This document shows positions 1 through 64,000 of a stretch of 64,000 nt of DNA, one piece after another; the stretch's first letter is position 1, and each line of letters starts with the position of its first letter. The notes under the pieces are model-generated. The model searched no databases and was not told the DNA's origin. It saw nothing but the letters and a program-made list of their open reading frames with translations. The translations under genes were made by a program, and so were the position numbers. Source of the DNA: a virus; the IMG/VR virus record IMGVR_UViG_3300025865_000006, positions 53,071-117,070 of that record. One strand, written 5' to 3'.

Positions 1-83
1 AAATATAAAACTAAAGTCAAACAAAAGGCTCTTAGAAATCATAAGGATTATAAGAGAGAGCTAAGAACTAAGAAGGATGAGTT

Positions 84-845
84 ATGTCAAAATGGACAGA
101 GAAGGAGTTAGCCGCTCTAGATGAAGTAGAAGATGCCAGTATGGCGTCCTATCATAGATTTGGCGCACTAACAGATTACAGCAAGCCTTATAATGCTTTC
201 GAAGTAAAGCGTAGACGAGTAGTTGGGGAGTCCCCTGCTAATATAAAAGCATCCGCATATGCTATTTCCCCTGAACAACTAGCACCCGTATTCTATAATG
301 CTAGTTTTGGTAGCTTACAAACCTTTGTAGGATTAACAATGGGCTATTGGGATTTAGAGACAACGTTTTCTAATCAGCCCCTCGTTCTATGTGGGGCGAT
401 TGCTAACCAATTTGGGGATGTACAACAGTTTTCTAAAGGTAAGGATATAACTGACGATAAAAAGTTAGTGCATGATATAGCTGCCGCTTTGGGAGAGTAT
501 GATGTTTGGGTTACTTGGAATGGGAAGCTCTTTGACGTACCTGTGTTGAATGGTAGGCTCCGTTATCATGGGTTGCAGCCTCTTCCATTAGTAAAGCATA
601 TCGATGCTATGTACTATGCTACTGGCGGATCGATGAGAATAGGGCGCAGATCGTTACAGTCGGTAAGTGAATACTTTGATGTACCCAACAGAAAGACTCC
701 ATTGACCGTTCGTAATTGGGACAAGGCAATGAGCGGGGATAAAGAAGCTTATAACTTAATTTTAGAGCATAATTATGCAGACGTGCTTGTAACACGCGAT
801 GTATTTAATGTACTAAAAACACAAGTCGCAAACATACATAGGTAG
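84..845 (+). CDS. RNase H-like/DnaQ-superfamily 3'-5' exonuclease (YprB/RNase_H_2-like)
   Basis: WDLET (ExoI), TWNGKLFDVP (ExoII), HID, SLQSVSEYF and HNYADV (ExoIII) motifs. Confidence 0.8.
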   Translation: MSKWTEKELAALDEVEDASMASYHRFGALTDYSKPYNAFEVKRRRVVGESPANIKASAYAISPEQLAPVFYNASFGSLQTFVGLTMGYWDLETTFSNQPLVLCGAIANQFGDVQQFSKGKDITDDKKLVHDIAAALGEYDVWVTWNGKLFDVPVLNGRLRYHGLQPLPLVKHIDAMYYATGGSMRIGRRSLQSVSEYFDVPNRKTPLTVRNWDKAMSGDKEAYNLILEHNYADVLVTRDVFNVLKTQVANIHR

Positions 846-850
846 ATTAT

Positions 851-1192
851 ATGGAAATAGGAATAGCTATCATAGTTGTATTGGTTGTTATACTGCTTGG
901 TGTACTCCTGGTGGAGACAAAAGAATACAGCGAGCATAAGAAAATAGTTGTGCGTTATAATGAAGCAAATTTGCAGTTTATTGCGGCCTTTGAAACTGTC
1001 AAGGGCGCAATAAATCACAACGCTGATATCCAGAAGGATGTATTGGAAAAAGTAATGGTCCTAGAGAAGGCGATGGAAGTAGTGTTCACAATACTGGACC
1101 TACACGACAAAGCACTAGGACAGAAAGTAGCAACTAATCTGAAACGGATGTTAGATGAACCGTTTCTACCGCTTAAAAAGCTAGAAGATTAA
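851..1192 (+). CDS. hypothetical protein with N-terminal transmembrane helix and coiled coil
   Basis: Hydrophobic N-terminus IGIAIIVVLVVILLGVLLV followed by a helical region. Confidence 0.6.
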   Translation: MEIGIAIIVVLVVILLGVLLVETKEYSEHKKIVVRYNEANLQFIAAFETVKGAINHNADIQKDVLEKVMVLEKAMEVVFTILDLHDKALGQKVATNLKRMLDEPFLPLKKLED

Positions 1193-1230
1193 AAAAAGAG
1201 AGCCGGGATCAAAACCCCGGCTCTCTTTCT
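1191..1230. terminator. bidirectional intrinsic terminator
   Basis: AAAGAGAGCCGGG/CCCGGCTCTCTTT hairpin between convergent genes, with an A-run on the left and T-rich sequence on the right. Confidence 0.8.
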
Positions 1231-1232
1231 GT

Positions 1233-3244
1233 TTACCTGTATTGCTCAATCCAGTCTTTTACTTTCTCGGGTGATCCCCAACATCCCTGAGGGGCTTCAT
1301 TGAAAAGCCATTCAGCCCATACATACATGTTTGCTTTATTAGTCCGGTCGGCTCTGCCGAATGCCTCTACTAGTTGATTACAGAGAACTGCATAAAGAAA
1401 GTCTCCGGGGGCTCTTCCCAATTCAATATATTCCCGTGCAGCACTCTGCATATGTTCGGGAAGGTTGCTATAATTAATATCTGTGCCCATTACTCAACCT
1501 CAAATTGTTCCATGACTTTTTGCAGCAACTCATCATAGTTTCCGGCTGTTGCCTCAACAAAGAAATCATCCCTTATGTCTTTGTCTACTCCTGCCCTCTT
1601 CATGGCTCTATCACAGATGCCAAGGATGGAGAAGGCATTGCCGTTGGCCCCTACAATTTTAACCTTAATCCTTTCTCCATTTCTATCCAGTATTGGCTCC
1701 ATTGTCATCCTCCTTGTTTAGGACTTCCTTATAAAACACTACCATGCCATGAAGAAAATCCTCATAACAACCTGCTAGGTGAAAGTAAAGCGGACGCTGT
1801 AGAGCAGCAGCTACGATAATGTACTTCTCGTTTTCCTCTCTAATAATGGAGGTACTACAATGGTAACAAACCACTGTCAGGTCGGACTCCATTGATGGGG
1901 GTGTTGCAAAATAGATTTGGTACTTGTTGTAGTCACGATCCCCGCCATAATTATACACTACGCCTCCTGCGTTTTATGCGGCTTGGGCTTCCGGCTCATG
2001 CGTCGGCAGTTGCAGCGTTCACCCATCCAGATAACGGAGCACGATCCGGTGGCACCGGACGGGTGCCACCAATGCCCACAGTTGGGGCAGCTTATTAGGT
2101 TGCGCGAGTCCATCGGATCAATCCTCCTGCGTGTCCATCATGCGGCGGCCCCGCAGCCCTGCCCAAATCTCTGCAAAAGAATCTGGATTGCCTAGATCAA
2201 TGTTGAAGTGACCGTTATCTCCATTGTCACCATCGCTCTCATTAATACCAAGATAGATATCATGGCTGATCCGATGCTTATCATTCGTTACAGCCCAATA
2301 CTTATCTACATTGAAGAGAAAGTCACAGGTAACTGTTCGAGGTTCAAGTCTATCAAGAGGCTCATAACCATAGTCTCCGCTCGCAGCAATCTCATCAGTC
2401 AAATCCTTGGCATAGTTGATCCCTGCCTCTACAAAATCTGTACCGCCCCAATGACTAAAGATCACTGGGGCATCAAAATCATTTTCCTTGCTGTTAGTAA
2501 ATCGAATGCTAACCCTGTCACCCATTATACTGCCTTCCGTACTTAATTCGCCAAGGACAGTAAGTTAGATGGTAAAACCACCACCCACTCTTAGTGTCAC
2601 AAATACAATCCTTCATTCTTTAAACCATTCCGTATCATCTTCTAGATCGTCCAAAAACTCTGGATCACAAGCCCCTACCATATAGGGCTGTCCCTCAGTT
2701 TCCTCCCCCTCTTCACCTGTTTCTAGATAGGTATTATAAAATTGCTTAGCTTCTTCTAGACTTTCAGCTTGAATTAGATATCGTCGATGCCAACGCTCTG
2801 CTTGGCTAACCTTAAAGAGTGGCATTTAATCCTCTTTCAGAGTAATTTCCCAAATTCCTGCGCCCAAGTGCTTACCAACAATAAGCCACATGGCTCCACA
2901 GGCCAGTATTCTTCCTTGTTCAGCCAGCATTACCTTACGATAGGTTTTAATGTCAACGACGGCTCGATAATATCGGGGCAGTCTAAAAGCGTTATCAGGT
3001 AATCGTCCATCAACAATATCAATTTGAGCCATACTTACTCACTCTCTTTCTCAAACTCAAAGCGATGAAGCTCTTTTCCGTCACGATACACCGTGACATA
3101 TCCTGATCCATCCCTATGAATGGTTGCGGTTGTAAACGTTCTCCATGTATTAGCCTGTGCTTCGGCCCATTCAGAACCTAGTCTATGAGTTTCCTTGATG
3201 CGGGAGCTATCGTATCCGATAGCCTTAGCGATTGTTGCTGCCAT
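1233..3244 (-). other. block of small phage hypothetical genes (1233-1490, 1490-1708, 1683-1958, 2118-2525, 2613-2825, 2826-3032, 3035-3244)
   Basis: Abutting or overlapping ORFs on one strand, several with SD-like sequences upstream. Confidence 0.65.
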
Positions 3245-4161
3245 TAGATTTCTCCTAACTTAACTCGTCCTCTACCTGTCCTATCAATCAAGCCTGTTTG
3301 CATGAGATAGGGTTCGATTTCTGTTTCGATTGTAACTACGTCCATGCTGGTGACTGCTGAGATATACTGAATACCAACAGGTCTATCGTCAGGCATGGCC
3401 GCAAGATATTGCTTATCCCTATCAGTAAATCCAAGCTTGTCAACCCCAAGCCTGTAGAATACGCTATCAGTAACATACTTGTTGATTACTCTGGTAGAGG
3501 TTACTGCCATATAATCAAAGACTGTGGCAAGATACATCAATCCAGTTCTTGGATTGAACCTACTGCGTGCTGCAATTCCTGTCAACTCATCATTAGGCTC
3601 GTAGCCCTTGCGTCTTGTAGTGTAGGCTAGGATAGTTGCAATATCACTTACACTGTACGGAGTTAAATTCACAGCCCTAAATCTACTTCGAAATGCCGAT
3701 GATAGAAGCCCCGGATTTGTTGTGCATCCAATGATGCTTAGTTTGCCACTGTCAATTACAAGGTTCAAACTATCGGCTGTCTCAGGATTTAGGTTGTGAA
3801 TTTCGTCTACGATGATCGTGCCTTTAGTCGGAGTGGCACGGTTGACCGCCGCTGCGTCAAACAGGGCACCAGAGCCATTGTAGGCCGTCAGGGCGAGCCG
3901 CGCAAGGGTGGTCTTGCCCGTGCCGTACGGCCCTGTTATCATAATGTTGGGGAGAAGACGATGTTCAATCTTAGCCGCATCAATAATGATACGAATAATA
4001 TCTTTCGCATTCTCTTGGCCAACATAATCCCCAAAGGTTTGGGGGGCAAAGATATCTGTAATTGGTTCTACATAACGTACCTTGTGTTGTACTGCGCTTT
4101 TATTTAGATTGCTGAGATACCTGTCTCGGAATGTCATTGACCGGGCAACCTTTCTGCCCAC
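3244..4161 (-). CDS. ruvB: RuvB-like Holliday junction branch-migration AAA+ ATPase
   Basis: P-x-TFGDYVGQE N-terminus, Walker A GPYGTGKTT, Walker B IIVDEIH, TTNPGLL..FRSRF, C-terminal IEPYLMQTGLIDRTGRGR. Confidence 0.85.
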   Translation of the reverse strand: MGRKVARSMTFRDRYLSNLNKSAVQHKVRYVEPITDIFAPQTFGDYVGQENAKDIIRIIIDAAKIEHRLLPNIMITGPYGTGKTTLARLALTAYNGSGALFDAAAVNRATPTKGTIIVDEIHNLNPETADSLNLVIDSGKLSIIGCTTNPGLLSSAFRSRFRAVNLTPYSVSDIATILAYTTRRKGYEPNDELTGIAARSRFNPRTGLMYLATVFDYMAVTSTRVINKYVTDSVFYRLGVDKLGFTDRDKQYLAAMPDDRPVGIQYISAVTSMDVVTIETEIEPYLMQTGLIDRTGRGRVKLGEI

Positions 4162-4319
4162 AATTAACAGTTTTGCAAAACGTATGTGGGTTTGCTTCTA
4201 GGTGACGTTGATTATGTCTATCCATTGGTTCTTTAACCCACTTAAAACAGGTGGGACATGGTTGCCCACTCATACTTCACTCTTTCTTAGATGCCGTGTC
4301 TAAACTTTGATTGTTGCAT

Positions 4320-4347
4320 AGCTTAATGTGCCAGAGCCATCCGTCAA
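4320..4347 (-). promoter_or_regulatory. sigma70-type promoter
   Basis: Minus strand TTGACG-N16-TAAGCT upstream of the ruvB-like gene. Confidence 0.5.
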
Positions 4348-4890
4348 GTGACCATCGCTTTGAGTAGCCACACTTGGGACAAACTAAGTCTTTCGACTTC
4401 CTACTCATACCTCACTCTTCTTCTTTACTGGCTCAATGAAATCGTGTTCCTTAACACAAACTTCATGAAAGGACTCCAAATCAGGCACACTTACAATGGT
4501 TCCCCCATCCTTAGGGCATTGCTTAATAACCCAACCATATTTATGACCTCTAAATGCAGAAGAAACTGCAACTTCTACAAAAGTTCCGTTCTTAATTGTC
4601 ATTTGATTATAATCTTTGTCGCTTCGGAGGGGGGAACATGAACAAAGAAGCCTTGAAGTTGTAGCTGCTCACAAATCTCGTTAATATCACCGTCCTCACC
4701 CCAACCAATATAGAATGCCCCTCCAAACGGAAACATCCCATCGATAAGATGCTCTGTATCCTGAGTAACATAGTAAACGTACTTATTGGTATGAAATTCG
4801 GATGTAGAGCAGGTATTACAATCCCCTGTCGTATTGACTTCGTAACCCTTACTCTTTAGGGTAGCGAAAGCAAGATCGACTCGGGCAAGA

Positions 4891-5340
4891 TCAGACAACT
4901 GCATTTTCGGCATCCCTCTTTTCCTTTCGCAGAATTTTGAATGCGTGCTGCCTTGCCTCTCTAATATACTTATCGCAAAAAGCGCGTGAATGGTAAGTGT
5001 TTTCCGGTTCGGCCCACTTTACTTTGCAGATAAAGCGCATCTCTTCCGCAGCAAGCTTATCACTATACCGCTGACTAAGAGTTTCCCCACGAGTCTGAAC
5101 AATCCAAGTCTCGCTGCCGGGCGATCCCCACATAAGGAAATCTTCGATATTAGTTACATGGTATCCCCTCACACACATCATTAAAGGTAGCTTTACTGCC
5201 GGAAGCCAAGGACCGGGCTCATTCCTACTGCCAAGCCAGCCCTCATATTTAAAGAACGAATATGGGCCTATATGCTTTCCGGCCCAAGTCGAAGCGAGAA
5301 CCTTAACGTACAGATTGCAATCATCTTTGCGCATTTTCAT
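4891..5340 (-). CDS. hypothetical protein, paralog of 27342-27833
   Basis: Shared motifs LMMCVRGYHV / LRMCERGWHV and W.V..RG....K....M.F. Confidence 0.6.
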   Translation of the reverse strand: MKMRKDDCNLYVKVLASTWAGKHIGPYSFFKYEGWLGSRNEPGPWLPAVKLPLMMCVRGYHVTNIEDFLMWGSPGSETWIVQTRGETLSQRYSDKLAAEEMRFICKVKWAEPENTYHSRAFCDKYIREARQHAFKILRKEKRDAENAVV

Positions 5341-6101
5341 TATCCTCTCAAAAGATTTCCATTACCGTGAGTACCACCAGCACCCATGCCCTGTTTGAAG
5401 GAAATTGTTTTGCCTGTTTCTTTTCCTGAATTATACGCAGACCCGTACAAATTAAAGTTAGAGGAAGAGTTGCTTAGTCGTGGCCAAGTAGCCTTAACAT
5501 ATCGCTCAACTTCTTTATCGTTAAAGACGATAACCGCGTTGATATTCTTATCCTCGCTTAGATTCTTCTTAGTCTCATTAAGGCGCTCCCCAATCGTATT
5601 GAGAGCACCATAATAGAAAGAATTCTTCCAAGTCTTGCCGTGGATATAACGCAGCGAGTAGTCTGTAAATAGACCTTGGCCGTACTTATCTTCAAGACTA
5701 CGAAGCTTTAGAATGTCATTCCAACGCTTGGCACAGATATCTTCAAGGTCACGCGCCAAAGTTTCCCAAAGAAATTGCGCAACTTCAATATTACTTTTCT
5801 TTCCAATCCAAATAAGACTACGCCCGCTTGTTAGAATCCTACAGAGATTAGCACTAGAAACGCTGTTTGCAAGATCAACCTTCCAGTTAATCTTATTCTG
5901 TTGGAAGATTTCCTGATACTCGTGACTAACCCGTTCTCGCTTTTCAAAGTCTGCCGAATCAATACGAGACATATCCAGATTATACTGGATGAGCAGCGCT
6001 TGCGCCTTTGCAGCCGCAGCAGCAGCCTCATTCTCGTTGCTATTCTTCTTTGATAGCGCCAGAAGCTTCTTGATCTTTAGAATGATACTATCTTCAACCA
6101 T
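5340..6101 (-). CDS. DUF2786-domain protein
   Basis: N-terminal KIKKLLALS..SNENEAAAAAAKAQALL..YNL signature; C-terminal AY..GK..G. Confidence 0.8.
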   Translation of the reverse strand: MVEDSIILKIKKLLALSKKNSNENEAAAAAAKAQALLIQYNLDMSRIDSADFEKRERVSHEYQEIFQQNKINWKVDLANSVSSANLCRILTSGRSLIWIGKKSNIEVAQFLWETLARDLEDICAKRWNDILKLRSLEDKYGQGLFTDYSLRYIHGKTWKNSFYYGALNTIGERLNETKKNLSEDKNINAVIVFNDKEVERYVKATWPRLSNSSSNFNLYGSAYNSGKETGKTISFKQGMGAGGTHGNGNLLRG

Positions 6102-6205
6102 ATCCTAACTTTCCTTTCGTCCACGTTCGTATCCTAGTGAGTAACAGTAGATGCCCACATTAAGGGACGTAAATAAAACCATGAGCAGGAGAAAAGTTCC
6201 GTCAC

Positions 6206-8978
6206 TCATTCAATTCTCTCAACACAGCCACAATAATAGGTATCAACTTGCCTTCCCGGCATATACCGGAACATATTCAGGCTTAGGTTTGATTGAGTCT
6301 CGCCATGCCGAATTCCACCGGGCTGTTCACCCACCCAACATGCAGCCATTCGACTGCGCAATGCTTTTAGCGGTACAATGGTTTTAGCCTCTTTACGAGA
6401 CTCTGCATTGGCATAGGTAGCGGTATAACACTTACCACAGACTGGCGATCTATTTCCTTCGGGGTCAGTATAATTTGAGTCAGAAACATGCCCGCAAGCC
6501 ATAAGGCTGCGCAATGACAAAGTGTAATTATCCATTTCTCCAAACCGATTTAGCTAATTTTTTGGGGGAGTAATTTTCCCTAGTTTTTCAATCTACCACA
6601 ACAATTCTGCCAATTCGAATCCAATGACGAGTCATATCGTTTGCTTCTAGACGCATCGCCTCATAGTATTCTTTTTGAATCTCCCTCGGCACATCAGGCT
6701 CATCAATCATTCCAGCGATTTTTGCGCCAATATACAATTCGTGATAATGCTCTTTTTCAGTCTCATTGGTAATTCGGGCACTTTCAGCATCATAGAAGTA
6801 GCCGCAATTATTACAGCGCCAAAGACCGTCCTCGATCATTGTAGCGCCCCATTCACCTTCGCATTTTACACAGCTAACGGTATATCTATCCATATCATCC
6901 TTTCCGCAAAGTACCCTCTGAAAAGTCCGCAAAATACCCCCTCGGACGCCCTGAGCGTATCACAAAACGTAGTGGGTGTCAAGACTTTTCATTTTCCGCT
7001 GATTTAAGGTGCCACAAGAGGTCGGCCAAACCGATTTCGGTAAAACCGTCCTTCTGTAACTCAACAATTGTTGCCCTTACATCATTAAGGTTAACCCTAA
7101 CAAGATTTAGAACTCTATAATTAGGATCATTGGGATCAATTTCTGTCACTTTAAGTTTCTCCATATTTAGCCCAACGTTCTGCTTCCCATTCTGCTTCCC
7201 ACTTATCCTCCCATGCTTGGGCTTCTGCAAGGGATTTGGGGGCACCCATAGTATAAATCCCTGTATACTTGTCATTATGCTCATGAGTCAATTGACGCCA
7301 TGAATGCCAAAATGTAGGCTTAATCCCATCATTGAGATAGCCAAAAGTAATCATTCCGTATCTAGGTTTACAGGTTGATACAATACCCTCTTCCATGACA
7401 GAGTGCCAAAATCTATAAACATAGCTTAGAACCGGCCATTTCATCCACGGAATATGGTTATATAGAGAGAATGTGATTTTAAAAACTTTCATGCTGCGAT
7501 CAGAGTTACGTCTAGCAGCAGGAGACATAGAATTACGCAGGCTATCCCAATTAAAGGGTGTATATCTGGTCCAGCCGCAAATGCCACACTCAATCTCTTC
7601 GGGCATATCTTTGGCACAAACATGCTCATTTATATAGCATTCCACACACACGTCTGGCGAAGGCTCACCTACATGGTCGTGTGTTGCTCTATTCGCATCT
7701 TCTTGTTCAATCTCATTCACGCTATTCTCCTAAATGCTCTAAAAGATTTTCAATTGCGGCTGCTGGTCCGCGTCTAAATTTTTCTGTGCCCATTCCATCA
7801 AACCCGTATATGCGAGGATTACTGGTACGAGAAGGATTTACTACCCATATTGTCCAGTTCCCTCCAATACTTCGACGTAAATTAATCTCCCACCCTTCTA
7901 TTTTTCGGTGTAGCCTAATCTCTAAGAGAGCCATTGCTTCATCTAGACTCATGTTTATCACACAACGGTCCTATATAAATACCATTACTCATCAACCAAT
8001 GAGCGTGTTTTCGCGCAATATGAAGATAAAACTCTTTGGATGGGCAATCCTCCCATTTATGGGGATACTCCTTAGTTGCACAGCCTTTATGTAAGATTAC
8101 CTGTGCATAGGTAATAAGATACGGAGTCATATAATCTTCTTGAAGGAGCGACGAATATTGATAAACACTTTAAACTCAATGGCGAAGAGATACTTAGGTT
8201 TATGGGAAGGGGCAGTTTCCAGCACCTTAAATAGGAGCGGACCAAACCAAAGATAAGCTGCTCCAAAGGAGGGAGATTTTGTAACGTGTAGAGCAATCAT
8301 TTTATATGCGGCCACGCCATGAGGGACATAATCACTCCCCAAAACGCCCCACTAATAAGGCAAAAAATTTCATATGGCATAAATGGGGGATGGAAAATCG
8401 CCCCTAATAGACCAACTATAGCTGGCCAAATAAGGAAAACTGCCACTCTCTTAATTGCTACTTTCACAGTTGCCCTGCCATTTCAAACTTACAGATACAA
8501 TGATCAAGACAGTTTCCACAATTAGTGCAGTGGTCACTGGTGTAGTAAGTAATATATGCCCTATTACAGTCATCGCACTGACCAACATACTCCATATCAT
8601 AATGCTCTTTATTGTCTCCATATTCATCGGAGACAAAGAGAATAGAGGCACCAGCATTCCTACTGGTTGCATCGTCAAGCATTCCCCATGCTTGCTTTGC
8701 AGCATCTAGACTGTTTTCTGCTTCCACAATAACAGACCACTCAACACAAAATGTAGTTTCCATTAATCATCTTCCCCATTAAATTCTTCTGGACCAAAAT
8801 ACTCATCTAGATGCGTCTGGCAGAAAATCTCTTTCCTAAATTTCCCTCTTTTACAGTCCTTTTCCTCACATAGCGGTTCGTCACATCTACACGTACCATT
8901 AGCTCGGTAGTGGGACGGAAGAAGGATTACCATAGGGCATCTCATAATGTCTTTAATGTTAATAATCTTGATTTCCAT
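6206..8978 (-). other. block of small hypothetical genes, many Cys/His-rich (e.g. 6206-6535, 6588-6932, 7151-7720, 7722-7961, 7939-8130, 8464-8763, 8763-8978)
   Basis: Tightly packed co-oriented ORFs with CxxC motifs. Confidence 0.6.
6954..6982 (-). promoter_or_regulatory. sigma70-type promoter
   Basis: Minus strand TTGACA-N17-TACGCT. Confidence 0.6.
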
Positions 8979-9000
8979 TTTTTCTCCTTTTTGGGTAAAT

Positions 9001-9033
9001 AAAAAGGGCCGAAAACTCTTCCGGCCCTCTTTA
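9001..9033 (-). terminator. intrinsic terminator after the 9069-9638 gene
   Basis: AGGGCCG/CGGCCCT hairpin followed by a T-run on the minus strand. Confidence 0.65.
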
Positions 9034-9068
9034 CTTTGTAAGTGGGAATACCGTGGAATTGTTGGAAA

Positions 9069-9638
9069 TTACTGGTTGCCCATCGCTGCGTTAACCGCTG
9101 CACGAAGGCGAGAAAGAGCCTCAGGGTTAATTCCCTTAAGAGTAGTCTCATCGATATCGTCCAGACTATCGAGGCGGAAAATCTTCCGCTTGGGACCACG
9201 CTTTTTCAGGAGATTGCGATTAGCCTTATAATTGGCAACCGCATCCTTAAGATATGCGGGAGTCTTAGAGGTATTATCCTCAACAGACCCGCGCCAATAC
9301 TGGACCATGAGTGCCGTAATTGCAGCCACATCTGCAAAATCGGCAGGAGCCTCACCCTGCACCCAAAAGAGTGTAGGAATGAGTTCCAGACGCCGATTAT
9401 GCTTGCTGATATCCTCGACAATGGTATCCACATCGTACTGCGGATCACACGTCAGACTATCAACAAAAACACCCTCCGGCGTCACCCGGAAACTAGCACG
9501 CGCCCCAAACAGGTGATAAAGGCCCTGCCAAGCGGCAAGGATTGCACTACCCTTATCGGGACCGTAAAACTTGACCGGAGTACCATCAACCAAAGTCTCG
9601 GTATCGGTAGCCGGTGCGGGAGCAGTAGACCTAGCCAT
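9069..9638 (-). CDS. hypothetical protein, possibly DNA-binding (KKRGPKRK patch)
   Basis: 189-aa ORF with AAAGGA SD, its own upstream promoter and downstream terminator. Confidence 0.7.
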   Translation of the reverse strand: MARSTAPAPATDTETLVDGTPVKFYGPDKGSAILAAWQGLYHLFGARASFRVTPEGVFVDSLTCDPQYDVDTIVEDISKHNRRLELIPTLFWVQGEAPADFADVAAITALMVQYWRGSVEDNTSKTPAYLKDAVANYKANRNLLKKRGPKRKIFRLDSLDDIDETTLKGINPEALSRLRAAVNAAMGNQ

Positions 9639-9841
9639 TGGAATAAATATCCTTTCTTTAGATATCTACTTCCAACTTTCCCACGGTATTCACTTGTTAA
9701 GTTTCGACGGCTATCGTAGCACTCGATATCTAGGAAGATCAACTCCTGAGTTTTGTAGATCGATACTTGTTTGTTTGATCGACCCTATTCACGAGAGCTA
9801 CTTTCTAGCGTTTTCGAGCCATCCCCGCCGCTGTAAGAGGT

Positions 9842-9870
9842 ACACTAGCACAACGGGTTATGAGCGTCAA
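9842..9870 (-). promoter_or_regulatory. sigma70-type promoter, leftward arm of a divergent region
   Basis: Minus strand TTGACG-N17-TAGTGT. Confidence 0.55.
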
Positions 9871-10253
9871 CATTTTCTTTCAAAGTAGCCTTTAGGCGTG
9901 GCTTATTTCCTAATTAGAGTTACGACGAACTTTCTGTTACCATTTGGTAGTTCATTTATGATTTTAGAGTATAAAACTTTCTGCTGTTACCCTGTGGAAA
10001 CTGGGAATAATTATAGGCTGTAAAAACATTTCTTTTTACCACTCATTTTTTCCCGTACAATAGCTCAGGCTTCTATTCCTATACTATTACGTATCACCTA
10101 AGCCTAGGCAAATTTACAGTCGAACTTTCCAGTCCACAACCTCCCTCGCGCGGGCGCATAAACTGCTCCCGCGTGCAGTTTATATGGCACGCCGTTGTCA
10201 GTTCCCATTTCTAGGCAATTGTTGCGAACTACAAAACATCCCCCTATTGTCTA

Positions 10254-10281
10254 TTGACATGGCGGATATTTGTGGTATGAT
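10254..10281 (+). promoter_or_regulatory. sigma70-type promoter, rightward arm of a divergent region
   Basis: TTGACA-N16-TATGAT with extended TG element. Confidence 0.7.
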
Positions 10282-11449
10282 TCTCGTAGAGATTTGATCT
10301 GGTGGTATTGCAGCGTTTCTACGGCGGGAAAAGCCGGTCGGCCATAATGTTGAGAAAAAAGAAAGGGAATATAAATGACACCGCAAGAAATGGCTGATTT
10401 GCTGAAAAACTATGGTACTCAGCAAAGGACTGTGGAAAAGCAAATTGTCCATCGGTTGTATAATGTTGTGATTAGGGACGGCAATCATAGCATTGTGGAA
10501 ATCGAAGAGTTGGTTTCTCTGCGAAAGGCCCGAGAAATCAAGAATGAGGCTCATGCAAACGGATGTACAGCCGATATTCTTGAAGATTGGACCATTGATT
10601 GCAATGATCGAGAAATCAATCCGAAGCCGATTATTTGCAGTCCTATTCCTGCACCACGGGTTACGGCAATGAATACGCCGAGAATTCCCGAAAAGAAAGG
10701 ACAACTTCGAACTCAGCAGAATATGGCTAAGGCTCAGGATAAGTTTTCTCGAAGCCATAAGAATGTGGAAAGCGAATTCCACATGTTTCGCATTGTGAAT
10801 AAGGTCTTAGAAATCGATATCCAAGATACTGAAGCGAAGATTGCTGAGTATCTGGATGGGCGCAAGGATATCAAGGACTTCAAGATCATCTATTGTGGAA
10901 TTGCAACTTCGTGGGGAGTGGATGCATAAATGAAGATCAAAATCAACTGGGAAAAGACTGGACCGCATAGCGATCTATTTCCCCGCTCTTGGTGTCGAAT
11001 TGCATGTGGATCAACTTGCTTTACCAAAGGAATTGTCCAGAGGTTGATTGATGTTTCAAATAACTCTAAAACGTTGGATACGTTGGAGTGACGACGAAAA
11101 TAATAATCTAGAATTCGTCGTCTGGACCGGAACAAGAAGGAAAGAAGCACGAGGACAGATAAAAGCTCATACTCACTCTATCAAGGAAATGATGGAAAAG
11201 CACGGATGGAGTGACGGACAACGATTTGATCCCGATAGAGGAATTCTTCAGTATTGGGATGATGAAGGTGTCTGGTTTGAGCAGACGTTTGAGATGAGTG
11301 AAGTAGATGGGAAAGAAGCAGCAGTGTGAGCATGATTTCCAACATTGTAACACACAAGATACGGAATTCATCAAGTTTTTGAATGTTCCGAAACCTTGTT
11401 GTGAGCAGTGTTGGAAATGCTCCACCATCAAAAAGTGTACGGAACATTG

Positions 11450-11528
11450 ATCCAGCACTCAAAGTTGCAATCACCTATTTTAATTTACACTTTCATGTGT
11501 AGGTTGATTGCAACTTTGAGTGCTGGAT
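11450..11528. repeat. perfect 24-bp inverted repeat
   Basis: ATCCAGCACTCAAAGTTGCAATCA (11450-11473) is the exact reverse complement of 11505-11528. Confidence 0.9.
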
Positions 11529-14172
11529 TATTTCTATAGGAGAAAAGAATGATTGACGAATACGAGGACGGATTGTACGTCGGAACACGAATAGTCTTTA
11601 CTCATCCTAATAAGGATATGCTTCGAAATCAAATCGGAGCATTTCTTTGTTTGTTTCTTATGGAAGCTACTGTGACAAGCAATGAGGGTCTTGATGCTCT
11701 AATCGAAACCAAAACAGATGAATTCCTGGCCATCCTAGAGGGAAAGAGAGCGTTTTAGATGAGTCACTTTATCAATCTCGATTGGGTGTAACAATATGAA
11801 GATTTGCTCATATATGATAACTCCCTCAATGAGATGCACAAAGGAAGAGGATCATGTATATGATCCCACTAATGATAGCCATACCTCAATCGGTACTTGG
11901 TTGGAAGTAGTCGAGATAACCGAATATGCGATTGGGCAACTTCGTAGATTGGGGCGGGAGAATTCCGCTCAGTATTTGGAAAATCATCTGAGAAAGTTTG
12001 GATTGTAATAATGGCTGAGTTTACGAGCATTTGGGCAGCAATTGTTTTGATTGCTGCTCTCTCTCTTGTTTGGTTGGACCTTCATAAGGATGGTTAGATT
12101 GTGGAGTGACTATGAATTCAACCTCTGTAAAGAGTGCGGAAACAAGTCGTATCACGAAAGGGGCCATTCGCATTGTCGTGATTGTTGTCTAAAGAGGATG
12201 GGAAAATGACAGAGTATTGGGAAGACGTGATTCCTGATCCGAATGAGGATGGGGTAGAAGCGTACATGAGGTTTTGGAATAGCCTCCATGACTTCGAACC
12301 GGGTGAGCGTGATCAATATGGATCGCGTAAGTGCATTGCAAAGGTTTACCGGAAAGACGGTATTACTTATGTCTGCAATGGTGGATCGCATAGCACTTTG
12401 CACAATCCAATTGATGGTTGCTGCTTTTGTAGGCACGGAGTTTTTCTTCACACTTCATATGATATCCCTTGTGGAGCATGTGAAATGGGAGATATATACG
12501 AAGAGGATTTCGAAGAGGAACGATAATGGGAGAAATTAAGAATAGAGATTACGTCACGATGAGTAACGAGGATTTGGAGGCTCTAGAGGTTAGAGCAAAT
12601 AAGGCTCTCAATGATTTGATGCAGCCAAAGATTGATTATGTCACCGAGAAGTCTGCAATTCTGCGAAAGCAGATGAATGGTCTTGGTGATATGGAATTCC
12701 TTGCTTTGTATACTGCTGTAATGCAGTCCAGAGAAGATCGACTGATTTCTCTCCGAATGCGTTTTCCGTTTTTGCCGAGGTAAGAAAGATGAAATGTGAA
12801 TGTCCTGAGGTTGGGAATGCTTACGAAGATGATCGCCCTCTCTATGTGGAGGAAGAGTATAAGGCTATGAGCCATCTTCCTAATGAGTGCCCCGGCGATT
12901 ATGGAATGGAAAAGTGGAATAGGGACGGCCAAATTCTTTGGCTTTGTAGTTGTTGCTGCCTCCCCGGTGATACTTTTGTAAAGGAAGAAGAGACAGTTTT
13001 TGAGACTCTGCATAATCACTTCCCGTGGATCAATGCAAATGACGGTAGTGTAGACGAAGGGTTTTTCGATGCCTAATCCGATTATCATTGATACCGTCTT
13101 CACTGGCGATGTGAATGACGATGAGGATGATCCTTGTAATTGGAAGAATGTGACAATTCCCTCTAAGTATGAAGTTTGTAGTACTTGCCAAGGTGAGGGA
13201 AAGTCAAGCACATATCTTGGTGCATATACTCAGTCCGATATGGACGAGATGAGCGAAGAGTTTATTGAAGACTACTTTGCCGGTTATTATGATAAGCCTT
13301 GCACCGAATGCAAAGGAAATCGCGTAATCCTAGTTCCTGATCGTGAGAATGCTGATCCTGATCTATTGAAGGAATGGGATAAGCGAGAGGAAGAGAATTA
13401 TCAGACTGAGCAGATGTATCGAATGGAGTTGGAGGCCGAATATGGTACTAACTACTAAGCAAACAGAGTTGCGTATCAATCAGCTTGTAAAGAAGACTCT
13501 GCTAATAGAGCGAGCTAATAAGGGTTTGGGAACCTTCCAAGATATGACTCACCCTATTGCCCAGTTTCGTACAATGATGGTTGCCCATAATGATGTGGTG
13601 GGTGTCATCAATTCTCTAATTGACTACGTTGAGGTTTTGAAGCAGCGAGTCGAGGAACTGGAAAATGGGCGCGGATAAGGAAGTTTGTTGGTGGGGAACA
13701 TTCGATAATAGTCCCCGCGATCCCAAACACTTTGTCCAAGTCGATTGGATGAGGTTTATTCATGGTGTAAACAACCTGCTAACGAATGAGGAAAATCCCG
13801 AAGAGGATACAGATTATTCTGATATTGGTGGATTTGGTTCACCTAAACTTTTAGGGAGGAACATTTATGATCGAGTCCACAAGAAGTTGTGGGCCGGTTG
13901 TGAGCAATACCCTTCCTTTACAGTTTACACTGATAATGGGCGCAGGGAAGCATTCATTGAATGCTATGATCGAGAGATGGAAGAGATTGCAAGTCGCGTA
14001 TTTGGAGAGCTTCACCCATGAACGTAGATATGTGGTTAAGCCTAATCGATAGGATCATGTGGTTCGTCCTAATTGTTTCTGCGTTTTTCCTTGTGGGTAT
14101 CGCAGCAGCGCGATTAGCACTATTTGTAGTTGATCTGCTGAAAGGTGCTCTGATATACTAATATAGAGCCAT

Positions 14173-14246
14173 CAGGGGCTAGTTTATGAGGTAAAACACC
14201 GGGTTGTGGCCCCGAAAATGGAGTTCGAGTCTCCTTCCCCTGACCA
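14173..14246 (+). tRNA. tRNA-His (GTG), atypical
   Basis: Acceptor CAGGGG/CCCCTG, D arm GTTT/AAAC, anticodon arm CGGG-TTGTGGC-CCCG, T loop TTCGAGT, encoded CCA; discriminator is A. Confidence 0.75.
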
Positions 14247-15767
14247 ATTTAGAAAGGGATGGTATGAAAAACAAAGTTGGAACAGGAATTCTCTTCCTAC
14301 TTATTGATGTGTTTTGGTGGGTGGGGGCAGTAACAAGCTTTTATCAGGGGTTGTTCGTGGAGCATAGCAGTGATCTTATCATTCTAAATGGCCTTCTTGG
14401 TGCAATGTTTCTTGTTGCAGCAAGTTGCCTTACATTCGTCATTGCCTACTTTGTTGGTGAAGGCTTCAAAGACGAGAGGTAAATCGTGAGAAAACTTATA
14501 GTAGACGGAAAGGAGTATACCTATACTGTAGGTAAATCCTATGCGATTATCAAGTTTGAGGGCCTAAAGATCGCAACCATTCCCCTGTGTGATATAAAAG
14601 GTTCTTGGGATAACTTGGAACGTGGTCGATGGAAGAAGACCCGCGATGGAATGGTTTTTCCAAGTGAGATAGTGGAATACATTAGAGAAAGGAAGTAGAG
14701 ATGGGATGCTACATTGATCCCTTGGAAGGCACCAAGGAACAGTTTCTTATGAAGCATGGAAAGGAAGTGTATAAGAAGGACTTTTCTTGGGGGACTAGGC
14801 CCGAATTTTGCCTTCCGGTTGTTTTGGTGGATAACAGACAGTTTACGGCTGCCGGTGTTGCTTATTCTAAGAGAGAATTGGAAGCATTTACCGATCCAAC
14901 CGATCTTCGTCCGAAGCGATACTTTTATGTTGCTCTGGATGATCTAAAGGATGTTTCTCCAATCGAAGATTATCTGAAAGACTAGGGAGTATAGTGCAAG
15001 GTATCTACGTCAATTATCGTCGGCCCAAGTCAAAGAAAGAGGTTGTTGCCGCAGTAAAGGCTAATCCAAGTAAGGTTAGTCTAGAGGCTACTTCACTTTT
15101 TGGCAATGAGTATGATGGACCTATTACCGAAATGCCTGTCGATAAGATGGTGTATGTTGTTGGTCCTGATCCATATACTGCGCGCAACTTTTATCTCAAT
15201 CTGACCCGAAAGGAAGATGGAACATTCAAGGTGGCCTAATGCATGAATGCAAACTGATCAGCGTATGCGGTGAAATGCTTTGTGGCATGTGCTTTGCAGA
15301 GAAGATGGAGACTGAAAAACTGATTGCTCCAAAGCGTCCACCAATTGAGATGGTTATGATCCATAAGGTAGTTATGAGGAAAGTGAAATGAGCGATTGTC
15401 GGCACTGGTATCATGAATCGATTGACGATGTTGAGCATTGCAAGGATTGCAACGTCATTCTCGATGTGAAGCCTTTTTGGGAAGGCAAAATCACCATCGG
15501 AAAGTTGGAACATCTGTACGAAATTGAAGGTGAAGACTTTGATTTCAAGGCCCTGATTGAAGATCAGGTTGGGACAACGGTTGAAATTGATACTGTTAGG
15601 ATTATGGACGGTCCAAATTATTGGGATCGTCCATACTTGGTGGTATTCACTGTTGGTAGGGCTAGGTTGACGGCAACAGTATCGGTAGCTAAGTCCGATC
15701 ATTATGTTCCTACGGATCAGTTTTATACTCCCGCAGTTGAAGAGGAAGTGACTCAGTAATAGAATAC

Positions 15768-15907
15768 GGCTAGGATACTCGGCTAGTACCCTGAAAGGCG
15801 TACGAGGGGTTACGAAAATGTCTAGCGAGTCGGTCAAGGTATAAACCGACATGATTCTACAATTGTTTGAAGTCGCACAATTGTAGAAAAGAGTCCTGAT
15901 CTAAGCC
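15768..15907 (+). ncRNA. structured RNA or leader of unknown class
   Basis: Nested helices GGCT/AGCC, AGGA-CTC/GAGTCCT, GCTAG/CTAGC, GTCGGT/ACCGAC and 12-bp TTCTACAATTGT/ACAATTGTAGAA, ending just before an SD. Confidence 0.5.
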
Positions 15908-15924
15908 AAAAGGAGGTGAAAATC

Positions 15925-16056
15925 ATGGAATATGTTGCAATGAAATGCGGCTTCTGCAAAGAGGAACATTATTACGGTAAGCTTGTCGAAAAAGGCAAGG
16001 AAGACGTAAAGTGCCCAAATTGCAATAAACTTCTTGTGGTGGTACCTAAGAAGTAG
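15925..16056 (+). CDS. 43-aa zinc-ribbon protein (below the ORF-track cutoff)
   Basis: Strong SD AAGGAGGTGA; MEYVAMKCGFCKEEHYYGKLVEKGKEDVKCPNCNKLLVVVPKK has two CxxC motifs. Confidence 0.75.
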   Translation: MEYVAMKCGFCKEEHYYGKLVEKGKEDVKCPNCNKLLVVVPKK

Positions 16057-16065
16057 TAATTATGA

Positions 16066-16247
16066 TGGCGAAGGTTAGGTTGGCTAGACCTAATCTATTC
16101 GATGCCGTAAGGATAGGTTCGAGTCCTATCACTACCTTTAGGTAGGTCGGGTATGAGTAGCGGAATAGCCCTTCGAATAGGAAGCTAGAGCGCGAGTCCG
16201 AAATAAATATCTGATAAGATATTTATTAGGTTCTTGACTCTAGGCCA
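16066..16247 (+). ncRNA. Y-RNA-like RNA A with circularly permuted tRNA-like module
   Basis: 5' GGCGAAG; helix CTATTCGA/TCGAATAG encloses a CC-GTAA-GG variable arm, T arm GATAGG-TTCGAGT-CCTATC, closed acceptor-like hairpin CTACC-TTTA-GGTAG and D-like arm GGGT/GCCC; 3' GGTTCTTGACTCTAGGCCA. Confidence 0.6.
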
Positions 16248-16454
16248 GATATTCCTTCCAGAACGGGAGGCTCTAGGCCAACGCAATTCAGTTGGTGGGT
16301 GAAAACTTTTCGGGTGCCGAGAATAAAAGCCGAAAGCCGGATAAGTAACCGGCAAATCGTTTCCTAGTTTAGAATAAACTAGGGCGGGAAATATACATTG
16401 CAGTCCCGGTATGTCAACCTGCAAACCGGATAATGTAACCGGTACACAAATCTA

Positions 16455-16635
16455 TCTGGTCGAAGGCTAGGGGGATTGTCCTAGCTTATCAGTGTTCAAA
16501 TCCCGCTGATAAGAAGTTAGAGTTAGAAAAGACCAATCGCTGGATACGGAGAAAGCCGTGTACAATCCGTCTGCGTTAGCGGACCTGTTGTAAAACAGAG
16601 TTAGAAATAGGATGGTTCGTGACTCTAGGGCCAGA
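16455..16635 (+). ncRNA. Y-RNA-like RNA B, paralog of 16066-16247
   Basis: TCTGGTC/GGCCAGA terminal stem, GTCGAAG, hairpin, CTTATCAG/CTGATAAG helix capped by TTCAAAT, GAAGTTAGAG, 3' GGTTCGTGACTCTAGGGCCAGA. Confidence 0.55.
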
Positions 16636-16783
16636 AATTTTTTACAGGCTGGATAACAGGTTTTACGTCTAGGATACTGCTCTCAATAGTCAGAGAGTAA
16701 AGTTATGCAATGCCTAGCGTGCTGGTAAACTGCAAACGCATTGAGCGTGGTACATGTGCAGACGGATATAAACCAGACCAATT

Positions 16784-16871
16784 GGATCGGGTGAGCATGT
16801 TTTGGTACGCTCAGGTGACTGTAAATCACCCCTCTTAGAGTTTGTAGGTTCAAATCCTATCCGGTCCACCA
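16784..16871 (+). tRNA. tRNA-Tyr (GTA)
   Basis: GGATCGG/CCGGTCC acceptor, GGTGA-CTGTAAA-TCACC anticodon arm, long variable arm, GGTTCAAATCC, encoded CCA. Confidence 0.9.
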
Positions 16872-16887
16872 AAGATTTAGGTATTCG

Positions 16888-17007
16888 ATGTAGATAATTA
16901 TCGTTGGACGGAACAATAATGGCTCTCCGTGGTAGCACCACAGCGGGAAATGTGGCCGCTAAATTAGAAATAGTTTGGCGCGGTATAGCCTAGATAATTA
17001 TCTACAT
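16888..17007. repeat. 15-bp perfect inverted repeat enclosing a structured segment
   Basis: ATGTAGATAATTATC (16888-16902) / GATAATTATCTACAT (16993-17007). Confidence 0.75.
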
Positions 17008-18573
17008 GGAGTATCTAACTCCGTAAAGAGTACGATAGGGACGCCGATATTACCACTTGTCGTCAAGAGACTCGTGAGTCCTACCAATTGAAGTAGGTCG
17101 ATGTGGAATCCCCTCACAATGCGTATACTGCTCGATAAGATGTGATATCGAGCATCCGATTAGTTGGAGAAAGCCATGTCAGAAACTTGGGGAAAAGTTG
17201 ATATACAGGTTTCGGGGGAGTCTGAAATTCACTTAGTCCCTGTTTTGGACGGAGATGTATTATCTACTCATCAGCCTAGTACGATGTGCAAATGCCTCCC
17301 TGAGGTACTACAGGATAAAACTTGGGTAACTAATAGTCGTGTTGTAAACCATAGAGAACCCGGTTGGGCTGGCTGTAACAAGGAAAGGGTAAATTAAAAT
17401 GAGTAAACGTAGTGGTCTTTCTCTTCTTGAAGAGTTGAAGAGGGGCTGGATAGATATCGGAAGATATCGCTACATGTTTCGTAAGATTGATATGGAGACT
17501 TGGAGGGATAAGATTTGCCCTATCTGTAATAAGGGCTTTACTAGCGAACCCAATTTTAGCTATGAAAGCTATTCAATGCATTGGGGCTGCTACGATTCAG
17601 ATAAAGGAGAAAAATGGGTTTTTGACCGCGAGGACGGATACGATCTGCCCTTTAGCATCCCCCATCTACCCGAGGGTACAGATACAGATGATTTACCCTG
17701 ATACGTTTATGGAGATTCTAAATGAAGCAATTTCAGAAACTCTTTAGAGTCACATTTACTTGTGATAAATGTGCAAAAATGGAAAGCATGGAACTGACTG
17801 AGGGACAAGCAGAGGATGAGGGATATACTGGAAAGTGGTATTCCCCGCCCGGATGGGTGCTAGGGCATCTTGATGCGCGCTATACAGGAGATAGCATTCC
17901 TACATTACAGTTTTGCAGTTGCGACTGTAGAGATAGATATCTTCGAGCCTACATTACTGGTATTCAAGCAAAGTTCTTTATCTAAGAATAGGAGAAAGAA
18001 AATGATTCCGACGATTGGTAACAAGGTGGATATCCTGCGTCATAGTGACGATAAGGGTAGGGATACCCTTACGCGAATTATGACCCCTGAGAAGCGTGCA
18101 ACGCGCCACGCAAAGAGTATTCGTACAGCAAGCCATAAGCCACAGGCAAATAGCAGCGGCTATGCTTTTCGGAATTCTTGTCGAAGCTATGGCTGCACTT
18201 GTGTAAAGCATGGGTCAACGCGAAAGCGAGACTGAAAATGAAAGAACTTTTGGTGGGCCTAGTTGTACTTAGTGTAATCTTTTTTCTCTTCGGAATGACA
18301 GCACTTACAAATAACCTTATATGGGCCTTACCCCTAGTTCTTCCAACGGTATTCCTTATGGCCTACATGATGGGAGACACTATTTTGGATATTTGGAGGC
18401 ATAGGTGAGTTGGAGGCTTTATTGCAAGTGGTGCAAGTACTGTATTGTGGTGGGTGATCGCGGAATGCGAGGCCAAGATATGGGTGCAGGGGTAGAGGCC
18501 GCTAATTATATGCAAGAACACATTGAAACGGCTCATCAAAAGACTTGGGATGAGTTTTGTAGAAAGGAAGAGA

Positions 18574-19125
18574 ATGCTCAACGCTAGGCCAATTGATAAC
18601 AAATTTTGGGTATCGGGTGGATGGGAGAATATTGAACGAGATATCAAATGGCTGAAAGAGCACAATATTCGGGCAGTTCTTGATCTACAATATACTCTAG
18701 ATGACAATCCCAATCTTCCTGCCTTTGTCAAGAACCGTCTTGCTGATGAGAATATTGAATATCATTCTATCCTTATGTGGGATGGGGAATGGAACAATAG
18801 CCTACATGCTATCTTTCTTGAGGGTGAGAATAAACTAGAACTATGGGATAGTTCATTCACTGGTAAGAGGGATAAGATTCTTGTAAAGTGTGCAGCCGGT
18901 ATTAGCCGTTCAGTTTCTCAGTATCTCAACTATATCTGCTTCCGAGATAGGACTTCCTTCGCAGAAGCATTGGCTGACTTTAATCGCGCAGAATATAAGT
19001 GGGCTAGTATGTATGCAGAAACAAATTTCTGGCCCGGCAGTCCTGATTGGTGTTTCCGTAGCTTGCTATCTAGAAAATATTCTAGAAATGGTTCAGTATT
19101 TGGAGAAATAGTCCGCGATGGATAA
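18574..19125 (+). CDS. dual-specificity/PTP-like phosphatase (CX5R)
   Basis: ILVKCAAGISRS P-loop and LKEHNIRAVLDL N-terminal motif; start refined to ATG 18574 after AAGGAAG. Confidence 0.8.
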   Translation: MLNARPIDNKFWVSGGWENIERDIKWLKEHNIRAVLDLQYTLDDNPNLPAFVKNRLADENIEYHSILMWDGEWNNSLHAIFLEGENKLELWDSSFTGKRDKILVKCAAGISRSVSQYLNYICFRDRTSFAEALADFNRAEYKWASMYAETNFWPGSPDWCFRSLLSRKYSRNGSVFGEIVRDG

Positions 19126-19584
19126 AATTGATGAGCTAACAATCAAGAATTTTTTGGGGGAGCTTTTATCGGCATATGATTTTGGGGAGTCTGCGGATGA
19201 AGTTATGAGCGTTGTCTTTGAGTTCAAGAATGATCTTGAACTAGTACTGATCAATCTAACGTTGGGCGATAAGGAGAATTAAATGCCTGATAACGTCGAT
19301 ATTACTCCTAGTCTCAATTCCTATACTCCAAGTATGGTGAAATTGAAGAATTACTTGGAGTGGGTGTTGTCTAAAGCAAACGATGAGACTTTAAGTGGTG
19401 ACCTATTCAAGAAATTGGTTGCTGGTAAGACAGATTATTTCAAGCGAGAAATGTCTATCGTTTTGGCGCAGGACATTCTTTATAAGGCAGGAGTGAAGTA
19501 TAAGCCAGAGAGTTTCCGATAGCAGCCTGTTACCTATTCCTGGCATAGATTAAATCTATATCAATATAAGAGAGGAACATTTCA

Positions 19585-20340
19585 ATGGGTTTGGACGTGT
19601 ATCTGGAACGGTGTGATAACTGGTCCGATAAAATTCAACGGGAAAAAGAATTTAATGATCAGGTAGAGGATCAGGCAATTGTGTGGGATAGTCCTGCTTA
19701 TCGTAATTTGAGCGATAGGATGGGCCTTGTGGATGGGCACTTTCCTACCGAAAGTATTTCGCTCAATTCCAACGTTGATCCCGAGCATCTTATGAAGGTC
19801 GGATATTTTCGTAGTTCCTATAATGGATCAGGACTCAATAGCGTTTTGCGTGGTCGCATTGGGAAGGATTTGTACTACATCTTTTCCGAGGCTGAAAACT
19901 ATCAATTTGTCCCTAACTGGGCAGTTGCACTTGTAAGGTGCAATGAAGTTATCGAAGAGTTTGCTGAAAATCTCAAAACTACTGCTCAGTATTCAGTAAT
20001 TGATGTTGGTCCTAATGTCTTTAGGACACCAGAAGTTCTTTCTGATAAGGAAGCGCTGGAAGCATTTCTAGAGGAAATCGGTCGAGAGAAGAAGTACGCA
20101 TTTGACGGCTCTTATTCTAATGCTGTTGGGCATTTCTTTCCTAAGGGATTGAATATCAAGGCAGCAATTGAGGGTTTGGGCGTATTCGGAAAGCCTGTGA
20201 TTTATCTTGTGTATGAGAATACCCAAGAAACAGCAGACTGGAAGTGGTATACTGATGCCCTTCTGATTGTCAGAGAGACTATTCTCTACGTGCTAGAGCA
20301 GAGTGATCCGTCTGAATACGGATTGGTTTGGAGTTCATAA
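19585..20340 (+). CDS. conserved phage-type hypothetical protein (MGLD..GYFR type)
   Basis: 251-aa ORF with AGAGGA SD; MGLDVYL and VGYFRSSYN motifs. Confidence 0.65.
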   Translation: MGLDVYLERCDNWSDKIQREKEFNDQVEDQAIVWDSPAYRNLSDRMGLVDGHFPTESISLNSNVDPEHLMKVGYFRSSYNGSGLNSVLRGRIGKDLYYIFSEAENYQFVPNWAVALVRCNEVIEEFAENLKTTAQYSVIDVGPNVFRTPEVLSDKEALEAFLEEIGREKKYAFDGSYSNAVGHFFPKGLNIKAAIEGLGVFGKPVIYLVYENTQETADWKWYTDALLIVRETILYVLEQSDPSEYGLVWSS

Positions 20341-21407
20341 TGAGTACGCATAGTGATATCGCTAAAGCATTCGTAACACCTTACCATTGGAGGCAGGGGC
20401 CAAAGAGCGGACACAATGTATTCCGTGAGCCTTGGGATAACAGTTACAATTCTCAGGCTGGATCGGGAGATATCATCTATTCTTATGGTCGCCACTTTCC
20501 AGTGGCGGTTCGTAACGATAATGATAAGACATTCCTTGTCAATGGTGATAGATGGGGTCATTCTACTGCTGGCCACCAAAGTCAAGTTCGTGGAGCTATT
20601 GCTAGTCGAAATAGCTTTAAAGATTATAAGGTTCTGACAGTCCCATTCTCTATCTTTCGACGGGCATATAGTGTTTCTGATCTTACTCGATTGCATGTGT
20701 CTGTAATCGATGTTGGTGTGGACAAGGAAATCTGCAAGTGCATTACTTGTGATACAGACTTCACTAATTACACTGCTCTTTATGAGCATCGTAATGCTAC
20801 GAATAGGGACGCTGAAAATAATTGGACTCAGCCCCATAAGACTAGGTATTTCCACCAGTTGGCTCCCTCTACATTTAGTGTGAAGATGCAGGATAATAGT
20901 ACTCCTAGGTATTTCATTAGTGGTTTCGATGAGACTGCTAATCAGCGCAATCACGATGGATATTTCCTTAGTGAGTTGCCAGCAAAGCCTAGGGATATTG
21001 CCCACGCATTTGAGATGCTTCGTCCTACACAGGTAAAGATTGCGGATAAGATTGAGACAAAGGTTCTCCGTCAGGGAGATATCTTTGCAATCCCATCTAA
21101 GTTGACTACTCGCTTCCTAAAGAAGCATGGTGCTGATTATCAGAAGGGTGGTCTAATCGATAAGTATGTTTGGGGTACAGCAATCAAGGTGCTTGATTAT
21201 CCTCGATTGTTTGGTACTAGCCATGTGGCTAATGAAACCATTACTTATCGTGGAATGCTTTTTGCTCGTGGTACGCTTCGGCATCGGCCTACTGAATTTG
21301 GTAGGACATTGCCCGAGCATATGAATGTCACAATTGGTAAGGATTGGCATCGCATTGTTCGCAATACTGCTTTGGCATCCTATACTACTGGCGGAAGGGT
21401 TGACTGA
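20340..21407 (+). CDS. phage hypothetical protein with C-terminal RQGD..H..EH domain
   Basis: YSYGRHFP N-terminal motif; LRQGDIFAIP, SHV and PEH motifs. Confidence 0.65.
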   Translation: MSTHSDIAKAFVTPYHWRQGPKSGHNVFREPWDNSYNSQAGSGDIIYSYGRHFPVAVRNDNDKTFLVNGDRWGHSTAGHQSQVRGAIASRNSFKDYKVLTVPFSIFRRAYSVSDLTRLHVSVIDVGVDKEICKCITCDTDFTNYTALYEHRNATNRDAENNWTQPHKTRYFHQLAPSTFSVKMQDNSTPRYFISGFDETANQRNHDGYFLSELPAKPRDIAHAFEMLRPTQVKIADKIETKVLRQGDIFAIPSKLTTRFLKKHGADYQKGGLIDKYVWGTAIKVLDYPRLFGTSHVANETITYRGMLFARGTLRHRPTEFGRTLPEHMNVTIGKDWHRIVRNTALASYTTGGRVD

Positions 21408-22179
21408 TGGAGCTAATCTTTGTGGGCGAGGAATTCTATTCACGCTCATCTACAATGATGAGCAGCCTATATACAACCGATTTCCAGAGGTATGACTGGG
21501 GATTTGTGCAGCGTGATCTGCGTAATGGTATGGAGATTCATATTCGTCCTGCTTATAAGGGCGAATATGATGCTCTAAAGAAAGAACTTGATAGGCGGAT
21601 CGATGAGTCTGCTTCCGCCAAGAATTGGTCCGGCCATCCTTGGGTATATGGACTAGGCAATCTTGAAAAGGATGGAGAAGGGTATAAGGATACCCGAGGT
21701 AATCACTATACCTATCTAGAGCTAGAGGAAGCGGTTAGAAAAGCTAAGGATTTCTAAATGACTGTAAGCATCGTACTTAGTGTTGATCGTAGTCTATTGC
21801 TTGATATCATTGTTGATGGCATGGATTATGTTTGTAGGGGGTATTGGGGGCAAATCGAAGATTATAAATGGGAGTGGTGGTATACTGCTGATAAGGTTGG
21901 CGATCCAACAGGTACAATCAATCCTGATATCACCGACGATACTGTACTTTGTCGCATTCGAGATGATGATGACGGCATGGCAGAAGAGGAAGATCGGCCA
22001 TTTGTTGATATTACTCTCGCTAAATTGGAACAAGCATTTGGCTGGACACTACAGTATTTCCCGCATACCGTTGTTCCTTTTGAGACTAATAGTAGTGGCA
22101 CAATCATTGATTGTAATCAAGATGCTGAAACTCAGGATATCATGATCCAGTACATTTGCTTTGGAGAGGTTATCTACGG

Positions 22180-22881
22180 ATGAAAGAATACGCACATATT
22201 GATTCTGTATATAAGCGGGATCAAAAGGGTAAGTTTATCCTTGGTGAATACTCTACTCCTGAATTTAAATATCTAAAAGATAATCCTTGGGCTTGGACTG
22301 AGAAGATTGATGGTACAAATATTCGTATCATGTGGGATGGTGCAGATGTACGTTATGGTGGAAAGACTGATAACGCACAACTTCCATCTAAGCTTGTCAA
22401 TTGGTTGAATACCCAAACTATTAGAGAAAACTATGATGGGGACGATACCGAAGGGGATCTGGCCTTCAATCCTTACACTTTCAATAGATTGTTTGGGGGC
22501 GAAGGAAATGTCTGTCTTTATGGAGAAGGCTATGGTGCTGGTATTCAGAAGGGTGGTGGACTCTATTCCCCCGAGCAGAAGTTTATTCTCTTTGATGTAA
22601 AGGTTGGTCCTTGGTGGCTTTCTCGATTCGGAATTGAAGATGTTGCAAAGAAACTCAATCTCGATGTTGTGCCAATTGTTGGAACACAAACTCTTGAAGA
22701 GATGATTGCATTTGTTGGTGATTATCGAACTCCCGAGGGAGAGCGCCACCTAACAGAAATTCCCCAATCTGCAATTGGTACCGCTAAGATGGAGGGATAT
22801 GTTGGCCAACCAGTAATTCCCTTGTTTGATCGTAGAGGACGACGTATCATTACAAAAGTCAAATACAAGGATTTCGCATGA
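22180..22881 (+). CDS. ATP-dependent RNA ligase (Rnl2-like nucleotidyltransferase)
   Basis: Motif I TEKIDGTN, III LYGEGYG, IIIa FILFDV, IV EGYV, V TKVK. Confidence 0.8.
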   Translation: MKEYAHIDSVYKRDQKGKFILGEYSTPEFKYLKDNPWAWTEKIDGTNIRIMWDGADVRYGGKTDNAQLPSKLVNWLNTQTIRENYDGDDTEGDLAFNPYTFNRLFGGEGNVCLYGEGYGAGIQKGGGLYSPEQKFILFDVKVGPWWLSRFGIEDVAKKLNLDVVPIVGTQTLEEMIAFVGDYRTPEGERHLTEIPQSAIGTAKMEGYVGQPVIPLFDRRGRRIITKVKYKDFA

Positions 22882-23008
22882 TTGAAATCCTTCTTGGCAT
22901 TAGTTTGGGTATCAATGTAATCCTATTCTTGAGACTTAGAGTTGCCTCAACCATGAAGAAGAATGAGGATAATATAGTTGATTACCTTCTACAGAAAGCC
23001 GCAGAGCG

Positions 23009-23665
23009 ATGAGTACTAATATCTTGCAGTTTGCCCCAATCTTTAGGGCAGCTAATATTCGTCTTGATCTTGACTCTTATAATCTCGATCTAAGGGTTGT
23101 TGATAGTCCCAAAAGTATTGAAGATATAGTTGATAAGGCAGTCAAAGAGATTGCTCTGTATGAGTTTAGTGCAACTTATACAGATGTGCTTGCTGCGCTT
23201 GCTTGTATTGAGTCTATCGATAATGAGCCAATCAGCATTACAGATAGAGCAAGGAAAACCTTGCTTACATCTGTCGGGATTATGGATAAAGGTAAATTCA
23301 TTAGTCAAACTCTGGCTACACTCAAAGTGAATAGGAGTTGGCATCTAAGTCCTACTCCTAACGCCTGTGATTATTTCGGAGATATGTGTACCAATCGAGG
23401 TATTGAAAATGTTCCGGGTAAGCGCGGGCGCAAGTCATATCGTGATCCCGAGGAATATCATTCTATCAATAATAAGGATGAGGGTAGTCGTGAGCAATTG
23501 GTCACTCCTGCTCTTGAAGATTTGTATCGATCAATCCCTGCAAGTAACCTAATCTCTAAGACCAAGAGTAGTCCTATCATTGATGTTAGTCGTATGACAC
23601 CAGATGAATTGCGTGAGATGGCTAAGAGATTAGAGTCCCTAATGGGAGCAACTAGTAATGTATGA
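23009..23665 (+). CDS. hypothetical protein with GKRGRKS patch
   Basis: 218-aa ORF in operon context. Confidence 0.6.
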   Translation: MSTNILQFAPIFRAANIRLDLDSYNLDLRVVDSPKSIEDIVDKAVKEIALYEFSATYTDVLAALACIESIDNEPISITDRARKTLLTSVGIMDKGKFISQTLATLKVNRSWHLSPTPNACDYFGDMCTNRGIENVPGKRGRKSYRDPEEYHSINNKDEGSREQLVTPALEDLYRSIPASNLISKTKSSPIIDVSRMTPDELREMAKRLESLMGATSNV

Positions 23666-23910
23666 CAGGAAATATGAGGCTCTAGAAGAACTTCTTATTT
23701 GGGTAACAGATGAAATCAAAGAAAGTGGCGGATGTGATCATGATGTGGGTATCTGTTTCTGTGGTGTTACCTCTAACGTCGTACTAGGATATGTCATTCT
23801 ACATTCTAATGATCCATCCAAGCATAATTGGATCGGTGATTTTGAGTGGGACGATAGAGGTAACATAAAGAAGATTTATCGTTGCGATAAATGCTACGAG
23901 GATAAGAACT

Positions 23911-24399
23911 ATGTCAAAGCTGACCCGAGTAAGTGATAATATTCTTGCCAAGTGTCCTAAGTGTGATCATAGTTTCAATGTCTATGAGTCTAACTTTTCT
24001 ACAATAGTTAGGACACCGCGAGATATTTATAATGCATTTATGTATCTAGCTCCACTAGATCATGAGGAATTGCATATTGCAGTGATGAATACTAAGAATA
24101 AAATTCTTAGTAGGCATCTGATTTATCAGGGTAATATATCTGCATCTCTTGTTAGAGTTGCAGAGGTTCTTCGTGAACCTGTACGTGAAAATGCATCTGG
24201 TTTTGTATTGGTGCATAATCATCCATCCGGTGATCCTACTCCATCTCCCGATGATCTACATCTAACTGCCGAGGTATTGGCAGCAGCCCGTATCTTTGAT
24301 ATTGATCTTCTCGATCATGTCATTGTTGCGGGTACTGAATATGTATCTCTACGTGATCGTGGAGTTTGTTTCGATAGGAAAATTCCAGGGGTTGCATAA
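23911..24399 (+). CDS. radC: RadC-family JAB/MPN domain protein
   Basis: HEE, HNHPSGDPTPSPDD and LLDHVIV motifs. Confidence 0.9.
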   Translation: MSKLTRVSDNILAKCPKCDHSFNVYESNFSTIVRTPRDIYNAFMYLAPLDHEELHIAVMNTKNKILSRHLIYQGNISASLVRVAEVLREPVRENASGFVLVHNHPSGDPTPSPDDLHLTAEVLAAARIFDIDLLDHVIVAGTEYVSLRDRGVCFDRKIPGVA

Positions 24400-24463
24400 T
24401 GAGTACTCTATTTGATTTGGTCTATCGATACCGCTATTGGCATCAGCTAAAGCGCAATCGTAA

Positions 24464-27400
24464 TTGGCAGCTAAAGCACAGGGGTTGGTAATGGAGATAA
24501 CTTGTAAAGTTTGTGGTGAGGCTGCTAATACTGTTCCATATAGCATGGCAGGAGAGTATCATAAGTACGGTCCATTAGCCCATGATTTTCAACCTAAGTA
24601 TCCACCATACTATATGGAAGAGTATATTAGCATTTGTCCCGCTTGTGGCAATCCTATTGATTACTGTCAGGGTCATGGAGAGTATGGTGATCCGAATGGT
24701 AATGATATTCTAAATATGCATGATAACGACGATCATTCTGAATGTCATGAGAATTCAGATTGTAGTCCTTATTATATTGAACCTGTAAAAAACGAGGAAG
24801 ATTAAATGGGCTATTACACTTCATTTACAATGTCGGTTGATAAGAACGAGGAAGCAGTCGCAAAGTATATTGATGACGCGGATGATAGAAATCTTCACTA
24901 TGTTTTCCAAGATGTTGGGGACAACGATTGGTACGGTAATTCCAAGTGGTATGATCATGATGAAGATATGCGTGCTCTCTCTGCTGTATTTCCTGATGTG
25001 CTTTTCACTCTAACTGGTGAAGGAGAAGAGGCAGGGGATATTTGGCGCAAATGGTATCGTGAAGGTAAGCGTATTGATGCTTGGAAAGCTGATGTACAAA
25101 TTCCTGAACACCCATTTAGTACAACACATTTGGAAGATTGATAAGGGATTATAATAATTATGAATGGACTGCGTGCATATAAGGTAATTCGGTCCTATTT
25201 CGATAGGCCCGGATATCATAGAACAATCATTGAACGCTGTACACTAAAAGAAGCACAAGACCATTGTAGTGATCCTGAAACAAGTAGTTCTACTTGCACC
25301 AATAAAGCAGGTAAGGCTAGGACTCGCAGAATGGGTATGTGGTTCGATGGGTACACAGAACGTTAGGAGAATGCTGATGAATGAATTTGAACATCCAAAT
25401 CTTGGGAACCATGCAATCGGTTACGATGCACCACTTTGGCCATTGGGCCTTGTTGTGATTGCTATGTGCCTATTGCTAATCGTTGCTATTGCACAAGGAT
25501 TAGGCTGATATGGATGAATTTCTTATTCAGATAGGGCGCTATAAAAGCGCATACAAAACTAGGTATAAGTGTGCTAATCTAATACAAGCATCTCTCTGGT
25601 ACCGAGCAATCAATATTGGTAATGGATATAAGAAACGTCTTATCATGAATGGTAAAGTAAAGATCAGGGAATTTAGCTAATGTCTAAGATAGCTGATAGG
25701 TTCTTTAGGTTTGCTGCTGTTGTAGGATGTATTCTACTGGGTACAGATTCACTATTCAGATGTGCAAACGATACAACACCATTTACTGTAGTGGGTGACT
25801 TCATTATAGTATTGTGGGCCTTTGGCTTGGCATATTGGTGGATGTTTAATGCAAAGCAGGATTATAGTGGATGATCCAATTGCCCCTATTCGTGGTATCT
25901 ATCATGGATTACTGTTGGGCTGTTCCTTCTGGTATGTATTAGGTCTTATTGTTTTATGGGTGGTAACTAAATGAAACTTATTCGTTGGCTACTATATAAA
26001 TTCGGGCGCATGAATGACTGTCAGTATCTCCATCCTAATGAAACCCATCATAGATGGGAAAAGAGACAGATCGACTTAATGATTGGGTGTATTGATAATG
26101 ACCTTTCCTAGAATTTCAGCGAGTATTACATTTGCATTTGATCTTGATGAAGAGGGCCTATTTTATCTGCGGCCCGACTGGTTTGATGAAAATGGAGAAT
26201 TTATTGCTACGATTGGTACGGTTTTACATTGGATTAATTTTAGTGGGGGCAAAGATATACTGACTGGGTACTTTGGTGATGATGTAGAAGCTCTAGTTCA
26301 GCAGGGTGATCAGTATGCGATGGATTGGGTAATTGAGGTTGAGAAATGATTGATCTTAGAACCTCGCTTTACTATCATCTACATAGTAATCATTTCCCGC
26401 CTATTGATCCTGTATTCATTGATACAGCAATTTGGGCAATTGGTAAGGTCAATGATTGGGAGGGTGGTTCCACAATAGTCATGCCTAATGGGATTGAGAA
26501 ATCGGCGTGGGATATTGTGGGTGAATTACACCTAAGTTTTTATATTGGTAGTTATGATGATGAGGATACTAGTTTCTATGATGAGGAACCAGAAGTACCG
26601 TCAGGTGGGCCATTCTAATGTATAAAGCAATTCTCTTCTCAGTTGACGGCGAAGATTTTGTTATCGATTATCGAAACAAGAAAACAATCAATGAAGTAGA
26701 AGAACTACTTGCTAATCAGGGTAGCCGATGGTTCTTCTATCCTTGGGAATTTGTGATTACAGATAACCATAAATATTTTGGAGCGGTTCCTAAACAGAGA
26801 ATTGTATCTGTTCCAATGTGGCCAGAGGAATTGCAAGACTTAAAGGGTAAGACTATTAGAACAGTAAAGAAGTATCTCAAAGAGAATGGTGTACCATTGG
26901 CGGTGGCAATCTCATGATTCATAAATTCAAGCCTAAGCCCGGATATATGGTTAGTGGGCCATGTGCTAAGTGCGGAAATACAAATACAAATGAGGCCCAA
27001 CATGGGCACTCATGTACGGGTAAGATTATATCACCAATGGGAACCGAAGCATATTGTTATGAGTGTTTCACAAGATATGAACGGTCTGATATTCCAGCAT
27101 TTGTGAAAGCGAGATAAGATGAAGCGTTTAGTTAGATGGTTCAAATTCAAAATTGGGCACATTGATTGGTGTGAGTATACTCATCCTAATGATACTCATT
27201 GGGGGTGGGAGCAAAAGGTTATTGCTAAAGACCCCTATGCTCTAGAGAAATTCTATGGAGTGAAGAAAAAGAGTTGAACTTCGGGGGCAAGAAGGGCTAT
27301 AATAGTCCATAAGCTATAGAACCAGAAGAAAGGAAAGGCAGATGACAACTAAGAAAGTTGAACCGATTACCTTTGCGCTCAAAGGTGTAACAACTAGTGC

Positions 27401-28326
27401 CACAGGTAGATACGGATTCTACTCAGGCTACAGCTATGACCAATTGATTGCTCATCGTAGAACTAAGTGGTCACGTAAATATCTATCTCTTCGTATGTGT
27501 GAACGAGGATGGCATGTTGTGCTTCCTCAGAGTTTTTCCGAATATGGCCCTTCTATCCACGGCTTCATCAATGGCTATCTTAGAGCAGATCAGATTTGGC
27601 TTGTTGCTGTAAGGGGTAATCAACGTATCGATAGCCATAAAGCAGTATTCGGTCAGATGAAGTTTCTTAGTCTTATTAGTAAAGCTAAGCGCTACTCACT
27701 ATATGCAAGAAAAGGCGACCTGCAACCTGATAAGTTGCATAAACTGTTTGACGAAGCAGTAGCCAAAGTCAAAGCTAATCCCAAGTATTACGGAATTGAA
27801 GAGGGCTGTTGGAATGCTAAAGACAACGTATAAGCTGATCTGCGATCATTGTGAGGATGAGATTATGATTGGTACAAAAACAATCACACTCATTGAGGGA
27901 ACTTTTCTAGGCATCAATGCAACAACAAATGATTCTGATGATATTAAGAATCGAAAAGATCGGCACTATCATCCTACCTGCTTTGATGAGTATTGTCAGT
28001 CGTAAGGGGGTGTAAATAATTATGGGTCATGATGGGTTTTATATTACTTTGAATGTTGTGCGCTGGTCTTTTTGGGTTAGCGTTATCGCTATTGCAATCC
28101 TTACAGTTACGAGTTAGAGATGAAACATAGATTGATCAGTATCCACAAAGACGTGTCAACTCACGTAAATGTGGAATTCTGGATTACAACATTTATCTGT
28201 GAGTGTGGCTTCACAGGCTATGCTGAATCAGCATTTGATAGCCATATCCTAGAGATGGGTGTTGAGGATATTACTGATGCTATGATGAAAGCATTTTCAG
28301 AGTCTTTCAAGAAAGACGATTCCTGA
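24464..28326 (+). other. block of small hypothetical genes (e.g. 24806-25141, 25160-25366, 26346-26618, 26618-26917, 26914-27117, 27342-27833, 28120-28326)
   Basis: Co-oriented, tightly packed ORFs. Confidence 0.6.
27274..27303 (+). promoter_or_regulatory. sigma70-type promoter
   Basis: TTGAAC-N18-TATAAT upstream of the AGGAAAGG SD of the 27342 ORF. Confidence 0.5.
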
Positions 28327-28532
28327 AACATTCAGAAAAGGGCGCATGGTAGTATCTCATTATAACGTATATACTGATACACTAAGTATAGATGCTAGAC
28401 TAAAGACAATAGCTGGATATGTGACTATACGGTAACATATCAGTAATTGCAAAGCAGTTGCGCAACCATAATAGTGTTACTAAATCAATTCTGTTACCTA
28501 GACCACAAATTAATTCAATGTATATCGCTATT

Positions 28533-28573
28533 GCGGAGCTATTTATCATTTGATAAGTGGCTCCGCTTTTTTT
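28533..28573 (+). terminator. intrinsic terminator
   Basis: GCGGAGCTATTTATCA/TGATAAGTGGCTCCGC hairpin followed by T7. Confidence 0.8.
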
Positions 28574-28860
28574 CTATCTAAAATAGCTCTATTTTCATGC
28601 TATAATCCAGGTGTTTGAGTAGCGTACAATATACGTTCATTATCATTCACTATATGTTCATTATATAAATATCGATATCCACATTGATTTAGCCAATGGA
28701 GCATTGAGGGTACTCTGCTGTTACCTGGAACAATCTATTATTATATCTATATAAAATAAAACATGCCTATCTCTATTGAATTAGCCAATGGAGCGTGGGA
28801 GGGTACGGGCGCGGCGCAGGGCGGAAAATAGCCAATTACACCTGGCATAAAACTATCTCC

Positions 28861-28889
28861 TTGACAACGAATTGTGGCGGGTGTAAACT
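28861..28889 (+). promoter_or_regulatory. sigma70-type promoter
   Basis: TTGACA-N17-TAAACT. Confidence 0.65.
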
Positions 28890-29694
28890 TGAGAGAGGCA
28901 CAGGAAATAGGATGACAGAAATAGCATCCAATTACATAGATAAGGAAAACCACATGATGATTGCGGAAGCAATTATCAATCGCAGAAAGGAAATCAATCG
29001 AAATGGCTACTAAGCTGAATGACAAGCCAGTTCTAATCTATGGACCAAACGGTAAGCCACTCGTTTTCACCGAAAAGAGGACCATTGGCTTTGGAAAGCC
29101 AATCTCATCCCCCACGCAATGCGAAATTGATATCGAACTTCAAGATCGTTTTGAGTTCGCTTTCCCCGATAGCAGAAAGGTCAACTAATCCAATGGCATA
29201 TTGTGAGCGCACTCCTGAAGAAGTTCAATTTGGGCGCATGATCAATCGAAAGATTGAAGAATGCAAGTGTGCAATTGATAATTGCATTGGTGCTGCTCCA
29301 ATCTACACTTTCGATAATCCTCTAAACAAGGAACGCATTCTGGACGAATTGTCATTCGCAAAGAGTTTGATCAATCAATTGATGAGTGAAATCTCAGAAA
29401 GCGAGAAGTAAAAACATCATGGGTCACGATGGTTTCTGGATTGCATTAGACATTGTGCGTTGGTCTTTCTTCGCCATTGTTATCATCATCTCAATTCATA
29501 TCGCTTTCTAGAAATGAAAAACTATCTGTTTGAAACGCTACAGGGTTTGGGCATTGTATTAGGTTCTGTTCTGTTCTGTTGGATACTAGCATACGCTATC
29601 GCTATGCTAATGCTACAAATGGGAATTGTTATACATTTGAATTAGAGTTACTATTCTGTTACCGTTACCTATAGATAAAAACATTTATATCTAT

Positions 29695-29742
29695 ATTCAA
29701 ATATTCATATATACAAACATTCAAATATTCATATATACAAAC
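29695..29742. repeat. 24-bp AT-rich tandem direct repeat x2
   Basis: ATTCAAATATTCATATATACAAAC twice, exact. Confidence 0.9.
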
Positions 29743-30002
29743 ATTTATATTTATATCCCTTTCCATATTTTTAGCCAATGGAGAAAGCGCATATATGCGC
29801 TCATGCGCATATGCGCATATGATCCCCGCTGCGGACAGGGTAGAGGCACGCGCGCGTATATCACAAACGCTTAGCGCTGTCAAGTGCCAAACGGCCCTAA
29901 TTCTAATGACCTTTGGCACTGGATACAATGATTGCCCGGTGTACAATAGCAGCATACCCGAACAACAAAGGGTCGGGGCGCACGAAAGGATCGAAAAAAA
30001 GA

Positions 30003-30311
30003 ATGGCAACAAAGACGGTCACGTACCACGTCAACGCGATGCGGGTAACGTTCCCCTCGCCCAAGGTCGCAGCGAAAAACCCGGAAAGGTTCGCGACAAT
30101 CGCGGGCACGTTCGCGGACACAAAGGGCGTCAAGCTCTCCATCGTGACAAAGAACGTCACAAAGGCCGAGGCGGGCAACGCGGCGACGGTCATCGATGCC
30201 GATGCGGGCATCCTGACACTCCCCGCCGGTCAGCGTGGACGAAAGCCCGCTGTCGGAGCAACCGGAAGCGCGGTCAAGGCGGCTCTCGCGGCCCTGCGCG
30301 GCGCCAAGTAA
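30003..30311 (+). CDS. 102-aa basic protein with AT-hook-like QRGRKP motif, putatively DNA-binding
   Basis: GC-rich ORF MATKTVTY...LPAGQRGRKPAVG; AAAGGA upstream; start refined from 29913. Confidence 0.7.
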   Translation: MATKTVTYHVNAMRVTFPSPKVAAKNPERFATIAGTFADTKGVKLSIVTKNVTKAEAGNAATVIDADAGILTLPAGQRGRKPAVGATGSAVKAALAALRGAK

Positions 30312-30324
30312 GGCCCAAAAAACA

Positions 30325-30564
30325 AGTGCCAAACGGCCTAAAGAAAGGGGCCGTTTGGCACTATACAATGGACACTACTTTCAAGAAGGTAGTGTATGGT
30401 GGATGGTATCCTGTACACTATTGTAGTGTCCATTGTATAGTGCCGTTTGTCACAAAAGAATAATGACCTTTGGCACTACACAAAGAGGTAGAAAGTTACG
30501 CTACAGGCCCGATAGGGTCTGGATGGGCGGGCAAGTATGCCTCTTTGTATAGTGCCAAAGGTCA
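30325..30564. repeat. cluster of overlapping inverted repeats built on GGCACT/AGTGCC
   Basis: 14-bp IR 30325-30338/30349-30362; 22-bp perfect IR 30357-30378/30423-30444; 25-bp IR with one mismatch 30464-30488/30540-30564. Confidence 0.9.
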
Positions 30565-30661
30565 CAAAAGAATGTGACCAATGGCCCTTGACAAAGGCAA
30601 ATAGAATATCCGTTCTGTTTGCGTTTTTAGCCAATAGACTAAGGCTGTTCTACTGTTCTGT

Positions 30662-30751
30662 TATATGCATATGCACATATATGCATATGCGCATATACGC
30701 ATATGTACTAGGCACCATACACATGCACGTATGCGCATGTATGCATACATG
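30662..30751. repeat. alternating purine-pyrimidine tracts
   Basis: Uninterrupted RY alternation at 30662-30708 (47 nt) and 30716-30751 (36 nt). Confidence 0.85.
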
Positions 30752-30856
30752 ATTTTTCAGGGCGTATACTCCTGGGGAGTATCAAACGCTTGACACTGTA
30801 TGCTATGCTCGGCCTATCGCACGAAAGCGAGCGGCAGAGCATAGAGGGTATGCACC

Positions 30857-31387
30857 ATGACAACGCAGGTCCGCTACTGGCACGGCGGGATCAAGGTCGG
30901 CAATATTGCCGAAGCGCTACAGGCTATGGTCGGCACGTTGGAATATCTCGACTCAGGATCATTCCGAAACGTGTATATCAATGCTGCGCGCAGCGTCGTC
31001 TATAAGGTGGAAGATGCTACTAGTACGCTACAGGATGGGGCCGATAACACGCGCGAGTATGAGGCAGAGAGACTACTAGCCGAATGCGGTTGCGCCGCTC
31101 GCGCCTATGCCGTCCCATGTACCCTGTACACTACTGGCACGGGCCGCACCATAATTGCCATGCCATATTATCCTCGGCCGGGATATGCGGCGTTCATTGG
31201 CACGCGCGAGCAGTTTGTACGGAATATCCGCGCGCATAATGCTCACGATCATGCTCCCGTCATCGCGGATATGTTGGAGGACAACTATCGCACCGATGCA
31301 CGCGGCAACATTCGTATCACAGACTTGAACCTAGATGTAGCCGAGTATCAATTCCTCGTGGAGACGGAGACTACGGGACGGCTCTAG
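30857..31387 (+). CDS. protein kinase-like fold protein
   Basis: LDSGSFRNVY (Gly-loop-like), VVYK (catalytic Lys), NTREY (alphaC Glu), DMLEDNY (DxxxxN catalytic loop), IRITDLN (DFG-equivalent). Confidence 0.6.
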   Translation: MTTQVRYWHGGIKVGNIAEALQAMVGTLEYLDSGSFRNVYINAARSVVYKVEDATSTLQDGADNTREYEAERLLAECGCAARAYAVPCTLYTTGTGRTIIAMPYYPRPGYAAFIGTREQFVRNIRAHNAHDHAPVIADMLEDNYRTDARGNIRITDLNLDVAEYQFLVETETTGRL

Positions 31388-31400
31388 ATGTAGGCTACCA

Positions 31401-31493
31401 GAGGGTAGGAAAAGGCTAGGGTACCCGCTAATACCCTAGCCTTATACCCTCCCCGGTTATCGGCAGAATGGCCCATTATAGGCCATTCTGTTT
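31401..31493. terminator. tandem hairpins at a convergence point
   Basis: AAGGCTAGGGTA/TACCCTAGCCTT (31412-31443) and CAGAATGGCC/GGCCATTCTG (31464-31490). Confidence 0.6.
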
Positions 31494-31860
31494 GAGCATG
31501 TTACTGTCCAAAAATAGTAGAGTAAAAACTGGGACTTTTTCTGATAGCATATAGCTCACCACATTTAGAACATTTAAAAGCTAGTACTCCTGTTTGATCC
31601 TTTGTCCAATCAATAAAGAGCGTGCTTGTGGTTACTCTTCGGCATAAAAGCTTCGTTCATAATAATAATCTCTAAAATCAAAGGCACCGTCATGATGATA
31701 TGTTTCAACCATTCCCTTCTCTCTCCAAACCTCTGCCATATAATAACCACAGATCAGCATGGAAGTATGGTGGACTTTCTCTTTGCCTGTTGTCTTATCA
31801 TAGCTTACATGGGTAATCTGGTCTATACTGGCAGTTTCCGCTCCACAGTAGGAGCAGAAA

Positions 31861-32373
31861 TTATGGTGCTTTTTGTTGAACACTATTTCCTCCGGGGCAC
31901 TCATCAGCAAAGTGTATTTGTCGCATTGTTCTGGCATAGGTATTCCCATGTTGTTCACATTCAGGATCAGTACCGTCACCAACTAGACCACATTTCTCTT
32001 TTATACAGGAACATGCATCTTCTAGCCGATGGCCACTCCAAGAGCGCCCATAGTGCTGTTTATAATTGGTTCGTACTTCATTCATAATTTCCTCCGGTGT
32101 AAAAGCTCTATTATGCACAGATAAAAAGGATGCCCACTTTGGCGGTGCCCCATCTATGTATATTTCTGGTATTCTGTTATCAGGTACTACTACAGCAATA
32201 TGATGCCATTTGTCGTCAATACGAATCCAGTCTTGAATAGTCATCCATTCATTTAGCGGCCAGTATCCTACTAAGCCGGGAGTCTTTTTAATTGTCTTTG
32301 CGTAACTTTTCTTTTTACCCTTCTTCATAGTACGGTATCCATTTACTACCTCATCTAGATCAACTGTCCTCAT
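31861..32373 (-). CDS. truncated LamG/ConA-like segment fused to a Cys-rich tail
   Basis: GLVGYWPLNE, DDKWHHIAVV, IYIDG and NRAFTPEEI motifs compressed into about 65 aa. Confidence 0.55.
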   Translation of the reverse strand: MRTVDLDEVVNGYRTMKKGKKKSYAKTIKKTPGLVGYWPLNEWMTIQDWIRIDDKWHHIAVVVPDNRIPEIYIDGAPPKWASFLSVHNRAFTPEEIMNEVRTNYKQHYGRSWSGHRLEDACSCIKEKCGLVGDGTDPECEQHGNTYARTMRQIHFADECPGGNSVQQKAP

Positions 32374-35300
32374 GATTTTAGAACCCCTGTTTTACGCTCT
32401 TCCCTAGAAATCCTTCTTTTCTTTTTAGGGTCACGAAATAGATTTAGATATTCTTCACGCTGAATAGGTGTAATCTCTTCTATCATCATTCGTCTATATG
32501 GCCATGTGTCAATAATAGCATCTTCTTGCCCCAAAGCTGAGAGTAGGTGTAATCCATAATCACTGGGACTACCTCTCCATTTACATTGACAGGTCACATC
32601 ATCGCTAGAGCAGCAAACCCCTTCTGATATGCTTATTAAAACATGTTTAGTTATTAAGATATCCTCAAAGTCAATGTTCATTTTTACCTCAGTTCTACAT
32701 GGACAATTCCGGGGCAGGATGCCCGTTCGGCATTAGTTTTTGTTTTCATAAAACCACACCGACGACAAGATAGAAGGGGTTTACCACCATCGTCCTTTAG
32801 GGCAAGATTAGGGTATTTGATAGCGGGATCAATCCAATCGTGGAGCAATCCAGTTTCTTTCATCTATATTTCCCCTCCTGTCTCAGTCGCCACGGGCAAT
32901 AGGTAAGGTGAGTCCAAGAAAATCGATTCTTAGTATCACAGATACAGCCAGTCATAGCATGTTCTGATCCCATATGTGCATCATAATCTTCTTTTGTTCT
33001 TGGTTGATCTACCCGTCCCCATGAACAGATACCACAGGTATAACCATGATTATAGCTCGACGCTGCGCGATATTCGGCAAGGCCACCTATCGGAGCGAGA
33101 GCAGCGTACCACTCGGCAGACGAGTGGTCATGCGAAACAACACTCCCACAAATAAAACAGGGGTGATAATCGTCAACGGCATGTGGGTCATCAACAGCAT
33201 TAAGAGTATCAAGAGCTTCCAACGCCGAGTCTAGGTCAACAACACGAAAGGAATTGGCAATTAGGCTCTTTTTTATATCTTCAAGGGTCATCGGAGTCTC
33301 CTGACTTTAACAATCTGTACTCGGGGAATAACATGCGCCCCAAAAACATTACCACCTTGACTCAACGCAGCAGCTAAAACAATACCCTCCTTATCATCAG
33401 CAAGGACATAGCCTACCGACCGTTGGCGAATTTGGCGGCTCTGACGCATTACGCTTGCATGAGGTTCCCACCCACCAGTAAAAAATAAGCAGTCATCCCA
33501 AATGACTTCAGTAACAGGGGTGCGTTTCATAGCGCAAACTCAGTCGATTGCATGTCCGGGTACATGTGGCATTTCGGGCACCACAAATTATCCAAGTCCG
33601 TCCCGCAGTCGGCGTGGACGAGTGACGTAGTGGAAGTCAACCTCGATGTGATTGGTGCTTTTGGGAGTGGAAAGGTTCCATTAAAGCCAATTCGCCGGCG
33701 CCCGTTGCGCCGCAGCGCCGCCCGCAACTGCTCGATCTCGCGCTCGGAACGGTCGTTGACCCCGTGAAGGTGGGCGATCACGGCGTCCGGGTTGTCGTTG
33801 TGGCACCGGGTCCTGTGGTCGGCCCATACGCCGTCGCTCTCGGCGCAGTACTGCGGCATAGCGTTTGCTGACTCAAAAAAGCGGGGAACTAAGCGATCTT
33901 CAAACTCCCCATAATCATTAACAGGGGCACCACACTTTATGCAAGTTTTCATAGGGAAATATACTCCACTCTGTCATATCCTTTGGGTGAGACAAAGATC
34001 ATTCGATATCGGCCCGGCGGCATTGGATCGTCATCCGCGAGCCATAGGTGAAAGGCGCAGTCGGTCAGGTTAGGACGGCAGGACGGTGGATGCTGCAAGC
34101 CAAAATCGTCTCCCGTGAATTCTACAATATGTCCCTCGGCTTCGGCATTCCGCCATCGTTGACCATCCGCAATGATTGACGTTTCTTCTGTTTTAGAGGT
34201 TGACGTTTTAACGATTAGGGCAAGGTAACGGCAATCGCTAAGAATGCCTTGCGGATCGTATGCGAATGAGTGTGCTGCTATCCCACTAGAGTTTTTACTA
34301 CAGACAACAGAATGCAGCACAGACTCAGAAGTATCACGGTAGACGGGATGGGTTTTATCCTCACATCCAAACTGCTCGCAAAGAATATCGTCTTCGGGTC
34401 GGCGTTCGTTAATCATTACCATCTCCATGACAAAGACAACCACAACCACCACCATGTTTTGGTGATCCTGAACACTGTTTTGAGGCAGTTAGAAGTAACT
34501 GATAGTCTATTTGTAGTTGCTCTATTTCTAAATCTCTTGCATGTAGGGCGTAGCTAATTACCCCTGCAAACTCTTCAGGTGTTGCTGCTTTTCTAATCAT
34601 TTCAGCGAGGTTATCCTTCATTTACTTTCTCCTGTAAAATCAAATCCACAAGCTGTACACTTATCACTTTCTAATTCTTCTATCGCATATGAGGGACCAA
34701 ACTCGTCAATATCAATTAGTCTCGCGGCACGAATTTTTCTTAGTCTATGGTGTTTAGCTGCTGGACATTCTAAGTTAGCGATACGGACCAAAATAGCGGC
34801 ACAAGCACCGCAATTCCGATTACTGTTCAAAGCAAAGTGGCGATGATAATCGTCCAACACTGAACGGAGGGCACTATCAATCACCACAGCACCCGTCGCA
34901 GCCATGTATCCCCCAAGTTCCTTTTGAGCCTTTGGGAGAAACTGATTCCATATAGCTTACACTATCAGGATCAGGATGACCTACACCGTGCTTACACAAT
35001 CGCTCAATAAGCGGATTAGCCCAAGTATCGGTTCTTAGGTTCATGGGCCACTCTCGCATCTTATGTTTAGTTGGATTATGGAAGATACATCTTTGCCCCA
35101 CACATTTATCCTTAGTGTGGTATCTGATTTTATCTTTCTTTGCATTACCTGTGATTATCATTCAGGTACGTCCTCTACTTCCACGATAGTATTAGAGTAA
35201 TCCAGATCATGCCACTCTAATCTAGAAGTGCCATCCTCTTCAATCGATGTTCTAACCTCTTCTACGTATTCTTCTTCTGAATCGTAATACTCACTCTCAC

Positions 35301-36754
35301 TCTTTTCCCATTCGTAGTCTTCGTACCAAACTAAAATCATTTGTACTCTAAAGCGTTTCATTTCTGCACTTGTGGATTTGTAGGGGCAACAACTGAAACA
35401 GTACTTAATTCTTGATTACGCTGAACCAATCTGAACCCAAGTGCAGGAAGTGCTGTACTAAATGCATCCATTGAAACAAATACAATGTCCTTGTCTTCAT
35501 ACAACTGCCCTACATGGGAAGTAACAATACCAAGAACTCCCCCGATTGGGATAAGATGGACTACCTGACAGTTTTCGGGATCAGCATTCCCGTCAATTTC
35601 TCGTAGGACAACCTCATGGACTTGGTGATACTGCAAATGGTCAGCTTGTGAAAGCAGTGCTTGTGCCGCTTGTAGCATTTCATTATTGATCTTATAGTTA
35701 GGCATCTGGCATTTCTCCGCTTGTATAGCCGTCATGATAAGTAAGTAGTTCGGTAGGGTTTAAACATGCCCATCCTTTACGTTTGTTACGTTCCCCTGTC
35801 TTTGTATTGTATCCTCGTTGGCTAATAATCGCTGGCCCCATCTTGCCCCCACAATAGGAACAATACGGATCAGTTAATTCTCTATCGTGCTTGTCAAATC
35901 TAAGACTCAATGGGTTAGCTCCCTCAACTTTCTTTTATATTCTGGTAACTCAGTATGGTTACAACCATGCTTGACACACCAGACAGATATTGCATTGTGA
36001 AGTGCTATAAGTCCACACTTTCCGCAGTATTGGTAAGATATTCTTTTAAACTTCAACCATGAGTGGGGTTCCACCTAATCCTCTGGATATTCCCAATACA
36101 TGTATTTGACCTTTCTTTCCAACTTCCATCCTTTTGCATCAAGAATAGCTATAATTTCTGTAGCATCGTCTACTGGATCAGGTGCATCAGGCCACTTCGT
36201 CATTGGGTATGCTTTACGCAGAGCATCTAGCATAGCTTCTTCTAGTGTTTCAGTACTAGCAGTCATACTCATACTCCAAAATAATTGCTGCTGCTAATCT
36301 CCAACAATTGGTTGATGGGTCTGGATGCAGAGTCTCAATGTCATTCTCATCAAAGGTACCACACCAACAATCTAGTTCTCCGGTAGACCATGCCCTTCCA
36401 TCGAATACTGAATGTAGAATAAGAGCTAGTTTTGTAATCTCATACTCATATCCAACAGCATCTTCCTCTAATTGTTTCCAATGAGCGTCCCAGTCATAAC
36501 TAGCCATCTACTTTCTTTCCTGTATGGCGATCATAGAATGGAGTTCTCTTTCCGGGCCTCCAATGAGCAAAGTGATCAAATCTTTTAAATTGATTATCGG
36601 CTGTCATATCAGTATAAGTGGTACAACCAAACCATAAGCGCTCTTGGTTGTACCCATTTTTGATGGCATAGTCTGTCCAATGGACCATTACATTTCCGCA
36701 TAGGGGACAGTATTCTGGAAGTGGGGAAAACAGTTCACGTAACCAATCAAACAT
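32370..36754 (-). other. block of small accessory genes, many Cys/His-rich, with GC-rich patches around 33.0-34.4 kb
   Basis: Overlapping start/stop junctions on the minus strand. Confidence 0.6.
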
Positions 36755-37232
36755 TTCTTCTTCTTACCCCGTGTAAAAGTAGGCCGGGTGCGTAGGGATC
36801 GGCCTCGTCTGACAGTATATCACATCTGGCCAGTTCTGCAAGCAGCTTACCGCTATTGGGCATGAAGCGCCAGTAATCCTCGGGCCAGCCGTGTTCAGCG
36901 AAACCATTACCTCGGGTACTGATAAAGAGATGCCCGTGGGAACGTAAGACACGGGCGATTTCCCCTAAGGTAATCCAAAAGGCAGAATCGTGTTCCAACA
37001 TCTCTTGACATATGACAACATCAAAGGAAGCATCTGCAAATTGAAGATTATGGGCATTCATTACCATATCAACACCAGCCCCTTCGATGAAGTCTATTCC
37101 TATATACTTACCTTTAAATAGCCCACGGGATGTTCCATTAACATCTCTGCTTCCGATTTCCAAAACATCCGTATCTGTTAATCTATAATACTCAACGCGC
37201 GTCTTAGTCCAGTCAATAATATTTTGGTGCAT
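36747..37232 (-). CDS. class I SAM-dependent methyltransferase
   Basis: VLEIGS, YIGID, FDVVICQEMLEH, RVLR and H.WPEDYWRF motifs. Confidence 0.85.
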   Translation of the reverse strand: MHQNIIDWTKTRVEYYRLTDTDVLEIGSRDVNGTSRGLFKGKYIGIDFIEGAGVDMVMNAHNLQFADASFDVVICQEMLEHDSAFWITLGEIARVLRSHGHLFISTRGNGFAEHGWPEDYWRFMPNSGKLLAELARCDILSDEADPYAPGLLLHGVRRRNV

Positions 37233-37472
37233 TATGGAATCTCACTATGTTTGTGCTGATCTTCAAATACTGCTACCATCCAAGTGTTTTCTTGAATTAG
37301 TGAGTGGGCGCAACTATGGCACAGCATAAATCGCTTAGTCTCATCATCAAAGAACATTCCATAACCACCTACAAAGCCTATAAGCAAAGCATCTTGAAGA
37401 GGATACTTATACTCGTCTTCCTTACGTCGATGAGGTATATCAGGAAATACTTCTGATAACTCTTTGCCACAT

Positions 37473-37850
37473 TTAACGCAATTCACGTTGCTTCCTTCTT
37501 GCTTCTTTACAAACAGGGCAAAGCGTTCGTATCCAATAGGTACTCGTGTCTATTGATCCCTTATTGCCACACGTTTCACACGTATAGGCAGAGACAGATT
37601 CAAGTGCTTGAATCACATCAAAGTATGATCTATCCTCAAGCTTTGTAGATTCAACATAGATTCTTAGTGTGCCGTATTTTTCTTTTACTTGAACAATCTT
37701 AACATGGTCTGGTTTCATTCGTAGGGCAATTTTAATCAAGTGACGCCAACCTTTACCTACCGATTGTAGCGCAAGTTTAGCAGTATATCCCTCGTAATAA
37801 ACCGATGTTGGTGGTGGTAGATTATCAATCATAGCATAGCCCAAATACAC
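37473..37850 (-). CDS. conserved phage-type protein (GW..QVKEKYGTLR..CETCG type)
   Basis: Recognisable motif series; function unknown. Confidence 0.6.
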   Translation of the reverse strand: MYLGYAMIDNLPPPTSVYYEGYTAKLALQSVGKGWRHLIKIALRMKPDHVKIVQVKEKYGTLRIYVESTKLEDRSYFDVIQALESVSAYTCETCGNKGSIDTSTYWIRTLCPVCKEARRKQRELR

Positions 37851-38571
37851 TTTATAATGAACTTGTCAAAACTAGATATGTCTTCAAGTAATCCTGCTTC
37901 GGTCATATCGTCTTCAAGTTGACCTTCCCAACCACTGTTCCCAAGTGGGCGCTTTCCGCTAAACCCTTCTTCCTGATCCCATAAGGCTGCTAACAGCGTT
38001 AAGAAGTAGTAACGAAGAGTACTAGGCCCATTCATCTCCGTAATATTGAATTGATGGTCAAGTAGTAGTTTTGGTGCTAGTGTCATTCATTATCCTCCTA
38101 GCGTTCTCGAAATGTTCATTCTTACAGTGATTAGACATAAAGTCATGGTGAGCTACCAGTTCACATAGTAAGTGTAGCAGATTGGTGGTGCTTAGATCAA
38201 CGAGATTTAACCCTTGATTGGTTCTGCCGACTTCCCACTTTTCCATTAGTGACTCTTGTACTCACACCCATACAGGGGGATATCGAGTTTGCTAACTGTA
38301 ATAAGATCGGGTACCGTACCTGTACGAAGTGGAACTGTTATAGCAGTTTGACAGCCTTTACAGAAACCTGTGAGAAAAACAAGGTGCTGAACAGGGGCAA
38401 TAGCATATGCCCAGTCATGTCGCAGTGCTTCCGGTGCAGGAATCTTGGAAGGCGCAGCTAGTGTTACTCTTGGTGCGTCTATAAGTGGGTCTATAAGAGG
38501 CAGTACTACTCCCTTTGGCGCTACCTTTCCTTCCCCGTGATTAGTTAATTGCTCTATCTTACCAATGTCCA

Positions 38572-38898
38572 TTATATTACCTCTTTTATATGTTCTATTG
38601 CTACTTCTTCTGTCATTGTTCTCCAATCAGGCCATTTTCTTGTTTCGTTCTTGGCCTGTTTAGCTTCTATGGCATAGATAATTTCTTGCGGTTCCCAACC
38701 AGCACGCCAAGCACCATCAAAAGCGAGAATAATAACATCGGCCCACTCTTCAATATCAAGTGGGTTTTCCTCTATCTCTAACAGTTCTTTACGGATATGA
38801 TCAATTACACCTTTTGTTCTATTGCCGGGACCAAAAGTTTTCTCACTCCACTTTCTTTGGTGTTCAAGATACTCGGCATTAATTGCTGCGAAATCCAT
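38572..38898 (-). CDS. DUF550 dATP/dGTP pyrophosphohydrolase
   Basis: WSEKTFGPG.RTKGVIDHIRKELLEIE..P.D.EEWADVIILAFDGAWRAG..K..KN..R.WPDWR. Confidence 0.85.
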   Translation of the reverse strand: MDFAAINAEYLEHQRKWSEKTFGPGNRTKGVIDHIRKELLEIEENPLDIEEWADVIILAFDGAWRAGWEPQEIIYAIEAKQAKNETRKWPDWRTMTEEVAIEHIKEVI

Positions 38899-39972
38899 CT
38901 ACATAACCTCTGCTAATCTTGGATTAGACTCGTGTATCGTATTATTCGATACCTGTATAAATTCTGCGTTCTCTCGCAGTTCTTGTAGATTCATTGCGCC
39001 CGCATAAGACAGTCCAGATCGTATACCACCAACAAGATACTTTATCACGTTTGCTACTGGTCCCTTTTCTTCTACGAATCCAGAGACACCTTCCTTGACA
39101 TATCTCTCACCATTAGCACCAAAAATGCTTTGACCACGATAGCGTCTATATCTGCGTCCCGTTACGTTTTCTAATACCTCGCCGGGTGTTTCCTGCGTAC
39201 CGGCGAGCAGATTACCAATCATTACTGCATCCGCACCAGCAGCAAGAGCTTTTACGATATCCCCACTGGACCTAATACCTCCATCCGCAATAACAAGTGG
39301 AAGAGTAGAGGGATCATGAATAGACCTATATCGATGGGCTGCAATATCATAAATAGCAGAAAACTGGGGGTATCCGAACCCGGTTACAACTCTAGTTGTA
39401 CAAGCAGAGCCGGGACCAATTCCAACCTTTACAGCATCAGCACCAGTATTAGCAAGGAAGATAAATCCGTCCCACGTTGACACGTTTCCTGCTATGATCT
39501 TTACCTGAGGATAAGAATTCTTAATAAGAAGAATTAGTTCCCTAACTCTCTTATGATCCCCGTGGGCTACGTCAATACATACAATGAATGGGGGAGCGGG
39601 AACGTAGTTCTCTAACCTAAAGTAACCAGCGATAAATTCAATTTTTTCTAGCGCTTTACCAAAGTCCCTAATCCCCACCGAAATAGCAGTAGGAAAGTCT
39701 GAGAATTTTAAAAACTCTTCAATATCCTGTCGCTCCTTTTCCCAAGAATCATAAAATCTGTGCAGAATCCCTAATCCACCCACATCTCTCATGGCAAAGG
39801 CCATCTCTGCCCCTGTCACAAGGTCCATATTAGCAGATATTATAGGGATATCCAGTCTCCATCCCAAAAAGTCTTGGGACAGGTCTATAGTCTCTCTGGA
39901 ATTAATTTCAGAGAATTGTGGAACCAAGAGAACATCATCAAAAGTGAGCTTGATTCCCGGTAGAAAATTCAT
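38899..39972 (-). CDS. guaB: IMP dehydrogenase/GMP reductase family protein, no CBS domains
   Basis: [27 protein letters not shown], catalytic loop [35 protein letters not shown] and GMPR cannot be told apart by eye. Confidence 0.85.
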
Positions 39973-40183
39973 TTGTTCTTCCTATTTTTAATAGTTAGTG
40001 ATACGAGAACGTGGTCTTTAGGTATAGATAAGTAAATTATGCTAGATACTGTAATCTCACTTCGTTCAAGATCAATTACACTCTCTGGAAGAAGCATACT
40101 AAGATAAGTAACCCTGTTTTCGCGTTTAAATCCTACAGCAGTTATATTATTGGGAATAGGAAATTCTATTCCATCCACTCTTT

Positions 40184-40693
40184 TCATCTAATATATCTTA
40201 CCCTCACGTCTATAAGTCCAAGTTTCATTGATCCACCAATGGCCTTAAAATCGGCTAGATTCAAATCAATGATTCTGCCCGCACGTTGCATCGCCAGATC
40301 GGGTCCAGCGTCATTGCTGCGTCTGATTATACACCCGGCAGGACCACAAACTTCAACTTTTATGCCACGGCCTTCTGGTAGCGCGAGCAACCCTGCATAT
40401 CCGGGTCCGTAAGTGGAAGCAGTTCCGTACTTTACCTTATAGTATATCGAGACAGATTTAGGAGTGGGTTTTGGAGTTGGTTTGGGTGTAGGTTTAGGAG
40501 TTGGCTTTGGAGTTGGAATAGGGGTTGCTACCAAAGTTGGAATTGGTGTTGGTGTTGATACTGGTTCAAAGATGAACGCCACTCTAAAATTTTCAGGGGC
40601 ATAGCTAACTGGTTGATTAGAATTAGTGGGTGTAGGAACGGTCGCCGCTACTACAATTAGACCTAGCACTAAGGCTGGCAATTTTCTTTTCAT
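40184..40693 (-). CDS. exported RlpA-like double-psi beta-barrel protein with Pro/Thr/Lys linker
   Basis: Signal peptide, PTPK repeats, GTASTYG, NDAGP and RIIDLN..F motifs. Confidence 0.7.
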
Positions 40694-41296
40694 AGGTCTA
40701 CCTCCGTGTTACTAATTTATTTTAAAAATTTCTTTTTAGTCTTTTCTTTTCCTTTCGTGCCCACTCCCTACGTTGTTTACGATTCATATTAATTACCCGC
40801 TCGAACTCTTCGTCGGGTATTCTAATTTCCTTCTTAAGGAGTGGCTGTGCTACATCTATTGTTCTGATATATCCTGTATCTGAGTTCATTTTCTAGCCTC
40901 CCAACCGTCTTTACCATAAATTAATCCTAGTGTTTTTATGAACCCTTGTACTTTCCAATAACAATCATGGCAAGCGTCCCGCTCTACGCGAGTTTTGTCT
41001 GTACTTGTCCCAAATTGTATAATGTAGAAGTCTTCGATTCTCATTTCGTTTTTACAAAGGTCACAGAACCTTTTAATCACTACTTCTCCTTATCTGAAAA
41101 CAAGGGAAAACTTGGACGTTGATCTAGTACCGCGTCCTTTGGTATAATATCTACATCTCTTCCACCACATTTACAACATATCCAGATTTTGACTAATTGC
41201 TTTGTCCCCTTCAAAGTTTTCTTCCCAAGTCTAATTGGGGCGAAGCAACATTTACTCCTATATTTATAGTCTAGAAACAATACTTACATCTCCTTT

Positions 41297-41357
41297 GTAC
41301 AGAATTCTGTACAACTCTGTTCAGTTCTGTACAGAGTATAACAGTACTGTACAGTAT
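41297..41357. repeat. TGTACA/CTGTACAG palindrome cluster in a divergent intergenic region
   Basis: TGTACAGAATTCTGTACA, TCTGTACAGA and TACTGTACAGTA within about 60 bp. Confidence 0.7.
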
Positions 41358-41385
41358 ATATCTGGACCCCCCTCCGCTCACTCTC

Positions 41386-41414
41386 AGTGTAACAAGGTTG
41401 GGTCCGAGGTTCAA
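41386..41414 (-). promoter_or_regulatory. sigma70-type promoter
   Basis: Minus strand TTGAAC-N17-TACACT. Confidence 0.6.
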
Positions 41415-41495
41415 GCTAGCCAAGGTTAAGAAAGGTTAACAATTCAACGAGGCCCGTCCAGCCTCCCACCCGTAGTGTAATATGAGGTACAGCGC

Positions 41496-41936
41496 ATGAA
41501 GCCCAAAATTTACGATTACTATGTTTTAGTGTACAATCCCAATCATGAAAGAGCGGTGGAAGCCGGTTACGTTTCAGAACAAATACTGGTTGCTGAAAAG
41601 GTTCTTGGGCGTCCACTGTCACAAGACGAAGATGTACGGCATGTAAATGGCGATACACAAGATAACAGCCCAAACAATTTAGAGATTGTTTCTGTTAATC
41701 ACGGGTATAAAGTTTTTTCATTGGGGGAAACTCCCAATAAACGATCCCTAAAAGGATCAAAGACGTATATGGCCTGTAAATATCAAAAGCCATGCTGGAA
41801 AATGATTAGATCACCCATCATTAAAGAGCACAAGGTATTTTTGCCATATATATGCAGCTATCAAACAGCAGGTGATATCTATAAATGTTCCCATTTTTGG
41901 AATTTCCTGGGTGAGGATAAAGAAAGGAGTGAATAA
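41496..41936 (+). CDS. degenerate HNH-like protein with C-terminal Cys cluster
   Basis: P.H..A...GYV.EQILVAEK.LGRPL...E.VRHVNGD..DN...NL resembles phage HNH_3 proteins with His substitutions. Confidence 0.6.
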   Translation: MKPKIYDYYVLVYNPNHERAVEAGYVSEQILVAEKVLGRPLSQDEDVRHVNGDTQDNSPNNLEIVSVNHGYKVFSLGETPNKRSLKGSKTYMACKYQKPCWKMIRSPIIKEHKVFLPYICSYQTAGDIYKCSHFWNFLGEDKERSE

Positions 41937-41938
41937 TA

Positions 41939-43747
41939 GTGGTCTATGAACCAATGGGTTTATCTAAGACAATTTTTAAAGAAAGGTATACAATTCATCC
42001 AGATGAGACATGGGTAGAGGCTTCAAGACGAATATCAAGACATGTAGCCTCTGCGGAAGACAATGGGCATAAGCCTGTAACAGAGGAACTATTCTACGAA
42101 GAGGTTGTAGAGAACCGATTTATGCCCGGTGGGAGAATATGGTATGGTAGTGGTCGCCCTCGTGCTCAGTTACTTAATTGTTTCGTTGTCCCTACGAGTG
42201 ATAGTCGTGAGGGTTGGGGTAAAACAATATCCGACGTTATTGTGGTCAGTGGTATGGGCGGTGGTGTCGGTATCAATTGCTCTCCTATTCGGCCTAGAGG
42301 GAGCCGCATTAGTGGGACTGGTGGCATTGCTACTGGTGCTGTTTCTTTAATGCAAATGATCAACGGCGTGGGAGATGTACTAGTCGGCGGCGGTGGCCGA
42401 AGATTAGCATTAATGTTAGACCTAAATATAACACATCCCGATCTTTCTGAGTTTCTAGACAAAAAATTAGACCAAAATGAGTTAACGAACGCTAATATAT
42501 CTGTTATAATTGATAAGCGACTTCCTGCTGAGTCTTTTGTTAAGAAAGTAAGAAAAGGCGAGGATTTTGAACCAGTCTTTGGTAGTACACGTTTTCCAAA
42601 GGTTAATGCCAAAGATATTTGGGAAAAAATCGTTACCAATGCTTGGACTAGTGGAGAACCGGGAGTTCTAAATGGCGATCTTGCGAACAAGGAAAGTAAT
42701 ATTTGGTATCATAAGCCTCTTATCTCTACTAACCCATGTGGTGAGATTTGGTTGGAGGAATACGGTAGTTGTGATCTTGGCGCTCTTGTCCTACCCCGTT
42801 TTGTTTCTAACAATAGGATGTTGGACTGGGATCAATTACGTAAAACTATTAACACAGCGGTTCGTTTTTTGGATAACGTTTTAAGTGTTAATGAGTACCC
42901 ATTACAGGCTATAAGAGATAATAATAACTATATTCGTAGAATTGGTCTAGGAATTATGGGATTACACTCTATGCTTATTATGATGGGGCGTAAATACTCT
43001 GATTCCCTATATTTTATAGACGAACTAATGAAGTTTATTAAGGAGGAAGCGTACCTTGCGTCTATCTCACTCGCCGCAGAAAAAGGCTCTTTTGGAGGCT
43101 TTGACGAAAGATTCCTCGACTCAGGCTTTGCAAGACGAGCTTTATCTTCTTCTATCCGCAGTAAAATCAGAAAGGGCGGGATTAGAAATGCTGCAATCCT
43201 CACTATCGCACCTACTGGAACAACCGGAATGGTTAGTAACGTATCTACAGGAATTGAGCCTCTTTTTGCACCCGCATACTGGCGAAGATTCTTTAGACCC
43301 ACACCTGATGGAAGTAGACAGTTAGACAAGGAATTAGTTATCGATCCGTTGTGGGATACTGTTGAAGATAAATCTGTGCTGGAAGGCGCATATGATATTG
43401 AGCCAGAAACTCACTTCGATGTTCAACGTATTTGCCAAGCACACATCGATAATGCTGTGTCAAAGACAATCAACTTACCGTCAAACTTTCCTGTTGAATC
43501 TCTCAGTGATCTTTGGCTAGAGTATCTACCAGACCTAAAGGGCACAACGTTCTACAGGGCTGGCTCACGCGGGCAGGAGCCGCTAGAGGCTATCCCGCTG
43601 GACGAGGCAAAACAGTTAATAAAGAGCACAAAAACTCATGCCTCAACAATTGAGGAACAGTCTAGTCTAGATTGTCCCGATGGAATGTGTGATACTCATG
43701 GTATCGAAATTCATGAGAGGGTAGATTCCCCGTTTGCAATGGTGTAA
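41939..43747 (+). CDS. nrdJ: class II (adenosylcobalamin-dependent) ribonucleotide reductase
   Basis: FMPGGRI, LNCFV, GGGVG, TNPCGE, CDLG, RRIGLGIMG, IAPTGT, STGIEP, IDNAVSKTINLP, KGTTFYR; no small subunit gene nearby. Confidence 0.9.
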   Translation: MVYEPMGLSKTIFKERYTIHPDETWVEASRRISRHVASAEDNGHKPVTEELFYEEVVENRFMPGGRIWYGSGRPRAQLLNCFVVPTSDSREGWGKTISDVIVVSGMGGGVGINCSPIRPRGSRISGTGGIATGAVSLMQMINGVGDVLVGGGGRRLALMLDLNITHPDLSEFLDKKLDQNELTNANISVIIDKRLPAESFVKKVRKGEDFEPVFGSTRFPKVNAKDIWEKIVTNAWTSGEPGVLNGDLANKESNIWYHKPLISTNPCGEIWLEEYGSCDLGALVLPRFVSNNRMLDWDQLRKTINTAVRFLDNVLSVNEYPLQAIRDNNNYIRRIGLGIMGLHSMLIMMGRKYSDSLYFIDELMKFIKEEAYLASISLAAEKGSFGGFDERFLDSGFARRALSSSIRSKIRKGGIRNAAILTIAPTGTTGMVSNVSTGIEPLFAPAYWRRFFRPTPDGSRQLDKELVIDPLWDTVEDKSVLEGAYDIEPETHFDVQRICQAHIDNAVSKTINLPSNFPVESLSDLWLEYLPDLKGTTFYRAGSRGQEPLEAIPLDEAKQLIKSTKTHASTIEEQSSLDCPDGMCDTHGIEIHERVDSPFAMV

Positions 43748-43748
43748 A

Positions 43749-44831
43749 ATGAAAAGCTTGCTAGAAATATTAGCAGAAAGCGATATAAAGTTAACACAAG
43801 GGTATAATGGAAGGAGTGTTGGCCATTGTCCGTTTCATACGGGCGATCACACACCTTCCTTTACTGTTTATCCGAATGAGTCATATTATTGTTTTGGTTG
43901 TGGCGCATGGGGCGATGCAGTCAAATTCTTAATTGACTATAAAAATATGGACCCTAAAGCAGCCTATGAGTATGTAGGTCAGGACATTATCAAGGAAAAG
44001 GCTACAGGCGTTATCAAGGTTAAGAACGTATCAGAGACATGGCAGTTTCTATACGATGTAGCTTTCCTGTATCATCAATTCCTATGGCGCAACAGGGGTG
44101 CTATGGAGTACTTATTGCGTCGTGGTTTAACAGAAGATACAATCAAGAAATACTTGATAGGCTACACTGATGGGTTCGTTCTCAATATCAGTAATGCCTT
44201 TGACGCCGCCTTAGGCGCAGAAGTAGGGTTAATAAATAAGGATGGGGTAGAAGCCTTGTCCCACAGGATCATTATTCCCAATATCATAGCATCTACCGAG
44301 ATGGTAGACTTCATGGTGGGTAGAACAGTTATCAATGACAGGGTAAAGTACCTTGGACTGAGAATGCCAAAGCCGATTATTGGATTAGCAGCTATTCAGC
44401 CTTCTCCTGTTGTATTTCTGGTGGAGGGCCAGTTCGACTGGCTTACACTAAAACAGTGGGGCTATCCTGCTATCTCTGCGGGTGGAACAAATATTTCTAG
44501 GCCCAATATAGCGTCAATCAAAGATAAGAGGGTTGTTATTATACCGGACTACGATCAAAGCGGTATTGGTATGAGTGCTGCCCATTCTCTTGAACATAAG
44601 ATAGATAATGGAAAAACCATGATCCTCGATTACTCTTCCCTTAGAGTGGGCGATGATAAACTAGATATCTCCAAATTAGGGGAGCGACTAGATGGAGAAA
44701 GACTATTTGCCGAAATAGTGAAGGAGAAACTACCGTGGCTTGGAGCCTTGTCGAATCGAACAATCCAAACCTTCTTTCCAAATTTAACGAGTATGACACA
44801 TTTTCAATCGACTTGGAAACCAGCGGTTTAA
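43749..44831 (+). CDS. dnaG: DnaG-type DNA primase
   Basis: CHC2 finger CPFH..D.TPSF..YCFGC; TOPRIM VEGQFD and PDYD. Confidence 0.9.
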   Translation: MKSLLEILAESDIKLTQGYNGRSVGHCPFHTGDHTPSFTVYPNESYYCFGCGAWGDAVKFLIDYKNMDPKAAYEYVGQDIIKEKATGVIKVKNVSETWQFLYDVAFLYHQFLWRNRGAMEYLLRRGLTEDTIKKYLIGYTDGFVLNISNAFDAALGAEVGLINKDGVEALSHRIIIPNIIASTEMVDFMVGRTVINDRVKYLGLRMPKPIIGLAAIQPSPVVFLVEGQFDWLTLKQWGYPAISAGGTNISRPNIASIKDKRVVIIPDYDQSGIGMSAAHSLEHKIDNGKTMILDYSSLRVGDDKLDISKLGERLDGERLFAEIVKEKLPWLGALSNRTIQTFFPNLTSMTHFQSTWKPAV

Positions 44832-46501
44832 GCCCGTTAGACTCTAGAATCCTTCTGGCACAGATTGGTTTCCCCGATAAGTCTGTTTTTGTGCTTAATG
44901 GGGTTAAAAGCGACCTCAAATTTCTCAAACCATACTTTGAAGATCGAAAATGGCTTAAATTAGCCCATAATGCTAAATTTGAGGCTAAATTTCTAAACTA
45001 CTTCCTACAAGCTGAACTAAAGGGTATTTTTGACACTTTCTTGGCAGAACAGCTAATTACTGATGTTCCGTTTCCATCTTTGGCGATGGTGGCCTTAAAG
45101 TATACTGGCGAAGTTCTAGACAAGAGTGTTAGAACCACATTCTTTGATTCAACAAATAGTTCCTTTTCTGATGAGCAGATTACGTATGCGGCCAAAGACG
45201 CGGAGATTCTATTCCCGATTTGGGAAGCACAGAAGAAACTGCTTAAAGACTTCGGATTAGAGCGCGTTGCTGATCTGGAATTTGAGTTGGTGCGCGTTCT
45301 GGCGGCTATGGAGTTGGAGGGTGTACCTATCAATACTGATAGATGGAAGTCTAGACTCAAAGACTATGAGAAGGAGCACGAAGATTCCCGCCTAAAGATG
45401 CATGAATTGCTATTCGACGGCGGGCTGCTTGATGAGCAGACAGGAATGTTCGAGCGCGATGCTATCAATCTAAACAGTCCCAAACAGATTTTGGAGAGTT
45501 TTAAGAAGCTCGGAATCAATATTAATGCTACAAATGTGCGAGAACTGTCTCTTATTGAGCATCCCGCTGCCGTAGAACTGCTAAATTACCGAAAACTACA
45601 GAAAATCCAGTCGTCTTACGGGGAAACGTTTCTTGGTGCAATTCACCCATTTACGGGCAGAATTCATCCAGATTGGCAACAAATAGGCACACAAACCGGA
45701 AGATTTGCGTGTAGAAATCCAAATCTACAGCAGATGCCTGTAGAGTTTCGTTACTGCGTAAGTCTACCGGGCTACAAGATTGTTGTCGCTGACTACTCTC
45801 AGATTGAGTTGAGAATTTTAGCAGAGCTAAGTCAAGACCCCGGATTGACAAATGCCTTTGAAATGGGCGGCGATCCACACAAGGCGACAGCAGCGCAGAT
45901 GTTTAATCTTCCCATTGATAGCATTGATAAAGAGCAGCGCTTCATCGCTAAGACTATCAACTTTGGATTAGCCTACGGAATGGGTTATATGAAGTTGAGA
46001 GATATGCTGAACAATGGAAAGAACCGAAAAGAGTGGATTTCCGTCGAGGATACGAAGAGTTTGCTGTTCCGATACAAGAAAACCTATAAAAAAGCTATCG
46101 AATGGCTTACATATGCAGGAAATGCAGGATTTGCTCGTGATTACTCCGAAACTATGCTAGGGCGCAGAAGATGGTTCGTAAAGCCCAGTCAGGGCATGGA
46201 TTACGATAATAAGGTAGCATCCATTAAGCGCCAAGCGGCTAATGCGGTAATTCAGGGCACAAACGCTGATATCACCAAACTGGCATTACTCGATATTTAC
46301 AATGAGTTGAACCTTTACGACCTACGTGCTACTATAATTCTACAGGTCCATGACGAAATCGTTGTCCTAGCCCACGAGCGATCTGCCGAGACTGTTAAGG
46401 AAGTAGTAGAGGCTTCGATGATTAATGCAGCGAAGACCCTGCTAAAATCCGTGCCTATCAAGGCAGACGCAGTAGTTTCAGATATCTGGAAAAAGGACTA
46501 G
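44735..46501 (+). CDS. polA: family A DNA polymerase (3'-5' exonuclease plus polymerase)
   Basis: IDLETSGL, HNAKF, YAAKD exonuclease motifs; TGRF, PNLQQ, ADYSQIELR, R..AK.INFG..YG, QGT.AD, QVHDE. Confidence 0.95.
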   Translation: MAWSLVESNNPNLLSKFNEYDTFSIDLETSGLSPLDSRILLAQIGFPDKSVFVLNGVKSDLKFLKPYFEDRKWLKLAHNAKFEAKFLNYFLQAELKGIFDTFLAEQLITDVPFPSLAMVALKYTGEVLDKSVRTTFFDSTNSSFSDEQITYAAKDAEILFPIWEAQKKLLKDFGLERVADLEFELVRVLAAMELEGVPINTDRWKSRLKDYEKEHEDSRLKMHELLFDGGLLDEQTGMFERDAINLNSPKQILESFKKLGININATNVRELSLIEHPAAVELLNYRKLQKIQSSYGETFLGAIHPFTGRIHPDWQQIGTQTGRFACRNPNLQQMPVEFRYCVSLPGYKIVVADYSQIELRILAELSQDPGLTNAFEMGGDPHKATAAQMFNLPIDSIDKEQRFIAKTINFGLAYGMGYMKLRDMLNNGKNRKEWISVEDTKSLLFRYKKTYKKAIEWLTYAGNAGFARDYSETMLGRRRWFVKPSQGMDYDNKVASIKRQAANAVIQGTNADITKLALLDIYNELNLYDLRATIILQVHDEIVVLAHERSAETVKEVVEASMINAAKTLLKSVPIKADAVVSDIWKKD

Positions 46502-46783
46502 GTGAATATGATTGGACGTTACCGATTCAATACGTAAATATGTTAATGGGATTGATGGACTAACTGAAGGGGTTGGTCCTCCAAGTATGGAGATGTTTCC
46601 CTTAAAAGAAGAGGACCCAATTGTATATCAAGTACAAAAGATACTAACCGAGATTTATGTGTTCACTGACACAAACCACATGAAATACGGTTCTAAAACC
46701 TTTCAGGATGTTATTCTTATGGGAGAAATGACAAAAGATCAGGTAGAGACGCTAATAGCCAAAAAGCGCCGAAAGGGAGGCTA

Positions 46784-47149
46784 ATGTTAGTTGGAAAGCG
46801 AATCGGCGTTGTCGGTAGTAGAGTTTTCGGAAATTATCAACAACTTGCCACTAAACTTACGTCTATGGCTGTGGATGGCGACACCATCGTTTCAGGTGGT
46901 GCCGTTGGAGCAGATTCTATGGGACAGCGCTTCGCAAAGGATGCTGGAATGGAAATTACGATTTTCTATCCTAACTATGCAAGACTCGGAAAAGGTGCCA
47001 CCTTTGCCCGTAATAAACAAATTGTGGAACATAGTGACGTGGTAGTAGCCTTTTATGGCAAGGGCAGGTTTCAACAGGGAGGAACCGCGAATACAGTTTA
47101 TTGGGCGCAACAATTAGGTGTCCCATATCAAGAGTACGAGGAAGAGTAG
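46784..47149 (+). CDS. SLOG-superfamily protein (YAcAr/DUF2493-like)
   Basis: VVGSR.F, IVSGGA.GAD, RN..IV..SD and GT motifs. Confidence 0.8.
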   Translation: MLVGKRIGVVGSRVFGNYQQLATKLTSMAVDGDTIVSGGAVGADSMGQRFAKDAGMEITIFYPNYARLGKGATFARNKQIVEHSDVVVAFYGKGRFQQGGTANTVYWAQQLGVPYQEYEEE

Positions 47150-47251
47150 ATAAATGCCTAAGATTAGAATTTATACCAAATCGGGGCATCAGGTGGAATT
47201 AGATGTTAGGGACTTTACAGTCTATCCCGATAAGGATGGAGGCTATTATAA

Positions 47252-47542
47252 GTGGGAGGCAACATGGAGGATGAGATGAGCAAGCCCGGTGAGTGGCAGT
47301 CCCCTTTGGACTTCGGTGTGGATGATCTGACCTTCGACCCTCACAACTTCGGGGCAGTCGGTGACGGCATAGCGGACGATACGGAGGCCGTTCAGGCGAG
47401 CTTCGACGCCGCCGCACGCGCTGGTGGGCGCATCGGGGGTGAGCCCGGAACGTACAAGGTCACTCGCCCGATTACCGATCAGTACACGCCCGGACTCGCT
47501 CGACGCCGATCCGCAACAAATAGAAATGGTGATTGTGCTTGA
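47252..47542 (+). pseudogene. fragment of a pectate-lyase-3-like tailspike N-terminus
   Basis: FGAVGDGIADDTEAVQ..PGTYKVTRPI, then the ORF ends with no beta-helix; locally GC-rich. Confidence 0.55.
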
Positions 47543-47551
47543 AGATTAAAT

Positions 47552-47640
47552 GGATGGTTGGCCGAGTCTGGTAAGGCGCTAGTCTTGAAAACTGGTAAGG
47601 TGTAATAGCTACAGGGGTTCGAATCCTCTACCATCCGCCA
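47552..47640 (+). tRNA. tRNA-Ser (TGA)
   Basis: GGATGGT/ACCATCC acceptor, CTAGT-CTTGAAA-ACTGG anticodon arm, long variable arm, G73, CCA. Confidence 0.92.
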
Positions 47641-47645
47641 ATTTT

Positions 47646-47729
47646 GGAATGGAACCGAAGTGGTTAGGAGCCTGTCCGCTAAACAGGTGCAGGAAACTGT
47701 TGTCGGATCGTCACCGATCCATTCCGCCA
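47646..47729 (+). tRNA. tRNA-Ser (GCT), atypical
   Basis: GGAATGG/CCATTCC acceptor, CCTGT-CCGCTAA-ACAGG (C33), long variable arm, T loop ATCGTCA, G73, CCA. Confidence 0.8.
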
Positions 47730-47741
47730 ATTTAAAACCGT

Positions 47742-48089
47742 ATGGGGGAGTCTTATGTGGCAGATACAGGTAACTTTGCTACAGGGCAGGAAAGGTTTCC
47801 CCAAAAAAACGCCAAAAAGCGCATAGATGATTCTGGAAGTTATGCTAAGGGTGGAGAGAAGTTACCAAGAATGAATGCCATTGATCGTAAGAAACCCGGT
47901 ACTTTTGCTGACACGGAGGGAATTAAAATGGTGGATTCAGATAATAAAGGCGATCCACGGGTTACTTCTGACACCAAGGGAGAAGAAATAACCCCCGACA
48001 ATCCAGAAACAATCAAGCAGTTTCCAGTAGATTTAACTGATAAGAAAGCTGTAAAGAAAGTGGAAGGGGATCAGAAGGAAAAGAAATAG
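47742..48089 (+). CDS. charged, probably disordered hypothetical protein
   Basis: 115-aa K/D/E-rich ORF. Confidence 0.55.
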   Translation: MGESYVADTGNFATGQERFPQKNAKKRIDDSGSYAKGGEKLPRMNAIDRKKPGTFADTEGIKMVDSDNKGDPRVTSDTKGEEITPDNPETIKQFPVDLTDKKAVKKVEGDQKEKK

Positions 48090-48319
48090 ATGGATACCTA
48101 TACAATTTATAAATCTGCTAAAAACATATTAGTAGGTGCTCTTAAAGAGCATATAAAAGATAGAGAGTATATTTGGTACATGGAAGAAGCAGAATTCTAC
48201 GCTAATCAAGTTGTAGAAGAGTGTTTAAGGGAGGGACTAACCTATCCTTTTAAGGATTTAAATAAGCCTGATCAAACATATGCTGTACCAATGTATCCAA
48301 ATCCAAATTCACACTACTA

Positions 48320-48396
48320 GGCGTCGTGCCTGAGCGGCTTAAAGGGCTGGTCTGCAAAACCGGATTACGTGGGTCCGAATCCCACCGATGCCTCCA
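48320..48396 (+). tRNA. tRNA-Cys (GCA)
   Basis: GGCGTCG/CGATGCC acceptor, CTGGT-CTGCAAA-ACCGG anticodon arm, U73, CCA; T loop TCCGAAT. Confidence 0.9.
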
Positions 48397-48398
48397 AT

Positions 48399-48472
48399 GG
48401 GCCTATAGTTTAATGGGAGAACATATCGTTTGCACCGATAAAATCAGAGTTCGATTCTCTGTGGGTCCACCA
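48399..48472 (+). tRNA. tRNA-Ala (TGC)
   Basis: GGGCCTA/TGGGTCC acceptor with G3-U70, TATCG-TTTGCAC-CGATA anticodon arm, CCA. Confidence 0.92.
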
Positions 48473-48514
48473 AAATAATCAAAAAGTTGAACCTCGCCGT
48501 AGGAAAGGTGTACT

Positions 48515-48655
48515 ATGCAAGAAGTGAAGGGCACGGCCTTCAAACAAAGGGAATTACAGCCTTGGGAAAAACCGCTAAGTCCACCAAGGGCTGTTCCAAA
48601 GCCCATTTCGACAAAGAAAAAAGGCCGTTTCTCTCCGAAAGAGAAAACTGAATAA
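48515..48655 (+). CDS. 46-aa basic peptide (below the ORF-track cutoff)
   Basis: AGGAAAGGTG SD then MQEVKGTAFKQRELQPWEKPLSPPRAVPKPISTKKKGRFSPKEKTE. Confidence 0.45.
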   Translation: MQEVKGTAFKQRELQPWEKPLSPPRAVPKPISTKKKGRFSPKEKTE

Positions 48656-48757
48656 TTGGGGCGCTTTGGCTTCCTAGGAAATGCGCAAACAGTTCTGCAA
48701 CCGGGCAGACCGCCCCAAATAATTATCTGGATAGCAACAGAATTGAGGTAAGGAAGA

Positions 48758-50341
48758 ATGGTTAAGTTAAATACAAAGACAGCAGTAACCTTACAGTCCC
48801 TTGATCCCGAAAACGTGACTCTTAATGAAGAGGCCGCAGTAGCATGGAAGCTTCCTGCTAAGGATCGCCTAATTGAACGTGTTCTTGGAGCCTTTTGGAG
48901 TGAGGACACTTTCTACAAGAGCGGAGATAAGATTGCCGCAGAGATTGTAAAGGATATCCGTGAAGTAGCAGCAGTTAATCCGAAGTTTATTCTCCAGTTG
49001 GCTGCATATGCTCGTAACGAGATTTATCTCCGAACAACCCCACAGGTCTTGCTTGTGGAGGCGGCTAACATTGAAAAGTGTAAGCCATTTATTCGTGAGT
49101 ATACTCCTAAGATTGTAAAGCGTGCAGATGAATTGAGCGGTGTTATCGCTTACCAGTTGTCTACACATGGAAAGCCTATTCCAAATGCCCTAAAAAAGGG
49201 TTTGGCAGCAGCCTTCGCTACATTTGACGAATACCAATTGAATAAATATGATTCTGATAAGGGAGCAGTTTCTCTAGGTGATGTGCTCAATCTTATTTAC
49301 CGTAAGGAAGGATATCCTGTTTCCAAGGCTATGCGAAACTATCTTGTCAACGATGTTGTTGACGCAGAAGCATTGCCAAAGATTGCAGCACTAAAGCAGT
49401 TGCTTGCAAAGGATACACTGGATGTTGAGGCAAAGGCCCTTGTAAACGGTGGAGCAGTAACTTGGGAATCTTTCATCTCCAAGTTTGGTTCGTCTAAGGA
49501 AACTTGGGAGTTAATCGCTCCTAAGATGGGATATATGGCATTGCTACGTAACTTGCGTAACTTTGACCAAAAGGGTGTAACTCTTGATCCTATCCTTGCG
49601 CGAATTACAGATGAGGACGCTGTAAAGAAGTCTAAGCAGCTACCATATAGATTCTACTCTGCGTATAAGGAAATTGAGAATCAGAGCATTATGCGAGCAA
49701 TCGCTAAGGCTTTTGAATTGTCTATCTCTAATGTTACGCTTGGTGGAAGTACAGCGGTTCTTGTGGACCTTTCAGGGTCTATGACAGGAGCGCGAGTGTC
49801 CGAAAAGTCTAAGGTGACAAATGCAGAAGTTGCGGCCGTTCTTGGGGCAATCGTTACCAAGAAGGCTAAGGAATCTGTAGTTATCGGCTTCGGTCAGACT
49901 GCGCGTAGAATCATGGTAAATCCTGACGATACTATGATCACCAACATCGATAAAATTGTAAATACAAATGTCGGTCACAGTACAAACGCTGGACTTGCAT
50001 TCAAGATTTTGACTGATAACAAGATCAAGGTAGATCGTATCGTGCTTGTCTCTGACATGCAGTGTTACAATACCGAAAAAAGTCAGAGCAAGGCCGGAAT
50101 TTTTGGAACAACCTATCCTTGGTACACAGATTCGTTTGTGAATGAGGAATGGAAGAACTACTTGGCGCAAGTAAATAGAAATGCGTATCTATACTCTCTT
50201 GATGTTAGTTCGTATGGAACACGTCAGACTCCAAACAAGTCTAAGAACGTTATCTTGGTCAATGGGTGGTCAGACAAGATCATCGATTACATGAACATTG
50301 TGGAGAACAATGTTATGGAGCAGCACATTAATAAGTGGTAA
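48758..50341 (+). CDS. rsr: Ro60/Rsr-like TROVE + vWA RNA-binding protein
   Basis: N.E...A N-terminus, EDTFY, LAAYAR...LRT.P, IVKRADEL, LKKGLA.AF..FDEYQL.KY, TWE, MGYMALLRNLRN, SKQLPYRFYSAY; vWA MIDAS VDLSGSM and SDMQ. Confidence 0.92.
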   Translation: MVKLNTKTAVTLQSLDPENVTLNEEAAVAWKLPAKDRLIERVLGAFWSEDTFYKSGDKIAAEIVKDIREVAAVNPKFILQLAAYARNEIYLRTTPQVLLVEAANIEKCKPFIREYTPKIVKRADELSGVIAYQLSTHGKPIPNALKKGLAAAFATFDEYQLNKYDSDKGAVSLGDVLNLIYRKEGYPVSKAMRNYLVNDVVDAEALPKIAALKQLLAKDTLDVEAKALVNGGAVTWESFISKFGSSKETWELIAPKMGYMALLRNLRNFDQKGVTLDPILARITDEDAVKKSKQLPYRFYSAYKEIENQSIMRAIAKAFELSISNVTLGGSTAVLVDLSGSMTGARVSEKSKVTNAEVAAVLGAIVTKKAKESVVIGFGQTARRIMVNPDDTMITNIDKIVNTNVGHSTNAGLAFKILTDNKIKVDRIVLVSDMQCYNTEKSQSKAGIFGTTYPWYTDSFVNEEWKNYLAQVNRNAYLYSLDVSSYGTRQTPNKSKNVILVNGWSDKIIDYMNIVENNVMEQHINKW

Positions 50342-50347
50342 TATCGC

Positions 50348-50440
50348 GGGTGCTACCGCTGTAGAGCGTGGTCGTACGTTGGAGTAATCCCCTGTACGAT
50401 TTCACAGGCTGGTACAGGCTGGTGAACAGTCAGCCCACCC
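50348..50440 (+). ncRNA. structured RNA immediately after the Ro60 stop codon
   Basis: GGGTG/CACCC closing stem, TCGTAC/GTACGA helix capped by GGA-GTAA-TCC, GGCTG-GTGAA-CAGTC hairpin. Confidence 0.5.
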
Positions 50441-50544
50441 AAAATATCAAACAATTGATCCGCCGTGGTCGTCACCGATAAGGGGCTGTTAAAGGATCAA
50501 GCTAGACGAGCCGGACTAAGCTAGCAATATAATAGGAGATTAAA

Positions 50545-50739
50545 ATGGAAACCCCCGATTCAAAAACGGTAACGGCAGCAACCGATAGAGCCAAAGAAGT
50601 TGTAGAAGCCTTTAAGATTCTTCGTAAAGAGGATAACATTCAGGAGAACGCAAAACATCTTTGGTCACTAGCGAATTCATTAGTGGCTGATATTCATCGT
50701 GGCTTGGACAACACAAGTTACGTAGATAGAGCAGAATAA
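50545..50739 (+). CDS. small hypothetical protein
   Basis: AGGAG SD, 64-aa helical ORF. Confidence 0.6.
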   Translation: METPDSKTVTAATDRAKEVVEAFKILRKEDNIQENAKHLWSLANSLVADIHRGLDNTSYVDRAE

Positions 50740-50741
50740 TA

Positions 50742-50815
50742 TAATCGGCAGTGAAGTTTAGAGATACTTCTCTTGAAATGAAAACCAAACTCTAAGCGAC
50801 CCAATTCTCCGATTA
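50742..50815 (+). ncRNA. scaffold RNA 1 (Y-RNA-like; Ser-UGA-like anticodon loop cargo)
   Basis: TAATCGG/CCGATTA, CAGTGAA, GTTTAGAG/CTCTAAGC, ATACTTC, GACCCAATTCT. Confidence 0.7.
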
Positions 50816-50828
50816 ATTGAATATTATA

Positions 50829-50916
50829 TTATCTAGGTAGTGAAGGTTTTGGATACTTCTAAAAACTTCAAAATGTCTTTTGTAAAAAGCCAGAGCCACT
50901 AAATCCTCCTAGATAA
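50829..50916 (+). ncRNA. scaffold RNA 2 (Y-RNA-like; A/U-rich cargo)
   Basis: TTATCTAGG/CCTAGATAA, TAGTGAA, GGTTTTGG/CCAGAGCC, ATACTTC, ACTAAATCCT. Confidence 0.7.
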
Positions 50917-50929
50917 ATTTAGAACCTAG

Positions 50930-51073
50930 TATTAGGTAGTGAAGCATAGGATTTCTTCATGGGAGCCGCATGTCGGGAGTTCAATTCTCTCTTCCCCGAA
51001 CAATCGCCGGGGAATAGCTCAGTGTTAGAGCAGCGGCCAGTAAAAAAGCCTACGCGACCAAATTCTCCTAATA
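50930..51073 (+). ncRNA. scaffold RNA 3 (YrlA-like; permuted tRNA-Pro-like cargo)
   Basis: TATTAGG/CCTAATA, TAGTGAA, GCATAGG/CCTACGC; cargo GCCGC-ATGTC-T arm-TTCCCCG..CGGGGAA-D arm-GCGGC. Confidence 0.8.
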
Positions 51074-51079
51074 AATTTT

Positions 51080-51155
51080 GGCCCAATCGTCTAACGGTTG
51101 AGGATTGCAGATTTTCACTCTGCCGATCAGAGTTCGATTCTCTGTTGGGCTACCA
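51080..51155 (+). tRNA. tRNA-Glu (TTC)
   Basis: GGCCCAA/TTGGGCT acceptor, GCAGA-TTTTCAC-TCTGC anticodon arm, GTTCGATTC, CCA. Confidence 0.9.
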
Positions 51156-51166
51156 AAGAGGTACAA

Positions 51167-51409
51167 ATGAAGAGTACGTTTAAAACTAAGAATTATACTG
51201 GGACAGCTTGTCTAGCAATGCTGATAGCGGTAGTTCTGTTCTTGGTTCTATATTTAGGACTGATCGGCGGGGTAATAACCTTGCTATGGAACTGGCTGTT
51301 AGTAGGACTATTTCAGTTCCCAATTATTAGTTGGGCGCAAGGAATAGGTATAGCACTTCTATTAGGTATAGTAGGTAGCTTCTTTAAAGGCCAAATAACA
51401 AGTAAATAA
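51167..51409 (+). CDS. small membrane protein
   Basis: AGAGG SD; hydrophobic ORF with LWNW..F..P.IS..Q..G motif; start refined from 51098. Confidence 0.7.
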   Translation: MKSTFKTKNYTGTACLAMLIAVVLFLVLYLGLIGGVITLLWNWLLVGLFQFPIISWAQGIGIALLLGIVGSFFKGQITSK

Positions 51410-51539
51410 GGTAGTGCAGCCGTTGGTTACTTCACTTTTAATGAAGAGTAAAGGGTTCGAATCCCTTATCCTCCGTCATGGGGGATGGGTGTAATGGTAA
51501 CACGCTAAATATCCAATAGCGACTAATTCTCCTTATTTA
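51403..51539 (+). ncRNA. scaffold RNA 4 (permuted tRNA-Lys(TTT)-like cargo with intact anticodon arm)
   Basis: TAAATAAGG/CCTTATTTA, TAGTGCA, GCCGTTGG/CCAATAGC; cargo CTTCA-CTTTTAA-TGAAG, AAGGG-TTCGAAT-CCCTT, ATCCTCC/GGGGGAT, GTGT-AATGGTA-ACAC. Confidence 0.8.
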
Positions 51540-51552
51540 ATTTGCGTTTTAT

Positions 51553-51674
51553 ATTAGAGCAGTGAAGTGTTCAGATACTTCGGTTACAGTAGCTTCGGTT
51601 ACATCAGCAAGGTTCAACCCCCTGCAAACGGGATGAAAGTCTCGTGTTTTCTGGCACAGCAAATTCTCTCTAAT
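51553..51674 (+). ncRNA. scaffold RNA 5 (UUCG hairpin, T-arm-like hairpin and GAAA hairpin cargo)
   Basis: ATTAGAG/CTCTAAT, CAGTGAA, GTGTTCAGA/TCTGGCAC, TACTTC; GTAGC-TTCG-GTTAC, GCAAGG-TTCAACC-CCTGC, ACGGGAT-GAAA-GTCTCGT. Confidence 0.75.
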
Positions 51675-51785
51675 CTAATTTAATTTTGTAACGGCCTACG
51701 TGCTTGCGAGCGGAGGGGTAATGAATTATTACCGAGGCAACAGGACTACGTAACCTGTAACATTTTATAAGCCCTTATAGTTATA

Positions 51786-51932
51786 ATTAGTTTATGGGTA
51801 GTGACGGTTTCGGATACTTCAACATATTAACACCAATTATAAAATGTCGTACGCCTCTAATAAGTAGGCTTGGCAACCTAACCCACGCGGGGACGCGCAT
51901 CCCGAAGTCATCTAATCCTCTCTATAACTAAT
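51786..51932 (+). ncRNA. scaffold RNA 6 (unrelated cargo)
   Basis: ATTAGTT..ATGGG/CTCTATAACTAAT, TAGTGAC, GGTTTCGG/CCGAAGTC, ATACTTC, ATCTAATCCT. Confidence 0.7.
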
Positions 51933-51935
51933 CGT

Positions 51936-52009
51936 TGGCGTGTCGTTCAATGGTAGGACGCTAGGCTGTTAACCTTGATATGGTGGTTCAAATCCACCCG
52001 TGCCAGCCA
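51936..52009 (+). tRNA. tRNA-Asn (GTT)
   Basis: TGGCGTG/CGTGCCA acceptor, CTAGG-CTGTTAA-CCTTG anticodon arm, G73, CCA. Confidence 0.9.
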
Positions 52010-52020
52010 AACTTTTTCGC

Positions 52021-52095
52021 AGGGGAGTAGCATAATGGTAATGCAGCGGTCTTTGGAACCGCGTAGTGTAGGTTCGAATCCTACCTCCCCCGCCA
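52021..52095 (+). tRNA. tRNA-Gln (TTG)
   Basis: AGGGGAG/CTCCCCC acceptor (1-72 mismatch), GCGGT-CTTTGGA-ACCGC anticodon arm, G73, CCA. Confidence 0.9.
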
Positions 52096-52115
52096 ATTTT
52101 TTATTTGGAGAGAAG

Positions 52116-52352
52116 ATGAGACGCATATTAAAGGGATTACGAATCTTTGTTTTAGGCGCTATACCTGTAGCAATTATACTAGGTATTCCGGGGTTAGCAA
52201 TTCTTATACTGGGTAAAGAACTATTTGGGTATGTGATCTTTGTCGCAGCGCTAATTATGGCTACCTTTGCATTAGGTTTGATAGTAGATATGTTTCTAGA
52301 AGATATTAAAGAGAGCCGTGCCCGTAATAGTCATAATTCACACCCATGCTAG
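52116..52352 (+). CDS. small membrane protein (two TM helices)
   Basis: GGAG SD; hydrophobic segments; start refined from 51975, which overlaps tRNAs. Confidence 0.65.
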   Translation: MRRILKGLRIFVLGAIPVAIILGIPGLAILILGKELFGYVIFVAALIMATFALGLIVDMFLEDIKESRARNSHNSHPC

Positions 52353-53032
52353 GAAATACAAAGGTTCTGGACAAGGGTTTCGTTGGCTTGGTGAGTTATG
52401 CGGGCGGCGATCTATCTGTGGTTGCTTCTGCAAGAGTCTCCAATGGCCTAGGACCGGAGGAAACGTCTAAGGGTGCAGAGAAGGACCAGAAGCTAATTAA
52501 TTACTTAATGAAACACCGGCATGGAACGCCTTTTGAACATAACATGTTCACCTTTTATGTGAAAGCCCCGATATTTGTAGCAAGAGAGTGGATGCGCCAT
52601 CGTATAGGCTCATATAATGAGAGAAGTGGTAGATATACAGAGTTTAAACCAGAGTTTTATATTCCTCTGGTGGCGCGAGGACCAGCCGAGACTAATAAGC
52701 AAGGGTCCATTATGCTCAATAGTGAAGCAGCTAATACTTGGGTGGCCATTACAATTGAAAACTCTTCTATGGAAGCATACGAGGACTATAAGAGGCTGAT
52801 TTCCTTTGGAATAGCAAAAGAAATGGCTAGGATGATTCTTCCGGTAAATACTTACACAGAGTATTATTGGACCGTTAATGCACGATCCCTGATGAATTTT
52901 CTAAGCCTTCGTTGCGGAGAAGACGCTCAGTGGGAAATCAGGCAGTACGCCGAAGCAATCAGAGATATCTTCAAAGACATTATGCCTATGACATACAAGG
53001 CATGGATTGAGAACGGGAGTTTAGCACCATGA
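52346..53032 (+). CDS. thyX: FAD-dependent thymidylate synthase
   Basis: ARVS, H.TPFEH, APIFVAREWMRHRIGSYNERSGRY, KEMARMILP, AQWEIR. Confidence 0.95.
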   Translation: MLGNTKVLDKGFVGLVSYAGGDLSVVASARVSNGLGPEETSKGAEKDQKLINYLMKHRHGTPFEHNMFTFYVKAPIFVAREWMRHRIGSYNERSGRYTEFKPEFYIPLVARGPAETNKQGSIMLNSEAANTWVAITIENSSMEAYEDYKRLISFGIAKEMARMILPVNTYTEYYWTVNARSLMNFLSLRCGEDAQWEIRQYAEAIRDIFKDIMPMTYKAWIENGSLAP

Positions 53033-53394
53033 CGATACCAAACACACTACCAGATTGGGAAAAGAGTTATTGGTATGATTCCGAGCCGATTGATCCTGAA
53101 AAAGAAGGCATACCGGGACCCGGCGCAAGAGCATATATCACCTACTCACTAGTTGATCTAGGCGAATGGCTTGCTCCGCTAAGGACTGGAACAGTTTATG
53201 TATTCAGACCGGGCAAGAGATATGATCTTGTTCTATTAACTGATGATGGTTGGATTACCCAATATCCAGATGCCCTATTTACGGGCGCAGAGGGTGATAC
53301 AGGAAAGTTTATTTCAAACATTACAGGAACAAGTGCCCCGCTACCTGTTAGTACTAGTAATGTTATTATAGCCGCAAGACTAAGTAAGCTATAG
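53029..53394 (+). CDS. hypothetical protein
   Basis: 121-aa ORF coupled to thyX by ATGA overlap. Confidence 0.6.
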   Translation: MTIPNTLPDWEKSYWYDSEPIDPEKEGIPGPGARAYITYSLVDLGEWLAPLRTGTVYVFRPGKRYDLVLLTDDGWITQYPDALFTGAEGDTGKFISNITGTSAPLPVSTSNVIIAARLSKL

Positions 53395-53468
53395 CCCGGA
53401 TTGTTGTAACGGAAGCGATTCAGTTCTACACACTGGCAGACGAGGTTCGATTCCTCGATTCGGGACCA
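53395..53468 (+). tRNA. tRNA-Val (TAC), atypical (C33)
   Basis: CCCGGAT/ATTCGGG acceptor, TCAGT-TCTACAC-ACTGG anticodon arm, CGAGG-TTCGATT-CCTCG, A73, CCA. Confidence 0.8.
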
Positions 53469-53768
53469 ATCATTAAAGTGAGTGAGATGCAAGCAGAAAA
53501 AATTGAATTTACACAGGCGACTTTTGAGGATAAGTACTGCCCTAGCTGCGATTACGGCTATGACGATCCCGAAGATTCCTGTTTATGCGATGAAAGTTGT
53601 GGAGCGATAGGATGCCAAGGCTCAAAATACCATCAAAAAGAGTTAAATCGCCCAAAATATCCTTCTGGACTAGATTAAAAAGTGGTAAGATTACTCTACG
53701 TGGAAGAATAACCTCAATAGAGAAGTCTCCCCTAGAAAAGCCAGATAAAGTAGCACACGCTGACTCAT

Positions 53769-53846
53769 AGCCCTTAGGCCAACCGGTTTGTAGGCGTCTG
53801 TCTTATAAACAGATTTTGGTGGGTTCGACTCCCACAGGGGCTACCA
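53769..53846 (+). tRNA. tRNA-Ile (TAT)
   Basis: AGCCCTT/AGGGGCT acceptor, TCTGT-CTTATAA-ACAGA anticodon arm, GTGGG-TTCGACT-CCCAC, A73, CCA. Confidence 0.88.
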
Positions 53847-53856
53847 ACTTAATAAT

Positions 53857-53930
53857 GCCGCTGTCGTATAACGGAATTACTACTGTTTTGTACTCAGTAA
53901 ATCGGGGTTCAATTCCTCGTAGCGGCCCCA
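53857..53930 (+). tRNA. tRNA-Thr (TGT)
   Basis: GCCGCTG/TAGCGGC acceptor, ACTG(T)-TTTGTAC-(T)CAGT anticodon arm, CCA. Confidence 0.85.
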
Positions 53931-53941
53931 CTCATTTTAAA

Positions 53942-53970
53942 GCACCTAATAAAATAGGTGTTTTTTATTT
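53942..53970 (+). terminator. intrinsic terminator closing the tRNA region
   Basis: GCACCTA/TAGGTGT hairpin followed by a T-run. Confidence 0.75.
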
Positions 53971-54029
53971 GCCTAGAAGTAATTCAATACTTAGTGGCAT
54001 AATAAATTACTTTTAGGAGGTAAAATCAT

Positions 54030-54590
54030 ATGGCAGCAACTTTTTCGTGGGCTCAATATACCGGAAGTTCTGGTAACTCAACTACATTTGCAGGCTCATC
54101 TTTAACACCTACATCATCTTCAAACTCAATGTCTTGGGACTTTGAAACAGCAGATAGCGTAGGAACATCTTCGTATACCGCTAACCCTGTTAGCGCAGGA
54201 TCAGCATCATACCCAGTATGGTTAAAGGGATACTTTACAAACTCTGTTGCATTTACTGTTTCTAACGTAAAGGTTTGGCAGTTCAACCCTGCGGCATCTT
54301 CTGCTAATACAGCATCATTTACTGTATTTGGACAGGACGTAGCAGTTTATTCGATGGCTACAGGAACAGGCACAGGATCAAACTGGGCATCTAATGTTCA
54401 GGTTCCAACAGGAACATCTTCAACAGGATCACCTGCATCTCCATTGACTGGTTTCGGATCATTCGGATCATCTGCTGGAACAACAGGCGTACTACAGTCC
54501 TATATGTGCCTACAGTTAAGCGCAGGGGCAGCAGCACCGGCCGGAACATCGGGTTATTTTGGGTACACACTCCAGTACGACGAACAATAA
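54030..54590 (+). CDS. Ser/Thr/Gly-rich putative virion structural protein
   Basis: AGGAGG SD; beta-rich composition; C-terminal YTLQYDEQ. Confidence 0.65.
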   Translation: MAATFSWAQYTGSSGNSTTFAGSSLTPTSSSNSMSWDFETADSVGTSSYTANPVSAGSASYPVWLKGYFTNSVAFTVSNVKVWQFNPAASSANTASFTVFGQDVAVYSMATGTGTGSNWASNVQVPTGTSSTGSPASPLTGFGSFGSSAGTTGVLQSYMCLQLSAGAAAPAGTSGYFGYTLQYDEQ

Positions 54591-54592
54591 AC

Positions 54593-54622
54593 TTGACCTA
54601 AAGTATAGCAATATGCTATAGT
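54593..54622 (+). promoter_or_regulatory. promoter with an overlapping palindrome
   Basis: TTGACC-N18-TATAGT overlapped by TATAGCA-ATA-TGCTATA. Confidence 0.55.
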
Positions 54623-54636
54623 AATGGGGTGATTAT

Positions 54637-54726
54637 ATGGCAGCAAAAAAGCCAGCACCTAAGGAAATGCCCATGAAGGGTAAGATGCCCCCGTGGCTTA
54701 CACCAAAGGGCGGAAAAAAGAAATAG
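54637..54726 (+). CDS. 29-aa Lys/Pro-rich peptide
   Basis: GGGGTGA SD; MAAKKPAPKEMPMKGKMPPWLTPKGGKKK. Confidence 0.5.
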   Translation: MAAKKPAPKEMPMKGKMPPWLTPKGGKKK

Positions 54727-54744
54727 GCAAAACAAGGAGAAGGT

Positions 54745-56304
54745 ATGGTAGCAAATAACACCTATGGATTAAACGTAGTTGTCGGAATTCCGTCTTTTGG
54801 AATGGTAAGTACATACTTCCTCCAAAGTAGATTATCTCAACAGTTTCCACTTGTTTCAAGTGCTATAGATAAGATCGTGTTGAATAAGCCGATTGCTGAT
54901 GCACGAAACGAGATTGTAGAGTTTGCACTAAGTCAGGGGGCAAATTACATTTATTGGTTAGACGATGATGTAATTGCGCCCCCTGATTCGTTTTTAAGAC
55001 TGTTCAATCAGCACAAGGATATTATAAATGGGGTATATTGGTCTAAGTCTAATCCTCCAATGCCTCTTCTTTTTAGAGGACATTTTGATGGCCCTTATTA
55101 TAACTGGCACGTAGGGGATTTAATTGAGATAGATGCTGCTGGTAGTGGGCTAACTTTAGTCAAGACAGATGTTTATCGAAAGATACAGAAAGAACTGGGG
55201 GGACCTTGGTACTCTGTAGACTACGCTTCTTTTGCGGGGGTAAAGGAAACACCTGTTAATAATACAGAAGACTTGTACTTTTATTGGAAGGCTAAGAAAG
55301 CTGGATATAAGGTTTGGGCAGATACAGCGGTCCAGGCATTTCACTTTGAAAAGAATTCGAAGGTCATGTTTGGAATTCCTGCTAATGCTCCACAGGCTCA
55401 TGCTGGATGGGAAATCCTACCAGCAGGGGAAAAGCTAATTGCTGATATTGGGGCTGGCCCAGTCTCCCCGTATATGCGGGATGAGGGAAATGTAGTTTCA
55501 TTTGATATTAGAGAGGAATTAAACCCAACCGTAGTTTGCGATGTTCGTCATCTACCAGTACCAAATCAAACGTTTGATATTGTATATAGTTCTCACACAC
55601 TTGAACATTTTGGATTCAATGACGTTCAAAAAGTTCTTAAAGAGTGGGTTAGAATCCTAAAAGTTGGTGGGGAATTAAGACTAATTGTTCCCAACCTAAG
55701 GCATGTCGGATATAGGATGGCTATAGACCAAATGTATCCTACAGACTACTGGGTGCTATATGGTGAGCAGGATTATGCTAAGAACTTCCACGCAGCAGGA
55801 TTTACTCCTAAATCTCTTCGAATGCTAGTTGAAAGCTTAGGATGTTTTGAAGATATAGAGGTAAGCGAAGGGGCAGAAGTATTTGGAAATCCTAGCCCTG
55901 ATGCTTGGAGTATTCAACTTCGCGCCAAGAAAGTAAGTCATCCAGAGATAGATAACATAACCCCTGAGGGTATGGAATCTGGACCTCAATCACCTAACTG
56001 GTGGCCAATGGCAATATATCCCGACCCTAAGGAACGCCCTATGACAGAAGAAGAAGTTGTTAAGGATATCCAATTAGTGGCCGCTGGTAGGGAATCACCT
56101 AAGTTTAACTTCATAGGTAAGCCAGAAGAAAGAATATGGGGACCAATTCCCCAAGAGTGGGAAGAGAAGAAACCGGAGGAAAAGGTAGATGGGATGGACA
56201 GCGATAACGAAGCAGGATCAGATACTCCACGAGGATCAGGACGGAAGACCCGTACAACAAGGCGAAGAGGGAAACCTGAAGTTCATACTTCAGGAGGACT
56301 TTAA
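54745..56304 (+). CDS. GT-A (GT2-like) glycosyltransferase fused to a class I methyltransferase
   Basis: ADARN, YIYWLDDD (DxD), TEDLYF..KA..AG in the N-terminal half; ADIGAG, FDIVYSSHTLEH, RILKVGG.L.LIVPN in the C-terminal half. Confidence 0.85.
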   Translation: MVANNTYGLNVVVGIPSFGMVSTYFLQSRLSQQFPLVSSAIDKIVLNKPIADARNEIVEFALSQGANYIYWLDDDVIAPPDSFLRLFNQHKDIINGVYWSKSNPPMPLLFRGHFDGPYYNWHVGDLIEIDAAGSGLTLVKTDVYRKIQKELGGPWYSVDYASFAGVKETPVNNTEDLYFYWKAKKAGYKVWADTAVQAFHFEKNSKVMFGIPANAPQAHAGWEILPAGEKLIADIGAGPVSPYMRDEGNVVSFDIREELNPTVVCDVRHLPVPNQTFDIVYSSHTLEHFGFNDVQKVLKEWVRILKVGGELRLIVPNLRHVGYRMAIDQMYPTDYWVLYGEQDYAKNFHAAGFTPKSLRMLVESLGCFEDIEVSEGAEVFGNPSPDAWSIQLRAKKVSHPEIDNITPEGMESGPQSPNWWPMAIYPDPKERPMTEEEVVKDIQLVAAGRESPKFNFIGKPEERIWGPIPQEWEEKKPEEKVDGMDSDNEAGSDTPRGSGRKTRTTRRRGKPEVHTSGGL

Positions 56305-56662
56305 TCAAAAAGTCGCTGTTGATTTGCTCAATGGTGTCGTTATTATTGGTTATGATGCTTGGAACATTCAGAACGGTACTGTAGAGATACAGAACCCAAG
56401 AACGGTGCTCTATTTGTGCGAGGAAACAAACGTAGTGGGGGAATTAATGAACATAGAGCCTTCTGAGGCTGATGCTAAGGGGGATTATGTTAATACTTTT
56501 ATTCCTTTACAGTTTAGACCTATTTGGTTTACTAGGGTTACGGCAGGGGTTCCAGCTAAGATTATTGGCCTACAAACTACAACCCCCGAAGAATATGGTG
56601 GGCGTAACGTAAAAATGCTAATTTCCTTATTCTCTGATGGAAGAATGGGAATAAGCGGATAG
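56189..56662 (+). CDS. hypothetical protein
   Basis: 157-aa ORF overlapping the 3' end of the GT gene. Confidence 0.6.
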   Translation: MGWTAITKQDQILHEDQDGRPVQQGEEGNLKFILQEDFNQKVAVDLLNGVVIIGYDAWNIQNGTVEIQNPRTVLYLCEETNVVGELMNIEPSEADAKGDYVNTFIPLQFRPIWFTRVTAGVPAKIIGLQTTTPEEYGGRNVKMLISLFSDGRMGISG

Positions 56663-56726
56663 AAAAAAATTAGGAGCAATTCAATGCTTTAACCCATACA
56701 AGGGGATGATCTAGTTGATAAGAAAC

Positions 56727-56767
56727 ACCGGAGCAAGAACAAACATTCTTGCTCCGGTTATTTTTTT
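56727..56767 (+). terminator. intrinsic terminator
   Basis: 13-bp ACCGGAGCAAGAA/TTCTTGCTCCGGT hairpin followed by a T-run. Confidence 0.85.
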
Positions 56768-56800
56768 GTCTCTAACGCCAAATAAGTGTGGTGAGAGACA

Positions 56801-59800
56801 ATGGCATTAACAACAGCGAATAGGGGTAGCGGTGGGATAGGTAGCGGTACTTCCGCAGTTGTAACACCGGCATCAAACTTTACAGCAGGGTCATGGGCTG
56901 TTCTAGAAATTAGTTATGACAACGCAGGATCGAGTGGTGCTGATCCCTATTCAGCAATAAGCGACTCTGTAGGTAATACTTGGACACCTAGACAGAATGC
57001 ATTAAATGATCCGGGTGCTGCTAGTGCTGGTAATGTACTGCGTATTTTCACTTCCAATATGTCTGTTGGGGCATTAACTACAGGAAATACTATTACTGTA
57101 GCTTACGGAGGTAAGACGGTCGGGTCTACAGCTTGGGCCTTAACAGAAGTTGATAGCGCGGCAGGAAATAATGTTGCTTATGAAACAGGGGCTACAGCAA
57201 CAGGTTCCTCAACTGCACCAACTATTACAACAAGTTCTATTGATAAGGCTCAGATAGTAATTGGTGCAGTTGGTGATCAGTATGGCACTGCTCAAACCTT
57301 TACTAATGATTCTGATACTGCAAACGGCTCTTGGACTACAGCACAAACTGCTACAAATGGAACAACAACCTCGGGGCAAAGTATATCTTCACAAGCAAAA
57401 ATACTTACTGCACCTGGCGCCCAAACCTATAACGTTACCTTAGGAACATCTGCTACCTGGGCTATTGCTTGGATAACCCTGTTAGAAAATATGGAAGTAA
57501 GGGCACAAGCACAAGCAACGGTAGTAGCAGTGGCCACTACTAGACAAGTAGAAGCACAAGCACAATCAGACATAAAAGATTGGAATATTACGACTTATGC
57601 CCAATCCCAAGCAGATATAAAACAAACATATCCAAGAGGCGGTACGTCTTATTCTGCCACGGTCCTCGCAGACTCACCAATCGCCTACTGGCGCCAAGGT
57701 GAGTTGTCGGGGACCAGCATGGCCGATGCCATCGCCACGGCCACCGGAACCTATGTCAACTCACCGACCCTCGGAGTGGCCGGAGCCCTAACTGGCGATT
57801 CGGATACGGCGGTCCGGTTCGCGGCTGCATCAACCCAGTATGCAACCGTCGCGACCCTGCCAGCGATCGTGGACACGTTCACGCTGGAGATGTGGGTCAA
57901 GCGTGACTCCACGAGCAGTGGAACCCACGTCTATCTGTCCTATGACCACGGCGCGCAAATCTATTCGTACAACAACAGTCTGGTGTTCGACCTCGGATAC
58001 ACCGGGTCCTGCCTCGATACCGTGGCGGGCTTCTGGATGGATACGACGTTCTTCCATCACATCGTTGTCACCAAGAATGGCGCCGCCCGGCACATGTATT
58101 TCGACGGGGCGGAATGCACCTATAGCACCAGCGTCGCGAGGACCTTCCCGTCCAAGACGGCCGTCACAATCGCGGCTCAGGTAGCTGGCGCAAACCCGAT
58201 GAACGGGGTCGTAGACGAGGTTGCGATCTACGACACGGCCCTATCATCGACCGCAGTAGCCGCCCACTACACGGCAGGGGCCATAGGTGGAATACAAAGT
58301 CCAACATTTGCTCAGGTACAGGCACAGATTACCATTGCTACTGCGACTACACGTTATACTTATGGACAAACTCAGTCAGATATTAAGGACTGGGGACAAA
58401 CAGTTTATGCACAGACACAAGCGGACATAAAAGATTGGGGCATTCAAGTATTTGCACAAGCCAATGCTTGGATCAAGGATACGGGGCAGACAACTTATGG
58501 ACAGACATTAACTAGGATCAATGCCTTTGCTGTACAGTTTTATGCGCAGTCTATGGTTAATATTAGAGGAACATCCATTCAGACCTTTGGGCAGTCTCAG
58601 GCAGATATAAAACAGACATATCCACTTTGTATTTCTGGTGCATTTCAAAGTGATGCCTTCCAAAATGGTGCCTTCCAGACAGACTACTGCGAAGGCGCTT
58701 TTGCACAAACTCAAGTAGATGTAGATGTTAAGGCTATATCTAAGGTCTATGGACAAGCCCAAACTGATATTAAGACAGTCTATCGGGCAAATGCTCAGGC
58801 ACAGACACAGGTTGTAGCAGCGTTATCTACTAAACAGCAATTTGCCCAAGTTAATGCATGGATAAAGATAACACTAATTGAAGCAGAAGCTCAGACACAG
58901 ACTGATATCAAAACAGTACAGAAAGCGTTTGTCCAAACGCAAACTGATGTAAAGCAGTATGCTGTTACATACGCTCAAGCACAGTCTGATATCAAGCAAG
59001 TATCCTTGGTATCTGCTCAGGTACAAACTGATATTAAACAAACTTCTACTGGGTATGCACAGCCTAATTCTTGGATCAGGGTAACTAGTATTACAGTTTG
59101 GGGCCAAACACAGTCAAAGATTAAGGCTACTTACTCAACGTTGGGGCAAACTTGTGCTGATATTAAGAGCTATACACCTTCCTTTGCACAGGCCCAAGTA
59201 GACGTAAAGCAGTTCAGTCAAGTATTTGCACAGTCTCAAGTGGATATCAAGGCTGCTTCACGCGCTTACGCTCAGGCGCAAACAGATATAAAGCAGACCT
59301 ACCAAGGATATGCAGACACTCAGACAGATATCACGCAAACTTATACAGCAAGTGTAAATGCACAAGCCGATGTAAAGGTAGCAAGTCAGGTTTGGGCGCA
59401 AGGTAATTCTTGGATAAAGGTTATCAATAATACAGTATACGCTCAGACTCAGACAGATATTGAGGTTACTTCTACAGGATTTGCTCAGGTACAATCACAG
59501 ATAATCCTTTCTAGTAGACAGTCTTATGCCCAATCTACTGCTTGGATTAAAACTGTTGGGCTAGTTTCTTGCGCCCAAGCACAAGTACAGATAGTGGGTG
59601 CTGCAACTACTACAACTATTTATGCCCAATCTAATGCTAATATCCTAGACTGGGGGCAAACAACTTACGGTCAAACACAGGCAGATATTAAGCAAGTTGG
59701 CATAGGGTATGGTCAGGCTAATGCCCAAATCATTCTTTCTGGTAGATTATCTTATGCCCAAGTACAGGCCAATATCAAGCAATTTAGTCAAGGCTTTGCT

Positions 59801-62458
59801 CAAACTCAGACTGATATTAAGCAGACTTCACTAGTATCTGCACAAACACAGGTTAATATAAAGGCCACATCTCTTGGATATGCCCAAGCACAAGTTGATA
59901 TAAACGCTTTTGGTGTTCAAGTTTATGCTCAGGCAGCTACAAATATTAAGGGTACTGGTGTTGGCGGATTTGCACAATCTCAGGCCGACATTAAAAATTG
60001 GGGCCAAACAGTTTATGCTCAAACCCAAGTAGACGTTAAGGCTAAATCTACTGCCTTTGCACAGGGCCAAACAGATATCAAGGCAGTTTCATTTGCCAAT
60101 TCTCAGGCACAAGCACAAATTATCTTATCCGGTAGACAGGAATATGCACAACCACAGGCCGATATAAAGCAAATCGGGCAAGGATTTGCTATTGCTCAAA
60201 CTGACATTAAAGTAACAGAACAGGTCTTCGGTCAAGCGTTAGCTACTATCCTACAAAAGAGTAGGGTATCTGCAAACGCACAAACGGATATTAAGTCCTA
60301 CTATATGCAGTCTGGACTATCCCAAACCGATATCAAGGTTACAAGTCGCGTATATGCACAGGCAGCTACTTGGATCAAGTTTACGAATACGGTAGCACTT
60401 GGTCAGGCACAAGCGGACGTTAAGACTACATACTTAGTACAGGCACAGACAAACTCTCGTATCGTTGGATTTAATGTTTCACAATTTGCTCAGGCTATAA
60501 CAAATATCCGCTTTAGTGGAACCACTGTATCGGCTCAGGCGCAAGTAAAGATTTATGCCTTCAATTATCCTCAATGGGCGCAGGCACAAACTGATGTTAA
60601 GAGAACCTTCCAAGTAGTAGCTCAAGCACAAGCATGGGTAAATCAAAAATATCAAACAGTTGCGCAAGCAATGGCAGATATCAAAAAGAGTTATTATTCC
60701 GTGTCCCAAGCACAGACAAGTATCAAGCAATCCTCGTTAGTTGGGGCGCAAGTAAATGCCTACATTCAACTGTCAGGTCTACAGGTATACGGACAGGCAG
60801 AAGCAGATATAAAGGTTACAGCGGCTCAAACAGGGCAAACTACTGCGTTAGTGGTCATAAATGATATAGTTTGCAGCGGTCAAGCACAGGCAGCTATTTT
60901 GACTCAGTATCAGTCTTATGCACAATCTAATGCTGATATTACACAAACTTATCAGGCATATGCTCAGTCACAAACTGATATAAGTCAAACATATTATACA
61001 TTTGCGCAATCTATGGTAAATGTCCAAAATAGTTATCAATCTTATGGACAGGCTACTGGCTATATTGAAGTAAGTAATATAGTTGTTAGTGCCCAAACGC
61101 AGGCGTATATCGTATCTGGAATTAAAGCATACGCTCAGGTACAAGCATACATAAAGAGTATTATACAACATTACGCACAGGCTACAGTGTGGATTGGTGG
61201 TTCTGCATTAGGACTAGCGCAAGCACAAGCAAGAGTAAAGACTCTTGGTATTACAACATATGCTCAGGTACAAGCCGATGTTAAGGATTGGGGACAAACT
61301 ACTTATGCACAAAGCCAAGCAGGTATCCTAGATTGGGGCAAAAACGTTTCTGCTCAGGCAAGGGTAAGAGTTACAACAACAAAGCAAGTTGTAGCAAGTA
61401 TCCAAGCAAAGATTAAGGGCATTGCTGTTAAGGGATATGGTCAATCACAGGCCGATATTAAAGATTGGGGTCAGACAGTTTATGCTCAATCTCAGACTGA
61501 TATAGAGCATACCTATAATGTATTTGCACAAGCAAAGGTAGATATAGAAACTACCTACACAGCTTATGCACAGGCGCAGACTAAAATTAAGGCTATTAGC
61601 CAGATATTTACGCAGTCACAAACTGATATAAAGGCTAAGAGTTTAGTATTTACACAAGCATCTGCGTGGATCGGCGGATCAAGTGTTCAGCCAGCACAGG
61701 TATTGGCTGATATTAAACAGTCATACACAGTATGTGCTAATGCACGAACCAGCATAGAGCAGAATTATCAAGCATCTGCACAAGCACAGGCGCAAGTAAA
61801 AACTACATATAAGACATATTCACAGGCAATAGCACAAATCAAACAAATAAGCCAGGTTTATGCACAGGTCAGCGTTCACATAAGATCAACGTTCCCTGCT
61901 GTTGCTCAGGCTCAGGCTAAGATTTACCTTGTTGGTATGGGATATGCTAACAGTGGCGTAGCAATTAAGCAAGTTTCTAGCGGTTATGCACAAGCACAGA
62001 CTCAAATCCTTGGACTGTATATTAATCAGACACAAGCTAACGCCCAAGGATTAGTTAAGACAACTATTAATATATACGGACAGGCCGAAGCCAGCGTTAT
62101 ACTGTCAGGTATTAATCAGGCAGCATCTACACAAACATTGGTTCAAACCTACGATTGGGTATACGGCCAATCTGCTGTTTGGGTTCAGGCAACTTATGAA
62201 GGCTATGCACAGGCTCAGGCAGTATTCAGCAAGTCTGCTGGATATGGACAGGCCCAAGTTTACATAATATTTGAATACATACTAAAGACACTAATAATAA
62301 GTGACGTGGCATTAGGATTAGTATTAAGTGATCTAATAGTTCCACAGGAAAGATTAGATGATATAGTAATAAAGATAGTAGAAACAGAACCACAGGAAAT
62401 TATACTTAGATTATCAGAGAGAACTCTGTTATTAGTACTCAGTGATAGAGATTACTAA
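56801..62458 (+). CDS. 1885-aa repeat-rich fibre/tail-associated protein with an internal LamG domain
   Basis: Long array of ~16-17-aa (Y/F)AQAQ(T/A)DIK repeats; LamG motifs YS..VLADSPIAYWR, FTLEMW, HHIV, VDEVAIY. Confidence 0.8.
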   Translation: MALTTANRGSGGIGSGTSAVVTPASNFTAGSWAVLEISYDNAGSSGADPYSAISDSVGNTWTPRQNALNDPGAASAGNVLRIFTSNMSVGALTTGNTITVAYGGKTVGSTAWALTEVDSAAGNNVAYETGATATGSSTAPTITTSSIDKAQIVIGAVGDQYGTAQTFTNDSDTANGSWTTAQTATNGTTTSGQSISSQAKILTAPGAQTYNVTLGTSATWAIAWITLLENMEVRAQAQATVVAVATTRQVEAQAQSDIKDWNITTYAQSQADIKQTYPRGGTSYSATVLADSPIAYWRQGELSGTSMADAIATATGTYVNSPTLGVAGALTGDSDTAVRFAAASTQYATVATLPAIVDTFTLEMWVKRDSTSSGTHVYLSYDHGAQIYSYNNSLVFDLGYTGSCLDTVAGFWMDTTFFHHIVVTKNGAARHMYFDGAECTYSTSVARTFPSKTAVTIAAQVAGANPMNGVVDEVAIYDTALSSTAVAAHYTAGAIGGIQSPTFAQVQAQITIATATTRYTYGQTQSDIKDWGQTVYAQTQADIKDWGIQVFAQANAWIKDTGQTTYGQTLTRINAFAVQFYAQSMVNIRGTSIQTFGQSQADIKQTYPLCISGAFQSDAFQNGAFQTDYCEGAFAQTQVDVDVKAISKVYGQAQTDIKTVYRANAQAQTQVVAALSTKQQFAQVNAWIKITLIEAEAQTQTDIKTVQKAFVQTQTDVKQYAVTYAQAQSDIKQVSLVSAQVQTDIKQTSTGYAQPNSWIRVTSITVWGQTQSKIKATYSTLGQTCADIKSYTPSFAQAQVDVKQFSQVFAQSQVDIKAASRAYAQAQTDIKQTYQGYADTQTDITQTYTASVNAQADVKVASQVWAQGNSWIKVINNTVYAQTQTDIEVTSTGFAQVQSQIILSSRQSYAQSTAWIKTVGLVSCAQAQVQIVGAATTTTIYAQSNANILDWGQTTYGQTQADIKQVGIGYGQANAQIILSGRLSYAQVQANIKQFSQGFAQTQTDIKQTSLVSAQTQVNIKATSLGYAQAQVDINAFGVQVYAQAATNIKGTGVGGFAQSQADIKNWGQTVYAQTQVDVKAKSTAFAQGQTDIKAVSFANSQAQAQIILSGRQEYAQPQADIKQIGQGFAIAQTDIKVTEQVFGQALATILQKSRVSANAQTDIKSYYMQSGLSQTDIKVTSRVYAQAATWIKFTNTVALGQAQADVKTTYLVQAQTNSRIVGFNVSQFAQAITNIRFSGTTVSAQAQVKIYAFNYPQWAQAQTDVKRTFQVVAQAQAWVNQKYQTVAQAMADIKKSYYSVSQAQTSIKQSSLVGAQVNAYIQLSGLQVYGQAEADIKVTAAQTGQTTALVVINDIVCSGQAQAAILTQYQSYAQSNADITQTYQAYAQSQTDISQTYYTFAQSMVNVQNSYQSYGQATGYIEVSNIVVSAQTQAYIVSGIKAYAQVQAYIKSIIQHYAQATVWIGGSALGLAQAQARVKTLGITTYAQVQADVKDWGQTTYAQSQAGILDWGKNVSAQARVRVTTTKQVVASIQAKIKGIAVKGYGQSQADIKDWGQTVYAQSQTDIEHTYNVFAQAKVDIETTYTAYAQAQTKIKAISQIFTQSQTDIKAKSLVFTQASAWIGGSSVQPAQVLADIKQSYTVCANARTSIEQNYQASAQAQAQVKTTYKTYSQAIAQIKQISQVYAQVSVHIRSTFPAVAQAQAKIYLVGMGYANSGVAIKQVSSGYAQAQTQILGLYINQTQANAQGLVKTTINIYGQAEASVILSGINQAASTQTLVQTYDWVYGQSAVWVQATYEGYAQAQAVFSKSAGYGQAQVYIIFEYILKTLIISDVALGLVLSDLIVPQERLDDIVIKIVETEPQEIILRLSERTLLLVLSDRDY

Positions 62459-62469
62459 GGGGTGATAGA

Positions 62470-62766
62470 ATGGCAATAAATCCAAACGTATATGTACTTG
62501 GTGGAGCACCAGAAATCCGTATGGAGTTCTTTGACTTAAACGAGCAGCCTATGGTTCCTATCTATTATAAGTTAAGTGTTAAGAGTCCCCAAGGAAATAT
62601 CGTAACAGTATCCGGTACAGACTTAACTACAAACTCAGGATATTTATCCTATATATATCACCCCAATACAATCGGCTGGTATGAGTATGAGGGATGGGGA
62701 ATAGACGGAATGGGGCGTGAAATAGCTCAGACAAATGGCTTTGAAGTAATAGATAGAGTTTATTAG
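62470..62766 (+). CDS. small beta-sandwich virion protein (BppU/Ig-like)
   Basis: Pattern ..P.G......G...Y.Y.P...G.Y.Y.. seen in phage Ig-like adaptors. Confidence 0.5.
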   Translation: MAINPNVYVLGGAPEIRMEFFDLNEQPMVPIYYKLSVKSPQGNIVTVSGTDLTTNSGYLSYIYHPNTIGWYEYEGWGIDGMGREIAQTNGFEVIDRVY

Positions 62767-62779
62767 GGAAGGGGATAAA

Positions 62780-63940
62780 ATGCCAATTACACATGCTAAG
62801 GTTTCTGCTAAGTCAGATGGTGGAGATACGAGCGAAGTTTTACCTTCTGAATGGAATGCTGCCCACGTCGGCAACTCCCTCGGCTACTTCAACGTGGCCG
62901 ACTATGGAGCCCCCGGCGACGCGACTGACCAGACGACGGCCATTCAGGCGGCGATCACGGCGGCCGGAGCGGCTGTGGATGCCAACCATCGGGGCGGTAC
63001 GGTCTGGCTCCCACGCGGGTGTTATATCACCACGGCCACGTTGAACATCCCCAATTTCGTCCGCCTGACAGGTCCCGGTCGGCCGATGCATACCAGCGAG
63101 CAGGGTTCCTACGGCGACCCGAGCGGGTACTTCGGGGCGGATATCGCGGCGGGCGGCGGGCTGGATTTCAACATGTTTGAGAACTCCGACCTTACGAACG
63201 GCAACACCGGCATCGAAGTCGATCATCTGCGGATCGACCAGCGCGGCGTCACGGGCGACCATGACGTGTTTCACCTCGCCTATCTCTGGCGGTCGTCGTT
63301 CCACGACAACGATATCGTGGGCTCGACCGGGACGACAAACAAGCGGGGTATCTACTTCGAATACGGCGAGGAACTTAGGGTTGTAGACAACCGTTTCTCT
63401 TATTGCGGCATCTGCACCGGGAACACAAACTCCCTGACCGCCAAGAACAACGATATCGGCGCGTTTATGAAGTATGGCATCGAATTGTACATGGGCTTCG
63501 GGCACCGCATCCACGAAAACCACATCTACAATGCGTCCGAATTCGGCATTACGGGCTTGGGGTTGAAGGGTTGCACCCTTATCGCTAACCATGTTGAAGA
63601 TTGCGACAAGCACGGGATGTATTTCGGGGAGTTGATGGTTGGCAACGTGCTCGCCATGAACATCGTCAAGCAGAACTCCAGGTCTAGCGCCGGGGCGTTT
63701 AGCGGCATTTACATCGACTCCGCTCCGGGCGCAAGCGTCCGCAACATCCTGAGCAACAACCAGTGTTACGATACACAGGACTCGCCCACGCAGCAGTATG
63801 GCATCTACCTTGGCTCATACAGCGGCACGCAGACCAACGATAATTTGGTCATCGGCAATATGTACTACGGAAACACGGCGGGTGGCTATGGCGAGAAGGC
63901 TGGCATGACCAACACCGTCGTGAACAACGTAAGCGCATAG
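62780..63940 (+). CDS. tailspike-like right-handed beta-helix protein
   Basis: FNVADYGA.GD..DQT.AIQAA..GG.VWLP.G.Y followed by Asn-ladder G-I repeats; phage-type N-terminus PSEWNAAH. Confidence 0.8.
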   Translation: MPITHAKVSAKSDGGDTSEVLPSEWNAAHVGNSLGYFNVADYGAPGDATDQTTAIQAAITAAGAAVDANHRGGTVWLPRGCYITTATLNIPNFVRLTGPGRPMHTSEQGSYGDPSGYFGADIAAGGGLDFNMFENSDLTNGNTGIEVDHLRIDQRGVTGDHDVFHLAYLWRSSFHDNDIVGSTGTTNKRGIYFEYGEELRVVDNRFSYCGICTGNTNSLTAKNNDIGAFMKYGIELYMGFGHRIHENHIYNASEFGITGLGLKGCTLIANHVEDCDKHGMYFGELMVGNVLAMNIVKQNSRSSAGAFSGIYIDSAPGASVRNILSNNQCYDTQDSPTQQYGIYLGSYSGTQTNDNLVIGNMYYGNTAGGYGEKAGMTNTVVNNVSA

Positions 63941-64000
63941 GCGCTCTTGGAGGTTATCGTGCGCTTCAAAATAAGAGATAAAAGTGAGTTGAAGTGCTCA

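Follow-up and report, generated by a model that had tools for sequence, protein, structure and literature searches.

A soil phage locus with one Ro60 gene and six putative Y RNA genes sharing a docking stem

Introduction

What does a phage gain by following a single Ro60 gene with six small RNA genes that have a common docking stem and differ in their inner parts? Such a locus lies in a soil phage, in a 64-kb window (the whole stretch of DNA analysed here) of a 117,070-bp virus record. Beyond PNPase, few effectors are established for bacterial and phage Y RNAs, and one Ro60 with six same-handle RNAs offers a set of defined baits for pull-down experiments, and it puts the Y RNA tether model to a natural test. 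We consider it likely that this is a phage Ro60/Y RNA locus whose set of Y RNA genes is enlarged to six.

A phage Ro60 gene within a tRNA cluster

The features of the locus, in window coordinates, are:

48758..50341, + strand: Ro60/Rsr gene, 527 aa; TROVE ring and vWA domain with the MIDAS motif DxSxS (VDLSGSM)
50742..50815, + strand: unit 1, putative short Y RNA, 74 nt; 19-nt A-rich loop with CUUGAAAUGAAAAC
50829..50916, + strand: unit 2, putative short Y RNA, 88 nt; 30-nt A/U-rich loop
50930..51073, + strand: unit 3, YrlA-type in a constrained fold; T arm, closed acceptor-like hairpin, D arm
51080..51155, + strand: tRNA-Glu(UUC), inside the array (ARAGORN; Rfam tRNA, 55.6 bits)
51403..51539, + strand: unit 4, YrlA-type in a constrained fold; full scaffold by stem detector
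51553..51674, + strand: unit 5, folding under constraint into three hairpins, the first with UUCG, another T-arm-like with the loop UUCAACC
51786..51932, + strand: unit 6, with the 5' motif and a cargo of 88 nt that forms two hairpins in a constrained fold (GGGA loop in one)
51936..52009 and 52021..52095, + strand: tRNA-Asn(GUU) and tRNA-Gln(UUG) (ARAGORN), where the array ends

An earlier note, made from the sequence of this DNA, had named the product of ORF 48758–50341 as Ro60, and profile searches bear this out with the TROVE HEAT-repeat ring (Pfam PF05731; E = 2.8e-34, 119.5 bits where the cut-off is 23), a C-terminal vWA_Ro60 domain (PF25045; E = 1.2e-07) and the RNA-binding protein family phrog_850 (E = 3e-53). 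Proteins of this family bind Y RNA at the outer surface and misfolded RNA inside the cavity, and bacterial and phage Y RNAs are discrete small RNAs that Ro60 binds and stabilises. Among solved structures the window protein was closest to the Ro60 of Thermus phage phiLo (9KOP/9L5Y; E = 4.2e-27), in which VDVSGSM aligns with its VDLSGSM, and it is also related to D. radiodurans Rsr. Residues D337, S339 and S341 showed no variation in 38 homologs.

The surrounding cluster has a conserved order (Ser, Cys, Ala, Ro60, units, Glu, units, Asn, Gln): tRNA-Glu(UUC) holds the same position in relatives L123, L124 and L126–L129, and the order of tRNA-Asn and tRNA-Gln is likewise kept in relatives. RtcB was not found in the genome, and the locus is without an rtcBA operon. 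There were no close DNA relatives in the named phage collection, with matches there confined to tRNA genes. Between 48300 and 52500, neither promoter-like sites (6 against 7.6 expected) nor terminator-like sites (3 against 3.9 expected) were in excess, so the units probably lie within a longer transcript. Folding of 51675–51785, between units 5 and 6 (z = +0.46), and of 50342–50480, 3' of Ro60 (z = −0.79), was not better than that of shuffles.

Six units share one scaffold

All six units have a terminal stem, a one-base bulge, AGUGNN, a 7–8-bp helix and UACUUC (UUCUUC in unit 3); the coordinates and shared architecture first described for them proved correct in every case, and all are on the + strand. 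The corresponding motif, AGTGMMN{7,9}WTWCTTC, matched six times in the window (at 50750, 50839, 50938, 51413, 51561 and 51800), against a mean of 0.20 and a maximum of 2 in shuffled sequence, with none of 100 shuffles reaching six. It was found nowhere else in the whole virus record. Long stems of 7–13 pairs join the 5' and 3' ends in 6/6 units, and the previously quoted stem pairs GTTTAGAG/CTCTAAGC, GGTTTTGG/CCAGAGCC and GGTTTCGG/CCGAAGTC are present exactly as given. The units lie 401–1591 bases downstream of the Ro60 stop on the + strand, and are thus placed like the Y RNAs described by Chen 2014, which share the strand of Ro60 and lie no more than 4 kb from it (PMC4201824). The units are set among tRNA genes, with spacers 3–13 bases long.

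Two other readings of the scaffold were rejected. Pairing of the GAAG of the 5' motif with the CUUC of UACUUC is at odds with the bases after AGUG, which vary (AA, CA, AC, UA, UU) while CUUC is constant; an origin as repeats or MITEs was discarded, since no sequence is common to the stems of the six units.

Pairing is conserved across viral relatives

A MAFFT alignment of 28 short units left the 3' strands out of register, and a covariance model, R1, was therefore built from 11 units of equal linker length, all from other viral contigs. Searched against the window and 80 Ro60-encoding viral loci, R1 gave 93 matches at E ≤ 0.01, distributed over the window and 52 of the 80 loci. All 93 were on the Ro60 strand, and those inspected were close to the gene. 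Containing no window sequences, the model recovered unit 1 (53.9 bits, E = 6.9e-12) and unit 2 (42.8 bits, E = 5.7e-09). Units 4 and 6 gave partial matches only (E = 0.029 and 0.25), and units 3 and 5 were not found by this model, which cannot span cargoes of ~80–100 bases; units 3–6 were identified by motif, stem detector and constrained folds.

In the R1 alignment, which is fitted to the structure of the model, 94.2% of cells were paired, compared with 57.3% when shuffled and 44–47% when slid, and 17/17 modelled pairs (9/9 in the outer and 8/8 in the inner helix) changed on both sides. A model-free test gave the same picture: among 68 distinct hits picked by the 5' motif alone, the cognate partners of both strands were present in 47, and non-cognate downstream sequence gave 2.7 on average and at most 6. 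These results support the earlier note's view of the units as structured RNAs of one scaffold whose stems keep pairing. Natural variants at 50795, 51593 and 51599 kept pairing, and in unit 6 the variant 51797 G>A would disrupt a pair of the outer stem if not compensated; the comparison contained 49 further differences beyond those described here.

The 5' strand resembles the published Ro60-binding motif

According to Chen 2014, bacterial Y RNAs carry the Ro60-binding motif GNCGAAN0-1G on the 5' strand, and YUAY is conserved after the stem equivalent to the anticodon stem (PMC4201824). The literal GNCGAAN0-1G occurred in 0/6 units of the window, where U stands in place of C and A in place of the first G, giving AGUGAAG, AGUGCAG or AGUGACG; after the stem, five units read AUAC or UUAC and unit 3 reads UUUC. 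Across 75 distinct units the columns were N-(A44/G18)-G61-(U45/C27)-G64-N-A62-G54, such that the AGUGAAG of the window aligned column for column with the GGCGAAG or AGCGAAG of relatives, and in the model alignment the first position of the motif covaried with its partner (AU 44, GC 18). The UAC columns after the stem, in an alignment selected by the model, were U75, A72 and C75 of 75.

As the AGUG motif falls in the columns of the published Ro60-binding motif, we read the units as Y RNAs with a sequence-variant handle. We take the scaffold to be a form of the canonical YrlA/YrlB handle, altered at two bases, and no new design, and the assignment of the six units to the bacterial/phage Y RNA class, which the earlier note had made, is supported by these columns and by the score of unit 3 against Rfam YrlA (RF02553; 30.9 bits, E = 2.6e-04, under the gathering score of 69). 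The associated proposal that the constant internal loop binds Ro60 fared less simply: homology supports a putative Ro60 site at the constant bulge and internal loop, but the motif there is the variant and not the literal form. On scoring against Rfam, suggested earlier as a check, unit 3 gave this sub-threshold match, no Rfam family matched units 1, 2, 5 or 6, and unit 4 was without a YrlA match, giving only a partial tRNA match (51412–51467, 24.8 bits), so that neither unit 3 nor unit 4 reached the YrlA threshold of 69 bits. With a weak YrlA match in only one of six units, the number of Y RNAs per genome is probably underestimated. Most members escape searches with the literal CGAA motif or with Rfam's YrlA model, and tables S1 and S2 of Chen 2014 give only the best YrlA match per genome (PMC4201824).

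The cargoes differ and several recur in distant phages

Units 1 and 2 are short hairpins. The loop of unit 1 was identical at 14/14, 13/13 and 12/13 positions to units of L072, L014 and L011, phages whose Ro60 proteins are 26–31% identical, and the loop of unit 2 resembled that at L158:4533-4613. Units 3 and 4, in their constrained folds, are predicted YrlA-type permuted tRNA mimics, with T arm, acceptor-like hairpin and D arm. Unit 3, whose inner stem has one A.C mismatch, folds as GGGAG-UUCAAUU-CUCUC, a 7-bp hairpin and GCUC-AGUGUUA-GAGC. In unit 4 a hairpin with a 7-nt anticodon-like loop (CUUCA-CUUUUAA-UGAAG) precedes the T arm, acceptor-like hairpin and D arm, the fold giving AGGGUUCGAAUCCCU, a 7-bp hairpin and GUGU-AAUGGUA-ACAC; the stop of ORF 51167–51409 overlaps its 5' stem. 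Unit 5 is partly tRNA-like and has one bulged U, its UUCG hairpin keeps pairing in two natural variants, and the first 20 bases of its cargo match L005:2876-2986 at 18/20 positions. At least three non-YrlA cargo types, those of units 1, 2 and 5, recur in distant phages. Unit 6 has a fully paired inner stem (8/8) and a 13-bp outer stem with a one-base bulge; its cargo had no match among the compared units, and no relative of it was found.

Arrays recur next to Ro60 in other genomes

Arrays of 3–7 units recur in related phages, and two bacterial assemblies have the scaffold beside TROVE genes, one of them with six copies of the 5' motif. The supposed rarity of the array was overstated; in the phage literature consulted, no more than two Y RNAs are reported per phage. 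In favour of a tie to TROVE, 5/8 motif-bearing records without the gene in the fetched flank carry it in the same record; the other three are G004 (57% complete, with the unit at the contig end), G007 (a 4% fragment) and G008, a complete 35-kb virus record with a weak scaffold-like match and no TROVE gene. Scanning viral contigs with the single Ro60 protein returned 8 pattern-matching stretches and 0 relatives, an alignment-based scan succeeded, and a metagenome scan returned at least two short loci, both without the downstream region. We conclude that the locus is a real, expanded variant of the known Ro60/Y RNA system, with parts of known kind.

Proposed mechanism and alternative explanations

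In the model that we favour, the 5' and 3' ends of each unit pair in a stem with a one-base bulge, followed by two more pairs (AG/CU), an asymmetric internal loop and an 8-bp helix ending in UACUUC. Because (Y)AGUGAAG on the 5' strand would be the local form of GNCGAAN0-1G, the docking site of phage Ro60 is most likely there in all six units, and the variable inner part would serve as the effector module. Given that the units lie among tRNA genes with 3–13-base spacers, they are probably made from the tRNA-cluster transcript and presumably excised by host tRNA/RNA processing enzymes. By analogy with other systems, each Ro60–Y RNA particle would tether or gate Ro60 to a different partner, with host PNPase and proteins that recognise tRNA as candidates.

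The purpose of the cargoes could be more specific. Under an unlikely reading, they form a counter-defence panel in which Ro60-tethered mimics of tRNAs or anticodon arms act as putative decoys or sensors for anticodon-loop nucleases, shielding the 29 tRNAs encoded by the phage. Such a panel would be programmable, with one Ro60 handle presenting different tRNA parts by which the phage baits, senses or neutralises host enzymes that attack or modify particular tRNAs; we hold this doubtful. Its parts would be whole permuted tRNAs, anticodon-arm look-alikes with CUUUUAA (Lys-like) or CUUGAAA (Ser-like), and conserved A-rich loops. This reading concerns what the Y RNAs are for and is compatible with the units being Ro60 ligands. 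Across the family, 34/138 units have a hairpin of at least 4 pairs with a 7-nt loop of anticodon-loop form (YU-NNN-R-N) directly after UAC, compared with a mean of 3.2 (largest 9) in 200 shuffles. CUGUUAA (5), CUUGAAA (4) and, in unit 4, CUUUUAA are recurrent loops, of which the first two also occur in tRNA-Asn and tRNA-Ser(UGA) of the window itself; in units of L126 and L128 a body resembling tRNA-Lys(CUU) keeps its anticodon arm intact, and the Ro60-like gp130 of phage Bas63 is reported to counter Ppl defence (PMC11482910). However, U-turn loops of 7 nt are a frequent and stable motif, the YrlA topology as described (10.1101/312249) places the anticodon-like hairpin at the variable-arm position and not the anticodon position, and by the criterion of at least 4 pairs and that loop form the hairpin is absent from units 2, 3, 5 and 6, with only a 3-bp version in unit 1. 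Should anticodon-like loops matter, Ro60 would be linked to phage–host conflict over tRNAs; a true panel would be counter-defence alongside 29 tRNA genes, and each cargo class kept across phages with 26–31%-identical Ro60 would mark a distinct host target.

That the units are decayed or rearranged tRNA genes, by-products of the cluster whose shared motifs are processing signals without a dedicated link to Ro60, seems to us quite improbable. They do lie inside a conserved tRNA cluster, several cargoes partially match the tRNA model, and ARAGORN calls tRNA-Lys within two related units, yet the R1 matches keep to the strand and, where inspected, the vicinity of Ro60, the scaffold motif corresponds to the published Ro60-binding motif and is absent around the 19 of 29 tRNA genes that lie far from Ro60, and units 1 and 2 have no tRNA-like part although their loops are kept across phages with divergent Ro60. 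We give very little credence to the units being cis-acting attenuators, stabilisers or processing barriers that regulate Ro60 or tRNA expression, a reading that draws on their probable place within a longer transcript, since every unit is a closed, self-contained stem unlike its neighbours in sequence, cargo classes are kept independently of neighbouring genes, and Y RNAs of this design, as published, are released from precursors as free RNAs (PMC4201824).

Comparison with known systems

The phage Ro60/Y RNA locus proposed here is like YrlA and YrlB of Salmonella Typhimurium and Mycobacterium smegmatis as described in PMC4201824 (RF02553), which are encoded on the Ro60 strand no more than 4 kb from that gene, arise by processing of one shared precursor, and have in common a terminal stem with a 5'-strand motif, a following helix and conserved UA. 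They too comprise one permuted tRNA mimic class (T arm, closed acceptor-like hairpin, D arm) and one plain hairpin class. In contrast, they number two and not six and carry GNCGAAG in place of AGUGAAG, whereas in the window UACUUC is invariant but for UUCUUC in unit 3, the Rfam score is under threshold, and the locus is interleaved with tRNA genes, has no rtcBA operon and includes extra cargo types (units 5 and 6). The Ro60 of phiLo, reported in complex with host PNPase, also adjoins Y-like RNAs, Yrl1 and Yrl2, of stem–bulge–stem form with a CGAA-type motif (PMC12135203); these two lie upstream of Ro60, while the six units lie downstream among tRNA genes and include tRNA-like members, a feature not part of the phiLo description in that source. 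Metazoan Y RNAs (hY1, hY3-5; Xenopus Ro–Y RNA structure 1YVP) differ in that each has its own Pol III gene, that a species has two to four of them and that they are not tRNA-like, with sequence homology limited to a short motif, but have the same layout of lower stem, single bulged pyrimidine, short helix, internal loop, upper stem and variable loop domain, and likewise present several paralogs with one Ro60 handle and different loops.

Ro60 gene and adjoining RNA genes

The virus record (117,070 bp, 42.7% G+C, 98% complete according to CheckV, 29 tRNA genes), of which the window is the final 64 kb, carries a Ro60 gene and, on the same strand, six covarying RNA genes that share one handle, i.e. 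the scaffold common to all six units.

Features of the Ro60 locus. Cargo (the variable inner part after UACUUC) is described from constrained folds and comparison among the units compared; L-numbers are other viral Ro60-encoding loci.
48758..50341, + strand: Ro60 gene; 527-residue product with TROVE ring (E 2.8e-34) and Ro60-type vWA (E 1.2e-07) domains
50742..50815, + strand: unit 1; 19-base A-rich loop, core CUUGAAAUGAAAAC; identity 14/14, 13/13 and 12/13 with units of L072, L014 and L011
50829..50916, + strand: unit 2; 30-base A/U-rich loop; similar to one L158 unit
50930..51073, + strand: unit 3; T arm, 7-bp closed hairpin and D arm inside a 5-bp stem (YrlA design); YrlA-type units in several loci
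51403..51539, + strand: unit 4; hairpin CUUCA-CUUUUAA-UGAAG, then YrlA design; YrlA-type units in several loci
51553..51674, + strand: unit 5; UUCG hairpin, T-arm-like hairpin, third hairpin; first 20 bases 18/20 with an L005 unit
51786..51932, + strand: unit 6; two hairpins; no relative among the units compared

The Ro60 gene that the earlier note had placed at 48758 was confirmed by both domains, the vWA domain retaining its MIDAS residues, and by its nearest solved structures, Thermus phage phiLo Ro60 (9KOP/9L5Y, E 4.2e-27) and D. radiodurans Rsr (2NVO, E 1.9e-07). The protein also matched phage family phrog_850, 'RNA-binding protein' (E 3e-53), and its sequence identifies the predicted product as a Ro60. 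No match to the RtcB or CCA-adding enzyme families occurred anywhere in the phage genome, where an RNA_ligase match (PF09414, 22156..22881, E 6.8e-14) was the sole RNA-repair-type gene found.

The tRNA genes form two blocks near the record ends, one of which (47552..53930) contains the Ro60/Y RNA array. Upstream of the tRNA and Ro60 block, a 121-residue ORF (46784..47149) matched two SLOG-type families, YAcAr at E 7.6e-07 and DNA_processg_A at E 1.6e-07. Between a small ORF and the Ro60 gene, just 5' of the Ro60 start, lies a hairpin (48656..48718) whose closing strands are GGGGCG and CGCCCC; a 90-base stretch here folds with a z of -2.08.

The six units of one architecture reported in the earlier note were found as described. 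A composite 5' motif (AGTGMM, 7–9 bases, WTWCTTC) matched six times in the window, each time on the + strand and within 50750..51820 (0.2 expected; 0 of 100 shuffles reached six), and a looser form was absent from the rest of the 117-kb genome. Each unit begins with an outer stem (7–13 pairs), then a pyrimidine bulge of one base, AG and a four-base loop, which lead into an inner helix (7–8 pairs) and (A/U)UACUUC, for which unit 3 has AUUUCUUC. After the cargo come the inner partner, a linker whose last bases are AAUUCU or AAUCCU, and the outer partner; the final CU of the linker pairs with the AG of the 5' strand. Pairing is imperfect in three units: the inner helix of unit 3 has one A.C mismatch, unit 5 has a single U bulged out, and the outer stem of unit 6 contains one bulge.

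Packing is tight: unit 3 ends 6 bases from tRNA-Glu, unit 6 ends 3 bases from tRNA-Asn, and unit 4 shares bases with the stop codon of an ORF for a small membrane protein (51167..51409, phrog_2169). Three inter-unit spacers (50816..50828, 50917..50929 and 51540..51552) share a length of exactly 13 bases and are A/U-rich, and AAUU or AUUU begins the sequence immediately 3' of several outer stems; together these may constitute a processing signal. Units 5 and 6 are separated by 111 bases (51675..51785) with neither scaffold motif nor notable fold (z +0.46). Between the Ro60 stop codon and unit 1 (50342..50741) lie ~200 G+C-rich bases, of which 50342..50480 folds no better than shuffles (z -0.79), and a 64-codon ORF (50545..50739) with no Pfam or PHROG match. 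In locus L123, whose Ro60 is 78% identical, unit 1 directly follows the stop codon, and so this stretch looks like an insertion.

Tests for selection on RNA structure

A 5'-motif scan of IMG/VR provided 11 short units from other viral contigs, from which a covariance model (R1) was built with a two-helix structure entered by hand and the window sequences excluded. In the window, R1 recovered unit 1 (53.9 bits, E 6.9e-12) and unit 2 (42.8 bits, E 5.7e-09), with no match outside the array; long cargoes were not bridged, units 4 and 6 giving partial matches only and units 3 and 5 none. Across the window and 80 viral loci chosen solely for encoding a Ro60 relative (of 307 such stretches), 93 matches were obtained at E <= 0.01, in the window and 52/80 loci, and 93/93 lay on the Ro60 strand.

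In the R1 alignment (75 distinct rows), 94.2% of cells were paired, vs 57.3% when shuffled and 44–47% with partners slid; 17/17 pairs changed on both sides, and the covariation score was 0.927 vs 0.223 and 0.12–0.15 in the respective controls. Because this alignment was fitted to the model structure, a separate pairing test free of the model was run. At 68 distinct sites picked by the 5' motif alone, both partner strands were found downstream in the correct order in 47, vs a mean of 2.7 (largest 6) when 5' strands were tried on another unit's downstream sequence. The earlier claim that the stems differ yet keep pairing is thus borne out by both covariation and the cognate test.

A natural variant of the array, ~95% similar, was present in a soil metagenome. 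Three of its changes (50795 A>G, 51593 C>T and 51599 T>C) mapped to stems with pairing kept, 51412 T>C affected a bulge base only and 51797 G>A would open a pair unless compensated, a tally that covers mapped changes, with 49 further differences outside it. Bases 51650..51686 are a variable spot, since 135 other letters replace them in the variant.

Identity of the handle

Chen et al. (2014, PMC4201824) describe Y RNAs of bacteria and phages as lying on the Ro60 strand within 4 kb of the gene, and as having a terminal stem, the motif GNCGAAN0-1G in the 5' strand as a presumed Ro60 contact, and a conserved YUAY after the next helix; the cargo is a permuted tRNA mimic in the YrlA class and a plain hairpin in YrlB. 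Location and terminal stem were as described in all six units and YUAY was present in five (unit 3 being without it), while the literal GNCGAAN0-1G occurred in none of the six. Motif columns of the R1 alignment read N, A/G (44/18), G (61), U/C (45/27), G (64), N, A (62), G (54), so that AGUGAAG of the window occupies the same columns as the GGCGAAG (literal GNCGAAG) of relatives, and covariation links the first position to its pairing partner (AU 44, GC 18). As judged from the alignment, the handle of the six units is thus most likely the canonical Y RNA handle with two base changes. Animal Y RNAs are laid out alike: a stem, then the bulged pyrimidine with two further pairs, and beyond the internal loop an upper stem. 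Recognition of the 5' strand of a bulged helix has been described for Y RNAs by sources including 10.1101/312249. Scoring against Rfam Y RNA families, as the earlier note had proposed, succeeded in part: unit 3 matched the whole YrlA model with E 2.6e-04, its 30.9 bits falling well short of the gathering score (69), and units 1, 2, 4, 5 and 6 matched none.

Distribution and cargoes

In the closest relatives (Ro60 54–78% identical), arrays hold 3–7 units and gene order is kept (tRNA-Ser, Cys, Ala, Ro60, units, tRNA-Glu, units, tRNA-Asn, tRNA-Gln). Counted as R1 matches plus AGUG-type motifs, and hence as lower bounds, the 48 distinct non-empty arrays among 81 sources comprised at least one (17 arrays), two (12), three (10), four (2), five (4), six (2) or seven (1) units. 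Copies of the 5' motif also adjoin TROVE genes in MAGs of Nibricoccus (six), Clostridiaceae (three) and Opitutales (two); at E <= 0.01, R1 matched one unit, on the TROVE strand, in each of the first two and none in the third. Eight motif-bearing viral records had no TROVE gene in the fetched flank. Five had one elsewhere, 5–19 kb off and on the same strand where position was compared; the others were a 57% complete record with the unit at the contig end, a 4% fragment and a complete 35-kb record with a weak, atypical hit.

The cargo library is not a random collection, since four or more of the cargo types are found again in distant phages that encode a Ro60. The loci sharing the unit 1 loop encode Ro60 proteins only 26–31% identical to that of the window, and their unit stems are unrelated in sequence. 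The unit 4 hairpin stands five bases 5' of the T arm. Across the family, 34 of 138 units have a 7-base loop of anticodon-loop form in the hairpin directly after UAC, vs a mean of 3.2 and a largest count of 9 in 200 shuffles. In two related phages, L126 (7432..7565) and L128 (7586..7720), a tRNA-Lys(CUU)-like body sits inside the handle with its parts in ordinary, unpermuted order (ARAGORN call tRNA-Lys; Rfam tRNA 46 bits over model positions 5–66); it has good D, T and intact anticodon arms, poor acceptor pairing and the conserved UACUUC where the acceptor 5' strand would stand. Such hairpins and bodies would fit a hypothetical decoy or sensor role.

Proposed mechanism and comparison with known systems

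By homology, Ro60 would bind the 5' strand of the bulged helix in each unit. No excess of promoter-like or terminator-like sites was found around the array; given this and the tight packing, the units are probably part of the tRNA-cluster transcript, from which host enzymes would excise them. The cargo could then tether or gate Ro60 toward partners such as PNPase or tRNA-recognising proteins, by analogy with the D. radiodurans, Salmonella and phiLo systems.

The finding is real and well formed. What gives it value is that the set is large and modular, that non-tRNA cargoes are conserved, and that current models are shown to miss most such RNAs. The accessible literature gives two Y RNAs each for Salmonella, M. 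smegmatis and phiLo, two or more for D. radiodurans, and for 22 phages only the best YrlA match. The earlier claim of rarity holds for the accessible portions of PMC4201824, PMC12135203, PMC7824862, PMC11482910 and 10.1101/312249, which describe no phage array larger than two Y RNAs, but not for the related phages themselves, given their array sizes. Rather than a new kind of element, the array represents the known Ro60/Y RNA system in an expanded form with variant sequence; it differs from the Y RNAs of Chen et al. (2014) in its six units and in an AGUG-type motif in place of their GNCGAAN0-1G.

What the first reader, a model, noticed from the sequence alone, without database searches (positions are those of the whole stretch)
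50930..51073. Unit 3 carries a circularly permuted tRNA with tRNA-Pro(UGG) identity elements
Seen: the 3' half of a tRNA comes first (TGGGA, GCCGC, variable ATGTC, T arm GGGAG-TTCAATT-CTCTC, acceptor strand TTCCCCG, A, ACA). After a short linker comes the 5' half (CGGGGAA, TA, D arm GCTC-AGTGTTA-GAGC, A, GCGGC, CA). The dinucleotide CA occurs at both junctions, and joining there gives the 7-nt loop CA-TGG-GA. Established: C1-G72, A73 and G37 are features of bacterial tRNA-Pro. Position 33 would be A instead of U, and CCA is degenerate (ACA). No conventional tRNA-Pro gene lies in this window. Inference: either a YrlA-like mimic recently derived from tRNA-Pro, or a permuted tRNA gene matured by excision and ligation.
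Basis: partly seen in the sequence, partly recalled or inferred. Interest (0 to 1): 0.85.

Follow-up and report, generated by a model that had tools for sequence, protein, structure and literature searches.

The report
Phage Y RNA mimicking proline tRNA
Unit 3 is a small phage RNA of the known YrlA (Y RNA) type, a tRNA turned inside out and mounted on a handle for the phage's own Ro60 protein; its tRNA part looks like proline tRNA, but it is not a working tRNA gene.

Summary
Window 50931-51072 (+) reads T arm, closed 7-bp acceptor hairpin, D arm, and a 5-bp stem in the anticodon-stem position.

The element is the third of six same-scaffold units lying 590 nt and more 3' of a 527-aa Ro60/TROVE gene in a 117-kb phage genome. 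Rfam's YrlA model matches it end to end but below threshold: 30.9 bits against 69. The same scaffold occurs 128 times on the Ro60 strand and 0 times on the other strand in 160 related loci. All six helices covary.

The proline likeness is more than the chosen join:
- Seven of eight orthologues keep UGG followed by G (the eighth has AGG), and seven of eight have U33.
- The body without the anticodon arm is closest to phage tRNA-Pro genes.

The excision-and-ligation reading is not supported. The phage has a normal tRNA-Pro(UGG) gene, there is no bulge-helix-bulge motif, no splicing endonuclease or ligase gene was found, and units without tRNA content share the scaffold.

The scan has noted similar phage Ro60/Y-like RNAs on other DNA.

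Verdict: a new variant of a known kind.

The parts
48758..50341 (+). Ro60 (TROVE + vWA) gene, 527 aa; the presumed protein partner
   Evidence: Pfam TROVE 2.8e-34 and vWA_Ro60 1.2e-07. PDB matches: Thermus phage phiLo Ro60 9L5Y/9KOP at 4.2e-27 and D. radiodurans Rsr 2NVO at 1.9e-07.
50931..51072 (+). Unit 3 as a whole: a YrlA-type Y RNA made of a handle plus a tRNA-like domain
   Evidence: Rfam RF02553 matches 50944-51058, model 1-114, at 30.9 bits. Own model R1 scores it 126.8 bits. Fold.
50931..50936 (+). Basal stem, 5' strand (pairs with 51067-51072)
   Evidence: 6/6 pairs here. The flanks covary among the six units and in relatives (helix 1).
50937..50943 (+). Conserved 5' handle motif UAGUGAA (family consensus Y-AGUG-NN)
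   Evidence: Shared by all six units and by units next to Ro60 genes in 52 sources.
50944..50951 (+). Inner handle stem, 5' strand (pairs with 51048-51055; 6 of 8 pairs in this unit)
   Evidence: helix 2: 94.7% of cells paired, all 7 pairs covary.
50952..50958 (+). Conserved handle motif, here UUUCUUC (family consensus WUACUUC)
50958..50964 (+). CAUGGGA: unpaired strand in the place of anticodon-loop positions 32-38 (UGG, then G37)
   Evidence: Orthologues read CUUGGGA, UUUGGGA or GUUGGGG, and one reads GUAGGGC.
50965..50969 (+). GCCGC, 3' strand of the anticodon-stem equivalent (pairs with 51033-51037)
   Evidence: Five G-C pairs. Helix 3 in relatives is 83.7% paired, the weakest helix.
50970..50974 (+). 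Variable-loop equivalent AUGUC (C48 could pair with G15)
50975..50991 (+). T arm GGGAG-UUCAAUU-CUCUC
   Evidence: Helix 4 is 99.1% paired.
50992..51014 (+). Closed acceptor hairpin: 7-bp stem (C1-G72) and a 9-nt loop that starts with A73 and then ACA
   Evidence: Helix 5 is 95.7% paired.
51015..51032 (+). U8 A9, D arm GCUC-AGUGUUA-GAGC, A26
   Evidence: Helix 6 is 97.7% paired.
51033..51037 (+). GCGGC, 5' strand of the anticodon-stem equivalent
51038..51047 (+). Unpaired 3' side of the internal loop (CAGUAAAAAA)
   Evidence: 51038 is A in a DNA relative.
51048..51055 (+). Inner handle stem, 3' strand
51056..51066 (+). Conserved 3' handle strand GACCAAAUUCU
   Evidence: Repeat families D3 and D4.
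51067..51072 (+). Basal stem, 3' strand
51080..51155 (+). tRNA-Glu(UUC) gene, 7 nt after the unit. RNase P cutting at its 5' end would define the unit's 3' trailer (inference).
   Evidence: ARAGORN; Rfam tRNA 55.6 bits.

Best explanation
Unit 3 is a non-coding Y RNA of the YrlA type, made by the phage as a partner for its own Ro60 protein.

Shown:
- The two ends of the RNA pair to form a handle. It has a 6-bp basal stem, a conserved internal loop (UAGUGAA facing GACCAAAUUCU), an 8-position inner stem and a UUUCUUC motif. All six units behind the Ro60 gene share this handle.
- The interior is a tRNA body in permuted order: anticodon-stem strand, variable loop, T arm, acceptor stem closed by a loop, D arm, second anticodon-stem strand. 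The handle enters where the anticodon loop would be.

Inferred:
- Ro60 binds the handle, and the tRNA-like domain recruits a tRNA-binding effector. This is by analogy with Rsr-YrlA and with phiLo Ro60-Yrl-PNPase.
- The unit is cut out of a long Ro60-Y RNA-tRNA transcript.
- The tRNA body descends from a tRNA-Pro(UGG)-like gene pair (3' part of one copy, spacer, 5' part of the next) and still carries proline-type marks: C1-G72, A73, G35 G36 G37.
- It does not become a decoding tRNA.
For: Gene context:
- The Ro60/TROVE gene ends at 50341 on the same strand.
- Six repeated units follow it.

Match to the YrlA model:
- Rfam YrlA matches 50944-51058 over the whole model at 30.9 bits, E 2e-4 in a 1.25-kb search.

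The handle is tied to Ro60:
- A script detector finds 128 units on the Ro60 strand and 0 on the opposite strand in 160 Ro60-bearing loci (1.19 Mb).
- A covariance model built from 8 orthologues finds 196 matches at E<=0.01 in 100 sources, 191 of them on the Ro60 strand.
- All 35 modelled pairs covary, with 95.1% of cells paired against 57.3% in shuffles.

Substitutions in a close relative:
- All four fall at unpaired positions of unit 3.

Proline likeness:
- ARAGORN calls the re-permuted sequence tRNA-Pro(tgg).
- 7 of 8 orthologues have UGG followed by G at the same place, and 1 has AGG.
- With the anticodon arm removed, the best match among 344 phage tRNAs is a tRNA-Pro(tgg), and 5 of the top 8 are Pro although only 15 of the 344 are Pro.
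- Over the full length, 55 of 72 positions are identical to that tRNA-Pro.
- Among 73 family members with a 7-bp acceptor hairpin, 7 of the 8 with C1-G72 plus A73 also carry an NGGRA motif, against 9 of the 65 others.

Descent from tRNA genes:
- 13 of those 73 acceptor loops read N73-CCA, including the unit 3 orthologue in L122.
- All 29 of the phage's real tRNAs encode CCA.

Literature:
- YrlA RNAs are described as resembling circularly permuted tRNAs with closed acceptor stems, possibly derived from dimeric tRNA transcripts (passages of Wang et al. 2018, 10.1101/312249).
- They lie within 4 kb of Ro60 on the same strand (Chen et al. 2014, PMC4201824, section 5).
Against: - The Rfam score is far below the gathering score (30.9 against 69).
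- No YrlA match reached threshold in the window or in 14 related loci.
- The GNCGAAN0-1G motif that Chen et al. propose for Rsr recognition is absent from all six units. The handle is therefore of another type, and its binding to Ro60 is inferred from gene neighbourhood only.
- There is no transcript evidence for unit 3. The two RNA-library contigs that match cover only 51589-51933.
- The fold energy alone is not unusual (z -1.53).

Against the proline reading specifically:
- Averaged by isotype, Ala scores as high as Pro (9.3 against 8.7).
- The five best Pro genes are related to one another.
- The phage's own tRNA-Pro is not similar.
- C1-G72 plus A73 occurs in 5 of the phage's 29 tRNAs.
- Six of the eight orthologues have a non-Pro tRNA as best body match.
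- NGGRA could instead be the counterpart of the GGGGAA strand in the Rfam YrlA consensus.
Confidence: 0.8

Rival explanations
1. A working circularly permuted tRNA-Pro gene. The precursor's ends are cut and ligated at GCGGC-CA/UGGGA-GCCGC, and the acceptor loop is then opened by RNase P and a 3' nuclease to give a decoding tRNA.
For: - The re-permuted sequence is called tRNA-Pro(tgg) by ARAGORN.
- The acceptor stem has 7 bp.
- Orthologues give canonical CU-UGG-GA loops.
Against: - The phage already has a conventional tRNA-Pro(tgg).
- A33 and ACA in place of CCA, while all 29 real tRNAs of the phage encode CCA.
- The flanks do not form a bulge-helix-bulge motif. They form a 14 x 10 nt internal loop and the handle.
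- No tRNA-splicing endonuclease, RtcB or T4 Rnl1 gene was found in the phage (the Rnl1 search also rang in none of the 14 control genomes).
- The same flanks enclose 19-nt and 30-nt inserts with no tRNA content in units 1 and 2.
- Per the abstract of Soma 2014 (PMC3978253), permuted tRNA genes are known from algae and one archaeon and depend on the splicing machinery.
Confidence: 0.03
2. A two-piece, chargeable tRNA-Pro mimic. RNase P opens the acceptor loop 5' of C51008. The 3' side is trimmed to A73 and receives CCA. ProRS, or another proline-tRNA-specific factor, then recognises G72, A73, G35 and G36 while the handle holds the halves together and carries Ro60.
For: - M. smegmatis YrlA, which also has a 7-bp acceptor stem, is cut by RNase P and receives CCA in vivo (Chen et al. 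2014, section 8).
- Unit 3 has a 7-bp stem, C1-G72 and A73.
- The proline-type acceptor marks and NGG travel together across divergent phages.
- N73-CCA is encoded in 13 of 73 acceptor loops of the family.
Against: - There are no RNA ends or charging data.
- The window's copy has A33, a weakened D loop (GU in place of GG) and ACA rather than CCA.
- The anticodon-loop nucleotides sit in a large internal loop, not in a 7-nt loop.
Confidence: 0.1
3. A decaying remnant of a tandem tRNA duplication with no function of its own.
For: - A33, ACA, a D loop lacking GG, and two mismatches in the inner handle stem (6 of 8 pairs).
- One relative (L199) has lost the D arm.
Against: - All helices are intact here.
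- Orthologues in phages with 54-78% Ro60 identity keep them through compensatory changes.
- The four substitutions in a close relative avoid paired positions.
- The unit sits in a conserved scaffold found only on the Ro60 strand.
Confidence: 0.05
4. Part of a small protein-coding gene: the ORF 50959-51183 (+, 74 aa) or the ORF 50919-51086 (-, 55 aa).
For: Both ORFs are in the mechanical list.
Against: - The + ORF runs through the tRNA-Glu gene.
- Orthologues differ by gaps of 1, 2 and 5 nt inside the region, so no reading frame is kept.
- The substitution pattern follows base pairs, not codons.
Confidence: 0.01

Closest known systems
YrlA (Y RNA-like A; Rfam RF02553) of Salmonella, M. smegmatis and mycobacteriophages, bound by Rsr/Ro60 (Chen et al. 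2014, PMC4201824; Wang et al. 2018, 10.1101/312249)
   Same: - Encoded next to Ro60 on the same strand.
- The 5' and 3' ends pair.
- The interior is a tRNA-like domain in the order T arm, closed acceptor stem, D arm, with the long stem leaving from the anticodon-stem position.
- It has a 7-bp acceptor stem, as in the M. smegmatis RNA.
   Different: - It scores 30.9 bits against Rfam's 69.
- The handle has UAGUGAA...UUUCUUC / GACCAAAUUCU and lacks GNCGAAN0-1G.
- Six units lie in a row, interleaved with tRNA genes.
- It keeps proline-type anticodon-loop and acceptor nucleotides, whereas Wang et al. state that YrlA lacks the anticodon loop.
Yrl1/Yrl2 of Thermus phage phiLo with phiLo Ro60 (NAR 2025, PMC12135203; passages read)
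   Same: - Phage-encoded Ro60, the closest solved relative of this ORF, with more than one Y-like RNA beside the gene.
- Proposed to act by recruiting a host enzyme (PNPase).
   Different: - The phiLo RNAs are described with a CGAA motif in a large bulge and without a tRNA-like domain. They lie upstream of the gene.
- Here there are six units downstream, and at least units 3 and 4 are tRNA-like.
Circularly permuted tRNA genes of Cyanidioschyzon merolae, other algae and one archaeon (Soma 2014, PMC3978253; abstract read)
   Same: The 3' half of a tRNA is encoded upstream of the 5' half, with a short linker between the acceptor strands.
   Different: - Those genes need a bulge-helix-bulge motif, the splicing endonuclease and a ligase, and they yield the cell's functional tRNA.
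- Here there is no such motif or enzyme, a normal tRNA-Pro gene exists, and the flanks are a Ro60-type handle.
D. radiodurans Yrn1 (Chen et al. 2014)
   Same: A Y RNA with a T-arm-like module that tethers Rsr to an effector.
   Different: Yrn1 has the opposite arm order and no full D arm. Some sister units in relatives (for example L121 6933-7064) resemble that order, but unit 3 does not.

Membership tests
YrlA-type Y RNA | Encoded within about 4 kb of a Ro60/TROVE gene and on the same strand | tested here: met
   The Ro60 ORF is 48758-50341 (+). The unit starts at 50931 (+), 590 nt after the stop.
YrlA-type Y RNA | tRNA-like domain in the order (V) - T stem-loop - acceptor-like stem-loop - D stem-loop, with the terminal stem in the anticodon-stem position | tested here: met
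   Rfam alignment, ARAGORN cloverleaf after re-permutation, MFE fold and covariation of all helices.
YrlA-type Y RNA | GNCGAAN0-1G motif near the 5' end (the proposed Rsr contact) | tested here: not met
   A regex over all six units finds no match. The 5' handle reads UAGUGAAG.
YrlA-type Y RNA | Score at or above Rfam RF02553's gathering score (69 bits) | tested here: not met
   30.9 bits. There is no match at gathering level in the window or in 14 related loci.
YrlA-type Y RNA | Nucleotides for tRNA tertiary contacts: U8, A14, G18-G19, T loop UUCRANY, 15-48 pair | tested here: inconclusive
   U8, A14, G15 with C48, and the T loop UUCAAUU are present. The D loop AGUGUUA has GU where GG is expected. 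Five of the seven orthologues also lack GG there.
YrlA-type Y RNA | Bound by Ro60/Rsr in vivo | not testable with these tools
   Needs pull-down or gel shift.
Circularly permuted tRNA gene | 3' half upstream of 5' half on one strand | tested here: met
Circularly permuted tRNA gene | Bulge-helix-bulge motif formed by the sequences next to the junction | tested here: not met
   The fold shows a 14-nt by 10-nt internal loop followed by the handle stems. It does not show two 3-nt bulges around a 4-bp helix.
Circularly permuted tRNA gene | Splicing endonuclease and ligase available | tested here: not met
   No PF01974, PF01139 or PF09511 match in the 117-kb phage genome. The host is unknown and was not tested. 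The PF09511 search also found nothing in the controls.
Circularly permuted tRNA gene | Circular intermediate or junction-spanning RNA | not testable with these tools
   No RNA-library contig covers unit 3.
Circularly permuted tRNA gene | Supplies a tRNA that the genome otherwise lacks | tested here: not met
   A conventional tRNA-Pro(tgg) lies at genome 2524-2598.
tRNA-Pro identity set (bacterial ProRS elements G72, A73, G35, G36, plus G37; recalled from general knowledge, not from a call) | G35 G36 and G37 in the loop position | tested here: met
   CAUGGGA at 50958-50964. 8 of 8 orthologues have NGG followed by G (UGG in 7).
tRNA-Pro identity set (bacterial ProRS elements G72, A73, G35, G36, plus G37; recalled from general knowledge, not from a call) | C1-G72 and A73 | tested here: met
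   Met in the window and in L201, L124 and L207 (4 of 8). L122 and L123 have U1-A72 with A73, L119 has U1-A72 with C73, and L118 has a 5-bp stem. Not specific: 5 of the phage's 29 tRNAs have it.
tRNA-Pro identity set (bacterial ProRS elements G72, A73, G35, G36, plus G37; recalled from general knowledge, not from a call) | Body closer to tRNA-Pro than to other isotypes | tested here: inconclusive
   For the window and L201, the top hit and 5-6 of the top 8 are Pro. For the other six orthologues the best Pro ranks 5th to 9th of 344. Isotype means are Ala 9.3 and Pro 8.7. tRNAscan-SE isotype models were not available.
tRNA-Pro identity set (bacterial ProRS elements G72, A73, G35, G36, plus G37; recalled from general knowledge, not from a call) | U33 and a 3' CCA | tested here: not met
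   A33 and ACA in the window. U33 is present in 7 of 8 orthologues, and ACCA only in L122.

The most novel reading that the evidence does not exclude
The tRNA-like domains of these phage Y RNAs are isotype-specific mimics, not generic ones. Unit 3 and its relatives present the proline identity set (C1-G72, A73, G35-G37). After RNase P opens the acceptor loop, they would be recognised, and perhaps charged or modified, by ProRS, TrmD or another proline-tRNA-specific host factor, bringing Ro60 to that factor or acting as a decoy. Sister units would do the same for Lys, Asn, Thr and other isotypes.
Probability: 0.12. Interest if true: 0.8.

Novelty: new variant of a known kind. Interest (0 to 1): 0.5.

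Why it matters
The effector that binds the tRNA-like domain of YrlA RNAs is unknown (passages of Wang et al. 2018).

Three observations from this locus bear on that:
- It belongs to a large phage family of such RNAs with a handle that Rfam's model does not capture at threshold.
- It shows acceptor stems, discriminator bases, CCA remnants and anticodon-loop nucleotides that look inherited from real tRNA genes. That gives sequence-level support to the published idea of an origin from dimeric tRNA transcripts.
- It suggests that the mimicry may be isotype-specific, here for proline. If so, the search for the effector narrows to enzymes that read tRNA identity, which can be tested with purified ProRS, TrmD, RNase P and the phage Ro60.

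If it is only a relic of ancestry, the unit is one more phage Y RNA.

Tried and rejected
Searches that led nowhere:
- BLAST of 48758-52100 against 50,697 phage records found 23 records, none covering more than 2% of the query and all but one (an unannotated 43-base, 95%-identical stretch) lying on the query's tRNA genes, so there is no named relative.
- A single-protein scan of IMG/VR with the Ro60 ORF confirmed no relative among 8 stretches. An alignment of 36 of the 120 listed homologues was needed.
- A pattern scan of IMG/VR with the 5' handle motif returned 115 stretches with one match each, mostly chance. Only 8 of 166 motif hits in those loci also showed the two stems.
- Rfam at gathering level found no YrlA in the 14 loci searched, of the 80 then held.
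- The promoter and terminator scans gave no more than chance: 6 promoter-like sites against 8.0 +/- 3.2 expected, and 3 terminator-like sites against 3.7 +/- 2.0.
- Laying 4 of the 17 listed runs gave no RNA cover on unit 3, so nothing can be said about its expression, ends or junctions.
- The fold z-score of -1.53 is not evidence by itself.

Ideas dropped:
- A GAAG/CUUC hairpin inside the handle. Units 4 and 6 have GCAG and GACG without compensating changes.
- A metazoan-like GGU/ACC helix. The GG instead pairs with the CC of CUCC, as shown by the G-C to A-U switch in unit 5.
- 'CA at both junctions' as a recombination scar. It is not conserved.
- Recent derivation from the phage's own tRNA-Pro.

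Limits of what was read or run:
- Two reviews (PMC10870794, PMC6047535) are not held.
- The supplementary tables of Chen et al. 2014 listing phage YrlAs could not be seen. They may already include relatives of this family.
- My literature searches for a description of this handle, or of anticodon-loop remnants in Y RNAs, were. None showed one.
- searched 100 of the 161 sources held (the window plus 160 loci). Duplicates and L236-L277 were left out.
- One search dropped L201 and L124 because their T loops (UGCAA, UGCGA) failed my T-loop filter. Both have C1-G72, A73 and UGG.
Full report
**What is there.**
Window 50931-51072 (+) contains, in order:
- a 6-nt strand (AUUAGG);
- UAGUGAA;
- an 8-nt stem strand;
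- UUUCUUC;
- CAUGGGA;
- GCCGC;
- AUGUC;
- a T arm (GGGAG-UUCAAUU-CUCUC);
- UUCCCCG, then A;
- an 8-nt linker;
- CGGGGAA, then UA;
- a D arm (GCUC-AGUGUUA-GAGC), then A;
- GCGGC;
- a 10-nt strand;
- the partner of the 8-nt stem;
- GACCAAAUUCU;
- the partner of the first strand (CCUAAU).

ARAGORN and Rfam at gathering level see no gene here as the DNA stands. The halves can be swapped by coordinates in a script, 51008-51039 followed by 50960-51003. ARAGORN then draws a regular 72-nt cloverleaf and calls it tRNA-Pro(tgg). The native strand's minimum-free-energy fold shows the same T, acceptor and D arms, the GCCGC/GCGGC stem and two closing stems. Its energy is not exceptional (-40.5 kcal/mol, z -1.53).

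**Context.**
- The window is bases 53071-117070 of a 117,070-base virus record estimated 98% complete.
- The ORF 48758-50341 (+) is a Ro60: Pfam TROVE 2.8e-34 and the Ro60 vWA domain.
- Its closest solved relatives are the Ro60 of Thermus phage phiLo (4.2e-27) and D. radiodurans Rsr (1.9e-07).
- Behind it lie six units starting at about 50743, 50832, 50931, 51406, 51554 and 51793. They share the 5' and 3' sequences listed above.
- The units are interleaved with tRNA-Glu (51080-51155), two short ORFs without Pfam matches, and tRNA-Asn and tRNA-Gln.
- Rfam's YrlA model (RF02553) aligns to 50944-51058 over all 114 positions. It scores only 30.9 bits against a gathering score of 69 (E 1.4e-3 in 9 kb, 2e-4 in 1.25 kb).

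**The handle is a real, Ro60-linked RNA element.**
An alignment of 36 Ro60 relatives was used to fetch 80 viral and 80 metagenomic loci.
- A script looked for the 5' motif plus both stems. It found 128 units on the Ro60 strand and none on the other strand in 1.19 Mb. The motif alone gave 180 against 13.
- In 115 unrelated loci that hold the motif by construction, only 8 of 166 motif hits also had the stems.
- Units come in arrays of up to six per locus.
- A covariance model built from unit 3 and seven orthologues found 196 matches at E<=0.01 in 100 sources, 191 of them on the Ro60 strand.
- On the 138 distinct aligned rows, 95.1% of pair cells are standard pairs (57.3% shuffled, 40-50% slid) and all 35 pairs change on both sides. 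The alignment is fitted to the model, which favours the structure. The margin is nevertheless large and the script control is independent of it.
- The stem in the anticodon-stem position is the least constant helix (83.7% paired).

**Comparison with what is in print.**
- Chen et al. 2014 (PMC4201824; sections 5, 6 and 8 read) define YrlA RNAs by three things: position within about 4 kb of Ro60 on the same strand, a GNCGAAN0-1G motif, and a domain with T, acceptor-like and D stem-loops.
- They report such RNAs in 22 phages. They also show that the M. smegmatis RNA, which has a 7-bp acceptor stem, is cut by RNase P and receives CCA.
- Passages of Wang et al. 2018 (10.1101/312249) say three things. 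[quoted passage not shown] YrlA lacks the anticodon loop. YrlA may derive from dimeric tRNA transcripts.

Unit 3 meets the position and layout criteria. It fails the motif criterion (absent from all six units) and the Rfam threshold. No YrlA match at threshold appeared in 14 related loci either. The handle is a different one, and I found no description of it in the five literature searches. The supplementary tables of Chen et al. could not be read.

**Is the proline likeness real?**
The anticodon call depends on the join. Over 196 trimmings ARAGORN made 40 junction calls, of which 5 were Pro(tgg).
- Seven orthologues read CUUGGGA (L118, L122, L207), UUUGGG-type (L123, L124), GUUGGGG (L201) or GUAGGGC (L119) at the same place. 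With the window's unit that makes NGG followed by G in 8 of 8, UGG in 7 and U33 in 7. The window's A33 is the exception.
- With the anticodon arm removed altogether (positions 1-26 and 44-73), the window's body is closest to a tRNA-Pro(tgg) among 344 ARAGORN tRNAs from all fetched loci. Five of the top eight are Pro, although only 15 of the 344 are Pro (hypergeometric 4e-6, but those Pro genes are related to each other). L201 behaves likewise.
- Among 73 family members with a 7-bp acceptor hairpin, 7 of the 8 with C1-G72 and A73 carry an NGGRA motif, against 9 of 65 others (one-sided Fisher 5e-5; lineages are not independent).

Results against the proline reading:
- The phage's own tRNA-Pro is dissimilar, 19th of 29.
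- Ala equals Pro on isotype means.
- The other six orthologues have non-Pro best hits, with the best Pro at ranks 5-9.
- C1-G72 with A73 occurs in 5 of the phage's 29 tRNAs.
- NGGRA may correspond to the GGGGAA strand of the Rfam consensus.

I rate descent from, or mimicry of, tRNA-Pro at roughly even odds.

**Origin from tRNA genes.**
- Thirteen of the 73 acceptor loops read N73-CCA at the exact position, against about 1 expected. CCA is the commonest triplet there.
- The L122 orthologue of unit 3 reads ACCA where the window reads AACA.
- All 29 real tRNAs of the phage encode CCA.

This fits an origin from the 3' part of one tRNA gene, its CCA and spacer, and the 5' part of the next copy.

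**Why it is not a permuted tRNA gene in the algal sense** (abstract of Soma 2014, PMC3978253):
- A normal tRNA-Pro(tgg) gene exists at genome 2524-2598.
- The junction flanks form a 14 x 10 nt internal loop and the handle, not a bulge-helix-bulge.
- No splicing endonuclease, RtcB, T4-type ligase or CCA-adding enzyme gene was found in the phage.
- Units 1 and 2 carry the same flanks around 19-nt and 30-nt inserts.
- The 3' 'CA' is 'AA' in a close DNA relative.

**Expression.**
Of 17 runs listed, I laid four.
- Two metatranscriptome contigs from one study, about 91-93% identical by their mismatch and gap counts, cover 51589-51933 (units 5-6) and stop at the start of tRNA-Asn. Neither covers unit 3. 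DNA can also be present in such libraries.
- A DNA relative carries four substitutions inside unit 3 (50970, 51007, 51038, 51059). All are at unpaired positions.
- No promoter-like or terminator-like excess was found. I therefore infer co-transcription with the neighbouring genes and processing by the tRNA enzymes.

**Verdict.**
- Unit 3 is a YrlA-type Y RNA for the phage's Ro60 (confidence 0.8).
- It has an undescribed handle and proline-type tRNA marks.
- It is a new variant of a known kind.

Noticed in passing
window 51406-51536 (+): Unit 4 is a complete four-arm tRNA-like domain opened between the D arm and the anticodon arm. It has an intact anticodon-type hairpin (loop CUUUUAA) whose 5' strand is the handle's CUUC. 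Of 29 junction-spanning ARAGORN calls over the trimmings, 25 are Lys(ttt). In the wider family, 47 of 92 tRNA-like units have such a hairpin, and 42 of these have U33 and a purine at 37. GUU is the commonest 'anticodon' (8).
   Followed up: partly
loci L118-L235 (alignment A3): 13 of 73 units with a 7-bp acceptor hairpin encode N73-CCA at the start of the loop. This suggests RNase P and 3' processing to a tRNA-like end, or recent descent from tRNA genes.
   Followed up: partly
window 51589-51933: Two short contigs (370 and 284 nt) from metatranscriptome libraries of one study match units 5-6 at roughly 91-93% identity (by their mismatch and gap counts). Both stop where tRNA-Asn begins. This is a weak hint that the array is transcribed in a relative.
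   Followed up: no
L121 6933-7064, L122 7087-7219, L123 6892-7007: The same handle encloses tRNA-like inserts in normal order (D arm, anticodon arm, T arm), with the handle in the acceptor position. ARAGORN calls these Lys(ctt) and 'SeC(tca)'. One scaffold therefore carries at least three tRNA topologies.
   Followed up: partly
L199 4773-4891: A close copy of the L118 orthologue of unit 3 lacks the whole D arm.
   Followed up: no
L130 2541-2889: A tmRNA gene (Rfam 119.5 bits) lies about 1.6 kb upstream of the Ro60 gene of another viral contig, beside its Y-like units.
   Followed up: no
window 50545-50739 and 51167-51409 (+): Two short ORFs (64 and 80 aa) without Pfam matches sit inside the RNA array. 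The second looks hydrophobic by eye.
   Followed up: no
window 2593 (+): One further hit of the scaffold detector at its lowest threshold (12 of 14 pairs), far from the Ro60 gene. It may be chance.
   Followed up: no
genome 245-6892 and window 47552-53930: The phage encodes 29 tRNAs in two clusters, and all have an encoded CCA. Five have C1-G72 with A73.
   Followed up: partly
L228 2499-2636, L215 1888-2024, L229 248-389, L139 3556-3691, L232 291-356: Five model matches lie on the strand opposite to the Ro60 gene. In these loci the RNA and the gene may be divergently arranged.
   Followed up: no
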